A stretch of 64,000 nucleotides of DNA from an uncultured Gemmatimonadales bacterium (GTDB lineage: Bacteria; Gemmatimonadota; Gemmatimonadetes; Gemmatimonadales; GWC2-71-9): positions 64,001 to 128,000 of the forward strand of contig CAVSQW010000009.1 in the NCBI GenBank assembly GCA_963730185.1, given 5' to 3'. Under the pieces are notes generated by a model, which was not told the DNA's origin, did not search any database, and saw nothing but the letters and a program-made list of their open reading frames with translations. Made by a program: the position numbers and the translations under genes. Shown one piece after another: positions 1-64,000 of this stretch (positions within the stretch are counted from its first letter, which is position 1; the number at the start of each line of letters is the position of its first letter).

Positions 1-472
1 GCTCCCGCTCGTTGAGGCCGAACCGGTGCAGGGAGTCGAGGATGAACCCGGTCGACGGGGTCAGGAGCGCGAGCGAGACGAGGAGCGAGGGCCGGAGGTC
101 GAGCTCGAACAGGTGTTGCACTAGGTAGGCGCCGACGAAGAGAGCGGCGACGCCCACCGCCAAGTGTTGGATCAAAACCCGCGCCTCGCGGCGGAGCACC
201 GCGAAGTCGACCTCGAGTCCGGCAAAGAGAAAGAGGGAAACGATCCCGAGCGTCGCCAGGAGGCCGATGGTCGAGTCGCCGTGATAGAGGTGGAAGGCCA
301 GCCCGAACAGCGCCCCCAGCCCGACGCTGGTGATCGCCTGCGGCAACCGATACCGTTGAAGAAACCGGGGCAGCACGAAGAGGACGAACAGCAACAGCAC
401 GTAGCCGAGCTCCGAACGGAGGGCATCGGCGATCGCGGTGGTCCCGCTCAGGAGCTGGCTGATGGCATCCAT
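1..472 (-). CDS. Cation:proton antiporter (CPA2/Kef-like), N-terminal part; runs off window start
   Basis: Manual translation from ATG 472: MDAISQLLSG...LGYVLLLFVLFVLPRFLQRYRLP...TLGIVSLFLFAGLEVD...ALLTPSTGFILDSL; multiple TM helices and the LF.aGLE.D CPA2 motif; not in the ORF track. Confidence 0.75.
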   Translation of the reverse strand, partial: MDAISQLLSGTTAIADALRSELGYVLLLFVLFVLPRFLQRYRLPQAITSVGLGALFGLAFHLYHGDSTIGLLATLGIVSLFLFAGLEVDFAVLRREARVLIQHLAVGVAALFVGAYLVQHLFELDLRPSLLVSLALLTPSTGFILDSLHRFGLNERE

Positions 473-574
473 GGGCTCGATCTCGGGCGGAAGCTACCGC
501 CGGGCCCCGGCCCGAGGCCAGCCACGCCGACTCCCGTTTGGGACTACATTTCCGGTCCAAACACCCGAGAGCCA

Positions 575-3145
575 GTGACGCTTTCCGTATCCGACGACAC
601 CCCTCTGCTCAGGCAGTATCGGGACATCAAGTCGCGCCACCGCGACAAGATCCTCTTTTTCCGGATGGGGGACTTCTACGAGATGTTCTACGACGACGCC
701 GAGGTGGCGTCGCGCGTCCTGAACATCACCCTCACCGCCCGGGGTGACGGGGTGCCCTTGGCGGGCGTGCCGGTCAAGGCGGCCCAAGAGTACCTCCGTC
801 AGTTCGTCGCCCAGGGCTACCGGGTGGCCATCTGCGAACAGGTGGAGGACCCCAAGAAGGCCAAGGGAATCGTCAAGCGCGAGGTGATCGAGACCATCAC
901 GCCTGGGGCGCTCCTGGAGGAAGACTGGGTTCCGGGCGGTCGCAACAACTTCATCGTGGCGGTGAGCCCCGCGGCCCGGGGGACGGCCGGACTGGCGGCG
1001 ATCGACCTTACCACGGGCGAGTTCCTGCTCGAGTGCGTCCCGGGCGAGCGGGTGGCCGAGGCGCTAGGTCGCCTGGCGCCGGCCGAGGTCGTGTCGGTCG
1101 GCGGGGCCGCGACACCGGCTGAGCCCGAAGCCATGCGGACGGCCCGGGAAGCCTGGGAGTTCGACGCCGAGCTGGCCGCCGACGAGCTGACCCGGCGCTT
1201 CGGCCTGGCCTCCCTGGACGGGCTCGGCCTCGGAGCAAACGACGCCCCCGCCGTCGGCGCGGCGGGCGCCCTGCTCCGCTACCTGTCCGAGCTCAAGCCC
1301 GGCGGGCTGCCCCACCTCCTCCGACCGACCGTCCGCCGGCCCGATCACTACCTCTGGCTCGACGAGATGACCCGCCGGAACCTGGAGCTGGTGGAGCCGC
1401 TCCGCGCCGGGGCCCGCGGGGTCACCCTGCTCGAGGTGCTCGACCGGACCCTCACCCCGATGGGGGCGCGCCTGCTTCGGGCCTGGCTGCTCTCTCCCCT
1501 CCGCGACGTGGCTGCGATCGACCGACGGCTCGACGCCGTCGCAACCGCCGTGGAGCGAACCGAGCCCCGCGCCGCGGTGCGCGAGGCCCTGGACGGGGTC
1601 CGCGACCTGGAGCGCCTGGCCGGACGGGCGGCGGCGGGTCGGGCCAACCCCCGCGAGCTGGCGGCCCTGCGCGACTCGTTCCACCGGCTTCCGGGCGTGC
1701 TGGCCGGCCTGGACCAGCTGGGCCCGGACGCCGCCGCGCTGGCCGAGGCGAGGGTCGAGCTCGATCCGCTCGAGGACCTGGCGGCGGAGCTGAGCCGGGC
1801 CCTCGAGGACCGCCCCCCGGTCAATCTCGTCGACGGCGGAGTGATCAAACCAGGTTATGACAACGACCTCGACGAGGCCCGCTCGCTCCGGGACGGCGGC
1901 CGACGGTTCATCGCCTCGCTCCAGGAGCGGGAGCGGGAACGGACCGGCATCGGCTCGCTCAAGGTCGGGTACAACAGGGTCTTCGGATACTACCTCGAGG
2001 TCACCAAGACCCACGCCGGCCGGGTGCCGCCCGACTACGAGCGTCGCCAGACCCTCACCTCCGCCGAGCGGTACGTCACCCCCGAGCTCAAGGACTACGA
2101 GGCCAGGGTGCTCGGCGCCGAAGAGCGGATGACGAGTCGCGAGGCCGAGCTGTTCGCTGCCCTCCGAAGCCGGGTCGGCGCCGCCATCGGCCGGATCCAG
2201 CACACCGCCCGGGTGCTGGCCCAGCTCGACGTCTGGTGCGGCCTGGCCGAGGCCGCGGTGCAGAACCGCTACGTGCGCCCGGTGATCACCGCCGACTACC
2301 AGCTCCGGCTGACCGCCAGCCGGCACCCCGTGATCGAACGGATGATGCCGCGCGAGTCGTTCATCCCGAACGACGTTCAGTTCGATCAAGCCAGCCGGGT
2401 CCAGCTGGTCACCGGACCCAACATGGCCGGCAAGTCCACCATCCTCCGGCAGATCGGCGTCGTGGTCATCATGGCCCAGATGGGCTCATTCGTCCCGGCG
2501 GAGGCCGCGACCATCGGGGTCACCGACCGCTTGTTCACCCGAGTCGGCGCCAGCGACAACCTGGCCCGGGGCCAGTCGACCTTCATGGTCGAGATGAGCG
2601 AGACCAGCGCCATCCTCCACAACGCTACCGCTCAGAGCCTCGTGCTGCTCGACGAGATCGGCCGGGGAACCTCGACCTATGACGGCGTGGCGATTGCCTG
2701 GGCGGTCACCGAGCACTTGCACGACCAGATCGGCTGCAAGACCATGTTCGCCACCCATTACCACGAGCTGATGCAGCTCCCGGAGCGGCTGGCCCACGCC
2801 CGAAACCTCAACGTGGCGGTCCGCGAGACCGGCGACACCGTGGTCTTCCTGCACCGGCTCGAGCCCGGTGGCACCGATCGGTCCTACGGCATCCACGTGG
2901 GCCAGCTGGCCGGGTTGCCCGCCGAGGTCGTCCGCCGGGCCGAAGCCGTGCTCCTCACGCTCGAAGGCGAGCACCGGGTCGTCCCCGGCGAGGTGCCCGA
3001 GCCCGATACCCGGCAGCTCGCCCTCTTCGCCGAAGCCGACCCGGTGCGGGACGAGCTCTCCACCCTCGACCTGAACGCGCTGACGCCCCTCGAGGCGTTG
3101 AACCGGCTGGCCGACCTCCAGCGGAAAGCCCGGGAACCCAAGTGA
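575..3145 (+). CDS. mutS: DNA mismatch repair protein MutS
   Basis: TPLLRQY, FFRMGDFYEMF, Walker A TGPNMAGKST, STFMVE, DEIGRGTST, FATHYHEL; C-terminal clamp motif QLALF (3014-3028); GTG 575 chosen because the upstream ORF part overlaps the divergent antiporter. Confidence 0.97.
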   Translation: MTLSVSDDTPLLRQYRDIKSRHRDKILFFRMGDFYEMFYDDAEVASRVLNITLTARGDGVPLAGVPVKAAQEYLRQFVAQGYRVAICEQVEDPKKAKGIVKREVIETITPGALLEEDWVPGGRNNFIVAVSPAARGTAGLAAIDLTTGEFLLECVPGERVAEALGRLAPAEVVSVGGAATPAEPEAMRTAREAWEFDAELAADELTRRFGLASLDGLGLGANDAPAVGAAGALLRYLSELKPGGLPHLLRPTVRRPDHYLWLDEMTRRNLELVEPLRAGARGVTLLEVLDRTLTPMGARLLRAWLLSPLRDVAAIDRRLDAVATAVERTEPRAAVREALDGVRDLERLAGRAAAGRANPRELAALRDSFHRLPGVLAGLDQLGPDAAALAEARVELDPLEDLAAELSRALEDRPPVNLVDGGVIKPGYDNDLDEARSLRDGGRRFIASLQERERERTGIGSLKVGYNRVFGYYLEVTKTHAGRVPPDYERRQTLTSAERYVTPELKDYEARVLGAEERMTSREAELFAALRSRVGAAIGRIQHTARVLAQLDVWCGLAEAAVQNRYVRPVITADYQLRLTASRHPVIERMMPRESFIPNDVQFDQASRVQLVTGPNMAGKSTILRQIGVVVIMAQMGSFVPAEAATIGVTDRLFTRVGASDNLARGQSTFMVEMSETSAILHNATAQSLVLLDEIGRGTSTYDGVAIAWAVTEHLHDQIGCKTMFATHYHELMQLPERLAHARNLNVAVRETGDTVVFLHRLEPGGTDRSYGIHVGQLAGLPAEVVRRAEAVLLTLEGEHRVVPGEVPEPDTRQLALFAEADPVRDELSTLDLNALTPLEALNRLADLQRKAREPK

Positions 3146-3558
3146 GTCGGGCCCGGCGCATCCTCTTGACCGCGGCCCTGATTCTCGGGGCCTGTCGGGC
3201 CAAGCCCGACTCCACCATGACCCTGCCGGTCGACCAGCCGGCGGCGACCCCGGCCCGGGGGGACGAGCCGCCCGTCCCGCTCAATGCCCATACTCCGGCC
3301 GACTACCCGCCGGCCCTGCTCAGCCAGCGGATCGGCGGCACCGTGCTGCTCCGGCTGTTCTTGAGCGACTCGGGGACCGTCGTCCCGGAGTCCACCCGGG
3401 TGCAGGAGTCCAGCGGCTATCCCGCCCTCGATTCGGCCGCGCTCGCGGCCGTGCCCCGACTGCGGTATGCTCCGGCACTGCGCGACGGTCGGCCCGTCGC
3501 CAGCGGTTTTCTCCAACCCTTCAACTTCCGCGCGCCGGGCGCGGGGCCGGCCCCATGA
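3142..3558 (+). CDS. TonB C-terminal domain protein, probable lipoprotein
   Basis: Lipobox-like LILGAC; YPPALL..IGGTVLLRLFLSDSG.V...SSGYPALDSAALAAV..LRYAPA TonB_C pattern; GTGA overlap with mutS. Confidence 0.8.
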   Translation: MSRARRILLTAALILGACRAKPDSTMTLPVDQPAATPARGDEPPVPLNAHTPADYPPALLSQRIGGTVLLRLFLSDSGTVVPESTRVQESSGYPALDSAALAAVPRLRYAPALRDGRPVASGFLQPFNFRAPGAGPAP

Positions 3559-4946
3559 AACCACAACACCTCGAGCCCTACGAGTCCGTCCTCGACACGA
3601 TCGGGTGGACCCCGCTGATTCGGCTGGCCCGGATCGGTGCCGGGGTCCGGACCCCCATCTACGGCAAGGCCGAGTACGTGAACCCCGGGGCGTCGGTCAA
3701 GGACCGGATCGGTCTGGCCATCATCGAAGCCGCCGAGGCCACCGGCGAGCTCCTTCCCGGGGGCACCATCGTCGAGGGCACCTCCGGCAACACCGGCGTC
3801 GGCCTCGCGATCGCAGCGGCCCTCAAGGGCTATCACTGCATTTTCACCATGCCCGACAAGATGTCGCAGGAGAAGGTCCGGCTCCTCAAGGCGTTCGGGG
3901 CCGAGGTGGTGACCACCCCGACGGCGGTGCCGCCCGACCACCCCGACAACTACGTCATGAAGGCCAAGCAGATCGTCAAGGACACCCCCGGCGCGATCCT
4001 GGCCAATCAGTTCTACAACCAGGTCAATCCGGACTCGCACTACCGGACTACCGGACCCGAGATCTGGGAGCAGACCAAAGGCAAAGTGACCCATTTCGTC
4101 GCCGGCGCCGGCACCGGGGGCACCGTGAGCGGAGCCGGCAAGTTCTTGAAGGAGAAGAACCCCGCCGTCCGGGTCGTCGGCGGCGATCCGGTGGGCTCCA
4201 TCTACTCGGCCTACGGCCAGACCGGGTCAACGTCGGTGGAGGGCTCGCCGTACAAGGTCGAGGGTATCGGCGGCGACAAGATCCCCACGACCATCTGGTG
4301 GGACGTGATCGACGAGTGGCGGCAGCTTTCCGATCGCGACGCCTTGGGAATGGCGCGGCGCCTGGCGCGCGAGGAAGGCCTCCTGGTCGGTGGCAGCGCA
4401 GGCCTCAACGTAGGTCTGGCCCTGGACTTGGCCCGCGAGATCGACGACCCCGACGCCTGCGTCGTCACCATCCTCTGCGACACCGGCGAGCGCTATCTGT
4501 CCAAGATCTTCAACGACGACTGGATGCACGAAAATCAGCTCCTCGACGTCCCCCGGCTCTCTATCGCCGATCTCCTGACGCGGCGGCAGAAGAAGGCGCC
4601 CGCCCTGGTCAGCGTGTCCCCCACCTCGGCCGTCCGGCAGGCGCTCAACCTGATGAGCAGCTGGGACGTGAGCCAGCTCCCAGTGATCGAGAACGACGAG
4701 GCGGTTGGGAGCCTGCTCGAAGGCACCCTCATGACCCGGGCCCTGGCCCAGCCGGCGCTGCTCGACCGGCCGGTTCGCGAGGTGATGGACGCTCCGTTTC
4801 CCACGGTCGACGGCAACTTCCCGGTCGACCGGCTCGGCCCCATGCTCACCAAGGAAAATCCCGCCGTCCTGGTCCAACAGGGCGGCCGGCTGGTGGGCCT
4901 GGTGAGCCGCTACGACGTGCTCCAGCAGCTGATCGGCACCCGCTGA
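3555..4946 (+). CDS. Cystathionine beta-synthase (PLP fold II plus C-terminal CBS pair)
   Basis: NPGASVKDR PLP lysine, TSGNTG, GAGTGGT, tandem CBS domains at C-terminus. Confidence 0.9.
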   Translation: MKPQHLEPYESVLDTIGWTPLIRLARIGAGVRTPIYGKAEYVNPGASVKDRIGLAIIEAAEATGELLPGGTIVEGTSGNTGVGLAIAAALKGYHCIFTMPDKMSQEKVRLLKAFGAEVVTTPTAVPPDHPDNYVMKAKQIVKDTPGAILANQFYNQVNPDSHYRTTGPEIWEQTKGKVTHFVAGAGTGGTVSGAGKFLKEKNPAVRVVGGDPVGSIYSAYGQTGSTSVEGSPYKVEGIGGDKIPTTIWWDVIDEWRQLSDRDALGMARRLAREEGLLVGGSAGLNVGLALDLAREIDDPDACVVTILCDTGERYLSKIFNDDWMHENQLLDVPRLSIADLLTRRQKKAPALVSVSPTSAVRQALNLMSSWDVSQLPVIENDEAVGSLLEGTLMTRALAQPALLDRPVREVMDAPFPTVDGNFPVDRLGPMLTKENPAVLVQQGGRLVGLVSRYDVLQQLIGTR

Positions 4947-4948
4947 CC

Positions 4949-5965
4949 GTGCGGATCACCGTTCTCACCGGCGGCACCTCGTCCGAGCGCGACGTCGCCA
5001 TCGCCTCGGCAATCCAAGTCGTCGCGGCGCTTCGGTCCCGGGGCCACGAGGTGGCGGTGGTCGACACCGCCCGGGGATTCGTGCCTGCGGCCGAGGAACC
5101 CCGCTGGCTGGGCGGCGGCGGGGTCGGAAACGAGCCCCCGTCGATCGAGCACCTGATCGAGCTCGAGCGAGGCGTCCTGCTCTCCAGCTTGGCCACCCTG
5201 CCGGTGATCCGGCACGCCGACGTGGTCTTTCTAGCCCTCCACGGTGGCCGGGGAGAGGACGGCACCCTGCAGTCCGTGTTGGATGTCCTCGACGTTCCCT
5301 ATACCGGCAGCGGCGCCCTGGCGAGCGGCATCGCCATGGACAAGGACATCTCCAAACACCTGTTCCAGGCCGCCGGGGTGCCTACCGCCTCCTGGATCAT
5401 GGCGCCCACCACCGCGGCCGACGTCGGGGCGCGCCTGGGCTGGCCAGTCGTCGTGAAACCCAGCAAGCAGGGGTCCACCGTAGGGTTACGGGTGGTCGGC
5501 GGGGCGGAAGAACTGGCCGGAGCGATCGCCTTCGCGGCCGAATATGACGACGAGGTCATGATCGAGGCCTACGTGGCGGGACGCGAGCTTACCGTCGGAA
5601 TCCTGGACGGCCAGGCGCTGGCCGTGGGCGAAATCGTGCCCCGGCACGAGATTTTCGACTACGAGTGCAAGTACACGCCGGGGATGGCGATCGAGACCTT
5701 TCCGGCCGACCTGCCCGACGAGGTGGCGGATCGGTGTCGCAAATTGGGTCTGTCGGCTCACCGGGCCCTCAAGCTGCACGGCTACAGCCGGGTCGACTTT
5801 CGCTTGACAGCCTCGGGCGAACTGTTCTGTTTAGAAGTGAACACCCTGCCGGGCATGACGGCTACCAGCTTGATGCCCCAGTCCGCCCGCGCAGCAGGCA
5901 TTGAGTTCCCGGAGTTGTGCGAGCGGATTTGCCGGGCCGCCCGGAGGGGAGTACGGAGCAGCTGA
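4949..5965 (+). CDS. ddl: D-alanine--D-alanine ligase
   Basis: GGTSSERDVA, ALHGGRGEDGTLQ, VVKPSKQGSTVG, FDYECKY, LEVNTLPGMT; GTG 4949 inside track ORF 3467..5965. Confidence 0.93.
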   Translation: MRITVLTGGTSSERDVAIASAIQVVAALRSRGHEVAVVDTARGFVPAAEEPRWLGGGGVGNEPPSIEHLIELERGVLLSSLATLPVIRHADVVFLALHGGRGEDGTLQSVLDVLDVPYTGSGALASGIAMDKDISKHLFQAAGVPTASWIMAPTTAADVGARLGWPVVVKPSKQGSTVGLRVVGGAEELAGAIAFAAEYDDEVMIEAYVAGRELTVGILDGQALAVGEIVPRHEIFDYECKYTPGMAIETFPADLPDEVADRCRKLGLSAHRALKLHGYSRVDFRLTASGELFCLEVNTLPGMTATSLMPQSARAAGIEFPELCERICRAARRGVRSS

Positions 5966-5966
5966 T

Positions 5967-6818
5967 ATGGAAGGTCCCGGAACCTCCCGCTTGACGCCGT
6001 GGGTCGGCCGCTTGATGATCGTCAACGCGGTTGTCCTGCTGCTGTTGAGCACCGTCTTCACCGCTCCCCGGTTCGTCACCGCCCTGGCGTTCGATCCGGC
6101 GAACTTCCTGAGCCGCCCCTGGACGGCGCTCACCTACATGTTCGTCCACGGTGGGCTCCTCCACCTGGGCTTCAACACCTTGATGCTGTTCGTCTTCGGC
6201 CCGCCCGTCGAGCGCCGGCTGGGCGGCCGGGCGTTCATCACCTTCTACCTCTATGCCGGCGTCGGAGCCGCCCTCTTCTCGCTCGGCATGTCCGGTGTGC
6301 TTCCCGTCAATCCCTTCGTCGGGTCCTCGGGTGCCCTGTTCGGCGTCATGGCCGCCTTCGTGCTTCACTGGCCCGAGGCCGAGCTGGCGATGTTCCCGTT
6401 CCCGTTGCCGATGAGCGCCCGATCTCTGTTCTTCGGACTGATCGTGTTCGACGCCTTGATCGGCGTCATGGCAGCCACTCTCGGCACCGCGAGCGGGATC
6501 GCCCACTTCGCCCACGTCGGCGGCGCGGCGGCCGGCTATCTCTTCTTCCGGATCCAGGCGTTCACCACGCCAAAGCCCCCGCCCCGACCGATCAACGTGG
6601 CCCGGCGCCCCGTCGTCACCCCGATGCGCATGCACGAGGCCGTGACCGAGGTCCGGCCCGCCGTGGCGCCGATCGAGCATCACGGTCCCGACTTCAGCGA
6701 AGAGGCCGTCGATCGCCTGCTCGAAAAGATCAGCCGCTCCGGAATCGACAGTCTCACCTCCCAGGAACGGCAGTTCTTGTCCGACGCTTCCGAACGGAAA
6801 CGCAAGGGACAACCCTAG
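5967..6818 (+). CDS. Rhomboid intramembrane serine protease with C-terminal DUF6576-like helical tail
   Basis: HGGLLHLGFN, GSSG catalytic Ser, AHFAHVGG catalytic His; tail VDRLLEKISRSGIDSLTSQERQFL. Confidence 0.9.
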   Translation: MEGPGTSRLTPWVGRLMIVNAVVLLLLSTVFTAPRFVTALAFDPANFLSRPWTALTYMFVHGGLLHLGFNTLMLFVFGPPVERRLGGRAFITFYLYAGVGAALFSLGMSGVLPVNPFVGSSGALFGVMAAFVLHWPEAELAMFPFPLPMSARSLFFGLIVFDALIGVMAATLGTASGIAHFAHVGGAAAGYLFFRIQAFTTPKPPPRPINVARRPVVTPMRMHEAVTEVRPAVAPIEHHGPDFSEEAVDRLLEKISRSGIDSLTSQERQFLSDASERKRKGQP

Positions 6819-6824
6819 CGCATC

Positions 6825-6854
6825 TTGATTTTGTCCACGGGATTCCGGTATTGT
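6825..6854 (+). promoter_or_regulatory. Putative sigma70-type promoter (leaderless) for the DUF2268-like gene
   Basis: TTGATT-N18-TATTGT, 5 nt before GTG 6860; the spacer contains TTGTCCACG, a DnaA-box-like 9-mer. Confidence 0.4.
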
Positions 6855-6859
6855 GTCCC

Positions 6860-7804
6860 GTGCTCATCAACTTGCTTCCCGAATTCATCGATATCCTGGG
6901 GTCGTCGAACCGGGAAGCAGCCTACCAACGCTATTTCGAAGCGCATCGCGCAGTCTTGTCGGCGTATTGGAACAATTACGTCCTCGACCCCGAAAGCCCG
7001 CACGCCGCCGAGGTCATTGCCACCACACTCCGGGCCGATCGCAGCGACCTCAGATCGCTGCTCCAGGCCACGCCGGTGACCGAGATCGCCGACTCGGCGA
7101 TCACCCGCGCGACCGAGCTGCTCAAGATCGACCGGCCAACCGACGTCTACCTGATGGTCGGCGTGGGTGCCGCCAACGCCGGCGAGCTGGTGGTCAACGG
7201 CCGAGGAGTCGCGTTCATCTGCGTCGAGCACTTCACCGGCCGGGTCAACGCGTCGACCTACGGCCTCGGACTGGCCCCCGACCTGATCCCGCTCTGGATC
7301 GGCCACGAGCTCGCCCACGCCGTGCGGTACACCTCGCCGGACAGCCAGAGCGACCTCCGGCGGCTGATCGAGGAGAACGGAGGCCAGTACGACTACTGGA
7401 TGACCGGCAGCCGGGCCCCGCTCCGCGAGCTGCTGGTCAACGAAGGCCTGGCGGTCCATGCCGCGGAACAAGTCGCCCCCGGCTTCGACCAGTCCGATTA
7501 CTTCGGGTATCCCAAGCGGCAGTTCCAGCGAATGCGTGAGTTGGAGGCCTTCCTCCGACGGGCGGCGCACCACGACCTCGACCGGTCCGGAATCGGCCTC
7601 CGGCTCCGGTTCCTCTCCGGCGGCATGAGCCCCTCGTCCCGCCTCGCCCTCGGCCGCGTCCTTCCGGAGCGCTCCGGGTACTACCTCGGCTACCGCATGG
7701 CCGAAGCCCTGGTTCGAGACCACGGCATCGCGGCCGCCCTCCGGGCCGGGGCCAAGGACTTCGACTCGGCCGACGAGACGCTCAGCGACATCCGCTCCGC
7801 ATGA
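6860..7804 (+). CDS. Putative Zn-dependent protease (DUF2268-like)
   Basis: HELAH (HExxH), downstream NEGLA third ligand and GYYLGY motif; GTG 6860 inside track ORF 5999..7804. Confidence 0.7.
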   Translation: MLINLLPEFIDILGSSNREAAYQRYFEAHRAVLSAYWNNYVLDPESPHAAEVIATTLRADRSDLRSLLQATPVTEIADSAITRATELLKIDRPTDVYLMVGVGAANAGELVVNGRGVAFICVEHFTGRVNASTYGLGLAPDLIPLWIGHELAHAVRYTSPDSQSDLRRLIEENGGQYDYWMTGSRAPLRELLVNEGLAVHAAEQVAPGFDQSDYFGYPKRQFQRMRELEAFLRRAAHHDLDRSGIGLRLRFLSGGMSPSSRLALGRVLPERSGYYLGYRMAEALVRDHGIAAALRAGAKDFDSADETLSDIRSA

Positions 7805-7893
7805 CCGACGAGGCTGCAGCCGAGACGAGGCCGTTTTGCGACGGCGCCCACAAAGCCTGCCTCCCCACCGATCCGAGCCAAGCGGTCATGTAG
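7801..7893 (+). pseudogene. 30-aa micro-ORF / internally deleted CDGSH iron-sulfur (NEET-type) domain
   Basis: MTDEAAAETRPFCDGAHKACLPTDPSQAVM*; P-F-C-D-G-A-H is the second half of the CDGSH motif, C-x-C is missing; ATGA-coupled to the upstream stop. Confidence 0.6.
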
Positions 7894-7905
7894 TAGTACC
7901 GGTAG

Positions 7906-9237
7906 CTACTTCCCGACGCAGAACCTCGAAAAGACCCGGTCAAGCACTTCGTCGACGTCCACCGACCCCAACAGCTCGTCCAGCGCCGTTACCGCCCGCC
8001 GGACGTGGTGCGAGGCCAGCACCGGATCTCCCTCGCGGTCGAGCTCCGGGCGGGCATCGCCGAGCGCGGCCGCGGCCGTCTCGAGCGCCAGTCGGTGGCG
8101 CTCGCGGGTCAACATCGGCTCGTCAGCCGTGCCGCCTCCCATCCGTCCGAAGAGCTGGTCGGAGAGCAACGCCCGCAGCTCTCCCAGCCCTTCGCCGGTG
8201 ACGACCGAGACCGAGAGGTCACGCCGGGTCGGCTCGAGATCGGCTTTGGTGCGGATCAAGAGCGCCGACCCGGTTTCCAGTAGCGCCCGCTCGTCGGAAT
8301 CCAGGTCGCGATCGCCCTCGACGCAGAGAAGAACGAGATCCGCGGCCGCCAGGTAGCGCCGGCTCACCTCGATCCCGAGACGTTCGATCCGGTCGGTGGA
8401 CTCCCGGAGCCCGGCGGTGTCGGCCAGCCGCACCGGCCATCCCTCGACCTCCACCGTGGCCTCGATGGTGTCGCGGGTGGTCCCCGGCACCTCGCTCACG
8501 AGTGCCCTGTCGCGGCCGAGGAGGGCGTTGAACAGCGAGCTCTTCCCCGCGTTGGGACGGCCGGCGAGAACCACGAGCGCCCCATCGTGGAGCCGCTCGC
8601 CGAGCGGCGCGGTGGCCAGGAGCAACTGGATCGCGCTCGCCGCCCGCTCGAGGCCAGTGAGCAGCCGGTTCCGATCGAGAGGTCCGTCGTCCTCTTCGGG
8701 AAAATCGATGTCGTAGCTCAGCAAGGCCAGGAGATCCACGAGCTCGGTCCGGAGCGTGTCGATCCGCCGGGACAGGCCGCCCTCGAGCTGGTGGAGCGCG
8801 GCCCGGCCCTGAGCCGGCGCCGTGGCATCGATCAAGTCGCCGACCGCCTCCGCCTGCACCAGATCGAGCTTGCCGTTGAGGACCGCCCGCCGGGTAAACT
8901 CGCCGGGTTTCGCGAGCCGCGCCCCGAAGGACTGTAGAGCCCCCAACAGCTGCGCCGGGACCAGGAGGCCCCCGTGACACGACAGCTCGGCCAGGTCCTC
9001 GCCGGTGTAGCTCCTGGGACCGGGAAAGAGCGTGACCATACCCCGGTCGATGACCACCCCGTTGGCCCCATGGAAGTCGGCGAGCGTGGCGCGCCTCGCG
9101 GCCGGCAGATCGTCCGGGCGCCCGAGCTCGAGCAGCCGACGCAGGATCTCGAACCCGCCCCGGCCGCTCAACCGGATGACCGCCAGCCCGGCCCGGCCGG
9201 GTGGCGTGGCGAGTGCGCAGATGGGATCGGACAGCAT
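7906..9237 (-). CDS. mnmE: tRNA modification GTPase MnmE
   Basis: ALATPPG, PRSYTGED, GEFTRRA, GRPNAGKSS, PGTTRD, DTAG, C-terminal FCVGK. Confidence 0.97.
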   Translation of the reverse strand: MLSDPICALATPPGRAGLAVIRLSGRGGFEILRRLLELGRPDDLPAARRATLADFHGANGVVIDRGMVTLFPGPRSYTGEDLAELSCHGGLLVPAQLLGALQSFGARLAKPGEFTRRAVLNGKLDLVQAEAVGDLIDATAPAQGRAALHQLEGGLSRRIDTLRTELVDLLALLSYDIDFPEEDDGPLDRNRLLTGLERAASAIQLLLATAPLGERLHDGALVVLAGRPNAGKSSLFNALLGRDRALVSEVPGTTRDTIEATVEVEGWPVRLADTAGLRESTDRIERLGIEVSRRYLAAADLVLLCVEGDRDLDSDERALLETGSALLIRTKADLEPTRRDLSVSVVTGEGLGELRALLSDQLFGRMGGGTADEPMLTRERHRLALETAAAALGDARPELDREGDPVLASHHVRRAVTALDELLGSVDVDEVLDRVFSRFCVGK

Positions 9238-9295
9238 CGATGAAAATTACCCCCGGGTGGGCCTGCCCCGGGGGGCCTCGCTGGAAAACGGCCCG

Positions 9296-11032
9296 TCAGC
9301 CTTGGTCTGGCTTGGGTTTCTTTCGAGCCGGCTTGGGCTTGGCAAGCGGCTGGGCGCCGGCCGCCTGGTTCCGGAGCCGTTCCTGAGCCACCATCCACTG
9401 CTGCGGGATGCTCGCGAGGTTGACGGTCGCGTAGTACAGGTTGAGGCCCGACGCCAACCCCAGGAAGAACACGATCATCATCCCCGGCATCAGGTAGAGC
9501 ATCACCTTCATCTGCGGATTCGGCGGCAAGCCGATCTGGCCCACCTTGGTCACCGCGAACATCGAGACACCCATCAGGACTGGAATGATGTACGTCGGAT
9601 CCGGTCGCGCGAGGTCCGGGAGCCAAAGGAACGCGGCTCCGCGCAGCTCGATGGTGTTCTGGAACACGAAGAAGAGCGCGATCAGGATCGGCCAGGGCAG
9701 CAGCAAGGGCCAGCACCCGCTGAAGGGGTTGACCTTGTGCTCCTTGTAGATCTTGAACATCTCCTGCTGGAGCTTCTGCGGCTCGTCCTTGTGCTTGTCC
9801 TGGATCTCCTTGAGCAACGGCTGGATGGCCTGCATCTGCATGCCGGCCCGCATCGCCTTCTGGTTGAGCGGCCAGAGGACGACCCGGATCAGGATGCCGA
9901 TCAGGATCAGGCCAAGTCCATAAGCCAAGTGCAGTCGGTCGTGGAACCAGACCAGGAGCCAGCGGGCGCCGATCGCCACCGGGCGGATGATCGGACGGAG
10001 CCACGACCAGCCGTACGGATTGATGTCGTCGAATCCGTGACCGATCGCGTTGAGCCGAGGATACTCCATCGGTCCGACGTAGAGCGAGAAGTCCACCGCG
10101 CCCGTCGCCGGCACGCCCAGGCTCGCCCAGATCGTGGCGGCCTCGGGTGTCTTGTGCCGGGTGTCGGTCGCCGACACCTGGACGCCACCGATCCCTCCGT
10201 GACCCGCCCGGGTGGTGTCGAGTGCCAGCAGCGCGGTCGCGAAGTACTTCGACTTGACCGCGACCCACTCGAACGGACCGGGCAGGGCAACCGGCTCGCC
10301 CACCTTGAGCTTGCTGAAGTGCGTCAGGTCCGACCGGGTGGCCCGGGTGACGATCCCCAGCTCCCGGGAGTGCTCGACGCTGTCGGACTCGGTGTTCCGG
10401 AGCCCCGGGCCCATTCCGAGAAGGAGCGTCCCACCTTCCGGGCCGACGCCGGTGACAGAACCGGTGACGTCGATCTTGTAGCTGTCGGGGCGGAAGTGAT
10501 AGGTGAACTCGATGCTGACGCCCGAGTCCCGAGCCGCGGTGAAGGTCAGCGTGGGAGTGTTCGCCACGTCGACCTGGAGCGACGACGGGGTGAACTGCCA
10601 GTCGTCGGCCCGCACGGTGTCCCGGCCGATGAGCACCATCGGCGCCAGGAAGTCACTCTCGTCGGGAAGGATCTCCGCCTGACGGTCCTTCTCGCCCGGC
10701 CGCATCGACTGGTACTTGAACAGCGTGGCGCTCACCATCCGGGCGCCACGGGTCGAGAACTCGAAACGGTAGAGAGGGGAGGTGACCTGAACGATCGACT
10801 GCGGCACAGTGTCCTGCGCCAACGCGGCCGGCTCCTGGCTGGTCGGCGCCAGCACCGCAGGCGGTCGAGCCGGCGTGACCGAAGTGCCGGGCACGGGCGC
10901 CACCTCCGTCGATGTCGACGAGGCCGCGGTCTGCTGACCGGCCGGCGGTGTCGATCGGCGGTTCAGGATCAGCGGCGGCAGCAACAACACGGCCATCATC
11001 AACACGATGGCCAGCACGAATCGACGGTCCAT
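9296..11032 (-). CDS. yidC: Membrane protein insertase YidC
   Basis: N-terminal TM, periplasmic domain (WVAVKSKYF), VNPFSGCWP, ELRGAAFLWLPDLARPDP, GLNLYY. Confidence 0.96.
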   Translation of the reverse strand: MDRRFVLAIVLMMAVLLLPPLILNRRSTPPAGQQTAASSTSTEVAPVPGTSVTPARPPAVLAPTSQEPAALAQDTVPQSIVQVTSPLYRFEFSTRGARMVSATLFKYQSMRPGEKDRQAEILPDESDFLAPMVLIGRDTVRADDWQFTPSSLQVDVANTPTLTFTAARDSGVSIEFTYHFRPDSYKIDVTGSVTGVGPEGGTLLLGMGPGLRNTESDSVEHSRELGIVTRATRSDLTHFSKLKVGEPVALPGPFEWVAVKSKYFATALLALDTTRAGHGGIGGVQVSATDTRHKTPEAATIWASLGVPATGAVDFSLYVGPMEYPRLNAIGHGFDDINPYGWSWLRPIIRPVAIGARWLLVWFHDRLHLAYGLGLILIGILIRVVLWPLNQKAMRAGMQMQAIQPLLKEIQDKHKDEPQKLQQEMFKIYKEHKVNPFSGCWPLLLPWPILIALFFVFQNTIELRGAAFLWLPDLARPDPTYIIPVLMGVSMFAVTKVGQIGLPPNPQMKVMLYLMPGMMIVFFLGLASGLNLYYATVNLASIPQQWMVAQERLRNQAAGAQPLAKPKPARKKPKPDQG

Positions 11033-11050
11033 ACTCCAGTCGCTGTGAAG

Positions 11051-11284
11051 TCAGGGGATCGGGTCGTAGCCACCCGGATGAAACGGGTGGCATTTGATCA
11101 ACCGGCGCAGTCCGAGCCACGATCCCTTCAACAGTCCGTAGCGCTCCACCGCCTCGAGCGTGTACTGCGAACAGCTGGGACTGAACCGGCACCGGGCGGG
11201 CAACCCCGGCGAGACATACCGCTGGTAGGCCCGGATCAAGCCGGCGCCCATCCGCTGCGGTACCCGGATCAGATCGGCAATCAT
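11051..11284 (-). CDS. yidD: Membrane protein insertion efficiency factor YidD
   Basis: [37 protein letters not shown] overlap with rnpA stop. Confidence 0.95.
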
Positions 11285-11637
11285 CCTGCCCCACTGTGCT
11301 GCCGAGCCGCCCACGAGAGCAACTCGTCCCGAAGCTGATCGAACCCCGCGCCGTAGGCTTCACGCCGGGTTCGGATCACGAGATCCAGGGGGCCGACCTC
11401 GCCCCGCAACCGCCGCCGCCAAATTTCCTTGAGGCGGCGGCGCAAACGATTGCGGGCCACCGCCGTGGACTGGAACTTCGGGACGATCAGTCCCAGTCTC
11501 GGGTAGCCCGCCTCATTCACCGCCCAGACGAGATCCACGTGCGACAAGCGCCGCCGCCGGCCTCGGTCGAATACCCGCTGATAGTCGTCCGCTTTCCCCA
11601 GCCGACCGGCCGGCGAAAGACGCTCGGACGACGTTAC
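11281..11637 (-). CDS. rnpA: Ribonuclease P protein component (start codon uncertain)
   Basis: [43 protein letters not shown] (RNR motif), synteny; no ATG/GTG/TTG at the expected N-terminus. Confidence 0.9.
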
Positions 11638-11795
11638 CGACCTCCGTGCTTCGAGGCGATGCGGACGGTGAGCCGTTTCCGCCCCTTTTTCCGGCGGCGG
11701 CTGAGCACGGCACGACCCCAACGATCGGCCATCCGGGCACGGAACCCGTGACGGTTCACTCGTTTGCGATTTCGGGGCCGGTAGGTCGGCTGCAT
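11634..11795 (-). CDS. rpmH: 50S ribosomal protein L34
   Basis: Manual translation [53 protein letters not shown] (53 aa); SD GAGGAG; missing from the ORF track. Confidence 0.97.
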
Positions 11796-11858
11796 ATTAC
11801 TCCTCGACGCCTCCAGTGAGCCCGAAAAGCTAGCCCAGCCACGGGCTTGCGGTCAAGG

Positions 11859-11887
11859 TTGACTTTTCCACACGCGGGTCGTAGAAT
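11859..11887 (+). promoter_or_regulatory. dnaA promoter with embedded DnaA box
   Basis: TTGACT(11859-64)-N17-TAGAAT(11882-87); TTTTCCACA at 11864-11872 matches TTWTNCACA. Confidence 0.8.
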
Positions 11888-11939
11888 CGCCTCCCCCTTC
11901 CGACCTTCCCCTACGAGTCAGGGTTTGCACCGAGGCGAA

Positions 11940-13334
11940 ATGCAGCTCTCCCCCAAAGAGGCGTGGAAGCGCATTCTCGACGAGGCCCGCCGCGAGCTTC
12001 CCGAGCAGGCCGTCGCCACCTGGCTGGCCCCGGCCGAGCCGCTCGAGCTCCAGGACGGCAAGCTCACCCTCGGGGTTCCGGACGAATTCGCGGTCAAGTG
12101 GAACGAGACCAAGCACGGCTCCCTGCTGTCCCGGCTGGCCGAACAGGTCGTGGGTCAACGGATCACCGTGGCCTTCCGGGTGCCGGATGACCGGTTCCAG
12201 CGCCCCCAGATCGACTTCTTCGTAGCCCAACCGGACGACGACGGGCCGGTCACGCCGGCCGTCCGCCCGACCCACTCGCCGCTCCCGCTCAACGAGCGTT
12301 ACACCTTCGATTCGTTCGTGATCGGCAAGTCCAACGAGCTCGCGGCGGCCGCCGCTTATGCGGTCGCCGAGACCCCCGGCAAGACCTACAACCCGCTGTT
12401 CATCTACGGCGGCACCGGCCTTGGCAAGACGCACCTGATGCAGGCCATCGCCCACGCGGTTCTCGGGAAGGCCCCGGGAACCCGTCTGGTCTACGTCGGC
12501 GCCGAGCATTTCATCAACGAGGTGATCGAGGGCATCCACGGTCGGACCATGCCGGAGCTCCGGCGACGATACCGCACCGAGGTGGACCTGTTCCTCGTCG
12601 ACGACGTGCACTTCCTGGAAGGCAAGGAGGCAACCCAGGAGGAGTTCTTCCATACGTTCAACACGCTGTACGAGGCCCAGAAGCAGATCGTCCTGACCTC
12701 GGACCGGCCCCCGAAGGACATGCCCGGACTCGAGGCACGCCTGGTCAGCCGGTTCGAATGGGGCATGGTCGCCGACATCGGCCAGCCCGACTTGGAACAC
12801 CGGATCGCCATCCTCCGGAAGAAACAAGAGCAGGACCACCTCGAGACCACGATTCCCGACGAGGTCCTGAGCTTCATTGCGGAACATGTGTTTTCGAATG
12901 TCCGGGAGCTCGAGGGTTGCATCATCAAGCTGCTCCTCTACGCCTCGCTCCGGCATCGCGAGGTCACCATCGACCTGGCCCGAGAAGCCCTCGCGGATCG
13001 GATTCGTCCCGGGCCCCAGCTCCACGAGGGCACGCCCAAGGCCTTGCCGACGATCGACAAGGTGCAAGACGTCGTGGCCCGCCGGTGGGGCGTGACGCCG
13101 GAGGGACTCCGCTCGAAGGCGCGGATCAAGAGCTTGACGGTGCCCCGACAGATCGCGATGTACCTCGCCCGCGAGGTGTTGAACATGCAGCTGGTCGAGA
13201 TCGGGCAGGCGTTCGGCGGGCGCGATCACTCGACCGTCATTCACAGTGTGGACAAGGTCCAGCGGCAGCTGTCGCGCGACCGTGCATTCCGAGACCGAGT
13301 CGACTCGGCGCGGGCCGAGTTGACGAGCGGGTGA
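11940..13334 (+). CDS. dnaA: Chromosomal replication initiator DnaA
   Basis: YTFDSFVIGKSN, NPLFIYGGTGLGKTHL, DDVHFL, TQEEFFHTFN, RLVSRFEWG, NVRELEG, FGGRDHSTV. Confidence 0.98.
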   Translation: MQLSPKEAWKRILDEARRELPEQAVATWLAPAEPLELQDGKLTLGVPDEFAVKWNETKHGSLLSRLAEQVVGQRITVAFRVPDDRFQRPQIDFFVAQPDDDGPVTPAVRPTHSPLPLNERYTFDSFVIGKSNELAAAAAYAVAETPGKTYNPLFIYGGTGLGKTHLMQAIAHAVLGKAPGTRLVYVGAEHFINEVIEGIHGRTMPELRRRYRTEVDLFLVDDVHFLEGKEATQEEFFHTFNTLYEAQKQIVLTSDRPPKDMPGLEARLVSRFEWGMVADIGQPDLEHRIAILRKKQEQDHLETTIPDEVLSFIAEHVFSNVRELEGCIIKLLLYASLRHREVTIDLAREALADRIRPGPQLHEGTPKALPTIDKVQDVVARRWGVTPEGLRSKARIKSLTVPRQIAMYLAREVLNMQLVEIGQAFGGRDHSTVIHSVDKVQRQLSRDRAFRDRVDSARAELTSG

Positions 13335-13392
13335 AGGCGAGAGAACCCGCGTCACCCGCCAGAGTGTTCGCAGCGATGGGGAGTGTGATCGC

Positions 13393-14505
13393 ATGAAGTT
13401 CACCATCACCCGAGAGAAGCTGCACGAGGGCCTGGGAGCGGTGGCCGGAAGCGTGCCGTCCAAAGCCACGCTTCCGGTCCTCTCTCACCTTCTCGTGGAA
13501 GCCACCAAGGATGGGATCCGCCTGTCCGGCACGGATCTGGACATCGCCGTCACCACGGTGATCCCGGCCGAGGTCAACCAGGAGGGGGCCGCGATGGTGC
13601 CCGCCCGGAAGCTCGCCGAGATCGTGCGGGAGCTGCCCAGCGCCGCGATTCGGGTCACCAGCTCGGGCGAGCAGCGAGTCCAGATCGAGTGTGGACGCTC
13701 GCGTTTCAAGTTGCTCGGTCTCTCCCGCGAGGAGTTTCCGGCCTTTCCGGCCGTCACGTTCGAAGGCGGCTGGAACGTCGTGGCCAGGGACCTTCAAAAG
13801 CTCATCACCCATGTGGCCTTCGCGGCCAGCACCGAGGAGAGCCGCCCGATCCTGAACGGGGTGCTCTGGGAGCTCCGAAGCGACCGGATGCGGATGGTCG
13901 CCACCAACGGGCATCGGCTGGCCCGCATGGACATGCCGCTCAAGGGTGCCGGCCAGGCCGACCTGATCGTGCCGCCCAAGGCCCTCGATCAGATCCGCCG
14001 ACTCTTCGGCCCGGACGAAGAGGTCGAGATCGCCCGGAGTGACAACCACCTCGGATTTCGCTCGGCCGCAACTCAGGTGTTCACCCGGCTCATCGAGGGG
14101 CCGTACCCGCCCTTGGAGGTTCTCGACAAGCTACTGCGCGAGAACGACAAGATCGTGACGGTGGACCGGACCGCCTTCACGTCGGCCATCCGGCGGATGA
14201 GCATCGTCGCCAGCGACCAGACCCACCGGATCCGCCTGGCGTTCTCCAACGGGGCCTGCAAGCTCTCGGTCACCACGCCTGATCTGGGCGACGCCCAGGA
14301 AGAGATGTCCGTCTCCTACGACGGCGATCCCCTGGAGATTGGATTCAACGCCTCGTACCTGTTGGAGGTCCTCAAGTTCATGCCGACCGACGAGGTAAGG
14401 CTGAGGTTCAAGGCTCCTGAACGCGGGGCCACGTGTGAGCCGGTGGGCTGGGACGACCCGGCGAGCTACCTCGCCCTGGTAATGCCTCTCCGGTTGCTCG
14501 ATTAG
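13393..14505 (+). CDS. dnaN: DNA polymerase III beta sliding clamp, divergent copy 1
   Basis: SGTDLD, ESRPILNG, VATNGHRL, IGFNASYL, VMPLR; atypical LIEGPYPPLEVLDKLLREN loop. Confidence 0.95.
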   Translation: MKFTITREKLHEGLGAVAGSVPSKATLPVLSHLLVEATKDGIRLSGTDLDIAVTTVIPAEVNQEGAAMVPARKLAEIVRELPSAAIRVTSSGEQRVQIECGRSRFKLLGLSREEFPAFPAVTFEGGWNVVARDLQKLITHVAFAASTEESRPILNGVLWELRSDRMRMVATNGHRLARMDMPLKGAGQADLIVPPKALDQIRRLFGPDEEVEIARSDNHLGFRSAATQVFTRLIEGPYPPLEVLDKLLRENDKIVTVDRTAFTSAIRRMSIVASDQTHRIRLAFSNGACKLSVTTPDLGDAQEEMSVSYDGDPLEIGFNASYLLEVLKFMPTDEVRLRFKAPERGATCEPVGWDDPASYLALVMPLRLLD

Positions 14506-14894
14506 GTCGATCCGACTGAAACAGCAATGGTTCCGCGGTCGCGCCTCACTCGACTGTGTTTCTTACGGTGTGGACAAAGGTCGCGCTTCGGTTGTCGCCC
14601 GACCACGCGCTCCGACAACGAGTTGACTCGGCTCGCGGGCAAGCCGACCAAGTGGCCGACCATGCTGGGTCGTGTGAGTTGCTGTGGGTGACGTGGAAGA
14701 CGCTGGAAAACCCCACGCCTCTCCACGAAATCCGCACTGCCAACAAACGACGTTCTGGCGATGGGGACGGTAAGCATCGTGCCGGTGGGGAGTTGGGCGA
14801 CCGCTCAACAATGGCGCCCCTCTACGATTACTACGAGTTCTATTAAACTGTTGCAGTCTTGTAGAAATATGGCGAGTTCGCGGAGCGTGAGCGC
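14506..14894. other. Probable replication origin oriC (DnaA boxes, GC-rich spacer, DnaA-trios, AT-rich tract)
   Basis: TGTGGACAA 14569-77, degenerate boxes 14683-14727, GGCGCCCCT followed by CTA CGA TTA CTA CGA (14822-36) and CTATTAAA, directly upstream of dnaN. Confidence 0.8.
14530..14635 (+). pseudogene. Frameshifted relic of the dnaA 3' end (domain IV)
   Basis: Aligns with dnaA 13211-13312 at about 80/106 columns with three small indels; partial translation KVALRLSPDHALRQRVDSAR vs DnaA KVQRQLSRDRAFRDRVDSAR. Confidence 0.85.
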
Positions 14895-16004
14895 ATGAAG
14901 TTCACCATCACCCGAGAGAAGCTGCACGAGGGTCTGGGAGCGGTGACCGCAAGCGTGCCGTCCAAGACCACGCTTCCGGTGCTCTCCAACATCCTCGTGG
15001 AGGCCACCCAGGACGGGATTCGCCTGTCCGGCACCGACCTGGACATCGCCGTGACGACGGTGATCCCGGCCGAAGTCGATCAGGAGGGTGCCACCACCCT
15101 CCCTGCCCGGAAGCTTGCCGAGATCGTGCGGGAGCTGCCCAGCGCCGCGATTCGGGTCACCAGCTCGGGCGAGCAACGGGTCCAGATCGAATGCGGCCGA
15201 TCGCGGTTCAAGCTGCTCGGACTATCGCGGGAGGAGTTTCCCTCGTTTCCGGCGGTTAAGTTCGAGGGCGGCTGGAACGTCGTGGCCAAGGACCTTCAAA
15301 AGCTCATCACCCATGTGGCCTTCGCGGCCAGCACCGAGGAGAGCCGCCCGATCCTGAACGGGGTGCTCTGGGAGCTCCGGAGCGACCGGATGCGGATGGT
15401 CGCCACCAACGGGCATCGCCTGGCCCGCATGGACGTGCCGCTCAAGGGTGCCGGGGGTCAGGCCGACCTGATCGTGCCGCCCAAGGCCCTCGATCAGATC
15501 CGCCGCCTTTTCAGGCCGGACGAGGAGATCGAGATCGCCCGGAGCGACAATCACCTGGGGTTTCGATCGGCGGGCACCCAGGTGTTCACCCGACTCATCG
15601 AGGGGCCCTACCCGCCTTACGAGCAGGTCATTCCCCGCGAGAACGATAAGATCGTGACGGTGGACCGGACCGCCTTCGCGTCGGCCATCCGGCGGATGAG
15701 CATCGTCGCCAGCGACCAGACTCACCGGATCCGCCTGGCGTTGACCAACGGGGCCTGCAAGCTTTCGGTCACCACGCCCGACCTGGGCGACGCCCAGGAA
15801 GAGATGTCCGTCTCCTACGACGGCGACCCCCTCGAGATTGGGTTCAACGCCTCGTACCTGCTCGAGATCTTGAAGGCAATGCCGACCGACGAGGTTCGGA
15901 TGACCTTCAAGGCGCCGGAGCGCGCGGCCACCTGTGAGCCCGTCGGCTGGGACGACCCGGCTAGCTACCTGTCGTTGGTGATGCCACTCCGCCTGCTGGA
16001 CTAG
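14895..16004 (+). CDS. dnaN: DNA polymerase III beta sliding clamp, canonical copy 2
   Basis: Same motifs as copy 1 with the canonical LIEGPYPPYEQVIP loop. Confidence 0.97.
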   Translation: MKFTITREKLHEGLGAVTASVPSKTTLPVLSNILVEATQDGIRLSGTDLDIAVTTVIPAEVDQEGATTLPARKLAEIVRELPSAAIRVTSSGEQRVQIECGRSRFKLLGLSREEFPSFPAVKFEGGWNVVAKDLQKLITHVAFAASTEESRPILNGVLWELRSDRMRMVATNGHRLARMDVPLKGAGGQADLIVPPKALDQIRRLFRPDEEIEIARSDNHLGFRSAGTQVFTRLIEGPYPPYEQVIPRENDKIVTVDRTAFASAIRRMSIVASDQTHRIRLALTNGACKLSVTTPDLGDAQEEMSVSYDGDPLEIGFNASYLLEILKAMPTDEVRMTFKAPERAATCEPVGWDDPASYLSLVMPLRLLD

Positions 16005-16822
16005 CGCGACCCGTTCGAGTCGGATTCCGGATCGTCGCTGTCGAGTGGAACCCGGATCGGTTCTCCCTGCATCCGTCGGAGAATCAGTTGCTGGCGCCAC
16101 CGCATCCGGCCCGCCCGATAGCGAGGGTTTGAGCTGAGCGGGAAGGGGAGCGTTCCAGCGAGAGCCGCGGCCTCGTCGGCGGTCAGGTTGGCGGCCGGCC
16201 GGCCGAAGTAGTACCGGCTGGCAGCCTCCACCCCCCAGATCTCCGGGCCGAACTCGACGACGTTGAGGTAGAGCTCCAACACCCGGTTCTTGCCAAGCGC
16301 CCACTCCAACCGATAGGCCGTCACCGCCTCCTTCGCTTTCCGAAGTGGGTTCCGCGAGGGGGAGAGGTACAGGTTCTTGGCGAGCTGTTGGGTTATCGTG
16401 CTGGCTCCTCGGATCCGATCCCGGCGCGACCACGCCCGTCCCAAATCCCGGAGCATCTCGTCGCGATCCCGCGGATTGGTCCAGGTGAAGTCGTCCCTCC
16501 GGTAGCCGAGCGCCTCCCGGATCGCTTGGTAGTCGATTCCGCCGTGTTCGTAGAAGCGGTGGTCCTCCGCCACGATCGCGGCCGCTAGGACGCCGGGTGC
16601 GATCGCGCTGAGGGGCACCGGCTGATAGAGGCGCGGAAGGACCCCGTCCTTGGCGTCACGACGGCGCTCCGGATGGGACGCCATCTGGGCTGCCTGGGAT
16701 CGTCGGAGGCTCATGAACGCGGTCTGATGGGGCCAGAACCAGCGGTACCAGATTGGGGGAGGCCAGACCGCCACCAGCCAGAGCGCGAAAGCGGCCCCGA
16801 ACAGGAGAGCGAGCTTGACCAG
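16001..16822 (-). CDS. mtgA: Monofunctional biosynthetic peptidoglycan transglycosylase (start uncertain)
   Basis: EDHRFYEHGG, RGASTITQQLAKNL, RKAKE, LELYLNVVEFG, GVEAAS; track start 16948 lies beyond a terminator so is unlikely; CTG 16822 tentative. Confidence 0.85.
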   Translation of the reverse strand: MVKLALLFGAAFALWLVAVWPPPIWYRWFWPHQTAFMSLRRSQAAQMASHPERRRDAKDGVLPRLYQPVPLSAIAPGVLAAAIVAEDHRFYEHGGIDYQAIREALGYRRDDFTWTNPRDRDEMLRDLGRAWSRRDRIRGASTITQQLAKNLYLSPSRNPLRKAKEAVTAYRLEWALGKNRVLELYLNVVEFGPEIWGVEAASRYYFGRPAANLTADEAAALAGTLPFPLSSNPRYRAGRMRWRQQLILRRMQGEPIRVPLDSDDPESDSNGSR

Positions 16823-16892
16823 GGCCCTTGGCCACCTGCGCCGGATCGGCCGTTCAGGAGCACCAACAGCTACTACTAATTTGTCAGGAGAA

Positions 16893-16927
16893 GCAAAGGG
16901 GCGCTCTGTCTCCGAGCGCCCCTTTGC
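16893..16927 (-). terminator. Hairpin terminator after the secreted hypothetical gene
   Basis: GCAAAGGGGCGCTC-N7-GAGCGCCCCTTTGC perfect 14-bp stem. Confidence 0.7.
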
Positions 16928-16961
16928 GGTTGTCGTGGACCCGAACACGACGACGGCGCCG

Positions 16962-17744
16962 CTACTGCACGACGGTGGTGGTGCTGGTGCGGGACGTCGT
17001 GACCGGGATCGGGTCGGGCATCATCGAGACGCTGAGCTTCGCGTTACTCTTGGCTGTCGTCTTGCCGCCGAGGAAGCGGCCGTCCGGGGCCACGTACAGC
17101 ACCGATGTGCCGGTCTCGGTCGACTCGAGCGTCATTGGCCCGGCCATTGGGTTCTGGACCGTACCGGTGATCGTGTTGGTGAAGCTGGCGTCGAGGTGTC
17201 GAGCGCTGGCTCCGCCGATGGTCTCCTGCCCGGCGGCCGTGTAGGAGGTGACGACCTGGCTCTTGGTGGCCTGAGCGGGGCTCTTGCTCTCGACCATGGT
17301 GGTATCGGTCCAGGTGTCCCCCGCCTTCATCCCCGACTTGATCCTTGGGAAGAAAGTGCGGAGGGTAGCGCGGATTTGGGCCAGCACCTCCGAGGAGTCG
17401 TTCGAGGTCGCGACCATTGTCGTCCGGTTGGAGGGGTCCATGAAGCCGTGGAGCCAGGCACCCTTGAGCAGAGCCAGGTCCGCCGCCGGGGGCGGCACCA
17501 TTGCATCGACGGCGACCGAATCCACGACCACGTGCATGGCCTTGCCGCCCGTGGAGTCCTTGAGAGACACCGTGAAGATGGCGACCATGGTCACCTTGGT
17601 CTCTTGGGTCGGTTGCCCGGGCACTGAGATCGTCTGCTCCAACTGGTTCTCCAGTCGGTAGGTGGTCTTGGACGGGGCCGTCGTACCGGCCCCCGCCGTC
17701 ACCAAGGCCGCCATCGAACCCAGGATGATCGTTCGTCCTACCAT
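16962..17744 (-). CDS. Secreted Thr/Ser-rich hypothetical protein
   Basis: Signal-peptide-like N-terminus, beta-strand-rich, high-GC3 codon usage, SD GAGGTG. Confidence 0.7.
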   Translation of the reverse strand: MVGRTIILGSMAALVTAGAGTTAPSKTTYRLENQLEQTISVPGQPTQETKVTMVAIFTVSLKDSTGGKAMHVVVDSVAVDAMVPPPAADLALLKGAWLHGFMDPSNRTTMVATSNDSSEVLAQIRATLRTFFPRIKSGMKAGDTWTDTTMVESKSPAQATKSQVVTSYTAAGQETIGGASARHLDASFTNTITGTVQNPMAGPMTLESTETGTSVLYVAPDGRFLGGKTTAKSNAKLSVSMMPDPIPVTTSRTSTTTVVQ

Positions 17745-17775
17745 GTGCACCTCGACGTGCCTGGCGGTGATAGGA

Positions 17776-17814
17776 CAACCCCCTCGCGTCCCGCCGGAAC
17801 GCTCGAGGGGGTTG
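17776..17814 (-). terminator. Stem-loop downstream of rnpB
   Basis: CAACCCCCTCG...CGAGGGGGTTG 11-bp inverted repeat abutting the RNA 3' end; weak U-tract. Confidence 0.55.
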
Positions 17815-18199
17815 GTGGAGGGCGGGCCGTAAGCCGAGTTCTGTTCGGTCGCTAGGACCGGATGGTCATCCCTCTGGGATGGCCGTTGCCGACCATCTCG
17901 TGCGGCCTACCCGCGGCTCGTCCCGAAGGACGTTGTCGGTGTGGGTCACACCTCGCCGCTTATTTGGCCTTGCTCCGGCTGGGGGTTGCCATGCCGCCAT
18001 CGTTACCGATGGCGCGGTGGGCTCTTACCCCACCTTTTCACCCTTACCCCACCGGAGTGACCCGGTGTGGCGGTTCGTTTTCTGTGGCCCTCTCCGTCGC
18101 CTTGCAGCGCCCAGGCGTTACCTGGCAGCCTACCCGTTGGAGCTCGGACTTTCCTCGAACGGCGCGAAGCCGCCCGCGACCAATCCCACCCGCCCCCAC
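17813..18199 (-). ncRNA. rnpB: RNase P RNA (bacterial type A)
   Basis: Minus strand GAGGAAAGTCCGAGCT, CCACAGAAAA, GGGTAAGGGTGAAAAGGTGGGGTAAGAGCCCACC, GAGCAAGGCCAAATA, ACAGAACTCGGCTTA; complementary P1 ends; TAGCTT -10 at 18211-18206. Confidence 0.97.
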
Positions 18200-18258
18200 G
18201 GAGGAAAGCTAACGACGGCCGGAGAGGGTACAAAGCACCGCCGCTGGGAGCAAAGGGG

Positions 18259-21200
18259 TCAGCCGCGAGCGCCTTCGAGGCGTGCCAGGCCGGCCCTCGC
18301 TTCCTGAACCACCGGCAGCAGCTCGGCGTCGGCATCAGCCCACTGTGCGATGACTGCCCGGTATTCGGCCACGGCGAGTGGTCGTTGTCCCAACTGCTCA
18401 TAGGCGGCGCCACGGAGCAGGCGAACTCTGGGAAGAACCGCCCACCGGGGGTCGAACCCGCGGGTGCCGAACTCGGAGGTGTCGAAGTTCCGGAGCACCG
18501 CAATGACTTTGGCGTAGTCGCCGAGCTCGTAGTGGGCCTCAGCCACGACCGGCCGGAGGTCGCCCCAGCCAGGCAGATACGGATCGAGCTTCGCCGGGTC
18601 GCTGGCGGCCGAGTCGGCTGCGGCCAGCTCGTGGCGGGCCGCCGTGGAATCGCCCCGGCGGAGCGCAACCAGGGCGGCCACCGGACGGGGCCAGGGGCGC
18701 CCGGTGAGCTTCCGAAGCTCGTTCAGCAGGCTGGAGTCGGCCTCTGGTCCCAGGAAGACGCCCAGGGCCGCTGGCGTGATCGACGAGGCGAATCCGTCGC
18801 GCTGGCGGGCCTTGGCCCGCTGGGCGAGCGCCAGGCCCCGATCCCAAACGGCGCGGAGCCGCGACGGTGCCGGCCCCGGTGGCGCTCAGCAGGTGGGCGA
18901 GCCGGCCCAGCTCCCACGAGTCGGCCATCTCCTCTCGGCCGGCCGGGTCGATCGCCAGGTGGAGCGCGAGCTCCAGCCCTCTGGTCAGCTGGATCACTCG
19001 GGTCGCGCCTCCCAGGTCGCCCTCATAGGCGAGGGCGCTCGCGCCGGTCATCAGCTCCAGTCGGGTCTCGTAGGCGTAGTCCAGTTGGGCGACTGCCTCG
19101 GGGTGCACCAGCGGCAGGGTGCGCCGGACCGTCTCGGCCGCCCCGGCTAGGTCCCCCCCGACCAGTTGGGCCCGGGCGTCGAAGAACCCGAAGACCGGCT
19201 GGAGCGAGTCCGGATACATCGCTCGGAGCTCGCCGACCTCCTGCCGCGCCTCGGCGACCCGGCCTCCCGCGAGCAGCGCCTTGTACAGGTGATAGTGCGC
19301 CCGCGGGGTTCCGGGCTGGTTGCGGATCCAGGCTTCGGCGCCGGCGACTGCCTGGCGCTGGGCGGACAGTCGCGCGGCTCGGCGCGTCGCGGAATCCGCC
19401 AGCGCCGCTGACGCCAGGGAGTCGCGTCCGACCAGGATGAAGCTGGCGCCGCGATTGCCGGCATCAGTCAGGAGCTGGCCCATGTGCTCGTAGGCGAGCG
19501 AATAGCTGGAGTCGAGAGCGACCACCCTGCGGAAGCCGCGGAGCGATTGACTCAGCCAGGGGATGGCGTCCTTGGTGTAGCCGCCGTGGAACGACGCATC
19601 GGCGAGCCCATACCAGGCGTCGACGTCGCTCGAGTCACGGTCCACCAAGGCGCGATAGAGGCCGAGGCTCTCCTGGTAGCCACCCTCGAGAAAAGTGCGA
19701 TAAGCGTCGATCAGCCGGCGCTCGCGGTCGGGAAGCCGCTCGGAGGTGCGGGCGGCGCGGCGGATGGCCACCATGCCCAGCGTATCGAACGGGCTCAGCC
19801 AGCCCCGGGTCAGGGCCAGCTTGTAGTGCGCCAGGCTGAAGGTCGAGTCGATCGTGACGGCGTGCTCGAGGTCGTCGCTGGCCTCGCTCAACCGCCAGTG
19901 ATTCAGCGCCTCGACGCCGCGCAGGTAGGCCCGGTACGCCTCGACCGAGCCGGTCGTCGCGGAGGCCAGCGTCGTCCGGCCGTCGTCCGGCGCGCCGCTC
20001 AGGTCCAGGAGTTGGGTGGCCAGGGCGTCGAACACGGGCCGGACGTCCTCACCCGTGACCCCGCTCACGGGGATTACCTCGAGGCGGCGGCCGCTGGCCA
20101 CGTCGTAGGTGCGAGCCACGACGAAGAGCGAGTCGCCGACCCGGCTGAAGTCGCCCATCACGACGGTCCAGGCGCCGCTCGAACGGGCCAGTTTCCGGGC
20201 CAGCTCCAGCCCGATCGGCTGGCCATCTTCGTGGTGCGCCGCGGCCAGAAGATCGTGGACCCGCTCCTGGTCGACCACCGTGAGATCGCGCCACTGCCCG
20301 AGCGCCAGCGACAGCATGTTGACGCTGCCATCGCGGAGCCACTCGACGCCCGCGTCCTCGCGGAGGTTGTCGAACGGGAGCACCAGGATGGAATGCCGGG
20401 GATCCACCCCGTCGGGTGGCCCCGGAGAGCGGGTGGCCCAGTAGGTCCCGGCGACAGCCAGGAGCACGGCCGCGACGGCCGCAGCACCCCACCGCCGGAG
20501 CGTGCCGCTGCGCCTGGCTGGGAGGGAGGGCGGGGTCGGAATCTCCCCGAGCAGCGCTTGGCGGAAGGACGCCCCGTCCTGCCACCGATCGTCGGGGGTC
20601 TTGGTCAGCGACCTCATGACGGCGCGCCCGACGCCCGACGGCACGTCGGGTCGAATCGTCTCGATCGGCGTCGGCGGATCCAAAATCTGCTTCGAGATCA
20701 CCACCCGGTTCGGACCGGCGAACGGTGGCGCACCGGTGAGCATCTCGTAAGCGACCACCCCCAGCGAGTAGAGGTCGCTCCGACCGTCGACCGGCTCGCC
20801 GGCCGCCTGCTCGGGACTCATGTAGGCCGGGGTGCCCATGACGGCCCCCGGTCCGGTATGGCCCCCGCCTTCCTCGAGCAGCCGAGCGATTCCGAAATCG
20901 GTCAGCAGCGCGTGGGGTTCGTCGGCCGGCCCCTCGAGCAGAATGTTCTCGGGCTTGAGATCGCGGTGGACCACGCCGGCGCGGGCGGCGGCGTCGAGCG
21001 CCGCGGCGATGCCCGAGGCGATGCCGACGGCCAGCTCCCAGGGGAGCCGACCGACCCGGGCGAGTCGCTGGCGAAGCGTCTCCCCGGGGAGATAGTCCAT
21101 CACGTAGTAGAGCTGGCCGTCGACCTCGCCCGCCGAGTGAACCGCCACGATGCCGGGATGACGGAGTCGGGCGATGGTGCGCGCCTCGGCCAGAAATCGG

Positions 21201-21382
21201 CTGGCGATGGTGCGATTGGTGGAGAGATCGGGATGGACGACTTTGACCGCTACCAGGCGGTCCAGGGTTACGTCCCGGGCCAGGTAGACGATCCCCATCC
21301 CGCCCCGACCGAGCTCGCGCTCGATCCGGTACTGGCTACCCAGGGCGGCCTGCAGGCGCTCGGCCTCGAGGTGATCCGTCAC
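18259..21382 (-). pseudogene. Ser/Thr protein kinase (kinase-TM-TolB-like-TPR) with one frameshift near 18875
   Basis: LGRGGMG, VAVK, HRDLKPEN, DFG, GTPAYMSPE; coding-like sequence continues in the +1 frame (GPAPSRLRAVWDRG...WADADAELLPVVQEARAGLARL) to stop at 18259. Confidence 0.8.
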
Positions 21383-21610
21383 GGCCTCCGGTACCTTCGC
21401 TTCCGTCCCTTAGAAGATATACAGTATCCGGCGGACAGCCCTCCGGGAACCAGTCGGCCCGAAACCCAAGGGGGTACCGGTATGAGATGACCAGTCAGCG
21501 GTCCGCGTTGCACGGCTACCGGTTGGCAGCTTTCCGGTTCGGGACCCCGGTTGAGGGTCGGTTGACGGTCGAATCCCATCGTTCTCTCCGTTCCGGCCCC
21601 GAGACCTCAG

Positions 21611-22528
21611 ATGCCCTTGTCAGCTCCGAGCGCCCGTCCGCGGGTTACCGTCGCCGCCGTCGTGTCCCAGGTCGAGCGCTCGCAGCTCGACGCGGCAGGG
21701 GCCGGCTGCTTCGCGGTGCTCCACCAACCCTCGGTGCCCGAGACCATGCGAGTGGTTCGAGAGCGCTCGATCGACGCCGTCGTGCTCTCGGTCCACCACT
21801 GCGGCAAGGATGCGGTGGCGGCCGTCGATCGTCTGGTTCGCAGGTTCCCCGAGATCCCCACGGTCGCCCTCGTCAGTCGGCCCGATCCCGGGATGCCCGA
21901 GATGCTGCTCCGGATGGGCGCCACCGGGGTTCGCCACGTGGTGGACGTCTCGGTTCCGGCCGGCTGGAGTCGGCTTCGTCAGCTACTGCTCGAACCGGCC
22001 TCCCGCCCGGCGTCCCGAATCCTGGCTCGGTTCTTCGAGTATCTGGCCGAGCTACCGGCCGATACCCGTCTATTCCTCGAGCTTCTCGTTCGGGTCGCGC
22101 CCGAAACCCCGACGGTCCGCCAGCTAGCGCTCCAGACCCGAGTTCGGCCCAGCACCCTGATGTCTCGGTTCAACCGGGCCGGGCTCCCCTCTCTCAAGAC
22201 GTATTTGGCCGGCATCCGGTTGCTATACGCGGCGCAGTACTTCGAGCAAGACGGGCTCTCGGTGGCCGATGTGGCCTACCGGCTCGACTGCTCCTCGCCC
22301 CAGAGCTTCGGGCGCCATCTCCGAGCGATGCTCGGTGTGACCGCCGGCGAGTTTCGGCGCCGGTATCCCTTCGAGGTGGCGATTGAACGTTTCGGACGGG
22401 TGCTCCTGGAGCCCTACCGGGGTGAGTGGAGCGCTTTTCACCCGCTGGAGGCCGCTCGCCTGGCGAGAAGTCCGCTGCCGCCGGGCGGTCGGGCAAGGCA
22501 AGGGGCTATGCGCCTAGCCTCGAAATAG
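21611..22528 (+). CDS. AraC-family transcriptional regulator with receiver-like N-terminus
   Basis: SVADVAYRLDCSSPQSFGRHLRAMLGVTAGEFR AraC HTH; N-terminal alpha/beta domain. Confidence 0.8.
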   Translation: MPLSAPSARPRVTVAAVVSQVERSQLDAAGAGCFAVLHQPSVPETMRVVRERSIDAVVLSVHHCGKDAVAAVDRLVRRFPEIPTVALVSRPDPGMPEMLLRMGATGVRHVVDVSVPAGWSRLRQLLLEPASRPASRILARFFEYLAELPADTRLFLELLVRVAPETPTVRQLALQTRVRPSTLMSRFNRAGLPSLKTYLAGIRLLYAAQYFEQDGLSVADVAYRLDCSSPQSFGRHLRAMLGVTAGEFRRRYPFEVAIERFGRVLLEPYRGEWSAFHPLEAARLARSPLPPGGRARQGAMRLASK

Positions 22529-23054
22529 TAGTTATCGACACAACCTCTACTCCGGCGCCGAGGATGGCATCCCGGCCGCCCTGTTCCCGGTCGACCACCG
22601 CCAAGACGCCCAGGACTTTGGCGCCTTCGGAGCGGACCGCCTCGATGGCCTGGAGGGCCGAACCGCCGGAGGTGATCACATCCTCGATGACCACCACCGG
22701 GGCCCCCGGGGTGAAGTTGCCCTCGATCAACCGGCGGGTGCCGTGGTGCTTGGCCGCTTTACGGACGCTGAAGGCGTCGAGCTCGGGGGGCGACGCGAGG
22801 CTGGCGTTGGCCACGGCGTAGGCGACGGGGTCGGCACCCATCGTCAGGCCCCCGACCGCGCGGGGCTCCCAGCCTTGGTGACGAATCAAGTCGAGACCCA
22901 GCCGGCCGATCAGAGAAAAGCCGCGGGCCGACATGGTGGTCTTGCGGGCGTCGATGTAGTAGGTCGACCGCTGGCCGCTCGAAAGGACGAAATCGCCGTG
23001 GGTGAGGGACCGGCTTCGGAGGAGCGCCTCCAGGGCCTCGAGGTCGGCGCTCAA
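22506..23054 (-). CDS. pyrE: Orotate phosphoribosyltransferase
   Basis: GDFVLSSGQRSTYYID, VRKAAKHHG, VVIEDVITSGGS, VVDREQGG; TTG start overlapping the kinase stop. Confidence 0.95.
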   Translation of the reverse strand: MSADLEALEALLRSRSLTHGDFVLSSGQRSTYYIDARKTTMSARGFSLIGRLGLDLIRHQGWEPRAVGGLTMGADPVAYAVANASLASPPELDAFSVRKAAKHHGTRRLIEGNFTPGAPVVVIEDVITSGGSALQAIEAVRSEGAKVLGVLAVVDREQGGRDAILGAGVEVVSITTISRLGA

Positions 23055-23950
23055 TCTCGCTTCCGGCGGAAGAGCGACGACAGAAGGCCGCCCCTGGCCT
23101 TCGGCTCGCCCCGGGCCGCTTCGCAAAAGGCCTTCGCGAATTCGCCGACGTTCTTGAACCGTTTGGCGAGATCGCGCTCCAACCCGCGAGCCACCGCCGC
23201 TTCGAGGTCGCTCGAGAACTTGAGCCCGCGGACCGCCTGGTTGAGCGGGACGGGCGGCTTCGAGAGTAGTTGTTGGAACAACTCCCTCGGATTCTTGCCC
23301 GGATACGGAAGCTGACCAGTCAGCAGGTGGTACGCGATCGTGGCCAGGCTATAGACGTCCGCCTGCTCGCTGACCAGCTCGCCGCTCAGGGCTTCCGGCG
23401 CCACGTACTGCAGGGTCCCCACGAAGAAGCCGGCCCGGGTCAGCCGCTGAGCCGGGTCGTCGTCGGCATCGCGCGCGATCCCGAAGTCGAGCAGGCGGGC
23501 GGTCTGGGTCACCGAGTCGTACATGATGTTCGCCGGCTTCAGATCGCGGTGGATGATGCCCTCTCGGTGTGCCGCACCGAGGGCATGCCCCAACTGTTCG
23601 ATGATAGTGGCCGCCAGCTCGGGCGCGAGTGGACCGGTCGCCGTCAAGAAGTTGGCCAGTGGCTCGCCCTTGGCCCACTCGAGGGCAAGGTAGTACAGGC
23701 CTTCGGCCTCGCCGTACTCGTAGGTCTGGACGATGTTGGGGTGCTTGACCCGGGCGCCGAACTCCGCCTCCCGCAGAAACCGTTTGACGGCAATGGGGTC
23801 GGCGCTCATCCGCGAGCGGAGGATTTTGACCGCGGCCAAGCCACGCTCGGGATGCTGCGCCCGATAAACGGTCGCAGTGCCACCCTCGCCGACATGAGCG
23901 AGGAGGGAGTATCCGGCCACCGTCCGGCCGACGAGGTTATCTTGGCTCAT
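23051..23950 (-). CDS. Cytoplasmic Ser/Thr protein kinase (kinase domain only)
   Basis: VGEGGTATVY, AAVK, HRDLKPAN, DFG, GTLQYVAPE, DVYSL. Confidence 0.9.
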   Translation of the reverse strand: MSQDNLVGRTVAGYSLLAHVGEGGTATVYRAQHPERGLAAVKILRSRMSADPIAVKRFLREAEFGARVKHPNIVQTYEYGEAEGLYYLALEWAKGEPLANFLTATGPLAPELAATIIEQLGHALGAAHREGIIHRDLKPANIMYDSVTQTARLLDFGIARDADDDPAQRLTRAGFFVGTLQYVAPEALSGELVSEQADVYSLATIAYHLLTGQLPYPGKNPRELFQQLLSKPPVPLNQAVRGLKFSSDLEAAVARGLERDLAKRFKNVGEFAKAFCEAARGEPKARGGLLSSLFRRKRD

Positions 23951-24068
23951 GGAAGTGAGTTGAAGGTACACCCCGCTGTAGGGGCCCAGCAAGATGACGG
24001 TGTCGTCGGGAGAGAGCTGCGGGTCGCTCGTGTCCCGCTCGATACGGTCGCGTTTCAAGGACGGACGT

Positions 24069-25430
24069 ATGGCGACGGTTCGCCGCTTGGCAGTCTTGTT
24101 GCCGCTCCTCGTCGCCCTGGGCTGCGGCGCGGGTCGGGTGTCTCCAGCCGGAACCCCCGCAGCCCAGACCGATCAGACCCTCAGTCAGCTGTTCAATCTT
24201 TCGGCGGTGTACCACCGGCTGGGGCGAATCGCCGGTAGCGGGTCGGTACCCTTCGTCGGCAACATCGGCTACTTCGCCGCCAGCGGCGACTCCACCACCG
24301 CGACCCTGGGGCTGTCCTTCGAGAATCGTGCTCTCTCGTTTCAGCGGGACGCCGGGGCCTTCGTGGCTCGCTATCGCGTCGAGGTCTCGCTCGAGCGTCC
24401 GGGTGCCGAGCCGATCCAAGTCACCCGGAACGAGCTGGTCCGGGTGGGGAGCTTCCAGGAAACGCAGCGAAGCGACGAGACGATCTTCTTCCAGCAGCCC
24501 TTCCGGCTCGCTGCTGGAAGCTACACCATGCGGGTCGTCGTGCGAGACCCGGTGTCGACCGGGTTGGGCCAGGCCGTGGACTCGATCCAGGTGCCGGCCT
24601 ACCAGCCGGGCTCGATCTCGCAGCCCACCATGGTCTACGAGGTCCGGCCCCGCCGGAACGTCTCCGACTCCCTGTATCTGGTGCTCAACCCGCGCGGCAC
24701 CGTCGCCCATGGTGGCGCCGATACCCTGCTGGTCTACGTCGAGGGGTACGGTCTTCCGGGTCCCACCACCTTCCCCGTCGAAGTGAAGGACGAGCGCGAC
24801 AGCGTGGTCTACCGCACCCAGGTGGCGTTTACTGGAGGGCGGAGCGCCGAGGGTCACGTGGTCCGCCTCGCGGCCGACACCCCGCCGCTGGGCCAGCTCA
24901 CGATCTCGATCGGATCGGGAGCGGATGCTCGGACCACCACGGCGCTGGTGTCGTTCGCGCGTGGCTGGGTGGTGACCAACTACGACAATCTGCTTTCGCT
25001 GCTCCGGTACTTCCCGTACGAGCCGGGGCTCTTGAACCAACTCCGTGGCGCCAAGCCGTCCGACCGGCCGGCCCTTTGGAAGGAGTTCTGGGCCAAGACC
25101 GATCCGGTGCCCGAGACCCCGGAGAACGAGGCCCTCGACCGATACTTCTCGCGGATCGCGATCGCCAACGATCGGTTCCGGGACGAGGGCGGGGAGGGCT
25201 GGCGGACGGACCGCGGCGAGGTCTTCGTCACCCTGGGCGAGCCGGACCAGGCCTACGAGACGCCGCCGTCGAGCGACCACCGCTACGTGCAGTGGATCTA
25301 CAACGAGTATCGCGCGTCGATCATCTTCGAGGGCACCCTCGGCTTCTCCCGGATGCGGATGACCCCGCAGTCGCGGGCCGAGTTCGCCCGGGCCCGGTCG
25401 CAGCTGCTCCGGGAGCACTGGAGTCGCTGA
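24069..25430 (+). CDS. GWxTD domain lipoprotein
   Basis: Lipobox LVALGC; FWAKTDP.PETPENE...YF.RI..AN..F...GWRTDRGEVFVTLGEPD. Confidence 0.85.
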   Translation: MATVRRLAVLLPLLVALGCGAGRVSPAGTPAAQTDQTLSQLFNLSAVYHRLGRIAGSGSVPFVGNIGYFAASGDSTTATLGLSFENRALSFQRDAGAFVARYRVEVSLERPGAEPIQVTRNELVRVGSFQETQRSDETIFFQQPFRLAAGSYTMRVVVRDPVSTGLGQAVDSIQVPAYQPGSISQPTMVYEVRPRRNVSDSLYLVLNPRGTVAHGGADTLLVYVEGYGLPGPTTFPVEVKDERDSVVYRTQVAFTGGRSAEGHVVRLAADTPPLGQLTISIGSGADARTTTALVSFARGWVVTNYDNLLSLLRYFPYEPGLLNQLRGAKPSDRPALWKEFWAKTDPVPETPENEALDRYFSRIAIANDRFRDEGGEGWRTDRGEVFVTLGEPDQAYETPPSSDHRYVQWIYNEYRASIIFEGTLGFSRMRMTPQSRAEFARARSQLLREHWSR

Positions 25431-25434
25431 CGGT

Positions 25435-28224
25435 TTGGCTCATCATGATCCGCCGCAGTTCTTTCTGGTCGACGGGCATGCGCTGATCTATCGCGCGTTC
25501 TTCGCGCTGATCGCCCGGCCGCTGCGCACCTCGCGGGGCGAGAACACCTCCGCGGCGTGGGGGGTGGCAAACTTCCTGATCCGGCTCCGCGAGAAATTCC
25601 ACCCGGACTACCTGGTCTGGGTGCTCGACAAGGGCGATTCCTTCCGAACCGCCACCTATCCTGACTACAAGTCGACCCGCGAAAAGCTCGACGCCGAGTT
25701 GCAGCAGGACTTCGACCTCGCGCTGGAACAGGTCACGGAGTTGCTGGCCGCGTTCCGGGTGCCGATCGTCACTCTGGACGGCTACGAGGCGGACGACGTG
25801 ATCGGAACCCTGGCCACCCGAGAGGCGGCTCAGGGTCTTCAGGTGGTGATCGTGTCGGGCGACAAGGACTTCTACCAGTTGATCGGGCCCCGGGTGGCCC
25901 TGCTCAACCCCGGCCGCGGTGGGCCGGCCGGCGTGGAGGAGCAGTGGGTCGACGAGTCGAACGCCGATGAGCGCCTGGGCGTGCCGCCGGCGCAGGTGAT
26001 CGACTACCTGGCCCTGGTCGGCGACGCCTCCGACAATGTGCCCGGCGTGAAGGGAATCGGCGGGAAGACGGCTTCCAAGCTGTTGGCCGAGTACGGCTCG
26101 CTCGACGAGGTGCTGGCCCAGGCGGCCGACCTCCCCGGCAAGCGGGCGCGGGAGGCACTCTTGGCGGAGCGCGACCGGGCGGTGCTGTCGCGGCAGCTGG
26201 TGACGATCCATCGCGACGTCCCGGTCGAGATCGACCGAGACGCGGCCGTGGTACAGGAGCCTGATCACGCGGCCCTGATCTCGGTGCTGACCCGGCTCGA
26301 GTTCCACTCGCTGGTCGGGCGTCTCGGATTGGAGGCGCCGGTCGGCGACCCCTCGGGAGCGCCTGGCGGCCGCGATCCGGACGGTGGAGACGCTGTCGAG
26401 GTCGTGACGATCGACGATCCGGGTCGGCTGCCTGAGATCGTGGGCCGGCTCCGGGCGGCCGACCTGGTGGCCCTCGACACCCTGGCCAGCTCACGAGAGC
26501 CTCACGACGCCGCCCTCGTCGGCCTCGCGCTCGCGGCGAGCCCGACCGAGGTCTGGTACCTGCCGTTCGGTCATCGGCCGCGGGTGGGTGAGCTGGCGGC
26601 GCCGGCTCCGGTTCGGAACCTGCCCCCACTCGACGACCCGGCGTGCGCGCCCCTGGTGGCGCTGCTCAGCGATCCGGGCGTGCCCAAGGCCGGCCATGAT
26701 CTCAAGTACGACTGGCAGGTGTTCCGCGGAGCGGGGATCGAGCTCGCCGGGGTTCGCTACGATGCCATGCTGGCCAGCTTCGTGCTCGATCCGGGCCGCC
26801 GGTCACACGGCTTGGATATGCTGAGCCTCGACCATCTAGGTCGGCCGCTCCCGCGGTTGCCCGAGCCGGGGCGTGGCAAACCGGCGCTTCCGGCCGCCGA
26901 GGTCGAGGTGCCGCTCGCGGCCCAGGTAACCGGCGGCGAGGCGGCGACCGTACTGGCCTTGGAGGCCTACTTGGCGCCCCGGCTCCGCGATGCCGAGCTG
27001 GTCCCGCTCCTGGCGGAGATCGAGATCCCGCTGATCGAGGTCCTGGTCGACATGGAATGGACCGGGATCGCGATCGACCGAGCGGTCTTCGACCGCCTGG
27101 CCCGCGAGCTGACGAGCGAGCTCTTCCGGCTCGAGGCCGAGATCGCGACCGCCGCCGGCGGATCGATCAATCTCAACAGCCCCAAGCAGCTGGCCGCCGT
27201 GCTGTTCGACAAGCTCCAACTACCGGTGCTGAAGCGGACCAAGACCGGTCCGTCGACCGACGCGGACGTGCTGGAGCAGCTTGCCGCGATGGGGCACGAC
27301 GTTCCTCGGTTGCTGCTCGAGTACCGGGAGCTGATCAAGCTCAAGTCCACCTACGTCGACGTCCTGCCGGGCCGGGTCAATCCGCGGACCGGACGGATTC
27401 ATACCAGTTTCAACCAGACCGGCGCGGCGACTGGGCGGCTCTCCTCCTCCGATCCGAATCTCCAGAACATTCCGGTCCGCTCGCCCCGGGGCGAAGAGAT
27501 CCGACGGGGCTTCGTGCCAAGCGAAGGGTGGAGCTTCGTCGTGGCCGACTACTCGCAGATCGAGCTTCGCCTGCTGGCGCACCTGTCCGGCGATCCCGCC
27601 TTCGTCGAGGCCTTCCGGGCCGGCGGCGACATCCATCGACAGACCGCGGCGATCATCTTCGGGGTGGCGCTGGACGACGTGACGCCGGAAATGCGGGCTC
27701 GGGCCAAGACCATCAACTTCGCCACGATCTACGGCCAGGGCCCCTTCGCCCTGAGTCGCCAGCTCGGCATCACGATCGACGAGGCGAAGACGTTCATCGG
27801 CGAGTACTTCGAGCGCTTCGCCGGGGTCCGGGCCTATCTCGATCGCCAGGTGGAGCTGGCTCGGCGGCAGGGATGGGTCGAGACTCTCTTCAAGCGGCGC
27901 CGCTATATCCCCGAGATCCGGGACAAGAACTTCAACACCCGAGCCTTCGGGGAACGGCTCAGCCAGAACTCCCCGCTCCAGGGCTCGGCGGCCGATCTGA
28001 TCAAGATTGCGATGGTGCGGATCCATCGGGCCTTCCGGACCGAGGGACTGGCGGCCCGGCTGCTGCTGCAGGTGCACGACGAACTGGTCGCCGAAGCGCC
28101 GACGGGCGATGTGGACCGGGTGGTGGCCCTGCTCCGTGAGCACATGGAGGGCGCCGCCACCCTGGACGTCCCCTTGGTGGTCGACCTGGGGGTGGGGCCC
28201 AACTGGCTGGACGCGAAACGCTAG
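25435..28224 (+). CDS. polA: DNA polymerase I
   Basis: LVDGHALIYRAFFA, YEADD, GDASDNVPG, TGRLSSSDPNLQNIP, DYSQIELR, KTINFATIYG, LQVHDEL. Confidence 0.98.
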   Translation: MAHHDPPQFFLVDGHALIYRAFFALIARPLRTSRGENTSAAWGVANFLIRLREKFHPDYLVWVLDKGDSFRTATYPDYKSTREKLDAELQQDFDLALEQVTELLAAFRVPIVTLDGYEADDVIGTLATREAAQGLQVVIVSGDKDFYQLIGPRVALLNPGRGGPAGVEEQWVDESNADERLGVPPAQVIDYLALVGDASDNVPGVKGIGGKTASKLLAEYGSLDEVLAQAADLPGKRAREALLAERDRAVLSRQLVTIHRDVPVEIDRDAAVVQEPDHAALISVLTRLEFHSLVGRLGLEAPVGDPSGAPGGRDPDGGDAVEVVTIDDPGRLPEIVGRLRAADLVALDTLASSREPHDAALVGLALAASPTEVWYLPFGHRPRVGELAAPAPVRNLPPLDDPACAPLVALLSDPGVPKAGHDLKYDWQVFRGAGIELAGVRYDAMLASFVLDPGRRSHGLDMLSLDHLGRPLPRLPEPGRGKPALPAAEVEVPLAAQVTGGEAATVLALEAYLAPRLRDAELVPLLAEIEIPLIEVLVDMEWTGIAIDRAVFDRLARELTSELFRLEAEIATAAGGSINLNSPKQLAAVLFDKLQLPVLKRTKTGPSTDADVLEQLAAMGHDVPRLLLEYRELIKLKSTYVDVLPGRVNPRTGRIHTSFNQTGAATGRLSSSDPNLQNIPVRSPRGEEIRRGFVPSEGWSFVVADYSQIELRLLAHLSGDPAFVEAFRAGGDIHRQTAAIIFGVALDDVTPEMRARAKTINFATIYGQGPFALSRQLGITIDEAKTFIGEYFERFAGVRAYLDRQVELARRQGWVETLFKRRRYIPEIRDKNFNTRAFGERLSQNSPLQGSAADLIKIAMVRIHRAFRTEGLAARLLLQVHDELVAEAPTGDVDRVVALLREHMEGAATLDVPLVVDLGVGPNWLDAKR

Positions 28225-28234
28225 CCGGGCTGGC

Positions 28235-30499
28235 TCAAGGCTCCTTGGGGTGGAACCGCCGCCCGCCGGGCCACCAGTTCCAGCGCCCCATCAGCTGCAT
28301 GAAGGCCGGCACCAGCACCATCCGGATCACGGTGGCATCGAGCAGCACGGCGAGCGCCAGACCGAAGCCGAGGAACTGCATCGCCAGGACCCGGGCGAAC
28401 GCAAAGGCCCCGAACACGCTGATCATGATCAGCGCCGCGGAGGTGATGACCGACGCGGTCGCGCTCAGTCCCTCCATCGTCGCTTCGGTGTTCCGTCCGG
28501 TCCGGTCGAAGGCCTCCTTGATCCGACTCAGCAGGAAGACCTCGTAGTCCATGCTCAGCCCGAACACCACGGCGAAGACCAGCACCGGAATCACGACGAA
28601 GATTGCCTCGGTCGCGCCGTCGAGCCCAAAGAGCGTCGCCCCGTAGCCGTGCTGGAAGACCAGCACGATCAGGCCGAAGGTCGCGCTCACCGACAGCGAG
28701 TTCATCAACACCGCCTTGAGCGGCACCAGCACGGACCGGAACGCCACGGCGAGCATCACGGCGGTGGCGGCCAGGACCAGACCGATGAGCAGCGGGAATC
28801 GGTCCAACAAGTCGTCCTGACTGTCGAGGCTGGCGGCCACGTAGCCACCCACCCTGACGCGGGCATCGCGGAGCTGCCGAATCCCGGTGGAATCGGTCAG
28901 CGTCCGGGCTCGGCGCACCACGTCCATCGCGGTCAGGAGCGAGGTGGTGTCCCGAAGGATCACGTCCACCAGGGTGACCCGGTCGTCGCGGCCGAGGTAG
29001 GCGTCGAGAAAGTCGGCGTGCTTGGCCCGGGCGGAATCGAGGTCGGCGTAGAGCAGGGAGTAGGCGAGGATCGACGTATTCGGCTCGAGGTCGACAATGC
29101 TGCGCACGTCCATGACTCGGGGATCGGCCCGCATCGAGTCGGAGAGCGCTCGAAGGCCCCGGAGGGTGAAGGCCTGCGTCGCGGCCCGCCCTTTCGGCAC
29201 CTCCACCACCACCCGGATCGGAGTGATGTAGCCGGCGACCCCCATCTTGGAGAGCGTTTCGAGCCCGGCGCCGGCCTCGGTCCCGGCCGGCCACCAGTTG
29301 CGGGCCGGGAGGCCGATCCGAATCCAGAATACCGGGAGGGTCAACACGGTGACGATGACGCCGCCGAAGACCAGGGCCCGAACCGGATGTCGGGCCAGCG
29401 ACCGGGCCCATTTCTCCCACACCTGCGGCGCGTGATACCAGGTCAGGCGGCGAGCCAGCCAGCGGGGCCGGTCGATCGAGCGGCCGAGCGTCGCCAGGAG
29501 GGCGGGGAGGAGGGTGATCGAGAGCAGCACGGCGACCCCCACCACCACCAGACCACCGAGACCGACGCTCCGGGTCTCCACCAAGGGGGTGAACAGCAGC
29601 GCTCCGAAGCCGACCACGACCGTCAGGCCCGAGTTGAACACCGCGACGCCCGCAGTCATCAGGGTTCGCTCGGCCGCCTCCCGGCGGCGGGCGCCGCGGA
29701 CCAGCTCCTCTCGGAAGCGGGTTACCATCAGCAACGAGTAGTCGATTCCGACGCCCAGCCCGACCATCGTCGTCAGGTTGAGGAGGAAGACTGACATCGG
29801 GGTCGTTCGCGCGATCAGGCCGATGATGGTGAGCGAGACCGCGCCGACCAAGATGCCGATGGTGAGCGGCAGAAGCGCGGCGACCAGGGCGCCGAAGGCG
29901 AGCACCAGAATCACCCCGGTCACGGGCAGGAGCCGGGTCTCAATCCGACGAGCGTCCTCGGTGCTCACGGTCCGAACGTCGAGATCGAGGGGCGAGCGCC
30001 CCGTTACCTCCAGGCGGTACGCCGGACGATTGGGAATCCGGGAGAGCGCGCGACTCAACTCGGCCCGGAACGGCCGGACCAAGCCGCCCGTGCTGTCGCC
30101 GTCCACGCCGAGGGAAACCAGGAAGAACGTGGTCCGCTCGTCGTGGCTCAGGAACAGCGAGTCCTGCTGGGTAAGCCAGGAGACCACCGCTTCGACGTAG
30201 GGAAGCCGTCGGGCGGTGCTCGTGAGCGAGTCGAGCACATCGTGCGCCGCTCCGCTGCGGAACGAAGCGGGGCCTTGAAGGGTGACCGCAAAGTACTCAC
30301 CGAAGGGGCGAGCGAATCGCTCCGAGAGGAGGCGGTCCGCCTCTCGCGCCTCGGTCTCGCGGTCGCTCCCGCCCCGGAGCGCGAGAAGGTCGGGAGTCTG
30401 CGGGGCCCGAATGAATGCCACCGCGCCGATCGCGCCCCAAATGGCGATGACGAGCCAGCGCCAGCGGATCAGTCCCCGGGCCACGGCGCGGAGGATCAC
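28235..30499 (-). CDS. MMPL family (RND superfamily) transporter
   Basis: GLGVGIDYSLLMVTRFREE, SGLTV, FGLSMDYEVFLLSRIKE, VITSAALIM, LDATVIRMVLVPA. Confidence 0.92.
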   Translation of the reverse strand: MILRAVARGLIRWRWLVIAIWGAIGAVAFIRAPQTPDLLALRGGSDRETEAREADRLLSERFARPFGEYFAVTLQGPASFRSGAAHDVLDSLTSTARRLPYVEAVVSWLTQQDSLFLSHDERTTFFLVSLGVDGDSTGGLVRPFRAELSRALSRIPNRPAYRLEVTGRSPLDLDVRTVSTEDARRIETRLLPVTGVILVLAFGALVAALLPLTIGILVGAVSLTIIGLIARTTPMSVFLLNLTTMVGLGVGIDYSLLMVTRFREELVRGARRREAAERTLMTAGVAVFNSGLTVVVGFGALLFTPLVETRSVGLGGLVVVGVAVLLSITLLPALLATLGRSIDRPRWLARRLTWYHAPQVWEKWARSLARHPVRALVFGGVIVTVLTLPVFWIRIGLPARNWWPAGTEAGAGLETLSKMGVAGYITPIRVVVEVPKGRAATQAFTLRGLRALSDSMRADPRVMDVRSIVDLEPNTSILAYSLLYADLDSARAKHADFLDAYLGRDDRVTLVDVILRDTTSLLTAMDVVRRARTLTDSTGIRQLRDARVRVGGYVAASLDSQDDLLDRFPLLIGLVLAATAVMLAVAFRSVLVPLKAVLMNSLSVSATFGLIVLVFQHGYGATLFGLDGATEAIFVVIPVLVFAVVFGLSMDYEVFLLSRIKEAFDRTGRNTEATMEGLSATASVITSAALIMISVFGAFAFARVLAMQFLGFGLALAVLLDATVIRMVLVPAFMQLMGRWNWWPGGRRFHPKEP

Positions 30500-30645
30500 C
30501 CTAGCTCCATCTCTTGGTCTGGCAACGAGTTCGCATGCAGGGCAGGGGTCGAAACTCGGGCAATGTAGGGGAGCCGGGGAGCGGACGCCAGCGGCATCCG
30601 GAGCGGTGGCGGCGACCGGCGCTCATATTGCAGACGAGGCGAAGA

Positions 30646-31479
30646 ATGGCCAGGACGTTTCTCATCCTCCTTGCGGGGCTGTCGCTCCTCCTGCTGGTGA
30701 GCCGGATGAGCCAGGGCGGGCCGTCGGCCCCGGAGCCGACGGCCGTGGTCGATTCGCCGCACCTGGCCCGGAGCGCGGCCCACCTGGCTCCGCCGCCCGC
30801 CCCGCCCCCGCCCCCCCCTGACGCCGCCACCGAGACCGACGAGAGTCGGACCCCGGTGATCGAGCGGATGGCCCGACTCGAGGCCCGTCGCCGGGTATTC
30901 CGGTTCAGCCGTTACACCTACGTCGACTCGATGCTGACCGGCACCGACTCCCTGATCCGCCGATGGCCCGACCGGCCGGAAGGCGCCCTGCGGGTCTCGG
31001 CCATCCCCTCGCCGGCGCTGGCCGAGTGCGCCGCCCGGTGTCGGCGCGCGCTCACCACGGCGCTCGAACGGTGGCACGGCCTGGGGATCGGCTTGGCGTT
31101 CCAGATGGTCGACGACTCGACCCAGGCCGACATCGCGGTCCATTGGATCGAGAAGTTCGACCTGGACCGGTCCGGTCAGGCGGACGTTCAATGGAGCCAC
31201 GACGGCACGATCCAGTTCGCTCGCGTGACCCTGGCCGTGCAGGCCGTCGACGGCCGGCCGCTCAGCGATCAGGAGCTGGCCATCGTGGCGACCCACGAGA
31301 TCGGTCACGCGCTCGGACTCCCGCACTCCGGTCGCGCTACCGACGTGATGTTCCCGACCGCCCGTCTCGACGGCCTCTCGGATCGGGACCGGGCCACGAT
31401 CACCCTGCTCTATTCGATTCCTCCGGGCTCCCTGCGCGAGGGCGGCGGCGGTGCGTTGCGGGGTGTCGACATCCGATAG
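30646..31479 (+). CDS. Matrixin-family (M10) metalloprotease
   Basis: N-terminal signal/TM, Pro-rich linker, HEIGHALGLPHS, Met-turn DVMFP. Confidence 0.88.
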   Translation: MARTFLILLAGLSLLLLVSRMSQGGPSAPEPTAVVDSPHLARSAAHLAPPPAPPPPPPDAATETDESRTPVIERMARLEARRRVFRFSRYTYVDSMLTGTDSLIRRWPDRPEGALRVSAIPSPALAECAARCRRALTTALERWHGLGIGLAFQMVDDSTQADIAVHWIEKFDLDRSGQADVQWSHDGTIQFARVTLAVQAVDGRPLSDQELAIVATHEIGHALGLPHSGRATDVMFPTARLDGLSDRDRATITLLYSIPPGSLREGGGGALRGVDIR

Positions 31480-31519
31480 TACGTTCCCCGAGTCGATTCG
31501 CGCTCTCCCCGAGGTTGCC

Positions 31520-31816
31520 ATGATCACTCCGGATGCCGTTCGCAAGGCTCTTCGCGCCGTCAAAGACCCGGAGCTCGGGCTCAACATCATCGACATCGGA
31601 CTCGTGTACGACGTCGAGATTTCCGACGCCAGCGACGTGCATGTCAAGATGACGCTCACCTCGCCCGGATGTCCCGCCGGCCCCGAAATCCTCGAAGACG
31701 CCCGCCTGGTCGTGGAGCGGATGGAGGGGGTCAACAGTGCCGAAATCGAGTTGGTCTGGGAGCCCTACTGGACCCCCGACCGGATGGACCCCCGGGTCCG
31801 GGCCTTCCTCGGCTGA
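31520..31816 (+). CDS. Metal-sulfur cluster assembly factor (DUF59/SufT-like)
   Basis: VKDPELGLNIIDIGLVY, MTLTSPGCP, LVWEPYWT. Confidence 0.92.
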   Translation: MITPDAVRKALRAVKDPELGLNIIDIGLVYDVEISDASDVHVKMTLTSPGCPAGPEILEDARLVVERMEGVNSAEIELVWEPYWTPDRMDPRVRAFLG

Positions 31817-31819
31817 TCG

Positions 31820-32959
31820 TCAGGCGGCTCCCGCCAGCGCGCCGAGGAGCCGATCCCCGAAGGCTACCACCTGCCACCGCCGTATCCCCGGGGTCGCCGC
31901 CAAGTCGTCCGGCGAACCGGGCTCGCCGCGGGCGATTGCCTCGAGCGTGGCGTTCGGGCAGAGCAGTCCCGGAGCGAGCGCGTACTCCGTCGCCAAGTCG
32001 GTGCGAACCGCCTTGAGCCGTTCCAATTTCAGGTCGAACGTCGGATCCGGGCGCGGCCGCGGGCGGCGCTCGAACCGAGGCAGCTCGTCCTCCGAGAGGT
32101 CGAGTCCGCGCTGGATCGCCGCCAGGAGCTCCGGTCCCCGGCGAGCCATCAGGTCACGACCGAGGCCCCGGACCTGCCCTAGCCGTTCGAGCGACTTCGG
32201 GGGATCCGACGCCATCGCCAGGATGGCCTCGTTGCCCAGAATCCGGAAGGTGGCCCGGTCCAGCCGGGTGGCTTCCCGCTCCCGCCAGACGAAGAGCTCG
32301 CGCAACACGGCGAGGCCGCGCCGGCTCAACGTCCGGGCTCCCTTGAAACGGAGGAACGTTTCCTCCGGCGGCTGAGCCGGCGCCCACTCCACCTGGGTCA
32401 GGAGCTGACTTTCCTCCTCGACCCAGGCCAGACGCCCGAGGCGGATTAGATCGGCTCGGAGCTCATCGCGAAGTGCGATCAGGTAACGCGTGTCGGTAGC
32501 GGCATAGGCGATCATCGCCGGCGAGAGTGGACGGCTCGACCAGTCGGCCCGCTGGAACCGCTTGTCGGTCGCCACCCCGAATCGATCGGCCAGCAAGGCG
32601 GCGAGGCCGACCGCCGGCTCGCCGGCGAACTGGGCCGCGACCCGGGTGTCGAACAGTCGGGTCACCCGATAGCCGTACTCGTGATAGATGAGCCGCAGAT
32701 CGTAGTCGGCGTCATGGAACACGAATTCGATGGCCGGATCGGCGAACAGTTGATCGAGCCCGGGCAGGCCCCCGACGGCGAGCGGATCGACGACCGCCGT
32801 GTGGGAGGCGCCGGTGACTTGGAGGAGGTAGACCCGGTCCCGGTAGCGGTGGAAGCTCGCAGCCTCGGTGTCGAGCCCGACGATGGGTTCCCCACGGATC
32901 CGATCGAGCAAACCGGCGAAGGCAGCTGGCGTCTCGACAAGTTCGACCGGCTCCGTCAC
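31820..32959 (-). CDS. rnd: Ribonuclease D (DEDDy exonuclease plus HRDC)
   Basis: GLDTE, HDADYD, LFDT, DWSSRPL, YAATD, HRDC region WREREA. Confidence 0.9.
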   Translation of the reverse strand: MTEPVELVETPAAFAGLLDRIRGEPIVGLDTEAASFHRYRDRVYLLQVTGASHTAVVDPLAVGGLPGLDQLFADPAIEFVFHDADYDLRLIYHEYGYRVTRLFDTRVAAQFAGEPAVGLAALLADRFGVATDKRFQRADWSSRPLSPAMIAYAATDTRYLIALRDELRADLIRLGRLAWVEEESQLLTQVEWAPAQPPEETFLRFKGARTLSRRGLAVLRELFVWREREATRLDRATFRILGNEAILAMASDPPKSLERLGQVRGLGRDLMARRGPELLAAIQRGLDLSEDELPRFERRPRPRPDPTFDLKLERLKAVRTDLATEYALAPGLLCPNATLEAIARGEPGSPDDLAATPGIRRWQVVAFGDRLLGALAGAA

Positions 32960-33139
32960 GCGATGCCGGCCTCAGGCACGAAATTTCCACTCGGCTGGAG
33001 CCGGGCTGGATGGAGGGGAAGGTACGGCATGCGCAACTCCGGAGCGGTTCGAGGGCATCGGCTCGACAAAGGTAGCGACACGCGCGCCCGTCGGCGTAGC
33101 TTACCCGTACCCGACACCCCGGCGGGCGGATTCTGACTC

Positions 33140-34336
33140 ATGCGTGAAGTCGAGGTAGAGCTCACGGTCGTCCCCGACGATTGCGATACCGGGGGCTCGG
33201 TCGGTCACGCCCCGTTCCTCCGCCTGTTCGAGCGAGCCCGGTGGGAGGTGCTGGCCCACGGGCCCGGGATCGACGTCTTCGCCCGACATGGGACCTGGCC
33301 GGCCGTCCGCCGAAGCGTTCTCGACTTCCACGCCGCCGTCCGGGCGGGCGACGTGCTTCGCTTTCAACAGGCCCTGACCCACCACGGTCGGACCAGCTTC
33401 ACCCTCCGCCAGACGGCGCGTCGGGATCGTGACGAGACTCTGGTCGCGACCGGCGAGTTCCTCTTCGTGTGCGTCGACGGCCAGGGGCATCCCCAGCCGG
33501 TGCCCGAAGAGGTCGGCCGGTTCTTCAGCGCCCGTCCCACCGGGGAGCCGATCGATCGGATCACGGTGAACGGGGTGAGTCTCGCCATCGAGACCCGGGG
33601 CTCCGGGCCCGCTGTGCTCTTCGTACACGGCTTCCCCCTCGATCGAACCATCTGGCGACACCAGCTCGACACCTTGACGGGTTACCGGCGGATTTCGCTC
33701 GACCTCCGCGGCATGGGCCGGTCGGACGCACCGGACCTGGGCTATTCGATGGCGACCTACGCTGACGACCTGGTCGCACTGCTCGATGCCCTTGGCGAGC
33801 AACAGGTGGTGCTCTGCGGTCTGTCGATGGGCGGCTATATCGCGTTCGAGTTCCTGCGTCGATATCGGGAGCGGGTCAGGGGGCTGGTGCTGATGGACAC
33901 CCGGGCCGAGGCCGACAGCGCGGAAGGTCGAAAGGCCCGCGACACGCTGATCGGTCGGGTGCGCGAACAAGGTGCGATCGCCGCGGCCGAGGCGATGCTG
34001 CCCCGATTCTTCACGCCCACGGTGCCGCCAGAGATCATCCAGTCGATTCGCGAAATGATTCTTCGCACCCCGGTCTCTGGAATCGTGGGCGCCCTGAGCG
34101 CAATGCGGGAGCGGCCGGACAGCACACCGATGCTGGCCACCCTGGTCGGGGTGCCCACCCTGGTGGTGGTGGGCCAAGAAGACATGATCACGCCGCCGGT
34201 CATCGCGGAGACGATGGCCAGCGCCTTGCCGGAAGGACGCCTGGTGGAGATCCCCGGGGCAGGCCACCTGCCCTGCGTGGAGCAGCCTGTTCCGACCACT
34301 CGCGCGGTGCTCAAGTTCCTGCAGAGCCTGCGATGA
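33140..34336 (+). CDS. Hot-dog thioesterase fused to alpha/beta hydrolase (PcaD-like)
   Basis: N-terminal 4HBT-like DCDTGGSVGH...FERARWE; C-terminal HGFP, GLSMGG, AGHL. Confidence 0.82.
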   Translation: MREVEVELTVVPDDCDTGGSVGHAPFLRLFERARWEVLAHGPGIDVFARHGTWPAVRRSVLDFHAAVRAGDVLRFQQALTHHGRTSFTLRQTARRDRDETLVATGEFLFVCVDGQGHPQPVPEEVGRFFSARPTGEPIDRITVNGVSLAIETRGSGPAVLFVHGFPLDRTIWRHQLDTLTGYRRISLDLRGMGRSDAPDLGYSMATYADDLVALLDALGEQQVVLCGLSMGGYIAFEFLRRYRERVRGLVLMDTRAEADSAEGRKARDTLIGRVREQGAIAAAEAMLPRFFTPTVPPEIIQSIREMILRTPVSGIVGALSAMRERPDSTPMLATLVGVPTLVVVGQEDMITPPVIAETMASALPEGRLVEIPGAGHLPCVEQPVPTTRAVLKFLQSLR

Positions 34337-34362
34337 AACCTTTCCTCGGAGCCGGGCGTCTA
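34334..34362 (+). promoter_or_regulatory. Putative ECF-sigma promoter
   Basis: TGAAAC-N17-CGTCTA, the AAC/CGT pattern of ECF promoters. Confidence 0.45.
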
Positions 34363-34431
34363 TAGAAATGGCGGCCCGATCCGATGCCCATTGGATCACC
34401 GCCGAGCCTCATGCAGGCCCTCCATTCCCAG

Positions 34432-34472
34432 AGCCCCAGAGCCGGCCCTTCCGGTTCTGGGGCTGGGTGTTT
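34432..34472 (+). terminator. Intrinsic terminator
   Basis: AGCCCCAGAGCCGG-CCCTT-CCGGTTCTGGGGCT stem (a G-U pair favours the + strand) followed by GGGTGTTT. Confidence 0.6.
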
Positions 34473-34535
34473 CCGGGCACGCGAACGGCCACGGAGGACT
34501 CCGTGGCCGTGACAACGACTCCGGATGGGTGCCGC

Positions 34536-34799
34536 TCAGCGCTGAGGCGGACCCGGCGGATTGTCTCCCGTGAACGCGTCCCGATTCTTCGCGATGAAGG
34601 CCGTCATGTTCTCCGGCACTTCTTCTTCCGGGAAGATGGCGGTGACCGGGCACTCCGGCTCGCAGGCACCGCAGTCGATGCACTCGTCGGGGTGGATGTA
34701 CAGCATGTCCTCCCCCTCGTAGATGCAGTCGACCGGGCAGACGTCCACGCACGCCCGATCCTTCACGCCGATGCAGGCCTCAACGATGACATACGTCAT
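34536..34799 (-). CDS. Ferredoxin (FdxA/7Fe-type dicluster)
   Basis: [26 protein letters not shown]...[12 protein letters not shown]. Confidence 0.95.
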
Positions 34800-34884
34800 T
34801 GCGATTGGCTCCAGGAATACCGGTTCGCCGACGCGCTCACAGTAGGCGGCTGGTTCCGGTCGCGCAAGGGGCGCGCCAGCCGGT

Positions 34885-35565
34885 CTAGCTCCCCACGTGC
34901 CGGCGCAGGAACTCGAGGCTCCGCCCCCAGGCCAGGGCGGCGCTGGCCTGGTCGTACGCCTCGGGACGGGTGTCGTTGAAGAAGGCATGACCGGCAGGAT
35001 AGTAGTGGGCGTCGAAGCTCCCACCCGCGGCCTTCACGGCCGCCGCGAGGTTGTGCACGCCGTCGGCCGGAATCGATCCATCGCGCTCACCGAAGTGCCC
35101 GAGCACCGGCACCTTCACCCGCGCCGGGTCGATGGCCACCTTGGGGTGGATCCCGTAGAAGTCGACCGTCGCCGCGATCCGGTCCGGATACGCCATCCCG
35201 GCGTACAGGGCCAGCTGGCCCCCCATGCAGAAGCCGATCACCCCGACCCTGGGAGACGTCACCGCATCGTGCCCGATGAGAAAGTCGGCCGCGCCCCGGA
35301 GGTCCAAGCCGGCGCGATCGATGTTGAGGGCCATGAAGAGCTTGGCGGCGTCGTCGGGACTCTTGGTGGTCTTGCCGTCATAGAAGTCCGGCGCCAGTGC
35401 CACGAACCCTTCGGCCGCGAAACGATCGGCCAGGTCTTTGATGTGATCCACCAGGCCCCACCACTCCTGGATCACCAGGAGTCCCGGCCCGCGGCCGGAT
35501 GCCGGTAGCGCCAGGTAGCCCGCGGTGGTATGGCCGTTGGCCGGAAACCGAATCATCTCTCCCAT
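34885..35565 (-). CDS. Dienelactone hydrolase family protein
   Basis: QEWWGL, GFCMGG nucleophile Cys, AGHAFFN. Confidence 0.93.
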
Positions 35566-35580
35566 CGCGTCCTTGCTCCT

Positions 35581-36147
35581 TTATCCGCCCACCTCGGAGA
35601 TCATGTGGGCGGTGCGTGGCTCCGGGTCGCCGTAACGGTCCCGGGGGGTGTACCAGCGATTCCATTCCTCCCGGAGACAGAAGGGATCGGCGCCATGGGC
35701 CCGGTCGACGGCGAGGACGCCGTCGAGATGATCAATCTCGTGCTGGAGCAGCTCGGCGCGGTCGCCGGCGAGATCCACTTCGTGAGAGACCCCCTTCACG
35801 TCCTGATAGCGAACCCGCACCCGATAGGCGCGTTGAACTCGGACCAGGAGATTGGGAAACGAAAAACAGTCGTCCCAGACCGAAAAGTCCTCGGTTCCGA
35901 TGTCGACGATTTCGGGATTGATCAAGGGCCAGGGCCGCTCCATCTCCACGTAGACGACCCGGACGGGCGCCCCGATCTGGGGCGCCGCGATCGCTCGTCC
36001 GCTGCCGAACCGGGACTGCCAGTCTCGCAGGGTTTCGCGGAGATCGTCGACCACCACGCGGACGGCGGCGGACGAAGGTTTGGCGATCGGCTCGCACCTG
36101 GTTCGGAGCACGGGGTCGCCCAGCAGTCTGATCCGGTGGATGGTCAT
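35581..36147 (-). CDS. def: Peptide deformylase, atypical motifs
   Basis: GDPVLR, GRAIAAPQIG, DDCFS (for EGCLS), QHEIDHLDG. Confidence 0.88.
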   Translation of the reverse strand: MTIHRIRLLGDPVLRTRCEPIAKPSSAAVRVVVDDLRETLRDWQSRFGSGRAIAAPQIGAPVRVVYVEMERPWPLINPEIVDIGTEDFSVWDDCFSFPNLLVRVQRAYRVRVRYQDVKGVSHEVDLAGDRAELLQHEIDHLDGVLAVDRAHGADPFCLREEWNRWYTPRDRYGDPEPRTAHMISEVGG

Positions 36148-36359
36148 GGCAGGGCTAATCTCGGGTCGAATCGACCGCGGCTCAAGGGGTCCAGGCTGGA
36201 CTCGGGATCCAGATCATAAGTAGTATGTAAAGCGACTACTAAGGCGGATCCGCGACTCACCCACCCGGTCTCCGGCACCGACCCGTTGACTCCCCGCACG
36301 ACCGTAACCGACGGTATATTAGGACTTTGTAGGGCACTACTTTGAAAGGGGCTCCGCGT

Positions 36360-36389
36360 TTGACAATCCCGACTTTTTCACTTAGGATT
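36360..36389 (+). promoter_or_regulatory. suf promoter with overlapping IscR/Rrf2-like operator
   Basis: TTGACA-N17-TAGGAT; 25-bp imperfect palindrome AATCCCGACTTTTTCACTTAGGATT at 36365-36389. Confidence 0.7.
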
Positions 36390-36439
36390 CTGTCGCTGGA
36401 AGACTCGAAACGAGCCGCAGGGCGAGGAGGCGTGAGGTC

Positions 36440-37873
36440 ATGACCGATCCAGTCGAAACCCTGGTCAATCGCGAGTACAAGTGGGGTTTCGTCACCGACA
36501 TCGAGGCGGACTCCGTCCCGGCGGGACTGAACGAGGATGTCGTCCGGCTGATCTCCGCGAAGAAACGGGAGCCGGCGTTTCTGCTCGAGTGGCGGCTCAA
36601 GGCCTACCGAGGCTGGCTCAAGATGACCGAGCCGCACTGGCCCAACGTCCACTTCGATCCGATCGACTATGGGAACATGGTCTACTACGCGGCGCCCAAG
36701 ACGGTCAAGCCGCTGGGTAGCCTCGACGATATCGATCCGAAGCTCCGTGAGGCCTACGACAAGCTGGGTATTCCGCTGACCGAGCAGAAAATTCTCTCCG
36801 GGGTCGCGGTGGACGCCATCTTCGATTCGGTTTCGGTGGGGACCTCGTACAAAAAGCAGCTCGGCGAGATGGGCATCATCTTCTGCTCCTTCTCGGAGGC
36901 CGTGCATGAGCATCCGGAGCTGGTCCGGAAGTACCTGGGGTCGGTCGTGCCGGCGTCGGACAACTTTTTCGCGGCCCTCAACTCGGCCGTGTTCAGTGAT
37001 GGCTCCTTCGTGTACGTGCCGAAGGGCGTCAAGTGTCCGATGGACCTCTCCACCTATTTCCGGATCAATGCCCAGAACACGGGTCAGTTCGAGCGGACCC
37101 TGATCGTGGCGGACGAAGGCGCCTCGGTGAGCTATCTCGAGGGCTGCACGGCGCCCAAGCGGGACGAGAACCAGCTGCACGCTGCCGTGGTGGAGCTGGT
37201 GGCGCTCGACGGCGCGAGCATCAAGTACTCGACCGTGCAGAACTGGTACGCCGGCGACGACGAGGGCAAGGGCGGGATCTACAACTTCGTGACCAAGCGG
37301 GGGAAGTGTGGCCGCGGCTCGAAGATCTCCTGGACGCAGGTCGAGACCGGGTCGGCGATCACCTGGAAGTACCCGAGCGTGATCCTCCAGGGCGACGATT
37401 CGGTCGGCGAGTTCTACTCCGTCGCGGTGGCCAACGGTCGGCAGCAGGCCGATACCGGCACCAAGATGATCCACATGGGGCAGCGAACCCGGAGCACCAT
37501 CGTCTCCAAGGGTATCTCCGCGGGTCAGGGGCAGAACAGCTACCGAGGGCTGGTCCGGATGCAGGCGAAGGCGCACGGGGCCCGGAACTACACCCAGTGT
37601 GACTCGATGCTGATCGGGAATCGCTGTGGCGCGCACACCTTCCCGTACATCGAGGTGGCGAACCCCACCGCGTCGGTGGAGCACGAAGCCTCCACCTCGA
37701 AGATCGGCGAAGATCAGCTCTTCTATCTCAAACAGCGCGGACTGAATACCGAGAACGCGATCTCGATGATCGTGAACGGCTTCTGCAAGGAAGTCTTCAA
37801 GGAACTGCCGATGGAGTTCGCGGTCGAGGCCCAGAAGCTCCTGGGTATCAGCCTCGAAGGTAGCGTCGGCTGA
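36440..37873 (+). CDS. sufB: Fe-S cluster assembly protein SufB
   Basis: [44 protein letters not shown]. Confidence 0.97.
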
Positions 37874-37922
37874 GGTCACGACGCCGCGGACCGGTCATCA
37901 CTCTCGAACCCCGAACGGACGC

Positions 37923-38681
37923 ATGCTGACGATCAAGGGCCTCCGGGCCTCCGTGGACGAGAAGGAAATCCTCAAGGGCATCGATCTCACGATCAAGGCG
38001 GGCGAGGTACACGCCCTCATGGGTCCCAACGGCTCCGGAAAGAGCACCCTGGCCCAGGTGATTGCGGGGCATCCAGCTTACCAGGTGACCGCGGGCTCGG
38101 TCGAGTTCGAGGGCCGCGACCTCCTCGACCTGGAGCCTGAAGAGCGAGCGCAGGCTGGCATCTTCCTCGCCTTCCAGTACCCGGTCGAGATCCCGGGCGT
38201 CACCAACGCCTACTTCCTCCGGTCGGCCTACAACGAAATCCGGAAGGCGCGGGGCCAAGAAGAGATGGACCCGATGGATTTTCTCGACCTTCTCGAAGAG
38301 AAGCTCAAGCTGGTCGAGTGGGGGCCCGAGCTCATGAAGCGGGCGGTCAACTCGGGGTTCTCGGGCGGCGAGAAGAAGCGGAACGAGATCCTCCAGGCGG
38401 CCGTGCTCGAGCCGAAGTTGGCGGTGCTCGACGAAACCGATTCCGGTCTGGACATCGATGCGCTCCGGATCGTCGCCAAGGGCGTCAATTCGCTGCGGGG
38501 GCCGGAGCGGGCTTTTCTGCTGGTGACCCACTATCAGCGGCTCCTCAACTACATCGTGCCCGACGTGGTGCATGTGCTGGCCGACGGACAGATCGTTCGG
38601 TCGGGTGGCAAGGAGCTGGCCCACGAGCTGGAGGCCAAGGGCTACGAGTGGCTCACCGGCGTGTCGGAGGCGGTTTCGTGA
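37923..38681 (+). CDS. sufC: Fe-S cluster assembly ATPase SufC
   Basis: MGPNGSGKST, FQYPVEIPGV, GFSGGEKKRNE, LDETDSGLDID. Confidence 0.97.
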   Translation: MLTIKGLRASVDEKEILKGIDLTIKAGEVHALMGPNGSGKSTLAQVIAGHPAYQVTAGSVEFEGRDLLDLEPEERAQAGIFLAFQYPVEIPGVTNAYFLRSAYNEIRKARGQEEMDPMDFLDLLEEKLKLVEWGPELMKRAVNSGFSGGEKKRNEILQAAVLEPKLAVLDETDSGLDIDALRIVAKGVNSLRGPERAFLLVTHYQRLLNYIVPDVVHVLADGQIVRSGGKELAHELEAKGYEWLTGVSEAVS

Positions 38682-39985
38682 GCGAGGCGCTGGTACGGCA
38701 GTTCGAGGCCTTTGCCGCCAACGGTGGTGGGGAGGGGCCGACGTGGCTCCCGCCTCGGCGGCGGGAAGCGATGGACCGCTTCCAGGCCGGCGGGGGGTTC
38801 CCGGGTCCGAAGGACGAAGAGTGGCGCTTCACTTCAGTGGCGCCCATCGCCCGAACCGAGTTCAGGCTCGAGCCCGCGGCGCGGACCCGCGTCACGGTGG
38901 CCGACCTCGAGCCGTTTCTGTTCGGCCAAGGGGATTGGCCCCGGTTGGTGTTCGTCGACGGCCGGTTCGAGCCGGATCTGTCGGTGCGTCCGACCATCGA
39001 TGGGCTCCGGGTTCGGCCGCTGACCCAGGTGTTGGCGGAAGACCCGGCTCTGCTCGAGGGTGAGCTGTTTCGGCACGCCGGACCCGGATCGACTCCGTTC
39101 GCCGCGCTGAACGGCGCCTTCGCGCGGGAGGGCGCCGTGATCGAAGTCGCGGCCGGCTCCGCGATCCCCAACCCGGTCCACCTCCTGTTCGTTACCTCCA
39201 GCGCTGCTCAGGACGTCGGGCTCCACCCCCGCGTGGTGATCCTGGTGGGCGACCGAGCGCGGGCTCAGCTGGTCGAGAGCTATCTCACGCTGGCCCCGGG
39301 CACGCGGTACCTGACCAACGCCGTGACCGACGTGGTCGTGGGGGCCGGCGCCTGGGTGGAGCACGGACGAATCCAACGGGAGAGCGAAGCGGCCTACCAC
39401 GTGGCCAGCACCCAGATCGAGCAGGCGGCCGAGAGCCACTATCGGTCGTTCTCTTTGGCCATGGGCGGGGCGATCGCTCGGCACGACCTCGGAGCCCGAC
39501 TCAATGCCCCCGAGACCGAGTCGCTGCTCTACGGACTCTACATCGGTCACGGTACCCAGCTCCTCGACAACCATACCACGATTTATCACGACCATCCCGA
39601 CTGCCGGAGCTGGGAGATCTACAAGGGGGTGCTCGACGGCCGGGCGCGAGGGGTGTTCAACGGGAAGATCTTCGTCAAGCCGGAGGCCCAGAAGACCGAC
39701 GCGAAGCAGACCAATCGCGCCCTGCTTCTGTCGGACGAGGCCTCGGTCCATACCAAGCCGCAGCTCGAGATCTTCGCGGACGACGTCAAGTGCACCCACG
39801 GCGCCGCTGTAGGCCAGATCGACGAGCAGGCCTTCTTCTACCTGCAGAGCCGCGGCATTCCTCGCGCCGCCGCCCGACGCCTGCTGACCTATGCCTTCGC
39901 TGCCGAAGTGCTGGAAGAGATCGACTCCGAGCCGGTCCGCCTCGCGCTCGAGCAGGTCGTGCACGAGCGGCTGGCGGCCGTCTGA
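38678..39985 (+). CDS. sufD: Fe-S cluster assembly protein SufD
   Basis: EEWRFT, GVFNGKIFV, KPQLEIFADDVKCTHGA, FYLQSRGI; GTGA overlap. Confidence 0.95.
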   Translation: MSEALVRQFEAFAANGGGEGPTWLPPRRREAMDRFQAGGGFPGPKDEEWRFTSVAPIARTEFRLEPAARTRVTVADLEPFLFGQGDWPRLVFVDGRFEPDLSVRPTIDGLRVRPLTQVLAEDPALLEGELFRHAGPGSTPFAALNGAFAREGAVIEVAAGSAIPNPVHLLFVTSSAAQDVGLHPRVVILVGDRARAQLVESYLTLAPGTRYLTNAVTDVVVGAGAWVEHGRIQRESEAAYHVASTQIEQAAESHYRSFSLAMGGAIARHDLGARLNAPETESLLYGLYIGHGTQLLDNHTTIYHDHPDCRSWEIYKGVLDGRARGVFNGKIFVKPEAQKTDAKQTNRALLLSDEASVHTKPQLEIFADDVKCTHGAAVGQIDEQAFFYLQSRGIPRAAARRLLTYAFAAEVLEEIDSEPVRLALEQVVHERLAAV

Positions 39986-39994
39986 GACGCACCG

Positions 39995-41257
39995 ATGACG
40001 ACGGCCCCCGCGACCCGACCCACCGACCAGCGGCCCGCCGGGTGGAATCCCGCCGCCCTCAGGGGTGCCTTTCCGATGCTGAGCCGCCGGGTGCGGGGCC
40101 GCCGGCTGGCCTACCTCGATAACGCCGCGACCGCGCTCAAACCGCGCGCGGTGATCGAGGCCATGACCCGCTACTACACGGAGTTCTCGGCCAACGTGGC
40201 GCGCGGTGTCCACACGACCAGTCAGGAAGCCACGGAGGAGTTCGAGGCGGCTCGAGCTCGGGTTGCCGCCTGGCTTGGCGCGGAGGTGGACGAGGTTGTC
40301 TTCACGGCGGGCACCACCGCAAGCCTGAACCTCGTGGCCCAGAGCTTCGGCGGCCCCCGGCTCGCGCCGGGTGACGAGATTCTGGTCACCGAGATGGAGC
40401 ACCACTCGAACTTGGTGCCCTGGCAGTTGGTCGCGGAGCGGACCGGAGCGCGGATTCGGGCGATCGCGGTCGACGGTCGCGGTGAGTTGGACCTGAGCCA
40501 GCTCGAGACGTTGCTCACCGAGCGAACCCGAATCGTGGCCTTGTGCCACGTGTCGAACGTGCTCGGCACGGTGGTACCGGTTCGGGCGGTGGCGGACCGG
40601 GCCCATGCGGTCGGAGCCGTGTGCGTGGTCGACGGAGCGCAGGGTGTTCCGCACCTCCCGGTTCGGGTCGCGGAGCTAGGCGCCGATTTCTATGCCTTTT
40701 CCGGCCATAAGATGTTCGGCCCTACCGGGGTGGGCGTCCTCTACGGTCGGCGGGCGTGGCTCGAATCGATGCCGCCCTGGCAGGGCGGTGGTGGGATGAT
40801 CGCGGCGGTGGAGATCGACCGGTCCACCTACGCGGCGCCCCCCGCTCGGTTCGAGGCCGGTACCCCGCCGATCGCCGAAGCCATTGGCCTGGCGGCGGCG
40901 ATCGACTACGTCGAGTCCTGGGACCGGACGGCCGCCCTCGGGTGGGAAGACGAGTTGGTGCGGCGAGCGACGGACCGCTTGATGGCGATTCCGGGGACGA
41001 CGGTGTTCGGGCGCAGCCCAACCAAGGTCGGAGTGATCTCGTTCACGATCGGGGGGATTCATCCGCACGACGTCGGCACCGCGTTGGACGCCGAAGGCGT
41101 GGCCGTGCGGGCTGGCCACCATTGTGCCCAGCCCCTGATGAAGCGTTTCGGGGTCGCGGCAACGGTGCGGGCGTCCTTCGCCCCGTACAACACCGACGAG
41201 GACGTGGACGCGCTGGTTGCCGGGGTCGAGCGCGCCCGCGAGCTGTTCGGCGCATGA
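39995..41257 (+). CDS. sufS: Cysteine desulfurase SufS
   Basis: YLDNAAT, MEHHSN, DGAQ, SGHKM, RAGHHCA. Confidence 0.95.
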   Translation: MTTAPATRPTDQRPAGWNPAALRGAFPMLSRRVRGRRLAYLDNAATALKPRAVIEAMTRYYTEFSANVARGVHTTSQEATEEFEAARARVAAWLGAEVDEVVFTAGTTASLNLVAQSFGGPRLAPGDEILVTEMEHHSNLVPWQLVAERTGARIRAIAVDGRGELDLSQLETLLTERTRIVALCHVSNVLGTVVPVRAVADRAHAVGAVCVVDGAQGVPHLPVRVAELGADFYAFSGHKMFGPTGVGVLYGRRAWLESMPPWQGGGGMIAAVEIDRSTYAAPPARFEAGTPPIAEAIGLAAAIDYVESWDRTAALGWEDELVRRATDRLMAIPGTTVFGRSPTKVGVISFTIGGIHPHDVGTALDAEGVAVRAGHHCAQPLMKRFGVAATVRASFAPYNTDEDVDALVAGVERARELFGA

Positions 41258-41739
41258 GCGATCTCGACGAGCTCTACCAGACTCTCATCCTGGAACACAA
41301 CCGATCGCCCCGGAATTTCCGGGAGATGGCGTCGGCCAGCGGTGAGGCCGAAGGTCGGAATCCGCTGTGCGGCGACGTGTTCACGGTAGGCCTCAAGGTC
41401 GAGGATGGGATGGTGACGGACGCGGCCTTCCTGGGGCAGGGCTGCGCGATCTCCAAGGCGTCCGCCTCGATGATGACCACGGCCATCAAAGGCAAGAGCG
41501 TCCGCGAGGCGCGCAATCTGTTCAGCCGGTTTCACGAAGTGGTGACGGGGAAGATGCCGGCGGACGAGTCGGAGCGATCCGCGGTGCGAAAGACCCTGGG
41601 ATGCCTGAGCGCTTTCAGCGGCGTGTCCGCCTTCCCGATCCGGGTCAAGTGCGCGACGCTGGCCTGGCACGCGATGATCGCCGCGCTCGACCGCGCGGCT
41701 ACCGACGGAACCGGAACCACGAGTCACGAGGAGGAGTGA
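41254..41739 (+). CDS. sufU: SUF system NifU-family sulfur acceptor SufU
   Basis: LYQTLILEH, NPLCGD, GCAISKASAS, RVKCATLAW. Confidence 0.93.
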   Translation: MSDLDELYQTLILEHNRSPRNFREMASASGEAEGRNPLCGDVFTVGLKVEDGMVTDAAFLGQGCAISKASASMMTTAIKGKSVREARNLFSRFHEVVTGKMPADESERSAVRKTLGCLSAFSGVSAFPIRVKCATLAWHAMIAALDRAATDGTGTTSHEEE

Positions 41740-41746
41740 GAGAACG

Positions 41747-42172
41747 ATGCCATACGATGAGCGATTGGTCGCCCCGATGCGGGCCGAGTTGACGCGGTTC
41801 GGCGTGAAGGAGCTGCGGACGGTAGCCGAGGTCGACGCGGTCCTCGGCGACCCGGAGGGGCTGCAGCTGGTGTTCGTCAACTCGGTGTGCGGTTGCGCCG
41901 CGGGATCGGCGCGACCGGGTCTGGCGCTGGCGCTCCAGCACGCGACCCGGCCGGCGGAGGTGTTCTCGGTCTTTGCCGGGCAGGACCTCGAGGCGACGGC
42001 GCGAGCGCGGAGCTACTTCGCGGACTACCAGCCCAGCTCCCCGTCGCTGGCGCTGCTCCAGGACGGCGAGGTGGTGTTCTTCATGCACCGTCACCAGATC
42101 GAAGGGCGAGGACCGGAGCAGATCGCCGGCGAACTCAAGGGCGCCTTCGATCAGTTCTGTGCCGCGGTCTGA
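41747..42172 (+). CDS. Bacilliredoxin (BrxA/BrxB family)
   Basis: PMRAELT, VNSVCGCAAG, FAGQD.EAT..AR, PSSPS, RHQIEG. Confidence 0.92.
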   Translation: MPYDERLVAPMRAELTRFGVKELRTVAEVDAVLGDPEGLQLVFVNSVCGCAAGSARPGLALALQHATRPAEVFSVFAGQDLEATARARSYFADYQPSSPSLALLQDGEVVFFMHRHQIEGRGPEQIAGELKGAFDQFCAAV

Positions 42173-42178
42173 TCCGCG

Positions 42179-42463
42179 ATGGGCCACGTGTTCCATCCCG
42201 GTCACGAGGAGCTCCACGGCGTGACGGTGGCCTTGGAAGGGGCCTCGGGCCGGCTGTACGTCGGCCGGTACCACGAACGGACCGCTCGTGGTGTGGTGCT
42301 CCATGACCTGGCCGTTCACGATCCCGCCACCGAGACGATGGCCCGGGGGGAGTGGATTGCCAGGCTCAGGAAATTCGGCGTCCCGGTGCAGCAGCGCACC
42401 TCGGTGATCCCGCCCGGTGAGGCTGGCTCGGTGACCCGATTCACCGAATACCAAGTCGGTTAG
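42179..42463 (+). CDS. Hypothetical protein, His-rich N-terminus, possible Sm/LSm-like fold
   Basis: MGHVFHPGHEELHGVTVALEGASGRLYVGRYHERTARGVVLHD; operonic spacing. Confidence 0.7.
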   Translation: MGHVFHPGHEELHGVTVALEGASGRLYVGRYHERTARGVVLHDLAVHDPATETMARGEWIARLRKFGVPVQQRTSVIPPGEAGSVTRFTEYQVG

Positions 42464-42472
42464 TAGTTGTTC

Positions 42473-42503
42473 AAAGGACACCGGTTGCTCAGGGGTCCTT
42501 TTT
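42473..42503 (+). terminator. Terminator of the suf-brx operon
   Basis: AAAGGAC...GTCCTTT stem ending in a T-run. Confidence 0.6.
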
Positions 42504-42516
42504 GTCGCATTGACGA

Positions 42517-42556
42517 GTAAAGGAGACTTGACATACTGATATGTGTGCTTTACAAT
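42517..42556 (+). promoter_or_regulatory. Promoter and probable XRE operator
   Basis: TTGACA(42528-33)-N17-TACAAT(42551-56); GTAAAG-N4-CTTGAC imperfect palindrome 42517-32 over the -35, plus half-site CTTTAC at the -10. Confidence 0.7.
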
Positions 42557-42584
42557 CGAATCCGGAACCTCGGTGGAGCGCCGA

Positions 42585-42980
42585 TTGAGCCCATTCTCTG
42601 ACAAGTGGTTCGCAGTGGTCGGCCTCGCTTTGCTGTCGGCGGTGCTGACGATCGGGGTGGCGTGGGTCGATCGCGTGGTGGAGCTTCCGGGAGCGGTTCA
42701 TGTCGCCTTGGTCGTGCTTCCCCTGGTGCCGTTGGTGGCGATGTTTTTCGGGATCGCTCGTTGGATCGAGGCGCTGGACGAGTTGCAGCGACTGATCCAT
42801 CTCGAGGCGTTCGTCTTCCAGTTCAGTGCCACGGGGTTGCTGGTGATTGGCTACGGAACTCTGGCGCGGGCCGGCGTGCTCCAGGACCTGCCGGTGAGCC
42901 GGGTATTTTCCGGGCTCTGGATCGCCATCTTCGTGTTCTGGGCTTTAGGACTTGCCCTGGTTCGCCGGAAGTACCGGTGA
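42585..42980 (+). CDS. Small integral membrane protein (about 4 TM)
   Basis: Hydrophobic helices, LDELQRLIHLEA motif; TTG start with GGAG SD; coupled to the XRE gene. Confidence 0.75.
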   Translation: MSPFSDKWFAVVGLALLSAVLTIGVAWVDRVVELPGAVHVALVVLPLVPLVAMFFGIARWIEALDELQRLIHLEAFVFQFSATGLLVIGYGTLARAGVLQDLPVSRVFSGLWIAIFVFWALGLALVRRKYR

Positions 42981-43213
42981 ACAACCGCCTGCGTCTGCTG
43001 CGTGCCGAACGGCGCTGGTCTCAGGCGGAGCTCGCCGATCGGCTGGGCGTCTCGCGGCAGACGGTGAACGCTATCGAAACGGGCAAGTACGACCCCAGCT
43101 TGCCGCTGGCATTCGCGATGGCCCGTCTGTTCGGGCAGCCGATCGAGGCGATTTTCGACCCCGGTTCGGGGAACGGGTCGGGACGCGACGGTCGGGATGA
43201 TGGAACTCGTTGA
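42977..43213 (+). CDS. XRE/Cro-family HTH regulator
   Basis: NRLRLLRAERRWSQAELADRLGVSRQTVNAIETGKYDPSLPLAF. Confidence 0.93.
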   Translation: MNNRLRLLRAERRWSQAELADRLGVSRQTVNAIETGKYDPSLPLAFAMARLFGQPIEAIFDPGSGNGSGRDGRDDGTR

Positions 43214-43292
43214 ATCCGGAGCCGTACTGACGGGGCCGCCGAGACGGGCGAGTCGTTGCCTCGGTCAATCTCCTCGCGCAAAAGGACACCAG

Positions 43293-44249
43293 ATGATCTC
43301 CGATGTGATTTCGGTGGAGGGCGTGACCAAGCGGTTCGCCGGCCATACCGCGGTCAAGAACCTGTCCCTGAAGGTTCCGAAGGGCGGCATCTTCGGGTTG
43401 CTCGGGCCCAACGGCGCCGGAAAGAGCACCACGATCCGGATGATGATGAACATCATCATGCCGGACGAGGGTCGAATCCAGGTGTTCGGCGAGGCGGCTG
43501 CGAGCCGGGATCTGTCCCATCGGATCGGGTATTTGCCGGAGGAGCGCGGGCTCTATCCCAAGATGCGAGTGCTCGATCAGCTGGTGTTCCTGGGTGAGGC
43601 CAAGGGGATCGCGCGGTCCAGCGCCCGGGCCAAAGCCGGTCAGTGGTTGAGTCGGCTGGGCCTCGAAGACTGGGCCGTGAAGAAGGTTCAGGACCTCTCG
43701 AAGGGCATGCAGCAGAAGGTCCAGTTCATCGGAGCCCTGCTGCACGATCCGGAGCTCGTGGTGCTGGACGAGCCGTTCAGCGGGCTCGATCCGGTGAACA
43801 GCCAGGTCATGAAAGAGGTCGTGGTCGAGATGGCCCGTCAGGGCCGGACGGTGCTGTTCTCGACCCACATCATGGAGCAGGCCGAGAAAATGTGCGACCA
43901 CATCGTGATCATCGCCCGGGGTGAGAAAGTGGTGGATGGCTCGCTGGCGGACATCAAGCACGAGTTCGGCGGGCGGCACGTCGGGCTCACCTTCACCCGG
44001 AACGCGGAGCGGGCGGCGCGGATCCTCCAGGACCGGACCCTGGTGACGCGCGTCGACGACAACGGGGCCTCGGCCGAGGTGGAGCTAGCGCCGGATGCGG
44101 ATCCAGAGCGACTGCTCGTCGGTCTGGTGCAGAACGACGTCGGTCTCTCCCGGTTCGAGGTGCAGGAGGCGTCCTTGCAGTCGATCTTCATCGCCAAGGT
44201 CGGTGCCGGCGCGACCACGGCCCCTGCGAGTGAGGTGTCGCATGCATAA
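43293..44249 (+). CDS. ABC-2 type transporter ATP-binding protein
   Basis: GPNGAGKST, GYLPEERGLY, LSKGMQQK, LDEPFSGLDPVN. Confidence 0.93.
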   Translation: MISDVISVEGVTKRFAGHTAVKNLSLKVPKGGIFGLLGPNGAGKSTTIRMMMNIIMPDEGRIQVFGEAAASRDLSHRIGYLPEERGLYPKMRVLDQLVFLGEAKGIARSSARAKAGQWLSRLGLEDWAVKKVQDLSKGMQQKVQFIGALLHDPELVVLDEPFSGLDPVNSQVMKEVVVEMARQGRTVLFSTHIMEQAEKMCDHIVIIARGEKVVDGSLADIKHEFGGRHVGLTFTRNAERAARILQDRTLVTRVDDNGASAEVELAPDADPERLLVGLVQNDVGLSRFEVQEASLQSIFIAKVGAGATTAPASEVSHA

Positions 44250-45555
44250 GGTCTTTGCGGTCATCCGGCGGGAGTACCTCGAGCGGGTCCGGACCAAAGC
44301 GTTCATCATCGGCACGCTGCTCGGGCCGGTCTTCTTCGCAGCGCTGGCGATCATTCCGGGGTTGCTCCTGAGCCGGGGGAGCGCCGGCCAGCGGATCGCC
44401 GTGGTCGACGCGACCGACGGTCAGCTGGGCGAGCAGATCGTCACGGCGTTGGCGCGGGTCAAGGTCGGGACGGGCCCGAGCGCCAAGGCGCGGTACGACG
44501 CCCAGCTCCTCAAGGCGCCTGATCGGGCGCAGGAGGTGCTCGATTCCCTGGTGCCGCACACCGGACTCTCGAAGGACGTGGCCGACGCATGGGACGGGAT
44601 CCTCGTAGTGGACGAGTCGGCGGTGGCGACGGGCAAGGTGAACTACTACGGGGCCAACGTGGGCAGCATGGAGGACATGCAGGTGCTCCGGGCATCACTG
44701 ACGCCGGTGGTGATCACGGTCCGGCTCCAGCGGGCGGGCGTCGATCCGGCGGTGGCCCTCGGGGCAACCACGCCGGTGGCACTCGAGACCCAGAAGATCT
44801 CCGACGGGAAGCTCACCGGACAGTCCGGTGGCGCGACGTTCGCCCTGGCCTACGCGATGGGGTTCATTCTGTATCTGGCACTCCTCCTCTATGGCACCCA
44901 GGTGATGACCTCCATCATCGAGGAGAAGTCGAATCGGATCATCGAGGTCCTGGTGTCGAGCCTGACGCCGTTCCAGATGATGCTCGGCAAGGTGGTGGGG
45001 GTGGGGCTGGTGAGCCTGACCCAGCTCGGCATCTGGGGGACCGCGGGGGTGTTGCTCACCACGTACAAGGGCGCGATCCTCGGTGCGCTGGGTATCGCCT
45101 CGCAAAACGCCGGCGGGTTCCAGCTTCCGACCCTTCCGATCGGGCTGGTTCTGGTGTTCCTCCTGTTCTTCGCGCTTGGCTTCCTGCTCTACAGCTCCGC
45201 GTACGCGGCGGTGGGCTCGATGTGCAACACGGTCCAGGATACCCAGCAGGCGCAGATGCCGATCATGATGTTCGTGATCGTCGGGTTCTTCTCGACCTTC
45301 GCCTTGCTCAAGGATCCGACCGGCACCTTTGCCCGGGTGGCGGGCTTCATTCCGCCGCTGGCCCCGTTCGTGATTCCGGTTCGGTACTCGCTGGCTCCGA
45401 TCCCGATCTCGGAGTTGGCGATCTCGGTGGTCCTGACGGTGCTCGGTATGCTGGCCGTGGTGTGGTTGGCTGCCCGGATCTATCGGGTCGGAATTCTGAT
45501 GTACGGCAAGCGGGCGTCCTTCCGCGACGTGATCCGCTGGGTGGGGGCCAAGTAG
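44242..45555 (+). CDS. ABC-2 type transporter permease (NatB/YhaP-like)
   Basis: REYLERVRTKAF, EEKSNRIIEVL, MLGKVVG, ARIYRVGILMYGK. Confidence 0.9.
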   Translation: MHKVFAVIRREYLERVRTKAFIIGTLLGPVFFAALAIIPGLLLSRGSAGQRIAVVDATDGQLGEQIVTALARVKVGTGPSAKARYDAQLLKAPDRAQEVLDSLVPHTGLSKDVADAWDGILVVDESAVATGKVNYYGANVGSMEDMQVLRASLTPVVITVRLQRAGVDPAVALGATTPVALETQKISDGKLTGQSGGATFALAYAMGFILYLALLLYGTQVMTSIIEEKSNRIIEVLVSSLTPFQMMLGKVVGVGLVSLTQLGIWGTAGVLLTTYKGAILGALGIASQNAGGFQLPTLPIGLVLVFLLFFALGFLLYSSAYAAVGSMCNTVQDTQQAQMPIMMFVIVGFFSTFALLKDPTGTFARVAGFIPPLAPFVIPVRYSLAPIPISELAISVVLTVLGMLAVVWLAARIYRVGILMYGKRASFRDVIRWVGAK

Positions 45556-45639
45556 CCATCGCCTGAGCGCCTCGGGCGCCGTTGTCTCGAGCCGGAGTCC
45601 GCCGTTTCGCCGGCGGCCCCCGGCTCGTAGCTTTCGGGC

Positions 45640-47487
45640 ATGTCGTTCGACGTGATCGTGATCGGGGGAGGGCATGCGGGCGCCGAAGCCGCCGCCGCTT
45701 CGGCGCGGATGGGCGCCCGTACGCTGCTCCTGACCCAGAATCTCGAGACCATCGGCCAGATGTCGTGCAACCCCGCCATCGGGGGGATTGCCAAGGGCAC
45801 GGTCGTTCGGGAGGTCGATGCCCTCGGCGGGATAATGGGCCGGGCAACCGACCGGGCCAGGATTCAGTTCCGGATGTTGAATCGTTCGAAGGGCCCGGCC
45901 GTCTGGTCGCCGCGGGCGCAGTGCGACCGGGGGCTCTATCGGCGGGCGGTGCGGCGGGAGCTCGAGCGGCTGGACGGAATCCGGTTCGCCCAGGGCACGG
46001 TGGCCCGCCTTCGGCTGAGCGGCGACCGGGTGCGGGGCCTCGAGACGACGGACGGCCGCCGGTTCGAGGCAGGTGCGGTGGTCGTGACGGCGGGAACCTT
46101 CCTGCGGGGTCGGATCCACGTCGGATTGACGCCGGCGGTCGCGGCGGGTCGCGCGGGTGATCCTCCGTCGGTGGAGATGGCGGAAGACATTGCAGCACTA
46201 GGACTTACAGTAGAACGCTTCAAGACGGGAACCCCCCCGAGGATCGATGGTCGGACGGCCGACCTGGCTGGCCTGGAGCGTCAAGACGGCGATGCGGGGG
46301 GGTACTGGTTTTCGCATTTCGAGCGGGCGCCGCACCCGCCGCAGCTGCCGTGTTATGTGACCCACACGGGCGAGGCGCTCCGAGAGATCATCCAGCGCCA
46401 TCTCGGTGAATCGGCGCTTTACGGCGGGGCGATCAGCAGCCGAGGGCCGCGGTACTGTCCTTCGATCGAGGACAAGATCGTTCGGTTCCCGGAGGCGGAT
46501 CGGCACCAGGTCTTTCTGGAGCCGGAGGGGCTGGAGACGAAGGAGATGTACGTCAACGGGCTGTCCACCTCGCTTCCACCAGAGGTGCAGCTGGCGTACC
46601 TGAGGTCCGTCCCTGGTCTCGAGCGGGTTGAGATGACGAGGCCCGGCTACGCGATCGAGTATGACTATTTCCCTCCCACCCAGCTGGATCGGACGCTCCG
46701 GGTGCGAGAGGTAACAGGTCTTTACTTCGCGGGGCAGATCAACGGCACCACGGGATACGAAGAGGCGGCGGGGCAGGGTGTGCTGGCCGGTCTGAACGCT
46801 GCGGCCGTGGCGCTCGGGCATCCGCCCGTCGTGCTGGGCCGAAGCGATGGGTACATCGGTGTCTTGGTCGACGACTTGGTGACCCGGGGAGTGGATGAGC
46901 CGTACCGGCTCTTCACCTCGAGGGCCGAGTTCAGGCTGATGCTTCGCCAGGACAACGCCCTTCGTCGTCTCTATCCGCTTGCCGTCGGGTTGGGACTGTT
47001 CACCGACGAGGAGCGTCGGGTGGCGGACGAACGGCTCGGGGGTGAGGACCGGGTTGCGGAATGGGCTCGGGAGACGACCGTCCGTCCTAGAGAAGTCAAC
47101 GATTTGCTGATTGCGGCCTCGGGAGAGCCCATTCGGGAGGCCTTGAGAGTCGCCGAGCTGGCCCGTCGGCCGGGAGTCTCGCTCGGGGCTCTCGTCGAGC
47201 GGTTTGGAGAGCGGGGCGACGCGGAGCATGCCCATTGGGCCGGCGTCGAGCTCCGGTACGCGGGCTACATGGCGCGCGAGCGGGAAATGGCGGATCGCCT
47301 CGCCGAAATGGAGGGGTTCCTCCTTCCGGCGGACGCGGAGTACCGCTCCTTCCAGGCGGTTTCATTCGAAGCTCGGGAGAAGCTCCACGCGCGGCGTCCC
47401 GAGACCCTAGGCCAGGCGGCCAGGATTCCAGGTGTCTCTCCGAGTGACCTTCACGGCGTAGTACTGGAGATCACCCGCCGCCGCTGA
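45640..47487 (+). CDS. mnmG: tRNA uridine 5-carboxymethylaminomethyl modification enzyme MnmG (GidA)
   Basis: GGGHAG, MSCNPAIGG, KTGTPPR, GPRYCPSIEDK, GQINGTTGYEEAA, PYRLFTSRAE. Confidence 0.97.
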   Translation: MSFDVIVIGGGHAGAEAAAASARMGARTLLLTQNLETIGQMSCNPAIGGIAKGTVVREVDALGGIMGRATDRARIQFRMLNRSKGPAVWSPRAQCDRGLYRRAVRRELERLDGIRFAQGTVARLRLSGDRVRGLETTDGRRFEAGAVVVTAGTFLRGRIHVGLTPAVAAGRAGDPPSVEMAEDIAALGLTVERFKTGTPPRIDGRTADLAGLERQDGDAGGYWFSHFERAPHPPQLPCYVTHTGEALREIIQRHLGESALYGGAISSRGPRYCPSIEDKIVRFPEADRHQVFLEPEGLETKEMYVNGLSTSLPPEVQLAYLRSVPGLERVEMTRPGYAIEYDYFPPTQLDRTLRVREVTGLYFAGQINGTTGYEEAAGQGVLAGLNAAAVALGHPPVVLGRSDGYIGVLVDDLVTRGVDEPYRLFTSRAEFRLMLRQDNALRRLYPLAVGLGLFTDEERRVADERLGGEDRVAEWARETTVRPREVNDLLIAASGEPIREALRVAELARRPGVSLGALVERFGERGDAEHAHWAGVELRYAGYMAREREMADRLAEMEGFLLPADAEYRSFQAVSFEAREKLHARRPETLGQAARIPGVSPSDLHGVVLEITRRR

Positions 47488-47497
47488 CGCAGTTCGG

Positions 47498-47513
47498 TGT
47501 TCCACGTGGAACA
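47498..47513. promoter_or_regulatory. parS site 1
   Basis: Perfect palindrome TGTTCCACGTGGAACA. Confidence 0.95.
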
Positions 47514-47575
47514 CTGCGCCGCTCAGCCGGCAACCTGGTAGTGGCTGGCTTTGGTCCTCAAGGCCTGAGGGCCCG

Positions 47576-47591
47576 TGTTCCACGTGGAACA
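47576..47591. promoter_or_regulatory. parS site 2
   Basis: Perfect palindrome TGTTCCACGTGGAACA. Confidence 0.95.
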
Positions 47592-47648
47592 CCAAGCCTT
47601 CGAGATCCCCAGGATCACCTTCCCATCGGACTGCCTGCCGCCCTCCTA

Positions 47649-47688
47649 TGGTCCGGTGGTGGTAATTCTGGTCCGGTGGTGGCAATTC
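47649..47688. repeat. 20-bp tandem direct repeat
   Basis: TGGTCCGGTGGTGGTAATTC / TGGTCCGGTGGTGGCAATTC (19/20). Confidence 0.85.
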
Positions 47689-47831
47689 GTCCTGTTGGAA
47701 TGCTCTGACGGCCTCATAGGGTCGCATCGGCGGCTCGACCGGTTCGGCATTCGAGTGGAGTGGTTTCGACCGGAAGTTGGGTTTGCATCGATGGTTCCGA
47801 GCGGTATATTCGAGGCTCGCCAGGGTGTAGC

Positions 47832-47861
47832 TTGTCAATGTATTGTTCTGTATGTTATTAT
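47832..47861 (+). promoter_or_regulatory. Putative parA promoter
   Basis: TTGTCA-N18-TATTAT with TGn extension in a markedly AT-rich tract. Confidence 0.55.
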
Positions 47862-47887
47862 AGCTAAACAGCTTACAAGATAATGCA

Positions 47888-48685
47888 ATGACGAGGATCA
47901 TCGCAATCGCGAACCAGAAAGGCGGCGTGGGAAAGACCACGACCGCCGTGAATCTGGCGGCCTCGATCGCCATCGCCGAGCGGCGAACCTTGCTCGTCGA
48001 TGCCGACCCCCAGGCCAACGCGACCAGCGGTGTCGGCCTCGACAAGAACGCTTCGGCCGCGTCTCTCTACGACGTCATCGTCGAGGGCCGCCCCGCGTCT
48101 GAGGCGATCGTGCAGGATCGCGAACTTCCCTTCCTCTCGGTGCTTCCGGCAAGTCAGGACTTGGTCGGAGCCGAACTCGAGCTCGTCGGCGGAACCGATC
48201 GGGAGCGCCGGCTCCGGTCGGCGCTCGAGGCACTTAGGGGGTCGTATGACTTCATACTCATCGATTGCCCGCCATCTCTTGGCCTGATCACGCTCAACGT
48301 CCTGACCGCGGCGCAGGCCGTCATCATTCCGATCCAGTGTGAGTACTACGCCCTCGAGGGCATTTCGCAGCTGCTCAACACGGTTCGCCTGGTCCAGCAG
48401 AACTTCAACCCGTCCCTCGTGATCGACGGCGTGCTGCTCACGATGTACGATTCGCGCCTCAACCTCTGCCGGCAGGTCGCCCAGGAGGCGAACGAGTACT
48501 TCGGTCCGAAGATGTTCAAGACGGTGATTCCCCGGAACGTGCGCCTCGCCGAGGCGCCCAGCTTCGGGAAGCCGATTCTGATGTACGACGTGCAGTCGGT
48601 GGGGGCCAAGAGCTACATCGCCGTGGCGCAGGAGCTGATGAAACGCAGCGAGCAAGCCGAGACGATGACCCGGGAGGCCGAGTGA
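47888..48685 (+). CDS. parA: Chromosome partitioning ATPase ParA/Soj
   Basis: [50 protein letters not shown]. Confidence 0.97.
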
Positions 48686-49563
48686 GCGAGCGCCGGTTGG
48701 GCCGCGGCCTGGAGGCGCTGCTCGGGCCGATCTCTCGAGAGCAGGCGGAGGCGTCCGGCGCTTTGCAGGAGCTGCCCGTCGGCACCATCCGCCCTAACCC
48801 GTACCAGCCGCGGCGCGAGTTCGAGCCCCAGGCGCTGGCCGAGCTGGCCAGCTCGATCTCGGCGTCGGGGTTGCTGCAGCCGGTAGTCGTGCGAGCGCGG
48901 GACGGTGGCGGCTACGAGTTGATCGCCGGCGAGCGCCGTTGGCGGGCCGTGCAGCAGCTCGGTTGGGCGAAGGTGCCGGCGGTGATCAAGGAGGTCGACG
49001 ACCGGGCGCTGCTGACCCTGGCGCTGATCGAGAACCTGCAGCGCGACGAGCTGACCGCGATGGACGAGGCTCGGGGATACGATCGGCTGATCCAGGAGTT
49101 CTCGCTCTCCCAGTCCGAGGTGGCTCGCCTGGTCGGCAAGGACCGGGTGACGGTCTCCAACACGCTTCGGCTCCTCAAGCTTCCCGCCGACGTACAGCAG
49201 CTGGTCGACTCCGGGGCGCTGAGCGGCGGCCACGCGCGGGCGCTGCTGGCGTTGCCGGACGAGCGGCAGATGAGCAAGCTCGCGCAAACCGCGATCGGTC
49301 GAGAGTGGTCAGTGCGGGCGCTCGAGGCTCGAGTCCGGGGACAGGCCCCGACCAGCCGGTCGGCTCGCCGGGCCAAAGCCGCCGAGGGGTCGGCCACGGC
49401 GGAGGTGCAGCGGGTGGAGGACGCGCTCCGGAAGCGGCTCGGCACCGACGTCCGGATCACGGCCAAGCGCCGGGGCCGTGGGTTCGTCACGATCACCTAC
49501 TACTCCAACGACGACCTGGCGCGTCTGCTGGAGCTGATGCTCGGGGAGCCTTTCGCGGGATGA
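48682..49563 (+). CDS. parB: Chromosome partitioning protein ParB
   Basis: [41 protein letters not shown]. Confidence 0.97.
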
Positions 49564-50369
49564 CCGGGTCGCGGCGGGGCGTGTCGATTCTCGTGTCGAT
49601 CGACGGAGCGCTCAAGTCGACGACCTACCGGGCTCCGCTTTGGGTGGTCCGGCTGGCGCTGGGCGGGGCGATCGCTCTGGCGGTACTGCTGGTCGCGGCG
49701 ATCGGGTTCTACGGCCCGATTGCCCGGGCGGCGGCGCGGGTTCCCGGTCTCGAGCGCGAGGTCGAGCGGCTCTCCACGGACCGCGATCGAGTTCGCGAAC
49801 TGGCCCAGGCGCTCGACAGCGTCGAGGCCAACTACGCCCACCTCCGCCAGATGGTCGGCGCCGACATCGTGCCCGACCCGGTCCAGCTGGGCTCGTCGGC
49901 GCCGGTGGCGCCGGCGGTGATCGTGATGCCCGCGGGGCTCCGCCCGACCTACGAGCGGGGCCCCTCGATGCCGAGGCACTGGCCCCTCGACGAACGCGGG
50001 TACATGACCCGGGGTCAGGTACCCGACGGTGCGTCGCAGGGGCCCGCATCCGACGAGGCCCACCCGGGCATCGACATTGCGGTGCCGGTCGGCACGTTGG
50101 TGCGGGCGGCGGGTGGAGGCACCGTCCTTCAGACGGGTGAGGGCGCGGAATACGGTCGGTTCGTCCTGCTCCAGCATCCGGACGGCTACCAGACGATGTA
50201 CGGGCATCTGTCGCGAATCACGGCGGTGGAGGGGGAGCGGATCGGCGCCGGCGCGGTTGTGGGCAGGTCAGGCAACACGGGGCGGTCGTCGGCGCCGCAT
50301 CTGCACTTCGAGATTCGAAAGAACGGGGTGTCGATCGATCCGCTGACCCTGGTCAAGGAGGGGCGTTGA
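49560..50369 (+). CDS. M23 family peptidoglycan endopeptidase (TM plus coiled coil)
   Basis: HPGID, YGHLS, SGNTGRSSAPHLHFEIR; ATGA overlap with parB. Confidence 0.9.
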   Translation: MTGSRRGVSILVSIDGALKSTTYRAPLWVVRLALGGAIALAVLLVAAIGFYGPIARAAARVPGLEREVERLSTDRDRVRELAQALDSVEANYAHLRQMVGADIVPDPVQLGSSAPVAPAVIVMPAGLRPTYERGPSMPRHWPLDERGYMTRGQVPDGASQGPASDEAHPGIDIAVPVGTLVRAAGGGTVLQTGEGAEYGRFVLLQHPDGYQTMYGHLSRITAVEGERIGAGAVVGRSGNTGRSSAPHLHFEIRKNGVSIDPLTLVKEGR

Positions 50370-50370
50370 G

Positions 50371-50769
50371 ATGGGAATATTTTCGAACGGGGCGACCACC
50401 GAGGGCGCACCGTCGGCGCCGACACGTCGCCGGACGGACGGGCACGCCTTGTCCATCGTCGCCCAGGACATGACCGTCACCGGCGACCTGGCGGCCGAGG
50501 GTGTGGTCCGGGTCGAGGGCCGGGTGAACGGTAACATCTCGGCCGGGATGCAAGTGCTGCTCTCGGAGGGTGGCCTGGTCGAGGGCGACATCAAGACCAA
50601 GGAAGCGGTCCTGGGTGGCGAGGTTCGGGGGACGGTCACCGCCGAGGAGCGGATCGAGGTGCAGGCGACCGCCTCGGTTCACGGCGACTTGGTGGCGCCC
50701 AAGCTCCTGATCCAGGAGGGTGGGCGCCTCAACGGTGCCATTCGGATGGAAACGGTCCCAGCCGAATGA
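50371..50769 (+). CDS. Bactofilin (polymer-forming cytoskeletal protein)
   Basis: SIVAQDMTVTGDL...VRVEGRVNGNI...VEGDI...GEVRGTV...VHGDL...IQEGGRLNG beta-helix repeats. Confidence 0.92.
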   Translation: MGIFSNGATTEGAPSAPTRRRTDGHALSIVAQDMTVTGDLAAEGVVRVEGRVNGNISAGMQVLLSEGGLVEGDIKTKEAVLGGEVRGTVTAEERIEVQATASVHGDLVAPKLLIQEGGRLNGAIRMETVPAE

Positions 50770-51746
50770 GGCGGGTCTGGGTGGCGGCCGTGGCCTTGAT
50801 GGTCGCGGCGTGCGGAGGCGGCCCGGGCGGTGGCGGTGCTGGGTCCTCGACCTTTCGGGTTGGGCTGATCACGCCCGGGAGCGTCGCCGACGCCGCTTGG
50901 AACGCCGGCGCCTACCAGGGTCTGCTCGCCATCCGGGACTCTCTGGGCGCGGCCGTGAGCCACGTAGAGGCGCGAACGCCGTCCGAGCAGGAGGATGCGC
51001 TCCGGACCTACGCGACCCAGGGTTACGACCTCGTGTTCGGACACGGCTTCGAGTTTCAGCAGCCGGCCGAGCGGGTGAGCACGGATCACCCGAAGACCGT
51101 GTTCGTCATTACCTCCGGTGAACGGGTCGAGGGCAACGTTTCGCCGCTCGTGTTCCGGATCGAGGAGGGCACCTTCCTGGCTGGGATGGTCGCGGGCGGG
51201 CTCACCAAGACCAACCAGATCGGCTTCGTGGGTGGGATCGAGCTCCCGCCGATCAAGCGAGGTTATGAAGGGTGGGTCGCCGGTGCCCGGCGGGTGAATC
51301 CCGCCGTGCAGAGCCGGGTGACCTACCTCAACACCTTCGATGACGCGGCCGCCGGCCGAGAAGCCGCGCTGGCGATGATTCGTCTGGGCGTCGACATGCT
51401 CCACCACAACGCCGACGCCGCCGGGCTGGGCGTATTTCAGGCGGCGAAGGAGAGCCCGAACGTGTACCTGTTCGGTGCCAACGCCGATCAGCGGGCCCTC
51501 GCGCCGGAACGGGTGGTGGGCTCCGCGATCATCGACCTGCCCCGGGCCATTCTCGCGGTCGCCCGCGAAGTGAAGGCGGGCCGGTTCACGCCCCAAGTGG
51601 AGTCGTTCGGACTCGAGGGTGGCGTGATCCGATACGTCCCGAATCCCCTTTTGGCGGACCTGGTCCCGGCCCCGCTCGCCGCCCGGGTTTCCGCCGCCCG
51701 GGACTCGATCGTCGCCGGCACGCTGGTGCCGGTCCCACCGGCCTGA
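50766..51746 (+). CDS. BMP-family ABC substrate-binding lipoprotein (nucleoside-type)
   Basis: Lipobox MVAAC; DAAWNAGAYQG, FGHGFEF, IGFVGG. Confidence 0.9.
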   Translation: MRRVWVAAVALMVAACGGGPGGGGAGSSTFRVGLITPGSVADAAWNAGAYQGLLAIRDSLGAAVSHVEARTPSEQEDALRTYATQGYDLVFGHGFEFQQPAERVSTDHPKTVFVITSGERVEGNVSPLVFRIEEGTFLAGMVAGGLTKTNQIGFVGGIELPPIKRGYEGWVAGARRVNPAVQSRVTYLNTFDDAAAGREAALAMIRLGVDMLHHNADAAGLGVFQAAKESPNVYLFGANADQRALAPERVVGSAIIDLPRAILAVAREVKAGRFTPQVESFGLEGGVIRYVPNPLLADLVPAPLAARVSAARDSIVAGTLVPVPPA

Positions 51747-51751
51747 CCCCG

Positions 51752-52534
51752 ATGGGCGGCGCCGCGCTCTCCGAGATCGTCGCCTACCTGGACGGCTACC
51801 TCCGGGTCGCGGAGGTGCCGGACGAGGCGGGCGCGGTAAACGGGCTCCAAGTCGAAAACCGGGGGCGGGTGGGGCTGGTCGTCGCCGCGGTGGACGCATC
51901 GCTGGCCACGATCGAAGGAGTCGTGGCGCGCGCCCGGGAGCTTCCCGTCCCGCCGCTGGTGCTGGTCCATCACGGTCTCTTCTGGGACGGCAATCGACCG
52001 GTCTCTGGTCGTCGCTACCATCGCCTCAAGCCGCTACTCGATCACGACGTCGCACTCTATTCGGCTCACATCCCGCTCGACATCCATCCCGAGGTGGGCA
52101 ACAACTCGGTGCTCGCCCGCCAGCTCCAGCTCAGCGATGTCCAGCCGTTCGACACCTACAAGGGCGTCTCGATGGGGGTGCAGGGCCACCTGCCGGGCGG
52201 GACACCCCGAGCCGCCCTGGTGCAGACCCTCAACGAGCTGCTCTCGACCGATGCACGCCTGGTCGGCGGCGGCCCGGAGCGGGTGAGCCAGGTGGGCATC
52301 ATCACCGGCGCCGCTGGGTCGCGGATCGGCGCAGCGGCCGGGGCCGGGGTCGATACCTTCGTTACCGGCGAAGGCGCCCACCATACCTATTTCGATGCGA
52401 TGGAGCTGGGCGTGAACGTGATCTACGCGGGTCACTACGCCACCGAGCAGGTCGGGGTGAAGGCGCTCGCCGCTCACCTGGCGGCCCGGTTCGGCGTACC
52501 GTGGGAGTTCCACGATCACCCGACGGGGATGTGA
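51752..52534 (+). CDS. Nif3-like dinuclear metal center protein (DUF34)
   Basis: NGLQVE, LVHHGLFW, HIPLDIHPEVGNN, TGE, AGHYATE. Confidence 0.93.
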   Translation: MGGAALSEIVAYLDGYLRVAEVPDEAGAVNGLQVENRGRVGLVVAAVDASLATIEGVVARARELPVPPLVLVHHGLFWDGNRPVSGRRYHRLKPLLDHDVALYSAHIPLDIHPEVGNNSVLARQLQLSDVQPFDTYKGVSMGVQGHLPGGTPRAALVQTLNELLSTDARLVGGGPERVSQVGIITGAAGSRIGAAAGAGVDTFVTGEGAHHTYFDAMELGVNVIYAGHYATEQVGVKALAAHLAARFGVPWEFHDHPTGM

Positions 52535-53997
52535 GCGCCGATCGGCCGACGGAGGGCGGGATAGGCGTTCCCCAGGCCGGTTCGGCCGTCGCGGCGACGC
52601 CGTCGGGTGAGCCGGTGCTCGAGCTCAGGGGGATCGTCAAGCGGTTCGGCTCCGTGGATGCTCTCCGCGGAGCCGATTTCGTTCTGACGGCCGGCGAGGT
52701 GCACGGTCTGCTGGGCGAGAACGGGGCCGGCAAGTCGACCCTGATGCACGTGGCGTTCGGCCTGGTCCGGCCGGATGCGGGCGAGGTGCGGATCGGGGGC
52801 ACGGCGGTCCGGGTCCGTTCACCGCTCGACGCCAAGGCGCTTGGGGTGGGCATGGTTCACCAGCATTTCACCTCGATTCCCACCCTGACGGTCGCGGAAA
52901 ACCTCCGCCTGGCGGGGCGCCGGACGGCGCCGCCGACCGCCCTCGAGCAACGTCTTGGCCAGGGGCTCGAGCTGAGCGCGCTGGTCGAAACCCTGACGGT
53001 GGCCCAGAAGCAGCGACTCGAGATCCTCCAGGCGCTGGCCACCGGGGCCCGGGTGCTCCTCCTGGACGAGCCCACGGCGGTGCTCGCGCCGGCGGAAACC
53101 GACGACCTGCTTCGGGAGCTTCGGGCCTTCGCCCGCTCGGGCGGATCGGTGGTGTTGATCACCCATAAGTTGGGCGAGGTGTTCGCGGGGGCGGACCGGG
53201 TTACCGTCCTCCGACGAGGCGCGGTGGTGCTGGCCGGTCGGCGGCCGGGCGACGAAACCGCTGGGAGCCTGGCGACGGCGATGATCGGGCAGGCGCCGGC
53301 GACCCGGGCCCCGGTGGCTCGGGCCGCCCAGTCGGACCCGCCTGGCCCCCTGGTGGCGCAGGCGCCCGGCCTGACCGTTCGGGGGGGAGAGCTGGTCGGG
53401 ATCGCGGCAGTGGAAGGGAACGGCCAGCGTCCGCTGCTTCGCGCCCTCGCCGGGCTGGAACCAAGACCGGCCGGCATGGAGGTTCACGGCGCGGTGGCGT
53501 TCGTCCCGGAGGATCGAACCACCGAAGGGCTGATTCCTTCCTTCTCGCTGGTCGAGAACATGGTGCTGGGCCTGCCGAGCCGGGGGCCCTGGGTGCAGGG
53601 ACCCTGGGTGCGATGGGCCCAGGCACGAGCTCGAACGGCCGCCTTGCTGGAGGACTTCGGGATTCGAGCCTCGGGGCCGGACGCCCCGGCGCGAACGTTG
53701 AGCGGCGGCAACCAGCAGAAAGTCATCTTCGCCCGGGCGGTCGAACGGATGCCGGCACTCGTCGTGGCGGAGAACCCGACCCGGGGTCTGGATCTCCAAG
53801 CGGCGCTGTTCGTGCACGACCGGCTGCGGGCGCTGGCCGCCGCCGGGATGGGGGTGCTCTTCTATTCGACCGATCTCGACGAGGTTCTGGCGCTCGGGAC
53901 TCGGGTGGTCGTGATGCACCGCGGCACCGTCCGTGAGGCGCCGGCCGACGCCGACAAAGCGATGATCGGCGCGATGATGTTAGGGGTAGCGCCGTGA
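52531..53997 (+). CDS. Nucleoside/sugar (CUT2-type) ABC ATPase with two NBDs
   Basis: GENGAGKST, MVHQHF, LDEPTAVL, PEDR, LSGGNQQK, PTRGLD. Confidence 0.9.
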   Translation: MSADRPTEGGIGVPQAGSAVAATPSGEPVLELRGIVKRFGSVDALRGADFVLTAGEVHGLLGENGAGKSTLMHVAFGLVRPDAGEVRIGGTAVRVRSPLDAKALGVGMVHQHFTSIPTLTVAENLRLAGRRTAPPTALEQRLGQGLELSALVETLTVAQKQRLEILQALATGARVLLLDEPTAVLAPAETDDLLRELRAFARSGGSVVLITHKLGEVFAGADRVTVLRRGAVVLAGRRPGDETAGSLATAMIGQAPATRAPVARAAQSDPPGPLVAQAPGLTVRGGELVGIAAVEGNGQRPLLRALAGLEPRPAGMEVHGAVAFVPEDRTTEGLIPSFSLVENMVLGLPSRGPWVQGPWVRWAQARARTAALLEDFGIRASGPDAPARTLSGGNQQKVIFARAVERMPALVVAENPTRGLDLQAALFVHDRLRALAAAGMGVLFYSTDLDEVLALGTRVVVMHRGTVREAPADADKAMIGAMMLGVAP

Positions 53998-55025
53998 GTC
54001 GGCTTCGGCGAGGAATCATCCCCGTGGTGGCCGCCGGGCTAGGCCTCCTGGTCATGGCAGGGGGCCTGGCCGCGCTCGGCTACGACGCGCCGAGTGCCCT
54101 CGACGCCCTCTGGCGGGGGGCGTTCGGCTCGTGGTATGCCCTGACCTCCGCGACCCTGGTGCGGTCGGTGCCACTGATCGTGATCGGTCTTGGGATCGCC
54201 GTCGCGTTTCGGGCCGGGGCGTTCAACATCGGGGCCGAAGGCCAGTTCTACGCCGGCGCGATCGCGGCGACGGCCATAGCGCTCGAGCTGGGCGGGTGGC
54301 CGCCGGCGGTGGCGATCCCGTTCGTCTGGGTGGCTGGTGCGCTCGCGGGTGCTCTCTGGGTGCTCGGGCCGGTGATCCTCCGGCTCCGGTTCGGGGTGCT
54401 CGAAGTGATCAGCACGCTGCTCCTCAACTTCGTCGCCGAGGCGTTGACCAGCTGGATGGTGCAGGGACCACTGATGGAGGCGAAGAAGGTCTATCCGCAA
54501 AGCGACCCGATCCCGGCGTCGACCCGCCTGCCACTGGTGCCGGGGAGCCGCCTCCATCTGGGGTTTGGCGTGGCGATCGGGCTGGCGATCGTGACCTGGG
54601 TGATCTTCACCCGAACGATCTGGGGCTTCCGGCTCAGGGCGGTGGGCGAGGGGCCGCGGGCCGCGGAGGTGGCCGGGAGGATCCGGGTCGGTCGGGTGAT
54701 GGGAGCGGCGCTGCTCTGGTCGGGTGCGCTGGCCGGGTTGGCCGGCGCGATCGAGGTGACCGGGGTGACCTACGCGCTCTTTCAGAACCTCTCGCCGGGA
54801 TACGGGTTCAGCGCGATCGCGGTGGCCCTCCTGGCGGGGCTCAACCCGCTCGGCGTGGTGGCGGCCGGGTTGGTGTTTGGAGCGCTGGAGGCCGGGGCCA
54901 CCGGGATGCAGCGGGAGGCCGGCGTGCCTTCGGTGGCTGTCTACGTGGTCCAGGCGGTGATCATCGTCGTAGTCCTGATCAGTGTCAACCGGGCCCGACT
55001 GGGGCGACCGGAGGCGGCGACGTGA
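53994..55025 (+). CDS. Nucleoside ABC transporter permease
   Basis: FNIGAEGQ, EVISTLLLN, GYGFSAIAVALL. Confidence 0.9.
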   Translation: MSRLRRGIIPVVAAGLGLLVMAGGLAALGYDAPSALDALWRGAFGSWYALTSATLVRSVPLIVIGLGIAVAFRAGAFNIGAEGQFYAGAIAATAIALELGGWPPAVAIPFVWVAGALAGALWVLGPVILRLRFGVLEVISTLLLNFVAEALTSWMVQGPLMEAKKVYPQSDPIPASTRLPLVPGSRLHLGFGVAIGLAIVTWVIFTRTIWGFRLRAVGEGPRAAEVAGRIRVGRVMGAALLWSGALAGLAGAIEVTGVTYALFQNLSPGYGFSAIAVALLAGLNPLGVVAAGLVFGALEAGATGMQREAGVPSVAVYVVQAVIIVVVLISVNRARLGRPEAAT

Positions 55026-55029
55026 GGGC

Positions 55030-55953
55030 GTGGTCGTGGAAGTGATCGGCGGCTTCCTAGCCGCGGCGGTGCGGATCGCGACCCCGCTCCTCTGGGCCGC
55101 CACGGGTGAGCTGGTGGCCGAGCGGGCCGGGGTCATCAACCTCTCGGTCGAGGGTGCGATGCTCGCCGGCTGCCTGGCGGCGGCGTTGGGGGCTTCGGTG
55201 GCTGGGCCGTGGACCGGCGTCGGGCTGGCGCTGGTGGCGGGCACCGGGGTGACCCTGGTTTTCGGGATCATCTCAATCTGGGGCCGGAGCGACCAGATCA
55301 TCACGGGGACGGCCCTCACGCTCGGCTCGATCGGCCTGACGGGGGTGGTTTACCGTCAGGCCTTCGGGACCGCGGGGGCGGGGCTCGACCTGCCGACTTT
55401 CGGCTCGGTTTCCGTCCCGGGTCTCGTGCGGATTCCCGTGATCGGACCGGCGCTCTTTGCCCAGCCGGCGCTCGCCTATCTCGCCGTGCTGGCGGTGCCG
55501 GTCGTCTGGTGGCTGCTCTTCCGGACCGACTGGGGTCTCCGACTCCGGGCCACGGGCGAAGGGGCCGAGGCCGCCCACGCCACGGGGGTCCCAGTCCGCC
55601 GGATTCAGTTCGTGGCCGTGCTGGTGGCCGGCGCCTTCGCCGGGGTGGCCGGGGCGACCCTGGTGCTGGCCCAAGTTGGGACCTTCGCCGAACGGATGAC
55701 GGCGGGGCGGGGGTTCATCGCCATCGCCATCGTGGTGCTGGGGCGGTGGCGTCCGATCGGCGTGCTGGCGGCGGCGTTCTTCTTCGGCGCCGCCACGGCC
55801 CTGCAGTTCGCCTTTCAGGCGATGGGGCTGGCGGTGCCATATCAGTTTTTCCTGATGCTTCCCTACCTCGTCGCCTTGGTGGCGCTCGCGGGCGTGGTCG
55901 GCCGAGTCCGGTCGCCGGCGGGACTCGGCCGCACCCTCGGCGACCTGTCCTGA
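55030..55953 (+). CDS. Nucleoside ABC transporter permease
   Basis: ERAGVINLSVEG, GLRLRATGE, MTAGRGFIAIA, LPY. Confidence 0.9.
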   Translation: MVVEVIGGFLAAAVRIATPLLWAATGELVAERAGVINLSVEGAMLAGCLAAALGASVAGPWTGVGLALVAGTGVTLVFGIISIWGRSDQIITGTALTLGSIGLTGVVYRQAFGTAGAGLDLPTFGSVSVPGLVRIPVIGPALFAQPALAYLAVLAVPVVWWLLFRTDWGLRLRATGEGAEAAHATGVPVRRIQFVAVLVAGAFAGVAGATLVLAQVGTFAERMTAGRGFIAIAIVVLGRWRPIGVLAAAFFFGAATALQFAFQAMGLAVPYQFFLMLPYLVALVALAGVVGRVRSPAGLGRTLGDLS

Positions 55954-55986
55954 GGCGGCGCCAGGGCCTGGTCCGGAGCGAATCCA

Positions 55987-56469
55987 TTGAGAAGAACCGT
56001 CGACACCGCCGAGGGGCAAGAGGCGATCGCACGGGTGGGCCGGCTGGTGCGGCTCTGGGACGAGGCGGTCCGGATTCCCGGTCTGGGCTGGCGGGTGGGC
56101 CTGGATCCGCTGGTGGGGCTGGTGCCCGGCGCCGGCGATCTGGTCGGGCTTCTGGTGAGCCTCGGGCCGGTGGTGGTGGCGGTCAGGCTGGGCGCCAACG
56201 GGGCCGTGGTGGCGCGGATGCTTCTCAACGTGATGATCGACGCGGTGGTCGGCGCCGTGCCGATTCTGGGCGACGTGTTCGACGTGGCCTGGCGGGCCAA
56301 CCGCCGGAATCTCAACCTGCTGAAGCGGTGGCTGGCCCAGCCGCACCGGGTTCAGGGATCGAGCCGAGCGCTGCTGCTGGGGTTGGTGGTCGGGGCGGCG
56401 GCCGCGACGGGCGGTGCGGTCTGGCTCGTGGTCGAGCTGCTCCTGACGGTCTGGCGGGCCCTCACTTGA
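55987..56469 (+). CDS. DUF4112 domain membrane protein
   Basis: RIPGLGWRVGLDPLVGLVPGAGD, RMLLNVMID...GAVPILGDVFDVAWRAN.RN. Confidence 0.88.
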   Translation: MRRTVDTAEGQEAIARVGRLVRLWDEAVRIPGLGWRVGLDPLVGLVPGAGDLVGLLVSLGPVVVAVRLGANGAVVARMLLNVMIDAVVGAVPILGDVFDVAWRANRRNLNLLKRWLAQPHRVQGSSRALLLGLVVGAAAATGGAVWLVVELLLTVWRALT

Positions 56470-57661
56470 TCCGACCGTACTTTCGGAGCACGCTCACCAG
56501 CCGGTCGTGGGGAAGCTCGTAGACCCGACGGCCGTTGGCGCCGGTCATGGTCCGAGCGGCGAGCATGGCGTTCACGATCGACTCGGCGGTGGCGTCGATC
56601 GTGGCCTCGAACAGCGGATTGATCCGGTCGTTCGGGATGGCGTCGACGGTGACGACCCGGTCGGGGTTCGACGCGTGGGGGTTGGCGGTCGAAAAGGCGA
56701 TGAAGATGTCGCCCGAGGAGTCGCCGCCGATGCCGCCCAGCTTGCCGATGCCGAGCGCGGCCCGCTTGGCGATGCGCTTGAGCTGGTGGGGGAGGAGGGG
56801 AGCGTCGGTGGCGATCACCACGATGATCGAGCCCTGGTCACCCCGGTCCTCGCCCCGGCCCGTTTCGCAGGCGGGCTGTCCGCGGTGGACGCCGTCAGGA
56901 AGGGCGGCGTAGCAGGGGAGTCGGTCGGGGATCTCCTTCCCCACCGGCACGCCCGCGATGGTGAGGCGGGAGCGGCCCCCGTAGTTGCACTGGACCAGCA
57001 CTCCCACGGTGTAGGCTCGGTCGAGCACGTCGACGCGCCGGGACGAGGTGCCGGTCCCACCCTTGAATTGGTTGCAGACCATTCCGGTGCCGCCGCCGAC
57101 GTTGCCTTCGGGGACCCGACCAGCGCGAGCGCCCTCCAGGGCGCGGATCGCGTCGTCCTTGGTGACGTGGAAGCCGTTGATGTCATTGAGCCCGCCATCC
57201 CAGGTCTCGGCCACGACCGGCAGCGACCAGGCGAACTCCTTGCCGTGCCCGACCACCCAGGCGATCACCGCGTCGTGCACGATCCCGACGCTGTGGGTAT
57301 TGGTGATCATGATGGGGCCGCCGATGAACCCGGATTCCTCGACCCAGGTGGTGCCGGTCATCTCGCCGTTGCCGTTCAGGGTGAACCAGGCGCCGTAGAC
57401 GTCGTCGTCACTTGCCTTGCCTCGGGGGAGGATGGCGGTGACGCCGGTTCGGACCGGTCCCTTGCCGACCACCAGCGTACCGTCTCCCGCGATCAGGGTG
57501 GTCATCCCGACCTCCACTCCAGCCACGTCGGTGATGGCGTTGAGGGGGCCGGGCGTCCCATCCATCGGGATCCCCAGGTCTCGCGCTCGGGGTCGGGACT
57601 GCGCCCCGGCGGGGGCGACGCCGATCATGAGCAGGGCGAAGGCGGCGAGGGAACGACGCAT
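56462..57661 (-). CDS. P1/S58 family aminopeptidase (DmpA-like), secreted
   Basis: Signal peptide; RARDLG, NAITDV, RTGVTAI, GNVGGGTGM, G|SIIVVIATDAP autoproteolysis site, SSGDIF. Confidence 0.92.
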   Translation of the reverse strand: MRRSLAAFALLMIGVAPAGAQSRPRARDLGIPMDGTPGPLNAITDVAGVEVGMTTLIAGDGTLVVGKGPVRTGVTAILPRGKASDDDVYGAWFTLNGNGEMTGTTWVEESGFIGGPIMITNTHSVGIVHDAVIAWVVGHGKEFAWSLPVVAETWDGGLNDINGFHVTKDDAIRALEGARAGRVPEGNVGGGTGMVCNQFKGGTGTSSRRVDVLDRAYTVGVLVQCNYGGRSRLTIAGVPVGKEIPDRLPCYAALPDGVHRGQPACETGRGEDRGDQGSIIVVIATDAPLLPHQLKRIAKRAALGIGKLGGIGGDSSGDIFIAFSTANPHASNPDRVVTVDAIPNDRINPLFEATIDATAESIVNAMLAARTMTGANGRRVYELPHDRLVSVLRKYGRIK

Positions 57662-57857
57662 GCGAGGGGGCCTCCTGAACCGGGTTGCCCGCAATGTATC
57701 GCCCCGGTCTCGGACTGGTGAGAGCCCGTTCCGGCCGGTCTCCTGCGGGGAGGGAGGGGCACGATCGGAGGCCGGCGTGGGTGCCGGGAAGAATCAAGGT
57801 TGCCAAGGTTCGGGATTGGGACGATCGTTAGCGTCTCTCTTGGTCGTTCGAGCTCAC

Positions 57858-58772
57858 GTGCTGCTGTCCACCGACAACCACTTTCCGCTGCGCGACGGGC
57901 GCGTGGTCGGCTACGCGGATTGCGGCGATCCGACGGGCCTGCCGGTGTACTACTGTCATGGGCTTCCGAGCTCGCGACTCGAGCTCGCGACCGACGCGAT
58001 CGCGGACGCGGCGGTTCGGGCCGGCGTTCGCCTGATCGCGATGGACCGGCCCGGCATCGGCGAGTCGAGCACCAAAGTGCAGCGGACGATCCCCGACTCC
58101 GTCTTGGACCTGGCCGACCTGGCCGACGGGCTCGGCCACGAGCGGTTCGCGGTGCTGGGTGTTTCCGGCGGGGCGCCCTACGCGCTGGCGGCCGCGCGGC
58201 GAATGCCCGAACGGATCCGGGCGGTTGGGGTGGTGGCCGGATTGGCGCCGCTGGCGGGGACGGGACTCCGGGCGACGATGCCGCCGAGAGCTCGGCGGAC
58301 GTTGTGGGCCGCCCGGTGGCTTCCCGGGCTCCTGGACCGGCGGCTCCGCCGGGTGGCCGAGGACCTGGAGCGGGATCCGGCGTCGGTCATGGCTGCCTAC
58401 GAACGGGACCTCGCGGACGCGGACCGAGCGGTCGTGGCCGAGCCCCTCTGGCGGGTGGCGCTGACCACGTCCTGGCGGGAGGCGTTCCGCCGGGGGATCG
58501 AGGGCCCCAAGCAAGATCTGATGCTGGCGGCCCGTCCCTGGGGCTTCCGGCTCGACGAGATTCGAGTTCCCGTCAATCTCTGGTTTGGCGGGGCGGATCG
58601 GATCGTCCCACCGGCGATGGCGCGCTATCTGGTGGACCGACTCCGGCTCACCGAAGCTCGCTCGTATCCCGCCGAGGGACACCTGTCGCTGCTGGTCCGG
58701 CGGACGGAGTCGATCCTCTCCGATCTGGTCCGGGCGGCCGCCCGACACCGGGCCCCGACGGTCGGGGCCTAG
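57858..58772 (+). CDS. Alpha/beta hydrolase
   Basis: DGRVVGYAD.GDP.G, HGLPSSR, DRPGIG, GVSGGAP, EGHLS. Confidence 0.88.
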   Translation: MLLSTDNHFPLRDGRVVGYADCGDPTGLPVYYCHGLPSSRLELATDAIADAAVRAGVRLIAMDRPGIGESSTKVQRTIPDSVLDLADLADGLGHERFAVLGVSGGAPYALAAARRMPERIRAVGVVAGLAPLAGTGLRATMPPRARRTLWAARWLPGLLDRRLRRVAEDLERDPASVMAAYERDLADADRAVVAEPLWRVALTTSWREAFRRGIEGPKQDLMLAARPWGFRLDEIRVPVNLWFGGADRIVPPAMARYLVDRLRLTEARSYPAEGHLSLLVRRTESILSDLVRAAARHRAPTVGA

Positions 58773-58793
58773 GCCGGCCCGGCGGCGTCGCGA

Positions 58794-59951
58794 TCAGCGC
58801 CGTTTGGGCAAGCTGGCCAGACGCTCGACCGCGGCTCGGAGCATGTCTTCCGTCTTACAGAAGGCGAACCGGGTCAGATGGCGGCCCCGAGCGGGGTCGC
58901 TGAAGAAGCTGGTCCCCGGCACGGTCGCCACCCCGCCTTCGGCGGTGAGCCAGCGGGCGAACTCGTCGGCCGGGCGATCGCTCAGGTCGGAGAAGTCGGC
59001 CAGGATGTAATAGGCACCTTCCGGGCTGGTGCACCGGAACCCTGCCCCTCGGAGCGCTTCAACCAGAAGATCGCGGCGCTCCCGATATTCGCGTCCAATC
59101 TGCTCGTAGTAGTTCCGTCCCAGCGTCTCCATCGCGACCGCCAGGCCCTCCTGGAGCGGGGCCGGTGCCCCGACCGTGAGGAAGTCGTGCACCTTCCGAA
59201 TGGCGTCGGTGACTCCCGCCGGCGCCACGATCGTGCCGATCCGCCACCCGGTGATGCTGTACGTCTTGGAGGCGCCGCTGATGGTAATGGTCCGATCGCG
59301 CATTCCGGGCAGCGTGGCCATCGGGATGTGCTCGCCCTCGTAGTAGATGTGCTCGTAGATTTCGTCGGTGACCGCCCAGGTGTCGTGGCGCCGACAGAGC
59401 TCCGCGATGCCACTGAGCTCGGCCCGGTCGAGCACCCGCCCCGACGGATTGCCAGGGGTGTTGACGACGATGGCTCGGGTCTTGGACGAAAAGGCCGCGG
59501 CCAAGCGGTCGAGGTCGAGTCGTTCTCCCGGCATCAGCGGCACGAACACCGGGCGCGCCTCGCAGAGGATGGCGTCCGGACCGTAGTTTTCGTAGAACGG
59601 CTCGAAGACGATTACCTCGTCGCCGGGGTCGGCGATGGCGAGCAGCGTCGAGGCCATGGCCTCGGTGGCGCCGCAGGTGACGGTGAGCTCGGTCTCCGGA
59701 TTCACTTCCAGGCCGTACCAGTCGGCGTATTTCCGGGTGAGCGCGTTCCGCAGCCGCTTGGCGCCCCACGTGATGGCGTACTGGTTGATGTCCGCTCTGA
59801 TCGCGCGAGCGGCGGCTTCCTTGAGCACGTCGGGCGTGGGGAAGTTGGGGAAGCCTTGAGCCAGGTTGATGGCGCCGTACTGGTCGGCCAGCCGGGTCAT
59901 CCCCCGGATCACCGACTCGGTGAAGGTGTGGGTGCGGCGAGCCGTCTGCAT
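58794..59951 (-). CDS. Class I/II PLP-dependent aminotransferase
   Basis: [40 protein letters not shown]. Confidence 0.93.
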
Positions 59952-60060
59952 GGGACCGTTCGGGGGTGAGGACGCGGGAATTATAGCCCTCTCCGTCCTT
60001 CAGCGTTCCTTCACGATGGCGAGGGTAGACTGGACCACGCACCCCCTGGGAAGGTTTTCG

Positions 60061-61131
60061 ATGCCCACGCCGCCGCTTCGAGCTCGAGGACTGACGACTC
60101 TGGTCGGCAACACTCCGCTTCTCGCCATCCGCCTGCGGTTCCGAGGCCGGCTCGCCGTGGTGTACGCCAAGTCCGAGAACCTCAACATGACCGGGAGCGT
60201 GAAGGACCGGATGGCGCTCCACATCCTGGTCGAGGCCCGGACGCGGGGACAGCTTCATGAGGGCGGCCTGGTGGTGGAGGCCACCAGCGGCAATACGGGA
60301 ATCTCGTTCGCCGCGATCGGACGGGCGTTAGGCCACCCGGTGGCGATCTTCATGCCCGATTGGATGAGCTCGGAGCGGGTGAACCTGATCCGGTCGTTCG
60401 GCGCGACGGTCAGGCTGGTAAGCGCCGGAGAGGGTGGGTTTCAGGGTGCGATCCGGCTGGCCGACGAGCTGGCAGCTGCGACGCCGGGTGCGTTCCTGCC
60501 CCATCAGTTCGCCAATCAAGACAACTGCCGGGCGCACGAGCGGACGACCGGTCCGGAGATCGCGTCACAGCTCCGCCAGATCAACCGGTTCGTCGAGTGC
60601 TTCGTGGCGGGGGTCGGAACGGGTGGGACGATCATGGGCGTGGGGCGCTACCTTCGTCAGGTGAACCGGCGGATTCGGCTTCACCCGGTGGAGCCGGCCG
60701 AGTCGCCGACCCTGAGTCGGGGGCGGAAGGAGGGGAGCCATCGGATCCAGGGCATTTCGGACGAGTTCATCCCTCCGATCCTGGAGCTTCCCTTCCTGGA
60801 CGACGTCCTTGCCGTCCACGACGGCGACGCCATCCTGATGGCGCAGCAGCTGGCTCGGGAGCTGGGCCTGGCGGTGGGGATCTCGTCCGGGGCGAACTTT
60901 CTGGCGGCCCTCGAGGCGATCGGCCGATTGGGGCCCGACGCCACGGTGGTGACACTCTTTCCCGACAGCAACAAGAAGTACCTGAGCACTGACTTGATGC
61001 GGGAGGAGCCGGTCGAGGCGGGCTACCTCACGCCGGAGGTCGAGCTCCTGGGCTTCGACGTGGTAGGTCGGGCGTGCGCCATGTGTCGCGAACCCGTTCT
61101 CGCCGCGCCGCTCTACGCCTCGAAGGGCTGA
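60061..61131 (+). CDS. PLP-dependent cysteine synthase family protein
   Basis: VGNTPL, TGSVKDR, TSGNTG, GVGTGGT, HRIQG, GISSGAN; C-terminal CAMC. Confidence 0.9.
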
Positions 61132-61199
61132 TCGGCTGGTCCTCAGCCGCGCCCCCGCGTATCCTTGCCTCTCCGGCACTTGGGACCGAGGCACCCGAC

Positions 61200-62528
61200 A
61201 TGCGACTCTCGACTCCGCTCCTCCTCCTGACCGCGCTGACCTTGAGCGGCCGGGTCGGTCAGGCGCAATCCAAGACCGACGCCACCGAGCGGCGCATCGT
61301 CAAGGCGGTCGACGCCGACAGCGCCCGGGCCGTGGCCCTGCTCGAGCGGGTGGTCAACATCAACAGCGGGACGATGAACTTCGACGGCGTGCGTCAGGTC
61401 GGCGCCGTCTTCCGAGCCGAGCTCGACGGGCTCGGCTTCCGCACCAAGTGGATCGACGGCGCCGGGTTCGGCCGGGCCGGCCACCTGGTGGCCGAACACC
61501 CCGGCCACGGGACCAAGCTGCTCCTGATCGGTCACCTCGATACGGTATTCGAGAAGGACAGTCCGTTCCAGCGTTTCGAGCGGGTCGATGCCACCCACGC
61601 CCGCGGCCCCGGCATCATCGACATGAAGGGTGGCGACGTGATCATGATCCAGGCCCTCAAAGCGCTCAAGGCCGCGGGGGTCCTGGACGGGCTCGACGTC
61701 ACGATCGTGATGACCGGCGACGAGGAGAAGTCGGGCGACCCGCTGCTCGTCGCCCGCCAGGCGCTGATCGACGCCGCCCGGCGGGCCGACGTCGCGATCG
61801 GCTTCGAGGACGGCCCGGGCGATCCGGCCCGGGCGGTGGTCGCCCGGCGCGGGTATACCGGATGGGCGCTGACCGTGACCGGAACGCCGGCGCATTCGTC
61901 GCAGATCTTCCGGGAGGACATCGGCCCGGGCGCGATCTTCGAGACGGCCCGGGTCCTCGAGGCGTTCCGGACCAGGCTGGCGGGCGAGCAGTACCTGACC
62001 TTCAACCCCGGCGTGGCGCTGGGGGGCACGGCCGTCGGGCTCGATTCCACCGACGATCGGGGGACGGCCTCCGGCAAGGCCAACGTGGTGGCCGAGCACA
62101 TGGCGGTGACGGGCGATCTCCGGACCCTGTCCGCCGATCAGCTGGCTCGGACCAAGGCGACCATGCAATCCATCGTCGACGCGTCCCTCCCCCACACCCA
62201 CTCGACGATCGAGTTCCGAGACGGCTACCCGCCGCTCGCTCCGGCCAAAGGCAACCTCGAGCTGCTGTCGCTCTACGACCAGGTGAGCCGAGACCTGGGG
62301 TTCGAGGCGGTCCGGGCGACCGATCCGAGCGCGGCGGGCGCCGCGGACGTGTCCTTCACGGCCGGCCTGGTGTCGATGGCGATCGATGGTGTCGGCCTGG
62401 CCGGCTCCGACGATCACACGGAGAAGGAGACGGCCGATCTGTCCACCCTGCCGAGGCTCACCAAGCGGGCGGCCGTGCTGTTCTATCGACTGGGGCGGCG
62501 CCAGGTGGCCGGCCAGACGGGCGGCTGA
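61200..62528 (+). CDS. M20/M25/M40 metallohydrolase (carboxypeptidase G2-like), secreted
   Basis: Signal peptide; GHLDTVF, GIIDMKGG, GDEE, DHTEKE. Confidence 0.9.
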   Translation: MRLSTPLLLLTALTLSGRVGQAQSKTDATERRIVKAVDADSARAVALLERVVNINSGTMNFDGVRQVGAVFRAELDGLGFRTKWIDGAGFGRAGHLVAEHPGHGTKLLLIGHLDTVFEKDSPFQRFERVDATHARGPGIIDMKGGDVIMIQALKALKAAGVLDGLDVTIVMTGDEEKSGDPLLVARQALIDAARRADVAIGFEDGPGDPARAVVARRGYTGWALTVTGTPAHSSQIFREDIGPGAIFETARVLEAFRTRLAGEQYLTFNPGVALGGTAVGLDSTDDRGTASGKANVVAEHMAVTGDLRTLSADQLARTKATMQSIVDASLPHTHSTIEFRDGYPPLAPAKGNLELLSLYDQVSRDLGFEAVRATDPSAAGAADVSFTAGLVSMAIDGVGLAGSDDHTEKETADLSTLPRLTKRAAVLFYRLGRRQVAGQTGG

Positions 62529-62540
62529 CCGTTCGGTGGG

Positions 62541-64000
62541 TCAGCCGGCTCGGAGCGCCTCGATCGGGTCCACCCGACCAGCCCGGCGCGCCGGGAGCCA
62601 ACAGGCCGCGAGGACCGTGACCGCCATGACCAGGGATCCGGCGACATAGACCGCCGGCTCCCGGGGACTGACGCCGAACACCAGGCTCTGGAGCAGGCGG
62701 CCGAATCCCAGGGCGAGGGCGACCCCGAACACCTGCCCTCCCACTACCAGCACCAGCCCCTCGCGTCCCAAGAGTCCTTCGATATCCCGGCGGTCGGCGC
62801 CGACCGCTCGCCGAATGGCGATCTCCTGGCGCCGCTGGGCGACGGTGTAGCTCAGGACGCCGTGCACGCCGAGCACCGCCAACAGGAGCGCCAGGATCCC
62901 GAAACCGGCCAGGAGCCAGGCTCGGAGCCGAGGGGTGGCGATGGAGTCGGAGCGGATCGAGGCCATGGTGGTGACCCGACCGATCGGCAGATCGGGCGCC
63001 ACCGACCGGAGCGCCTGTCGCATCGGGCCGAGGACCGAGCCGGGGGTGCTGCTGGCGGCGACGACCCACATGCCTTCTCCGGCCGGCAGCTGGTTCCAGG
63101 GGTAGTAGAAGCCGGGCCGGCCGGGTTGATCGAGCTTGGTTCGGACGTCGGCGACGACCCCTACCACCGTCAGGTACTCGTCCTGCCACGATCGGCGCAT
63201 CCGCTTGCCAACCGCTTCGGCGGTGCCGCCCCAGAGGATCTTGGCCAGCGCCTGGTTGACGACGACGGAGTGGGCTCCCGCCCGAAAGTCATCGTCGGTG
63301 AAGTCCCGGCCGACGATGATGGGAATCCGGGTCGTCTCGAAGTAGCGCGGGCCGACGGCCCGGTTGTCCGGGAACATCTCCCGAATCGGATCCTGCCCCT
63401 CAGCCGCTACCATCTGGTTGTAGGCGACCCCCGCCAGGGGCAAGGTGCGATCGAGGGTGACGGCCCGGACGCCCGGCAACAGGCTCACCTGGTCAAGCAC
63501 GCGGTCAAAGAACCGCACTTTGGCGGCGGAGTCGGCGTACGGTGACTGATCCCCGCTGGGCAGCACCAACTCGGCCACGGCCAGCGAATCGGTTTCCATG
63601 CCGTTGTTGACGGCGTCGAGCCGCCGGAGGCTGGTCATGACCAGGAGCGCGACGATCAGCGTCGCGAGCGACAGGGCATACTGAGGCACGACCAGGAGCG
63701 AGGTCCGCCGCCGGCGGGTGCTCCCGGCGCCCAAGGTCCGCTCGGAACGCAGGGCGTCGTAAGGCTCGACTCGGGCCGCGCGCAGGGCCGGGGCGAGACC
63801 GAAGCCCAGGCCGGCCAGAAGCCCGATCGCCGCGGTAAAGGTTACCACCCGCCAATCGAGGCTCACGCCACCGGAGTGCAGCAGGGTGTCGGGGAGGACC
63901 CGGTTCAGGACGCCCTGGGTCAGCCACGCGAGGGCGAGGCCCAGGCCGGCTCCGCCCAGGCCGAGGAGCGTGGTCTCGGTAAGGGTCTGGCGGACCAGGC
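62541..64000 (-). CDS. MacB/FtsX-family duplicated ABC permease (ADOP-type), 5' end outside window
   Basis: LVRQTLTE FtsX repeat, periplasmic VGVVADV, GVLSYTVAQRRQEIAIRRAVGA, PARRAGRVDP..ALR; frame open to the window edge. Confidence 0.88.
   Translation of the reverse strand, partial: LVRQTLTETTLLGLGGAGLGLALAWLTQGVLNRVLPDTLLHSGGVSLDWRVVTFTAAIGLLAGLGFGLAPALRAARVEPYDALRSERTLGAGSTRRRRTSLLVVPQYALSLATLIVALLVMTSLRRLDAVNNGMETDSLAVAELVLPSGDQSPYADSAAKVRFFDRVLDQVSLLPGVRAVTLDRTLPLAGVAYNQMVAAEGQDPIREMFPDNRAVGPRYFETTRIPIIVGRDFTDDDFRAGAHSVVVNQALAKILWGGTAEAVGKRMRRSWQDEYLTVVGVVADVRTKLDQPGRPGFYYPWNQLPAGEGMWVVAASSTPGSVLGPMRQALRSVAPDLPIGRVTTMASIRSDSIATPRLRAWLLAGFGILALLLAVLGVHGVLSYTVAQRRQEIAIRRAVGADRRDIEGLLGREGLVLVVGGQVFGVALALGFGRLLQSLVFGVSPREPAVYVAGSLVMAVTVLAACWLPARRAGRVDPIEALRAG

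Follow-up and report, generated by a model that had tools for sequence, protein, structure and literature searches.

Two dnaN genes around one origin

Why does this genome carry two nearly identical sliding clamp genes, one on each side of its replication origin, and why is a wall of the binding pocket altered in one of the two clamps? An earlier note had raised these questions from the window (the whole stretch of 64,000 nucleotides that was analysed). We examined them by computation; features lie on the plus strand unless stated otherwise.

The gene order is dnaA, dnaN1, a decayed remnant of the dnaA 3' end, oriC and dnaN2. dnaA (11940–13334; TIGR00362, 500 bits for a cut-off of 343.9) precedes dnaN copy 1 (13393–14505, 370 aa), and copy 2 (14895–16004, 369 aa) stands beyond the origin. 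Both reading frames are intact and both proteins exceed the TIGR00663 cut-off of 137.65 (297.6 bits for copy 1, with a full-length match, and 325.3 bits for copy 2); a whole-genome search for dnaN matched only these two genes. The protein identity of about 91% announced in the note agrees with the alignment (337 of 371 columns identical, 31 substitutions, 3 gap columns; 88.8% identity in nucleotides). On the minus strand, convergent with copy 2, lies an mtgA-like glycosyltransferase gene (16001–16948, start codon uncertain) whose TIGR02070 score of 169.7 bits is below the cut-off of 182.65; by synteny, relatives usually have mtgA next to their single dnaN.

Between positions 11700 and 16200 a single promoter-like site was detected, a predicted sigma-70-type promoter of dnaA (11859–11887; 10 of 12 matches, mean of shuffles 0.3), overlapped by a DnaA box (11864–11872). 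No terminator-like site was found in this span. It is likely that the one promoter upstream of dnaA drives dnaA and dnaN1 together.

The tandem is present in three of the 22 genomes of the genus, namely this one (G000), G010 and G003, and in each the altered loop is in the first copy. Eighteen other genomes of the genus have a contiguous dnaA-dnaN-mtgA, and no further tandem dnaN was found in the family sample. The two-clamp arrangement is thus fixed, as had been proposed, having been maintained across a speciation. That the assembly joined two strains into a chimera, the first danger the note had named, is highly improbable: the same layout recurs in two other species, a dnaA remnant stands at the junction and contamination is 0.37%, although the genome is 82% complete and, among the public-run contig pieces listed, none covers the whole locus. 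Fragments about 90–97% similar to copy 1, to the spacer and to copy 2 are present in runs X1 and X3, and one X1 contig, which differs at 14 letters and has no gap, spans the rebuilt linker. Since X1 and X3 may come from a single campaign, and X2 and X4 from the source campaign, these runs count for at most one independent hint.

History of the duplicated unit

The spacer between the two copies holds an origin unwinding signature (14802–14875), and the minimum of the cumulative GC skew falls at about 13,000–16,000 of the window. A degenerate DnaA box (14802–14810) is followed by a spacer of 11–12 bp, five DnaA-trios (about 14822–14837) and an AT-rich tract; the module is 63% AT, versus 38% upstream. 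The basal unwinding system is described as a DnaA box, a spacer of up to 16 bp and at least three NAN trios (PMC8287927), all of which the module has, and it is conserved in relatives. Of the 88 distinct dnaA-dnaN gaps of single-copy loci, 71 show the trio-like repeat under a strict pattern. At the 98 single-copy loci this gap measures 216–382 bp and contains the trio module, whereas here the gap between dnaA and dnaN1 is reduced to 58 bp (13335–13392, with a ribosome-binding site at 13378); the trio module was looked for in this gap and in that of G010 and is absent from both.

The remnant of the dnaA 3' end (14530–14640), which delimits the duplicated unit on its 5' side, matches 13211–13315 with a local score of 107 (100 shuffles: 31 ± 4.6, maximum 42.5). 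It is identical to the dnaA 3' end at 90 of 120 positions, and four small gaps interrupt its 111 bp. The top DnaA-box match of the spacer (14569) sits in this remnant, outside the unwinding module.

Phylogeny gives two signals along dnaN. The last 43–44 codons or so group by copy and the remainder by species: 70 informative sites group by species, 14 by copy and 7 crosswise, the copy-type sites being concentrated past column 329 (permutation p=0.0002). By the AU test, the species tree is untenable for the final 44 codons (p=0.019), as is the copy tree for the first 329 (p=2e-5); at the 3' end, third positions alone argue against the species tree (AU p=0.026). This pattern points to one old duplication followed by gene conversion, which, as these tests show statistically, kept most of both genes alike in each lineage. 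Together with the dnaA remnant, the trees indicate that a unit [dnaA 3' end – oriC – dnaN] was duplicated in tandem in an ancestor; the upstream unit lost its origin, and the downstream one retained both the origin and the standard clamp.

Two independent duplications, one in the lineage of this genome and one in that of G010 and G003, would account for the whole-gene trees, in which the copies pair within each lineage (support 98–100), for a remnant that resembles the dnaA of this genome at 12 diagnostic sites versus 4 (not polarised), and for the lack of a detectable remnant in G010 and G003. Such a history is rather unlikely, because it leaves the copy-wise grouping of the 3' end unexplained, third positions included, and requires a coincidence in sister lineages when the family sample yielded no other tandem. 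It bears on the history of the pair and not on its function.

A rebuilt pocket wall in a retained clamp

The largest difference between the copies is in the linker between domains II and III, where copy 1 has LEVLDKLL (14113–14136) in place of the YEQVIP of copy 2 (15618–15635), two residues longer. The coordinates given in the earlier note cover this differing part; the preceding PYPP starts at 14101 in copy 1 and 15606 in copy 2. Subsite I of the pocket was taken as E. coli R152, L155, T172, G174, H175, R176, L177, P242, R246, V247, V360 and M362, and mapped to the copies via the P. aeruginosa clamp alignment. R246 and V247, which belong to this subsite (PMC11139829), are the two sites changed in copy 1, which therefore lacks a canonical subsite I; the ten others match copy 2, in line with the claim that the remaining cleft residues were kept. 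At the Val site all 96 single-copy relatives have V, and 126 distant clamps have V, I or A but never L or G; which residue replaces it in copy 1 varies with the placement of the two-residue insertion.

Two smaller changes had also been pointed out. ERAA to ERGA (14425–14427), two residues from a subsite II position, affects a site that is Ala in all 96 close relatives and Gly in 2 of 126 distant clamps. YLSLVMP to YLALVMP is an ordinary change, Ala being the most frequent residue at this site (36 of 96 single-copy relatives). Beyond the pocket, copy 1 has T25A, N32H and T68M, which fits a general relaxation of this copy. Over 163 near-invariant sites copy 2 has no change and copy 1 has eight. 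Four of these eight are among the 7 near-invariant sites of one segment, which the earlier note had singled out before the test (p=8e-5; all four may stem from one mutational event). Differences are indeed concentrated on pocket residues that were already known. Against 97 single-copy clamps, copy 1 has 14 residues not seen there and copy 2 has 2 (p=0.004); in G010 the counts are 10 and 1. A model of copy 1 alone, built from an alignment, predicts a normal three-domain clamp fold (pLDDT 97.2, pTM 0.92) with LEVLDKLL placed within helix 242–250; all Foldseek matches listed are clamps (TM 0.87–0.94 to solved structures).

Is copy 1 still a working gene? The note had offered neutral decay as another way to undo its reading, and the data go the other way: copy 1 is intact and the pair has a dN/dS of 0.12 at a dS of 0.39. 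That copy 1 is unexpressed or dying here, its frame open by chance, is improbable. It does have more changes at near-invariant sites than the sister copy-1 proteins (8 versus 3–4), it is a singleton in the protein collection, and dnaE2 of the same genome is also broken. Yet its 1113 bp have gained no stop or frameshift while the adjoining remnant gained its four gaps, its GC3 of 0.87 is like that of copy 2 and dnaA, its ribosome-binding site is preserved, its predicted fold is clean, and a strain about 94% identical preserves the length of its loop. Between G010 and G003, copy 1 has a dN of 0.022 and a dS of 0.376. Its amino-acid rate is 3–4 times that of copy 2 (dN 0.036–0.040 versus 0.009–0.012); a three-point split of dS, giving −0.01 to 0.28 for copy 1, is too noisy for a branch dN/dS.

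The same spot has changed in the other lineage. Five sister proteins, 92.7–95.4% identical to copy 1 of G010, have YEPGIP in place of YEQVIP. Both lineages thus altered the same two linker positions, and the rest of the listed pocket is unchanged in all copy-1 proteins. The directions are opposite: YEPG drops a side chain and LEVLDKLL adds bulk. A coincidence of the two lineages at a single changed invariant site has a chance of about 0.10, which is not small by itself. A19G was considered as a common mark of copy 1 and discarded, three further YEPG proteins being without it.

Two opposite changes at one spot would argue for selection against one ligand. We consider, with a probability of roughly 0.6, that copy 1 persists as a second clamp whose ligand selectivity is altered, probably within mixed dimers. 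It would be kept as a working subunit, probably made from the dnaA transcript; selection would have acted to lose or weaken the binding of one ligand while that of the loader and polymerase was kept. The cell would contain normal, altered and mixed rings, and the partners or poisons bound by copy 1 probably differ from those of copy 2.

The main rival is a dosage duplicate, an extra gene retained for more clamp, whose pocket wall drifted unselected because a mixed ring needs just one pocket. In E. coli one cleft per clamp dimer suffices and such heterodimers are viable (PMC3022782), so a damaged pocket could be tolerated without any benefit. The overall acceleration of copy 1, with its changes outside the pocket, would follow as well, and in M. 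smegmatis multiplication of oriC-dnaN gives griselimycin resistance by dosage alone (PMC6761567, PMC11621423). This account is possible but clearly less probable than altered selectivity: free drift would not spare the remaining listed pocket residues in every copy-1 protein, nor keep YEPGIP constant in five proteins and strike the same two positions in both lineages.

Candidate ligands and known two-clamp systems

The clamp pocket is viewed as hard to change because it is shared by many essential partners (PMC11621423). Under altered selectivity, the excluded ligand could be a pocket-binder from outside (toxin, phage protein or antibiotic) or a cellular client; we divide the probability of that reading about equally between the two.

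For outside ligands the note had drawn an analogy with GriR, which fails on context. Here as with GriR and MypR, a second dnaN exists besides the normal one; theirs are tied to pocket ligands and located in the antibiotic's cluster near transposases (PMC11621423, PMC10817943), whereas the tandem is at the origin. No biosynthetic gene cluster adjoins dnaN1 (the neighbours are dnaA, oriC and mtgA), and the NRPS condensation domain PF00668 was found in none of five genomes (73–97% complete, this one 82%; the control matched 4 of 14). Self-resistance of the GriR type to a home-made peptide was therefore rejected. Substitutions in the pocket suppress the clamp toxins RipA and SocB: single changes, including one at pneumococcal Y249, block the toxin and leave the clamp viable (PMC12795458). 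Those are laboratory alleles of one gene, whereas the tandem is natural and no such toxin was found here: a SocA/Panacea search gave nothing in G000 and G003 and one weak partial match in G010. By offset arithmetic, unaligned, Y249 maps just before the rebuilt stretch, to a residue kept in copy 1.

In Bacillus, too, there are two clamps per cell: DnaN-2, encoded by a second chromosomal gene, supports replication but appears defective towards some partners, and deletion of dnaN-1 gives a mutator (PMC3290774). The two Bacillus proteins are about 40% identical (PMC3290774), versus 91% here, so copy 1 is not a distant paralog of that kind; here a local duplication placed the pair around oriC, with the altered copy next to dnaA. 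The amplified unit of M. smegmatis, like the one here, comprises oriC and dnaN, but its copies are unmutated and carry a fitness cost (PMC6761567, PMC11621423); the present tandem has two fixed copies (dS 0.39–0.54), one origin lost and a changed pocket. In the titles and abstract openings of part of the literature, we found no fixed tandem dnaN pair around oriC.

Co-evolution of the clients was rejected, the motifs of DnaE, MutS and DnaA being unchanged: QGSLF of DnaE is identical in 4 of 4 genomes, QLALF of MutS is the same in G000, G010, G003 and single-copy G017, and QIDFF of DnaA is present in both duplicated and single-copy genomes. The clamp motif was also sought in DinB and DnaE2, and none was recovered. 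These negative results, for inhibitors as for clients, weigh against altered selectivity. The most interesting cellular candidate is this QIDFF peptide (12207–12221), in the linker between domains I and II of DnaA. It resembles the QL[SD]LF-type consensus (PMC11621423), with a Q, a hydrophobic residue, D/S and two C-terminal hydrophobics, conserved within the linker. Of 37 aligned DnaA N-termini, 36 have Q[MI]D[FL]F, with a variable linker behind it, and the strict clamp-motif pattern occurs at 6 places in the 5008 filtered ORFs of the genome, DnaA being one. This peptide, like the dnaA remnant and the second lineage with its different rebuild, is absent from the earlier note.

Hda, in the RIDA system, and YabA are known clamp-DnaA control systems. 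A clamp-DnaA motif link would serve the same job, here through a motif-like peptide inside DnaA itself. YabA was found in none of five genomes, and a DnaA query of this genome found no short Hda-like gene. The same query met only a long protein with two domains, from an unrelated cluster. The peptide, by its resemblance to the motif, suggests a candidate route of initiation control; titles and abstract openings gave no DnaA clamp-motif route of this kind. A fuller scenario, which we hold doubtful, is that Gemmatimonadales DnaA docks directly on the clamp via Q[MI]DFF, without Hda or YabA; after the duplication, selection would twice have blinded the dnaA-coupled copy to such a ligand, the cell would run a natural clamp system of two subunits, and mixed rings, with two pockets serving different partners, would tune initiation control apart from fork processivity.

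The locus shows how an oriC-dnaN amplification that was at first transient can settle permanently and diverge. One pocket wall was rebuilt twice, independently, and both versions have been retained for long; each has a normal control, 90% identical, in its own genome. Such a pair lends itself to asking which partners depend on the pocket wall and whether mixed rings can split labour between their pockets, an old question of the tool-belt model.

Occurrence of the tandem and organization of the locus

In the window, dnaA (11940-13334) is followed by dnaN1 (copy 1; 13393-14505, 370 aa), a spacer of 389 bp and dnaN2 (copy 2; 14895-16004, 369 aa), with a convergent mtgA-like gene beyond. No other dnaN match was found in this genome (G000). 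The two proteins are identical at 337 of 371 columns, and the 31 substitutions and 3 gap columns counted by the earlier note are right on recount; the genes share 88.8% nucleotide identity (dS 0.39, dN 0.048). An open frame for mutS (125-3142, C-terminal QLALF) lies about 9 kb from the origin. Near the mtgA 5' end, a second short box-plus-CTA-repeat look-alike is visible by eye (16862-16880), and 17820-18210 (- strand) is presumably an RNase P RNA gene, judging by its motifs.

The tandem, proposed earlier to be a fixed two-clamp system, is present in 3 of 22 genus genomes, i.e. G000, G010 and G003 (copy 2 of G003 being divided between two contigs), while 18 carry a single dnaN between dnaA and mtgA and one (G019) only a dnaN fragment. 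The family sample comprises 401 genomes, 374 with a dnaN match and 34 besides G000 with at least two. Of these 34, 15 were checked and no intact tandem was seen; the matches there come from distant paralogs, weak hits and genes that are split or frameshifted. The other 19 are probably split genes, because their best E-values (1e-98 to 1e-160) are weaker than those of the full-length hits listed. None of the best 80 of 519 confirmed metagenome loci (flanks of at most 2.5 kb, many short) has two dnaN genes. Contigs of a public sequencing run (X1) align without gaps to both loop regions, that of copy 1 over 216 bases with 14 differences, and also match the spacer. A related strain thus appears to hold both loop lengths; none of the contig pieces listed spans the whole locus. 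We consider the tandem real and rare; an assembly artefact has next to no probability.

Other dnaN irregularities occur in the family. In genome G236 (L116:3170-3400), about 220 bp past a single dnaN, the dnaN 3' end and DNA downstream of it are repeated in a short, decayed tandem, another small duplication at this locus. Distant second dnaN genes, 31-40% identical and off-origin, are found at L117 (G313), L118 (G096), L119 (G192), G231:C1102 and G305:C562. G305 also has, besides an intact dnaN on another contig, a frameshifted one (C20:5108-6123, pieces 79% and 63%), either a second copy or a binning error.

Origin and history of the duplication

The spacer contains a decayed remnant of the dnaA 3' end (14530-14640; score 107 versus 31+-4.6 for shuffles) and an oriC unwinding module (14802-14875) made of a degenerate DnaA box, five DnaA-trios and an AT-rich tract, in agreement with how PMC8287927 defines the basal unwinding system. 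The GC-skew minimum is located in this region. With a strict pattern, the module is found upstream of dnaN in 71 of 88 distinct gaps of single-copy relatives, and both G000 and G010 lack it in the short gap ahead of dnaN1. From the remnant, the module in the spacer and its absence before dnaN1 we deduce that the duplicated unit was the dnaA 3' end, oriC and dnaN, the origin then being lost from the first unit. Since the one sigma-70-type promoter lies upstream of dnaA, overlapping a DnaA box, with no terminator-like site after it up to 16200, dnaN1 is probably co-transcribed with dnaA.

In whole-gene trees the two copies pair within G000 and within G010/G003, with a dS of 0.39 and 0.54 between copies of a genome and of 0.79-0.96 between lineages (dnaA, 0.75-0.78). 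The remnant moreover matches G000's own dnaA at 12 sites versus 4, in favour of two independent duplications. The sites grouping by copy (14 of 91 informative) are nevertheless clustered in the last 43 codons (permutation p=0.0002), where 7 sites group by copy, 2 by species and 0 crosswise. In AU tests, with a break point (329/330) picked from the data, columns 1-329 go with the species tree and columns 330-373 with the copy tree, and so too when only third positions are used. The simplest reading is a single old duplication whose repeat edge escaped conversion; two independent events are unlikely. Under either history the copy-1 loops were rebuilt separately, because the preceding residue is Pro in both G000 copies and Asn in the sister lineage.

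A rebuilt pocket wall in a retained copy

The loop is YEQVIP in copy 2, LEVLDKLL in copy 1 of G000, and YEPGIP in copy 1 of G010 and G003 and in three more proteins (P0168-P0170). The source contigs of P0168 and of the copy-2-like P0165 are equal in length (8512), which hints at a fourth tandem locus. Among close single-copy clamps, all 96 have the loop's Val, Ile and Pro (one row gapped), 93 its Gln and 94 its Tyr; 126 distant clamps have V (112), I (11) or A (3) where the Val stands, and in 124 of them the loop keeps its length. Mapped via the P. aeruginosa alignment, the positions of R246 and V247 are, of all the pocket residues listed, the only ones that differ in either lineage; the earlier note already had the other cleft residues as kept in both copies here. 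A review places both among the twelve residues of subsite I (PMC11139829); Arg246 is described as having a role in Pol III peptide binding, and Val247 replacement as altering griselimycin contacts (PMC11621423). The predicted fold of copy 1 (128-row alignment) is a normal clamp (pLDDT 97.2) with the rebuilt loop as a helix (242-250). A further change in copy 1 of G000, Ala->Gly, affects a residue that does not vary among close relatives and presumably corresponds to E. coli S346.

At 163 near-invariant sites copy 2 has no change and copy 1 has 8 (G000), 4 (G010) and 3 (G003). Counting residues that occur in none of 97 single-copy clamps gives 14 for copy 1 versus 2 for copy 2 in G000, 10 versus 1 in G010 and 6 versus 0 in G003. 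Despite this excess of unusual residues, the intact frame and normal GC3 of copy 1 in G000 and a dN of 0.022 at dS 0.376 between G010 and G003 suggest a retained gene; a dying one is very improbable. We favour, with a probability of roughly 60%, a second clamp with altered selectivity. Against it, both lineages would share a changed invariant site by chance with p about 0.10 alone, and copy 1 is also changed in domain I; tolerated drift with a dosage role is somewhat unlikely.

Copy 1 would act like a specialised second clamp, yet fits none of the known kinds compared: it is too similar to its partner for Bacillus DnaN-2 (about 40% identity; PMC3290774), lacks the biosynthetic cluster of GriR, which like MypR is a self-resistance clamp (PMC11621423, PMC10817943), and the copies are too diverged for a dosage amplicon. 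No fixed tandem dnaN pair around oriC was found in the literature searched at title/abstract level.

Candidate ligands that copy 1 may exclude

GriR/MypR-type self-resistance (the earlier note cited GriR as a resistant paralog) is unlikely because no NRPS condensation domain turned up in any of the 5 genomes searched. The SocA/Panacea search had a single weak hit, in G010. An outside inhibitor is plausible, since pocket substitutions are reported to suppress RipA and SocB (PMC12795458) and griselimycin exposure to give rise to oriC-dnaN amplification (PMC6761567). The genome's own clamp motifs (DnaE QGSLF, MutS QLALF) are unaltered. The second gene of the Pol III alpha family, dnaE2-like (G000:C3:35101-35882; L128, L129), is disrupted, its frame changing and being interrupted by a TAG stop; dnaE2-like matches in G010, G003, G007 and G017 have no stop. 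Mixed dimers of both copies are plausible; one cleft per ring is reported to sustain life in E. coli (PMC3022782).

In 36 of 37 aligned relatives DnaA itself has, directly behind domain I, the sequence RPQ[MI]D[FL]F (QIDFF at 12207-12221 here), near the QL[SD]LF consensus. Across Gemmatimonadales this peptide may serve as a clamp-binding motif built into DnaA, irrespective of the duplication. Searches detected YabA in none of 5 genomes and, in G000, no short gene resembling Hda. A protein with two DnaA-like ATPase domains is encoded at G000:C2:89191-91947, beside small-GTPase and roadblock-like genes (labels by eye). DnaA is an unexpected candidate client; the full reading, in which it docks on the clamp by this linker peptide and copy 1 was blinded to it, is quite improbable. 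Should DnaA bind the clamp, twice the dose of clamp would upset the control of initiation, and selection would favour blinding the copy coupled to dnaA even with no external agent.
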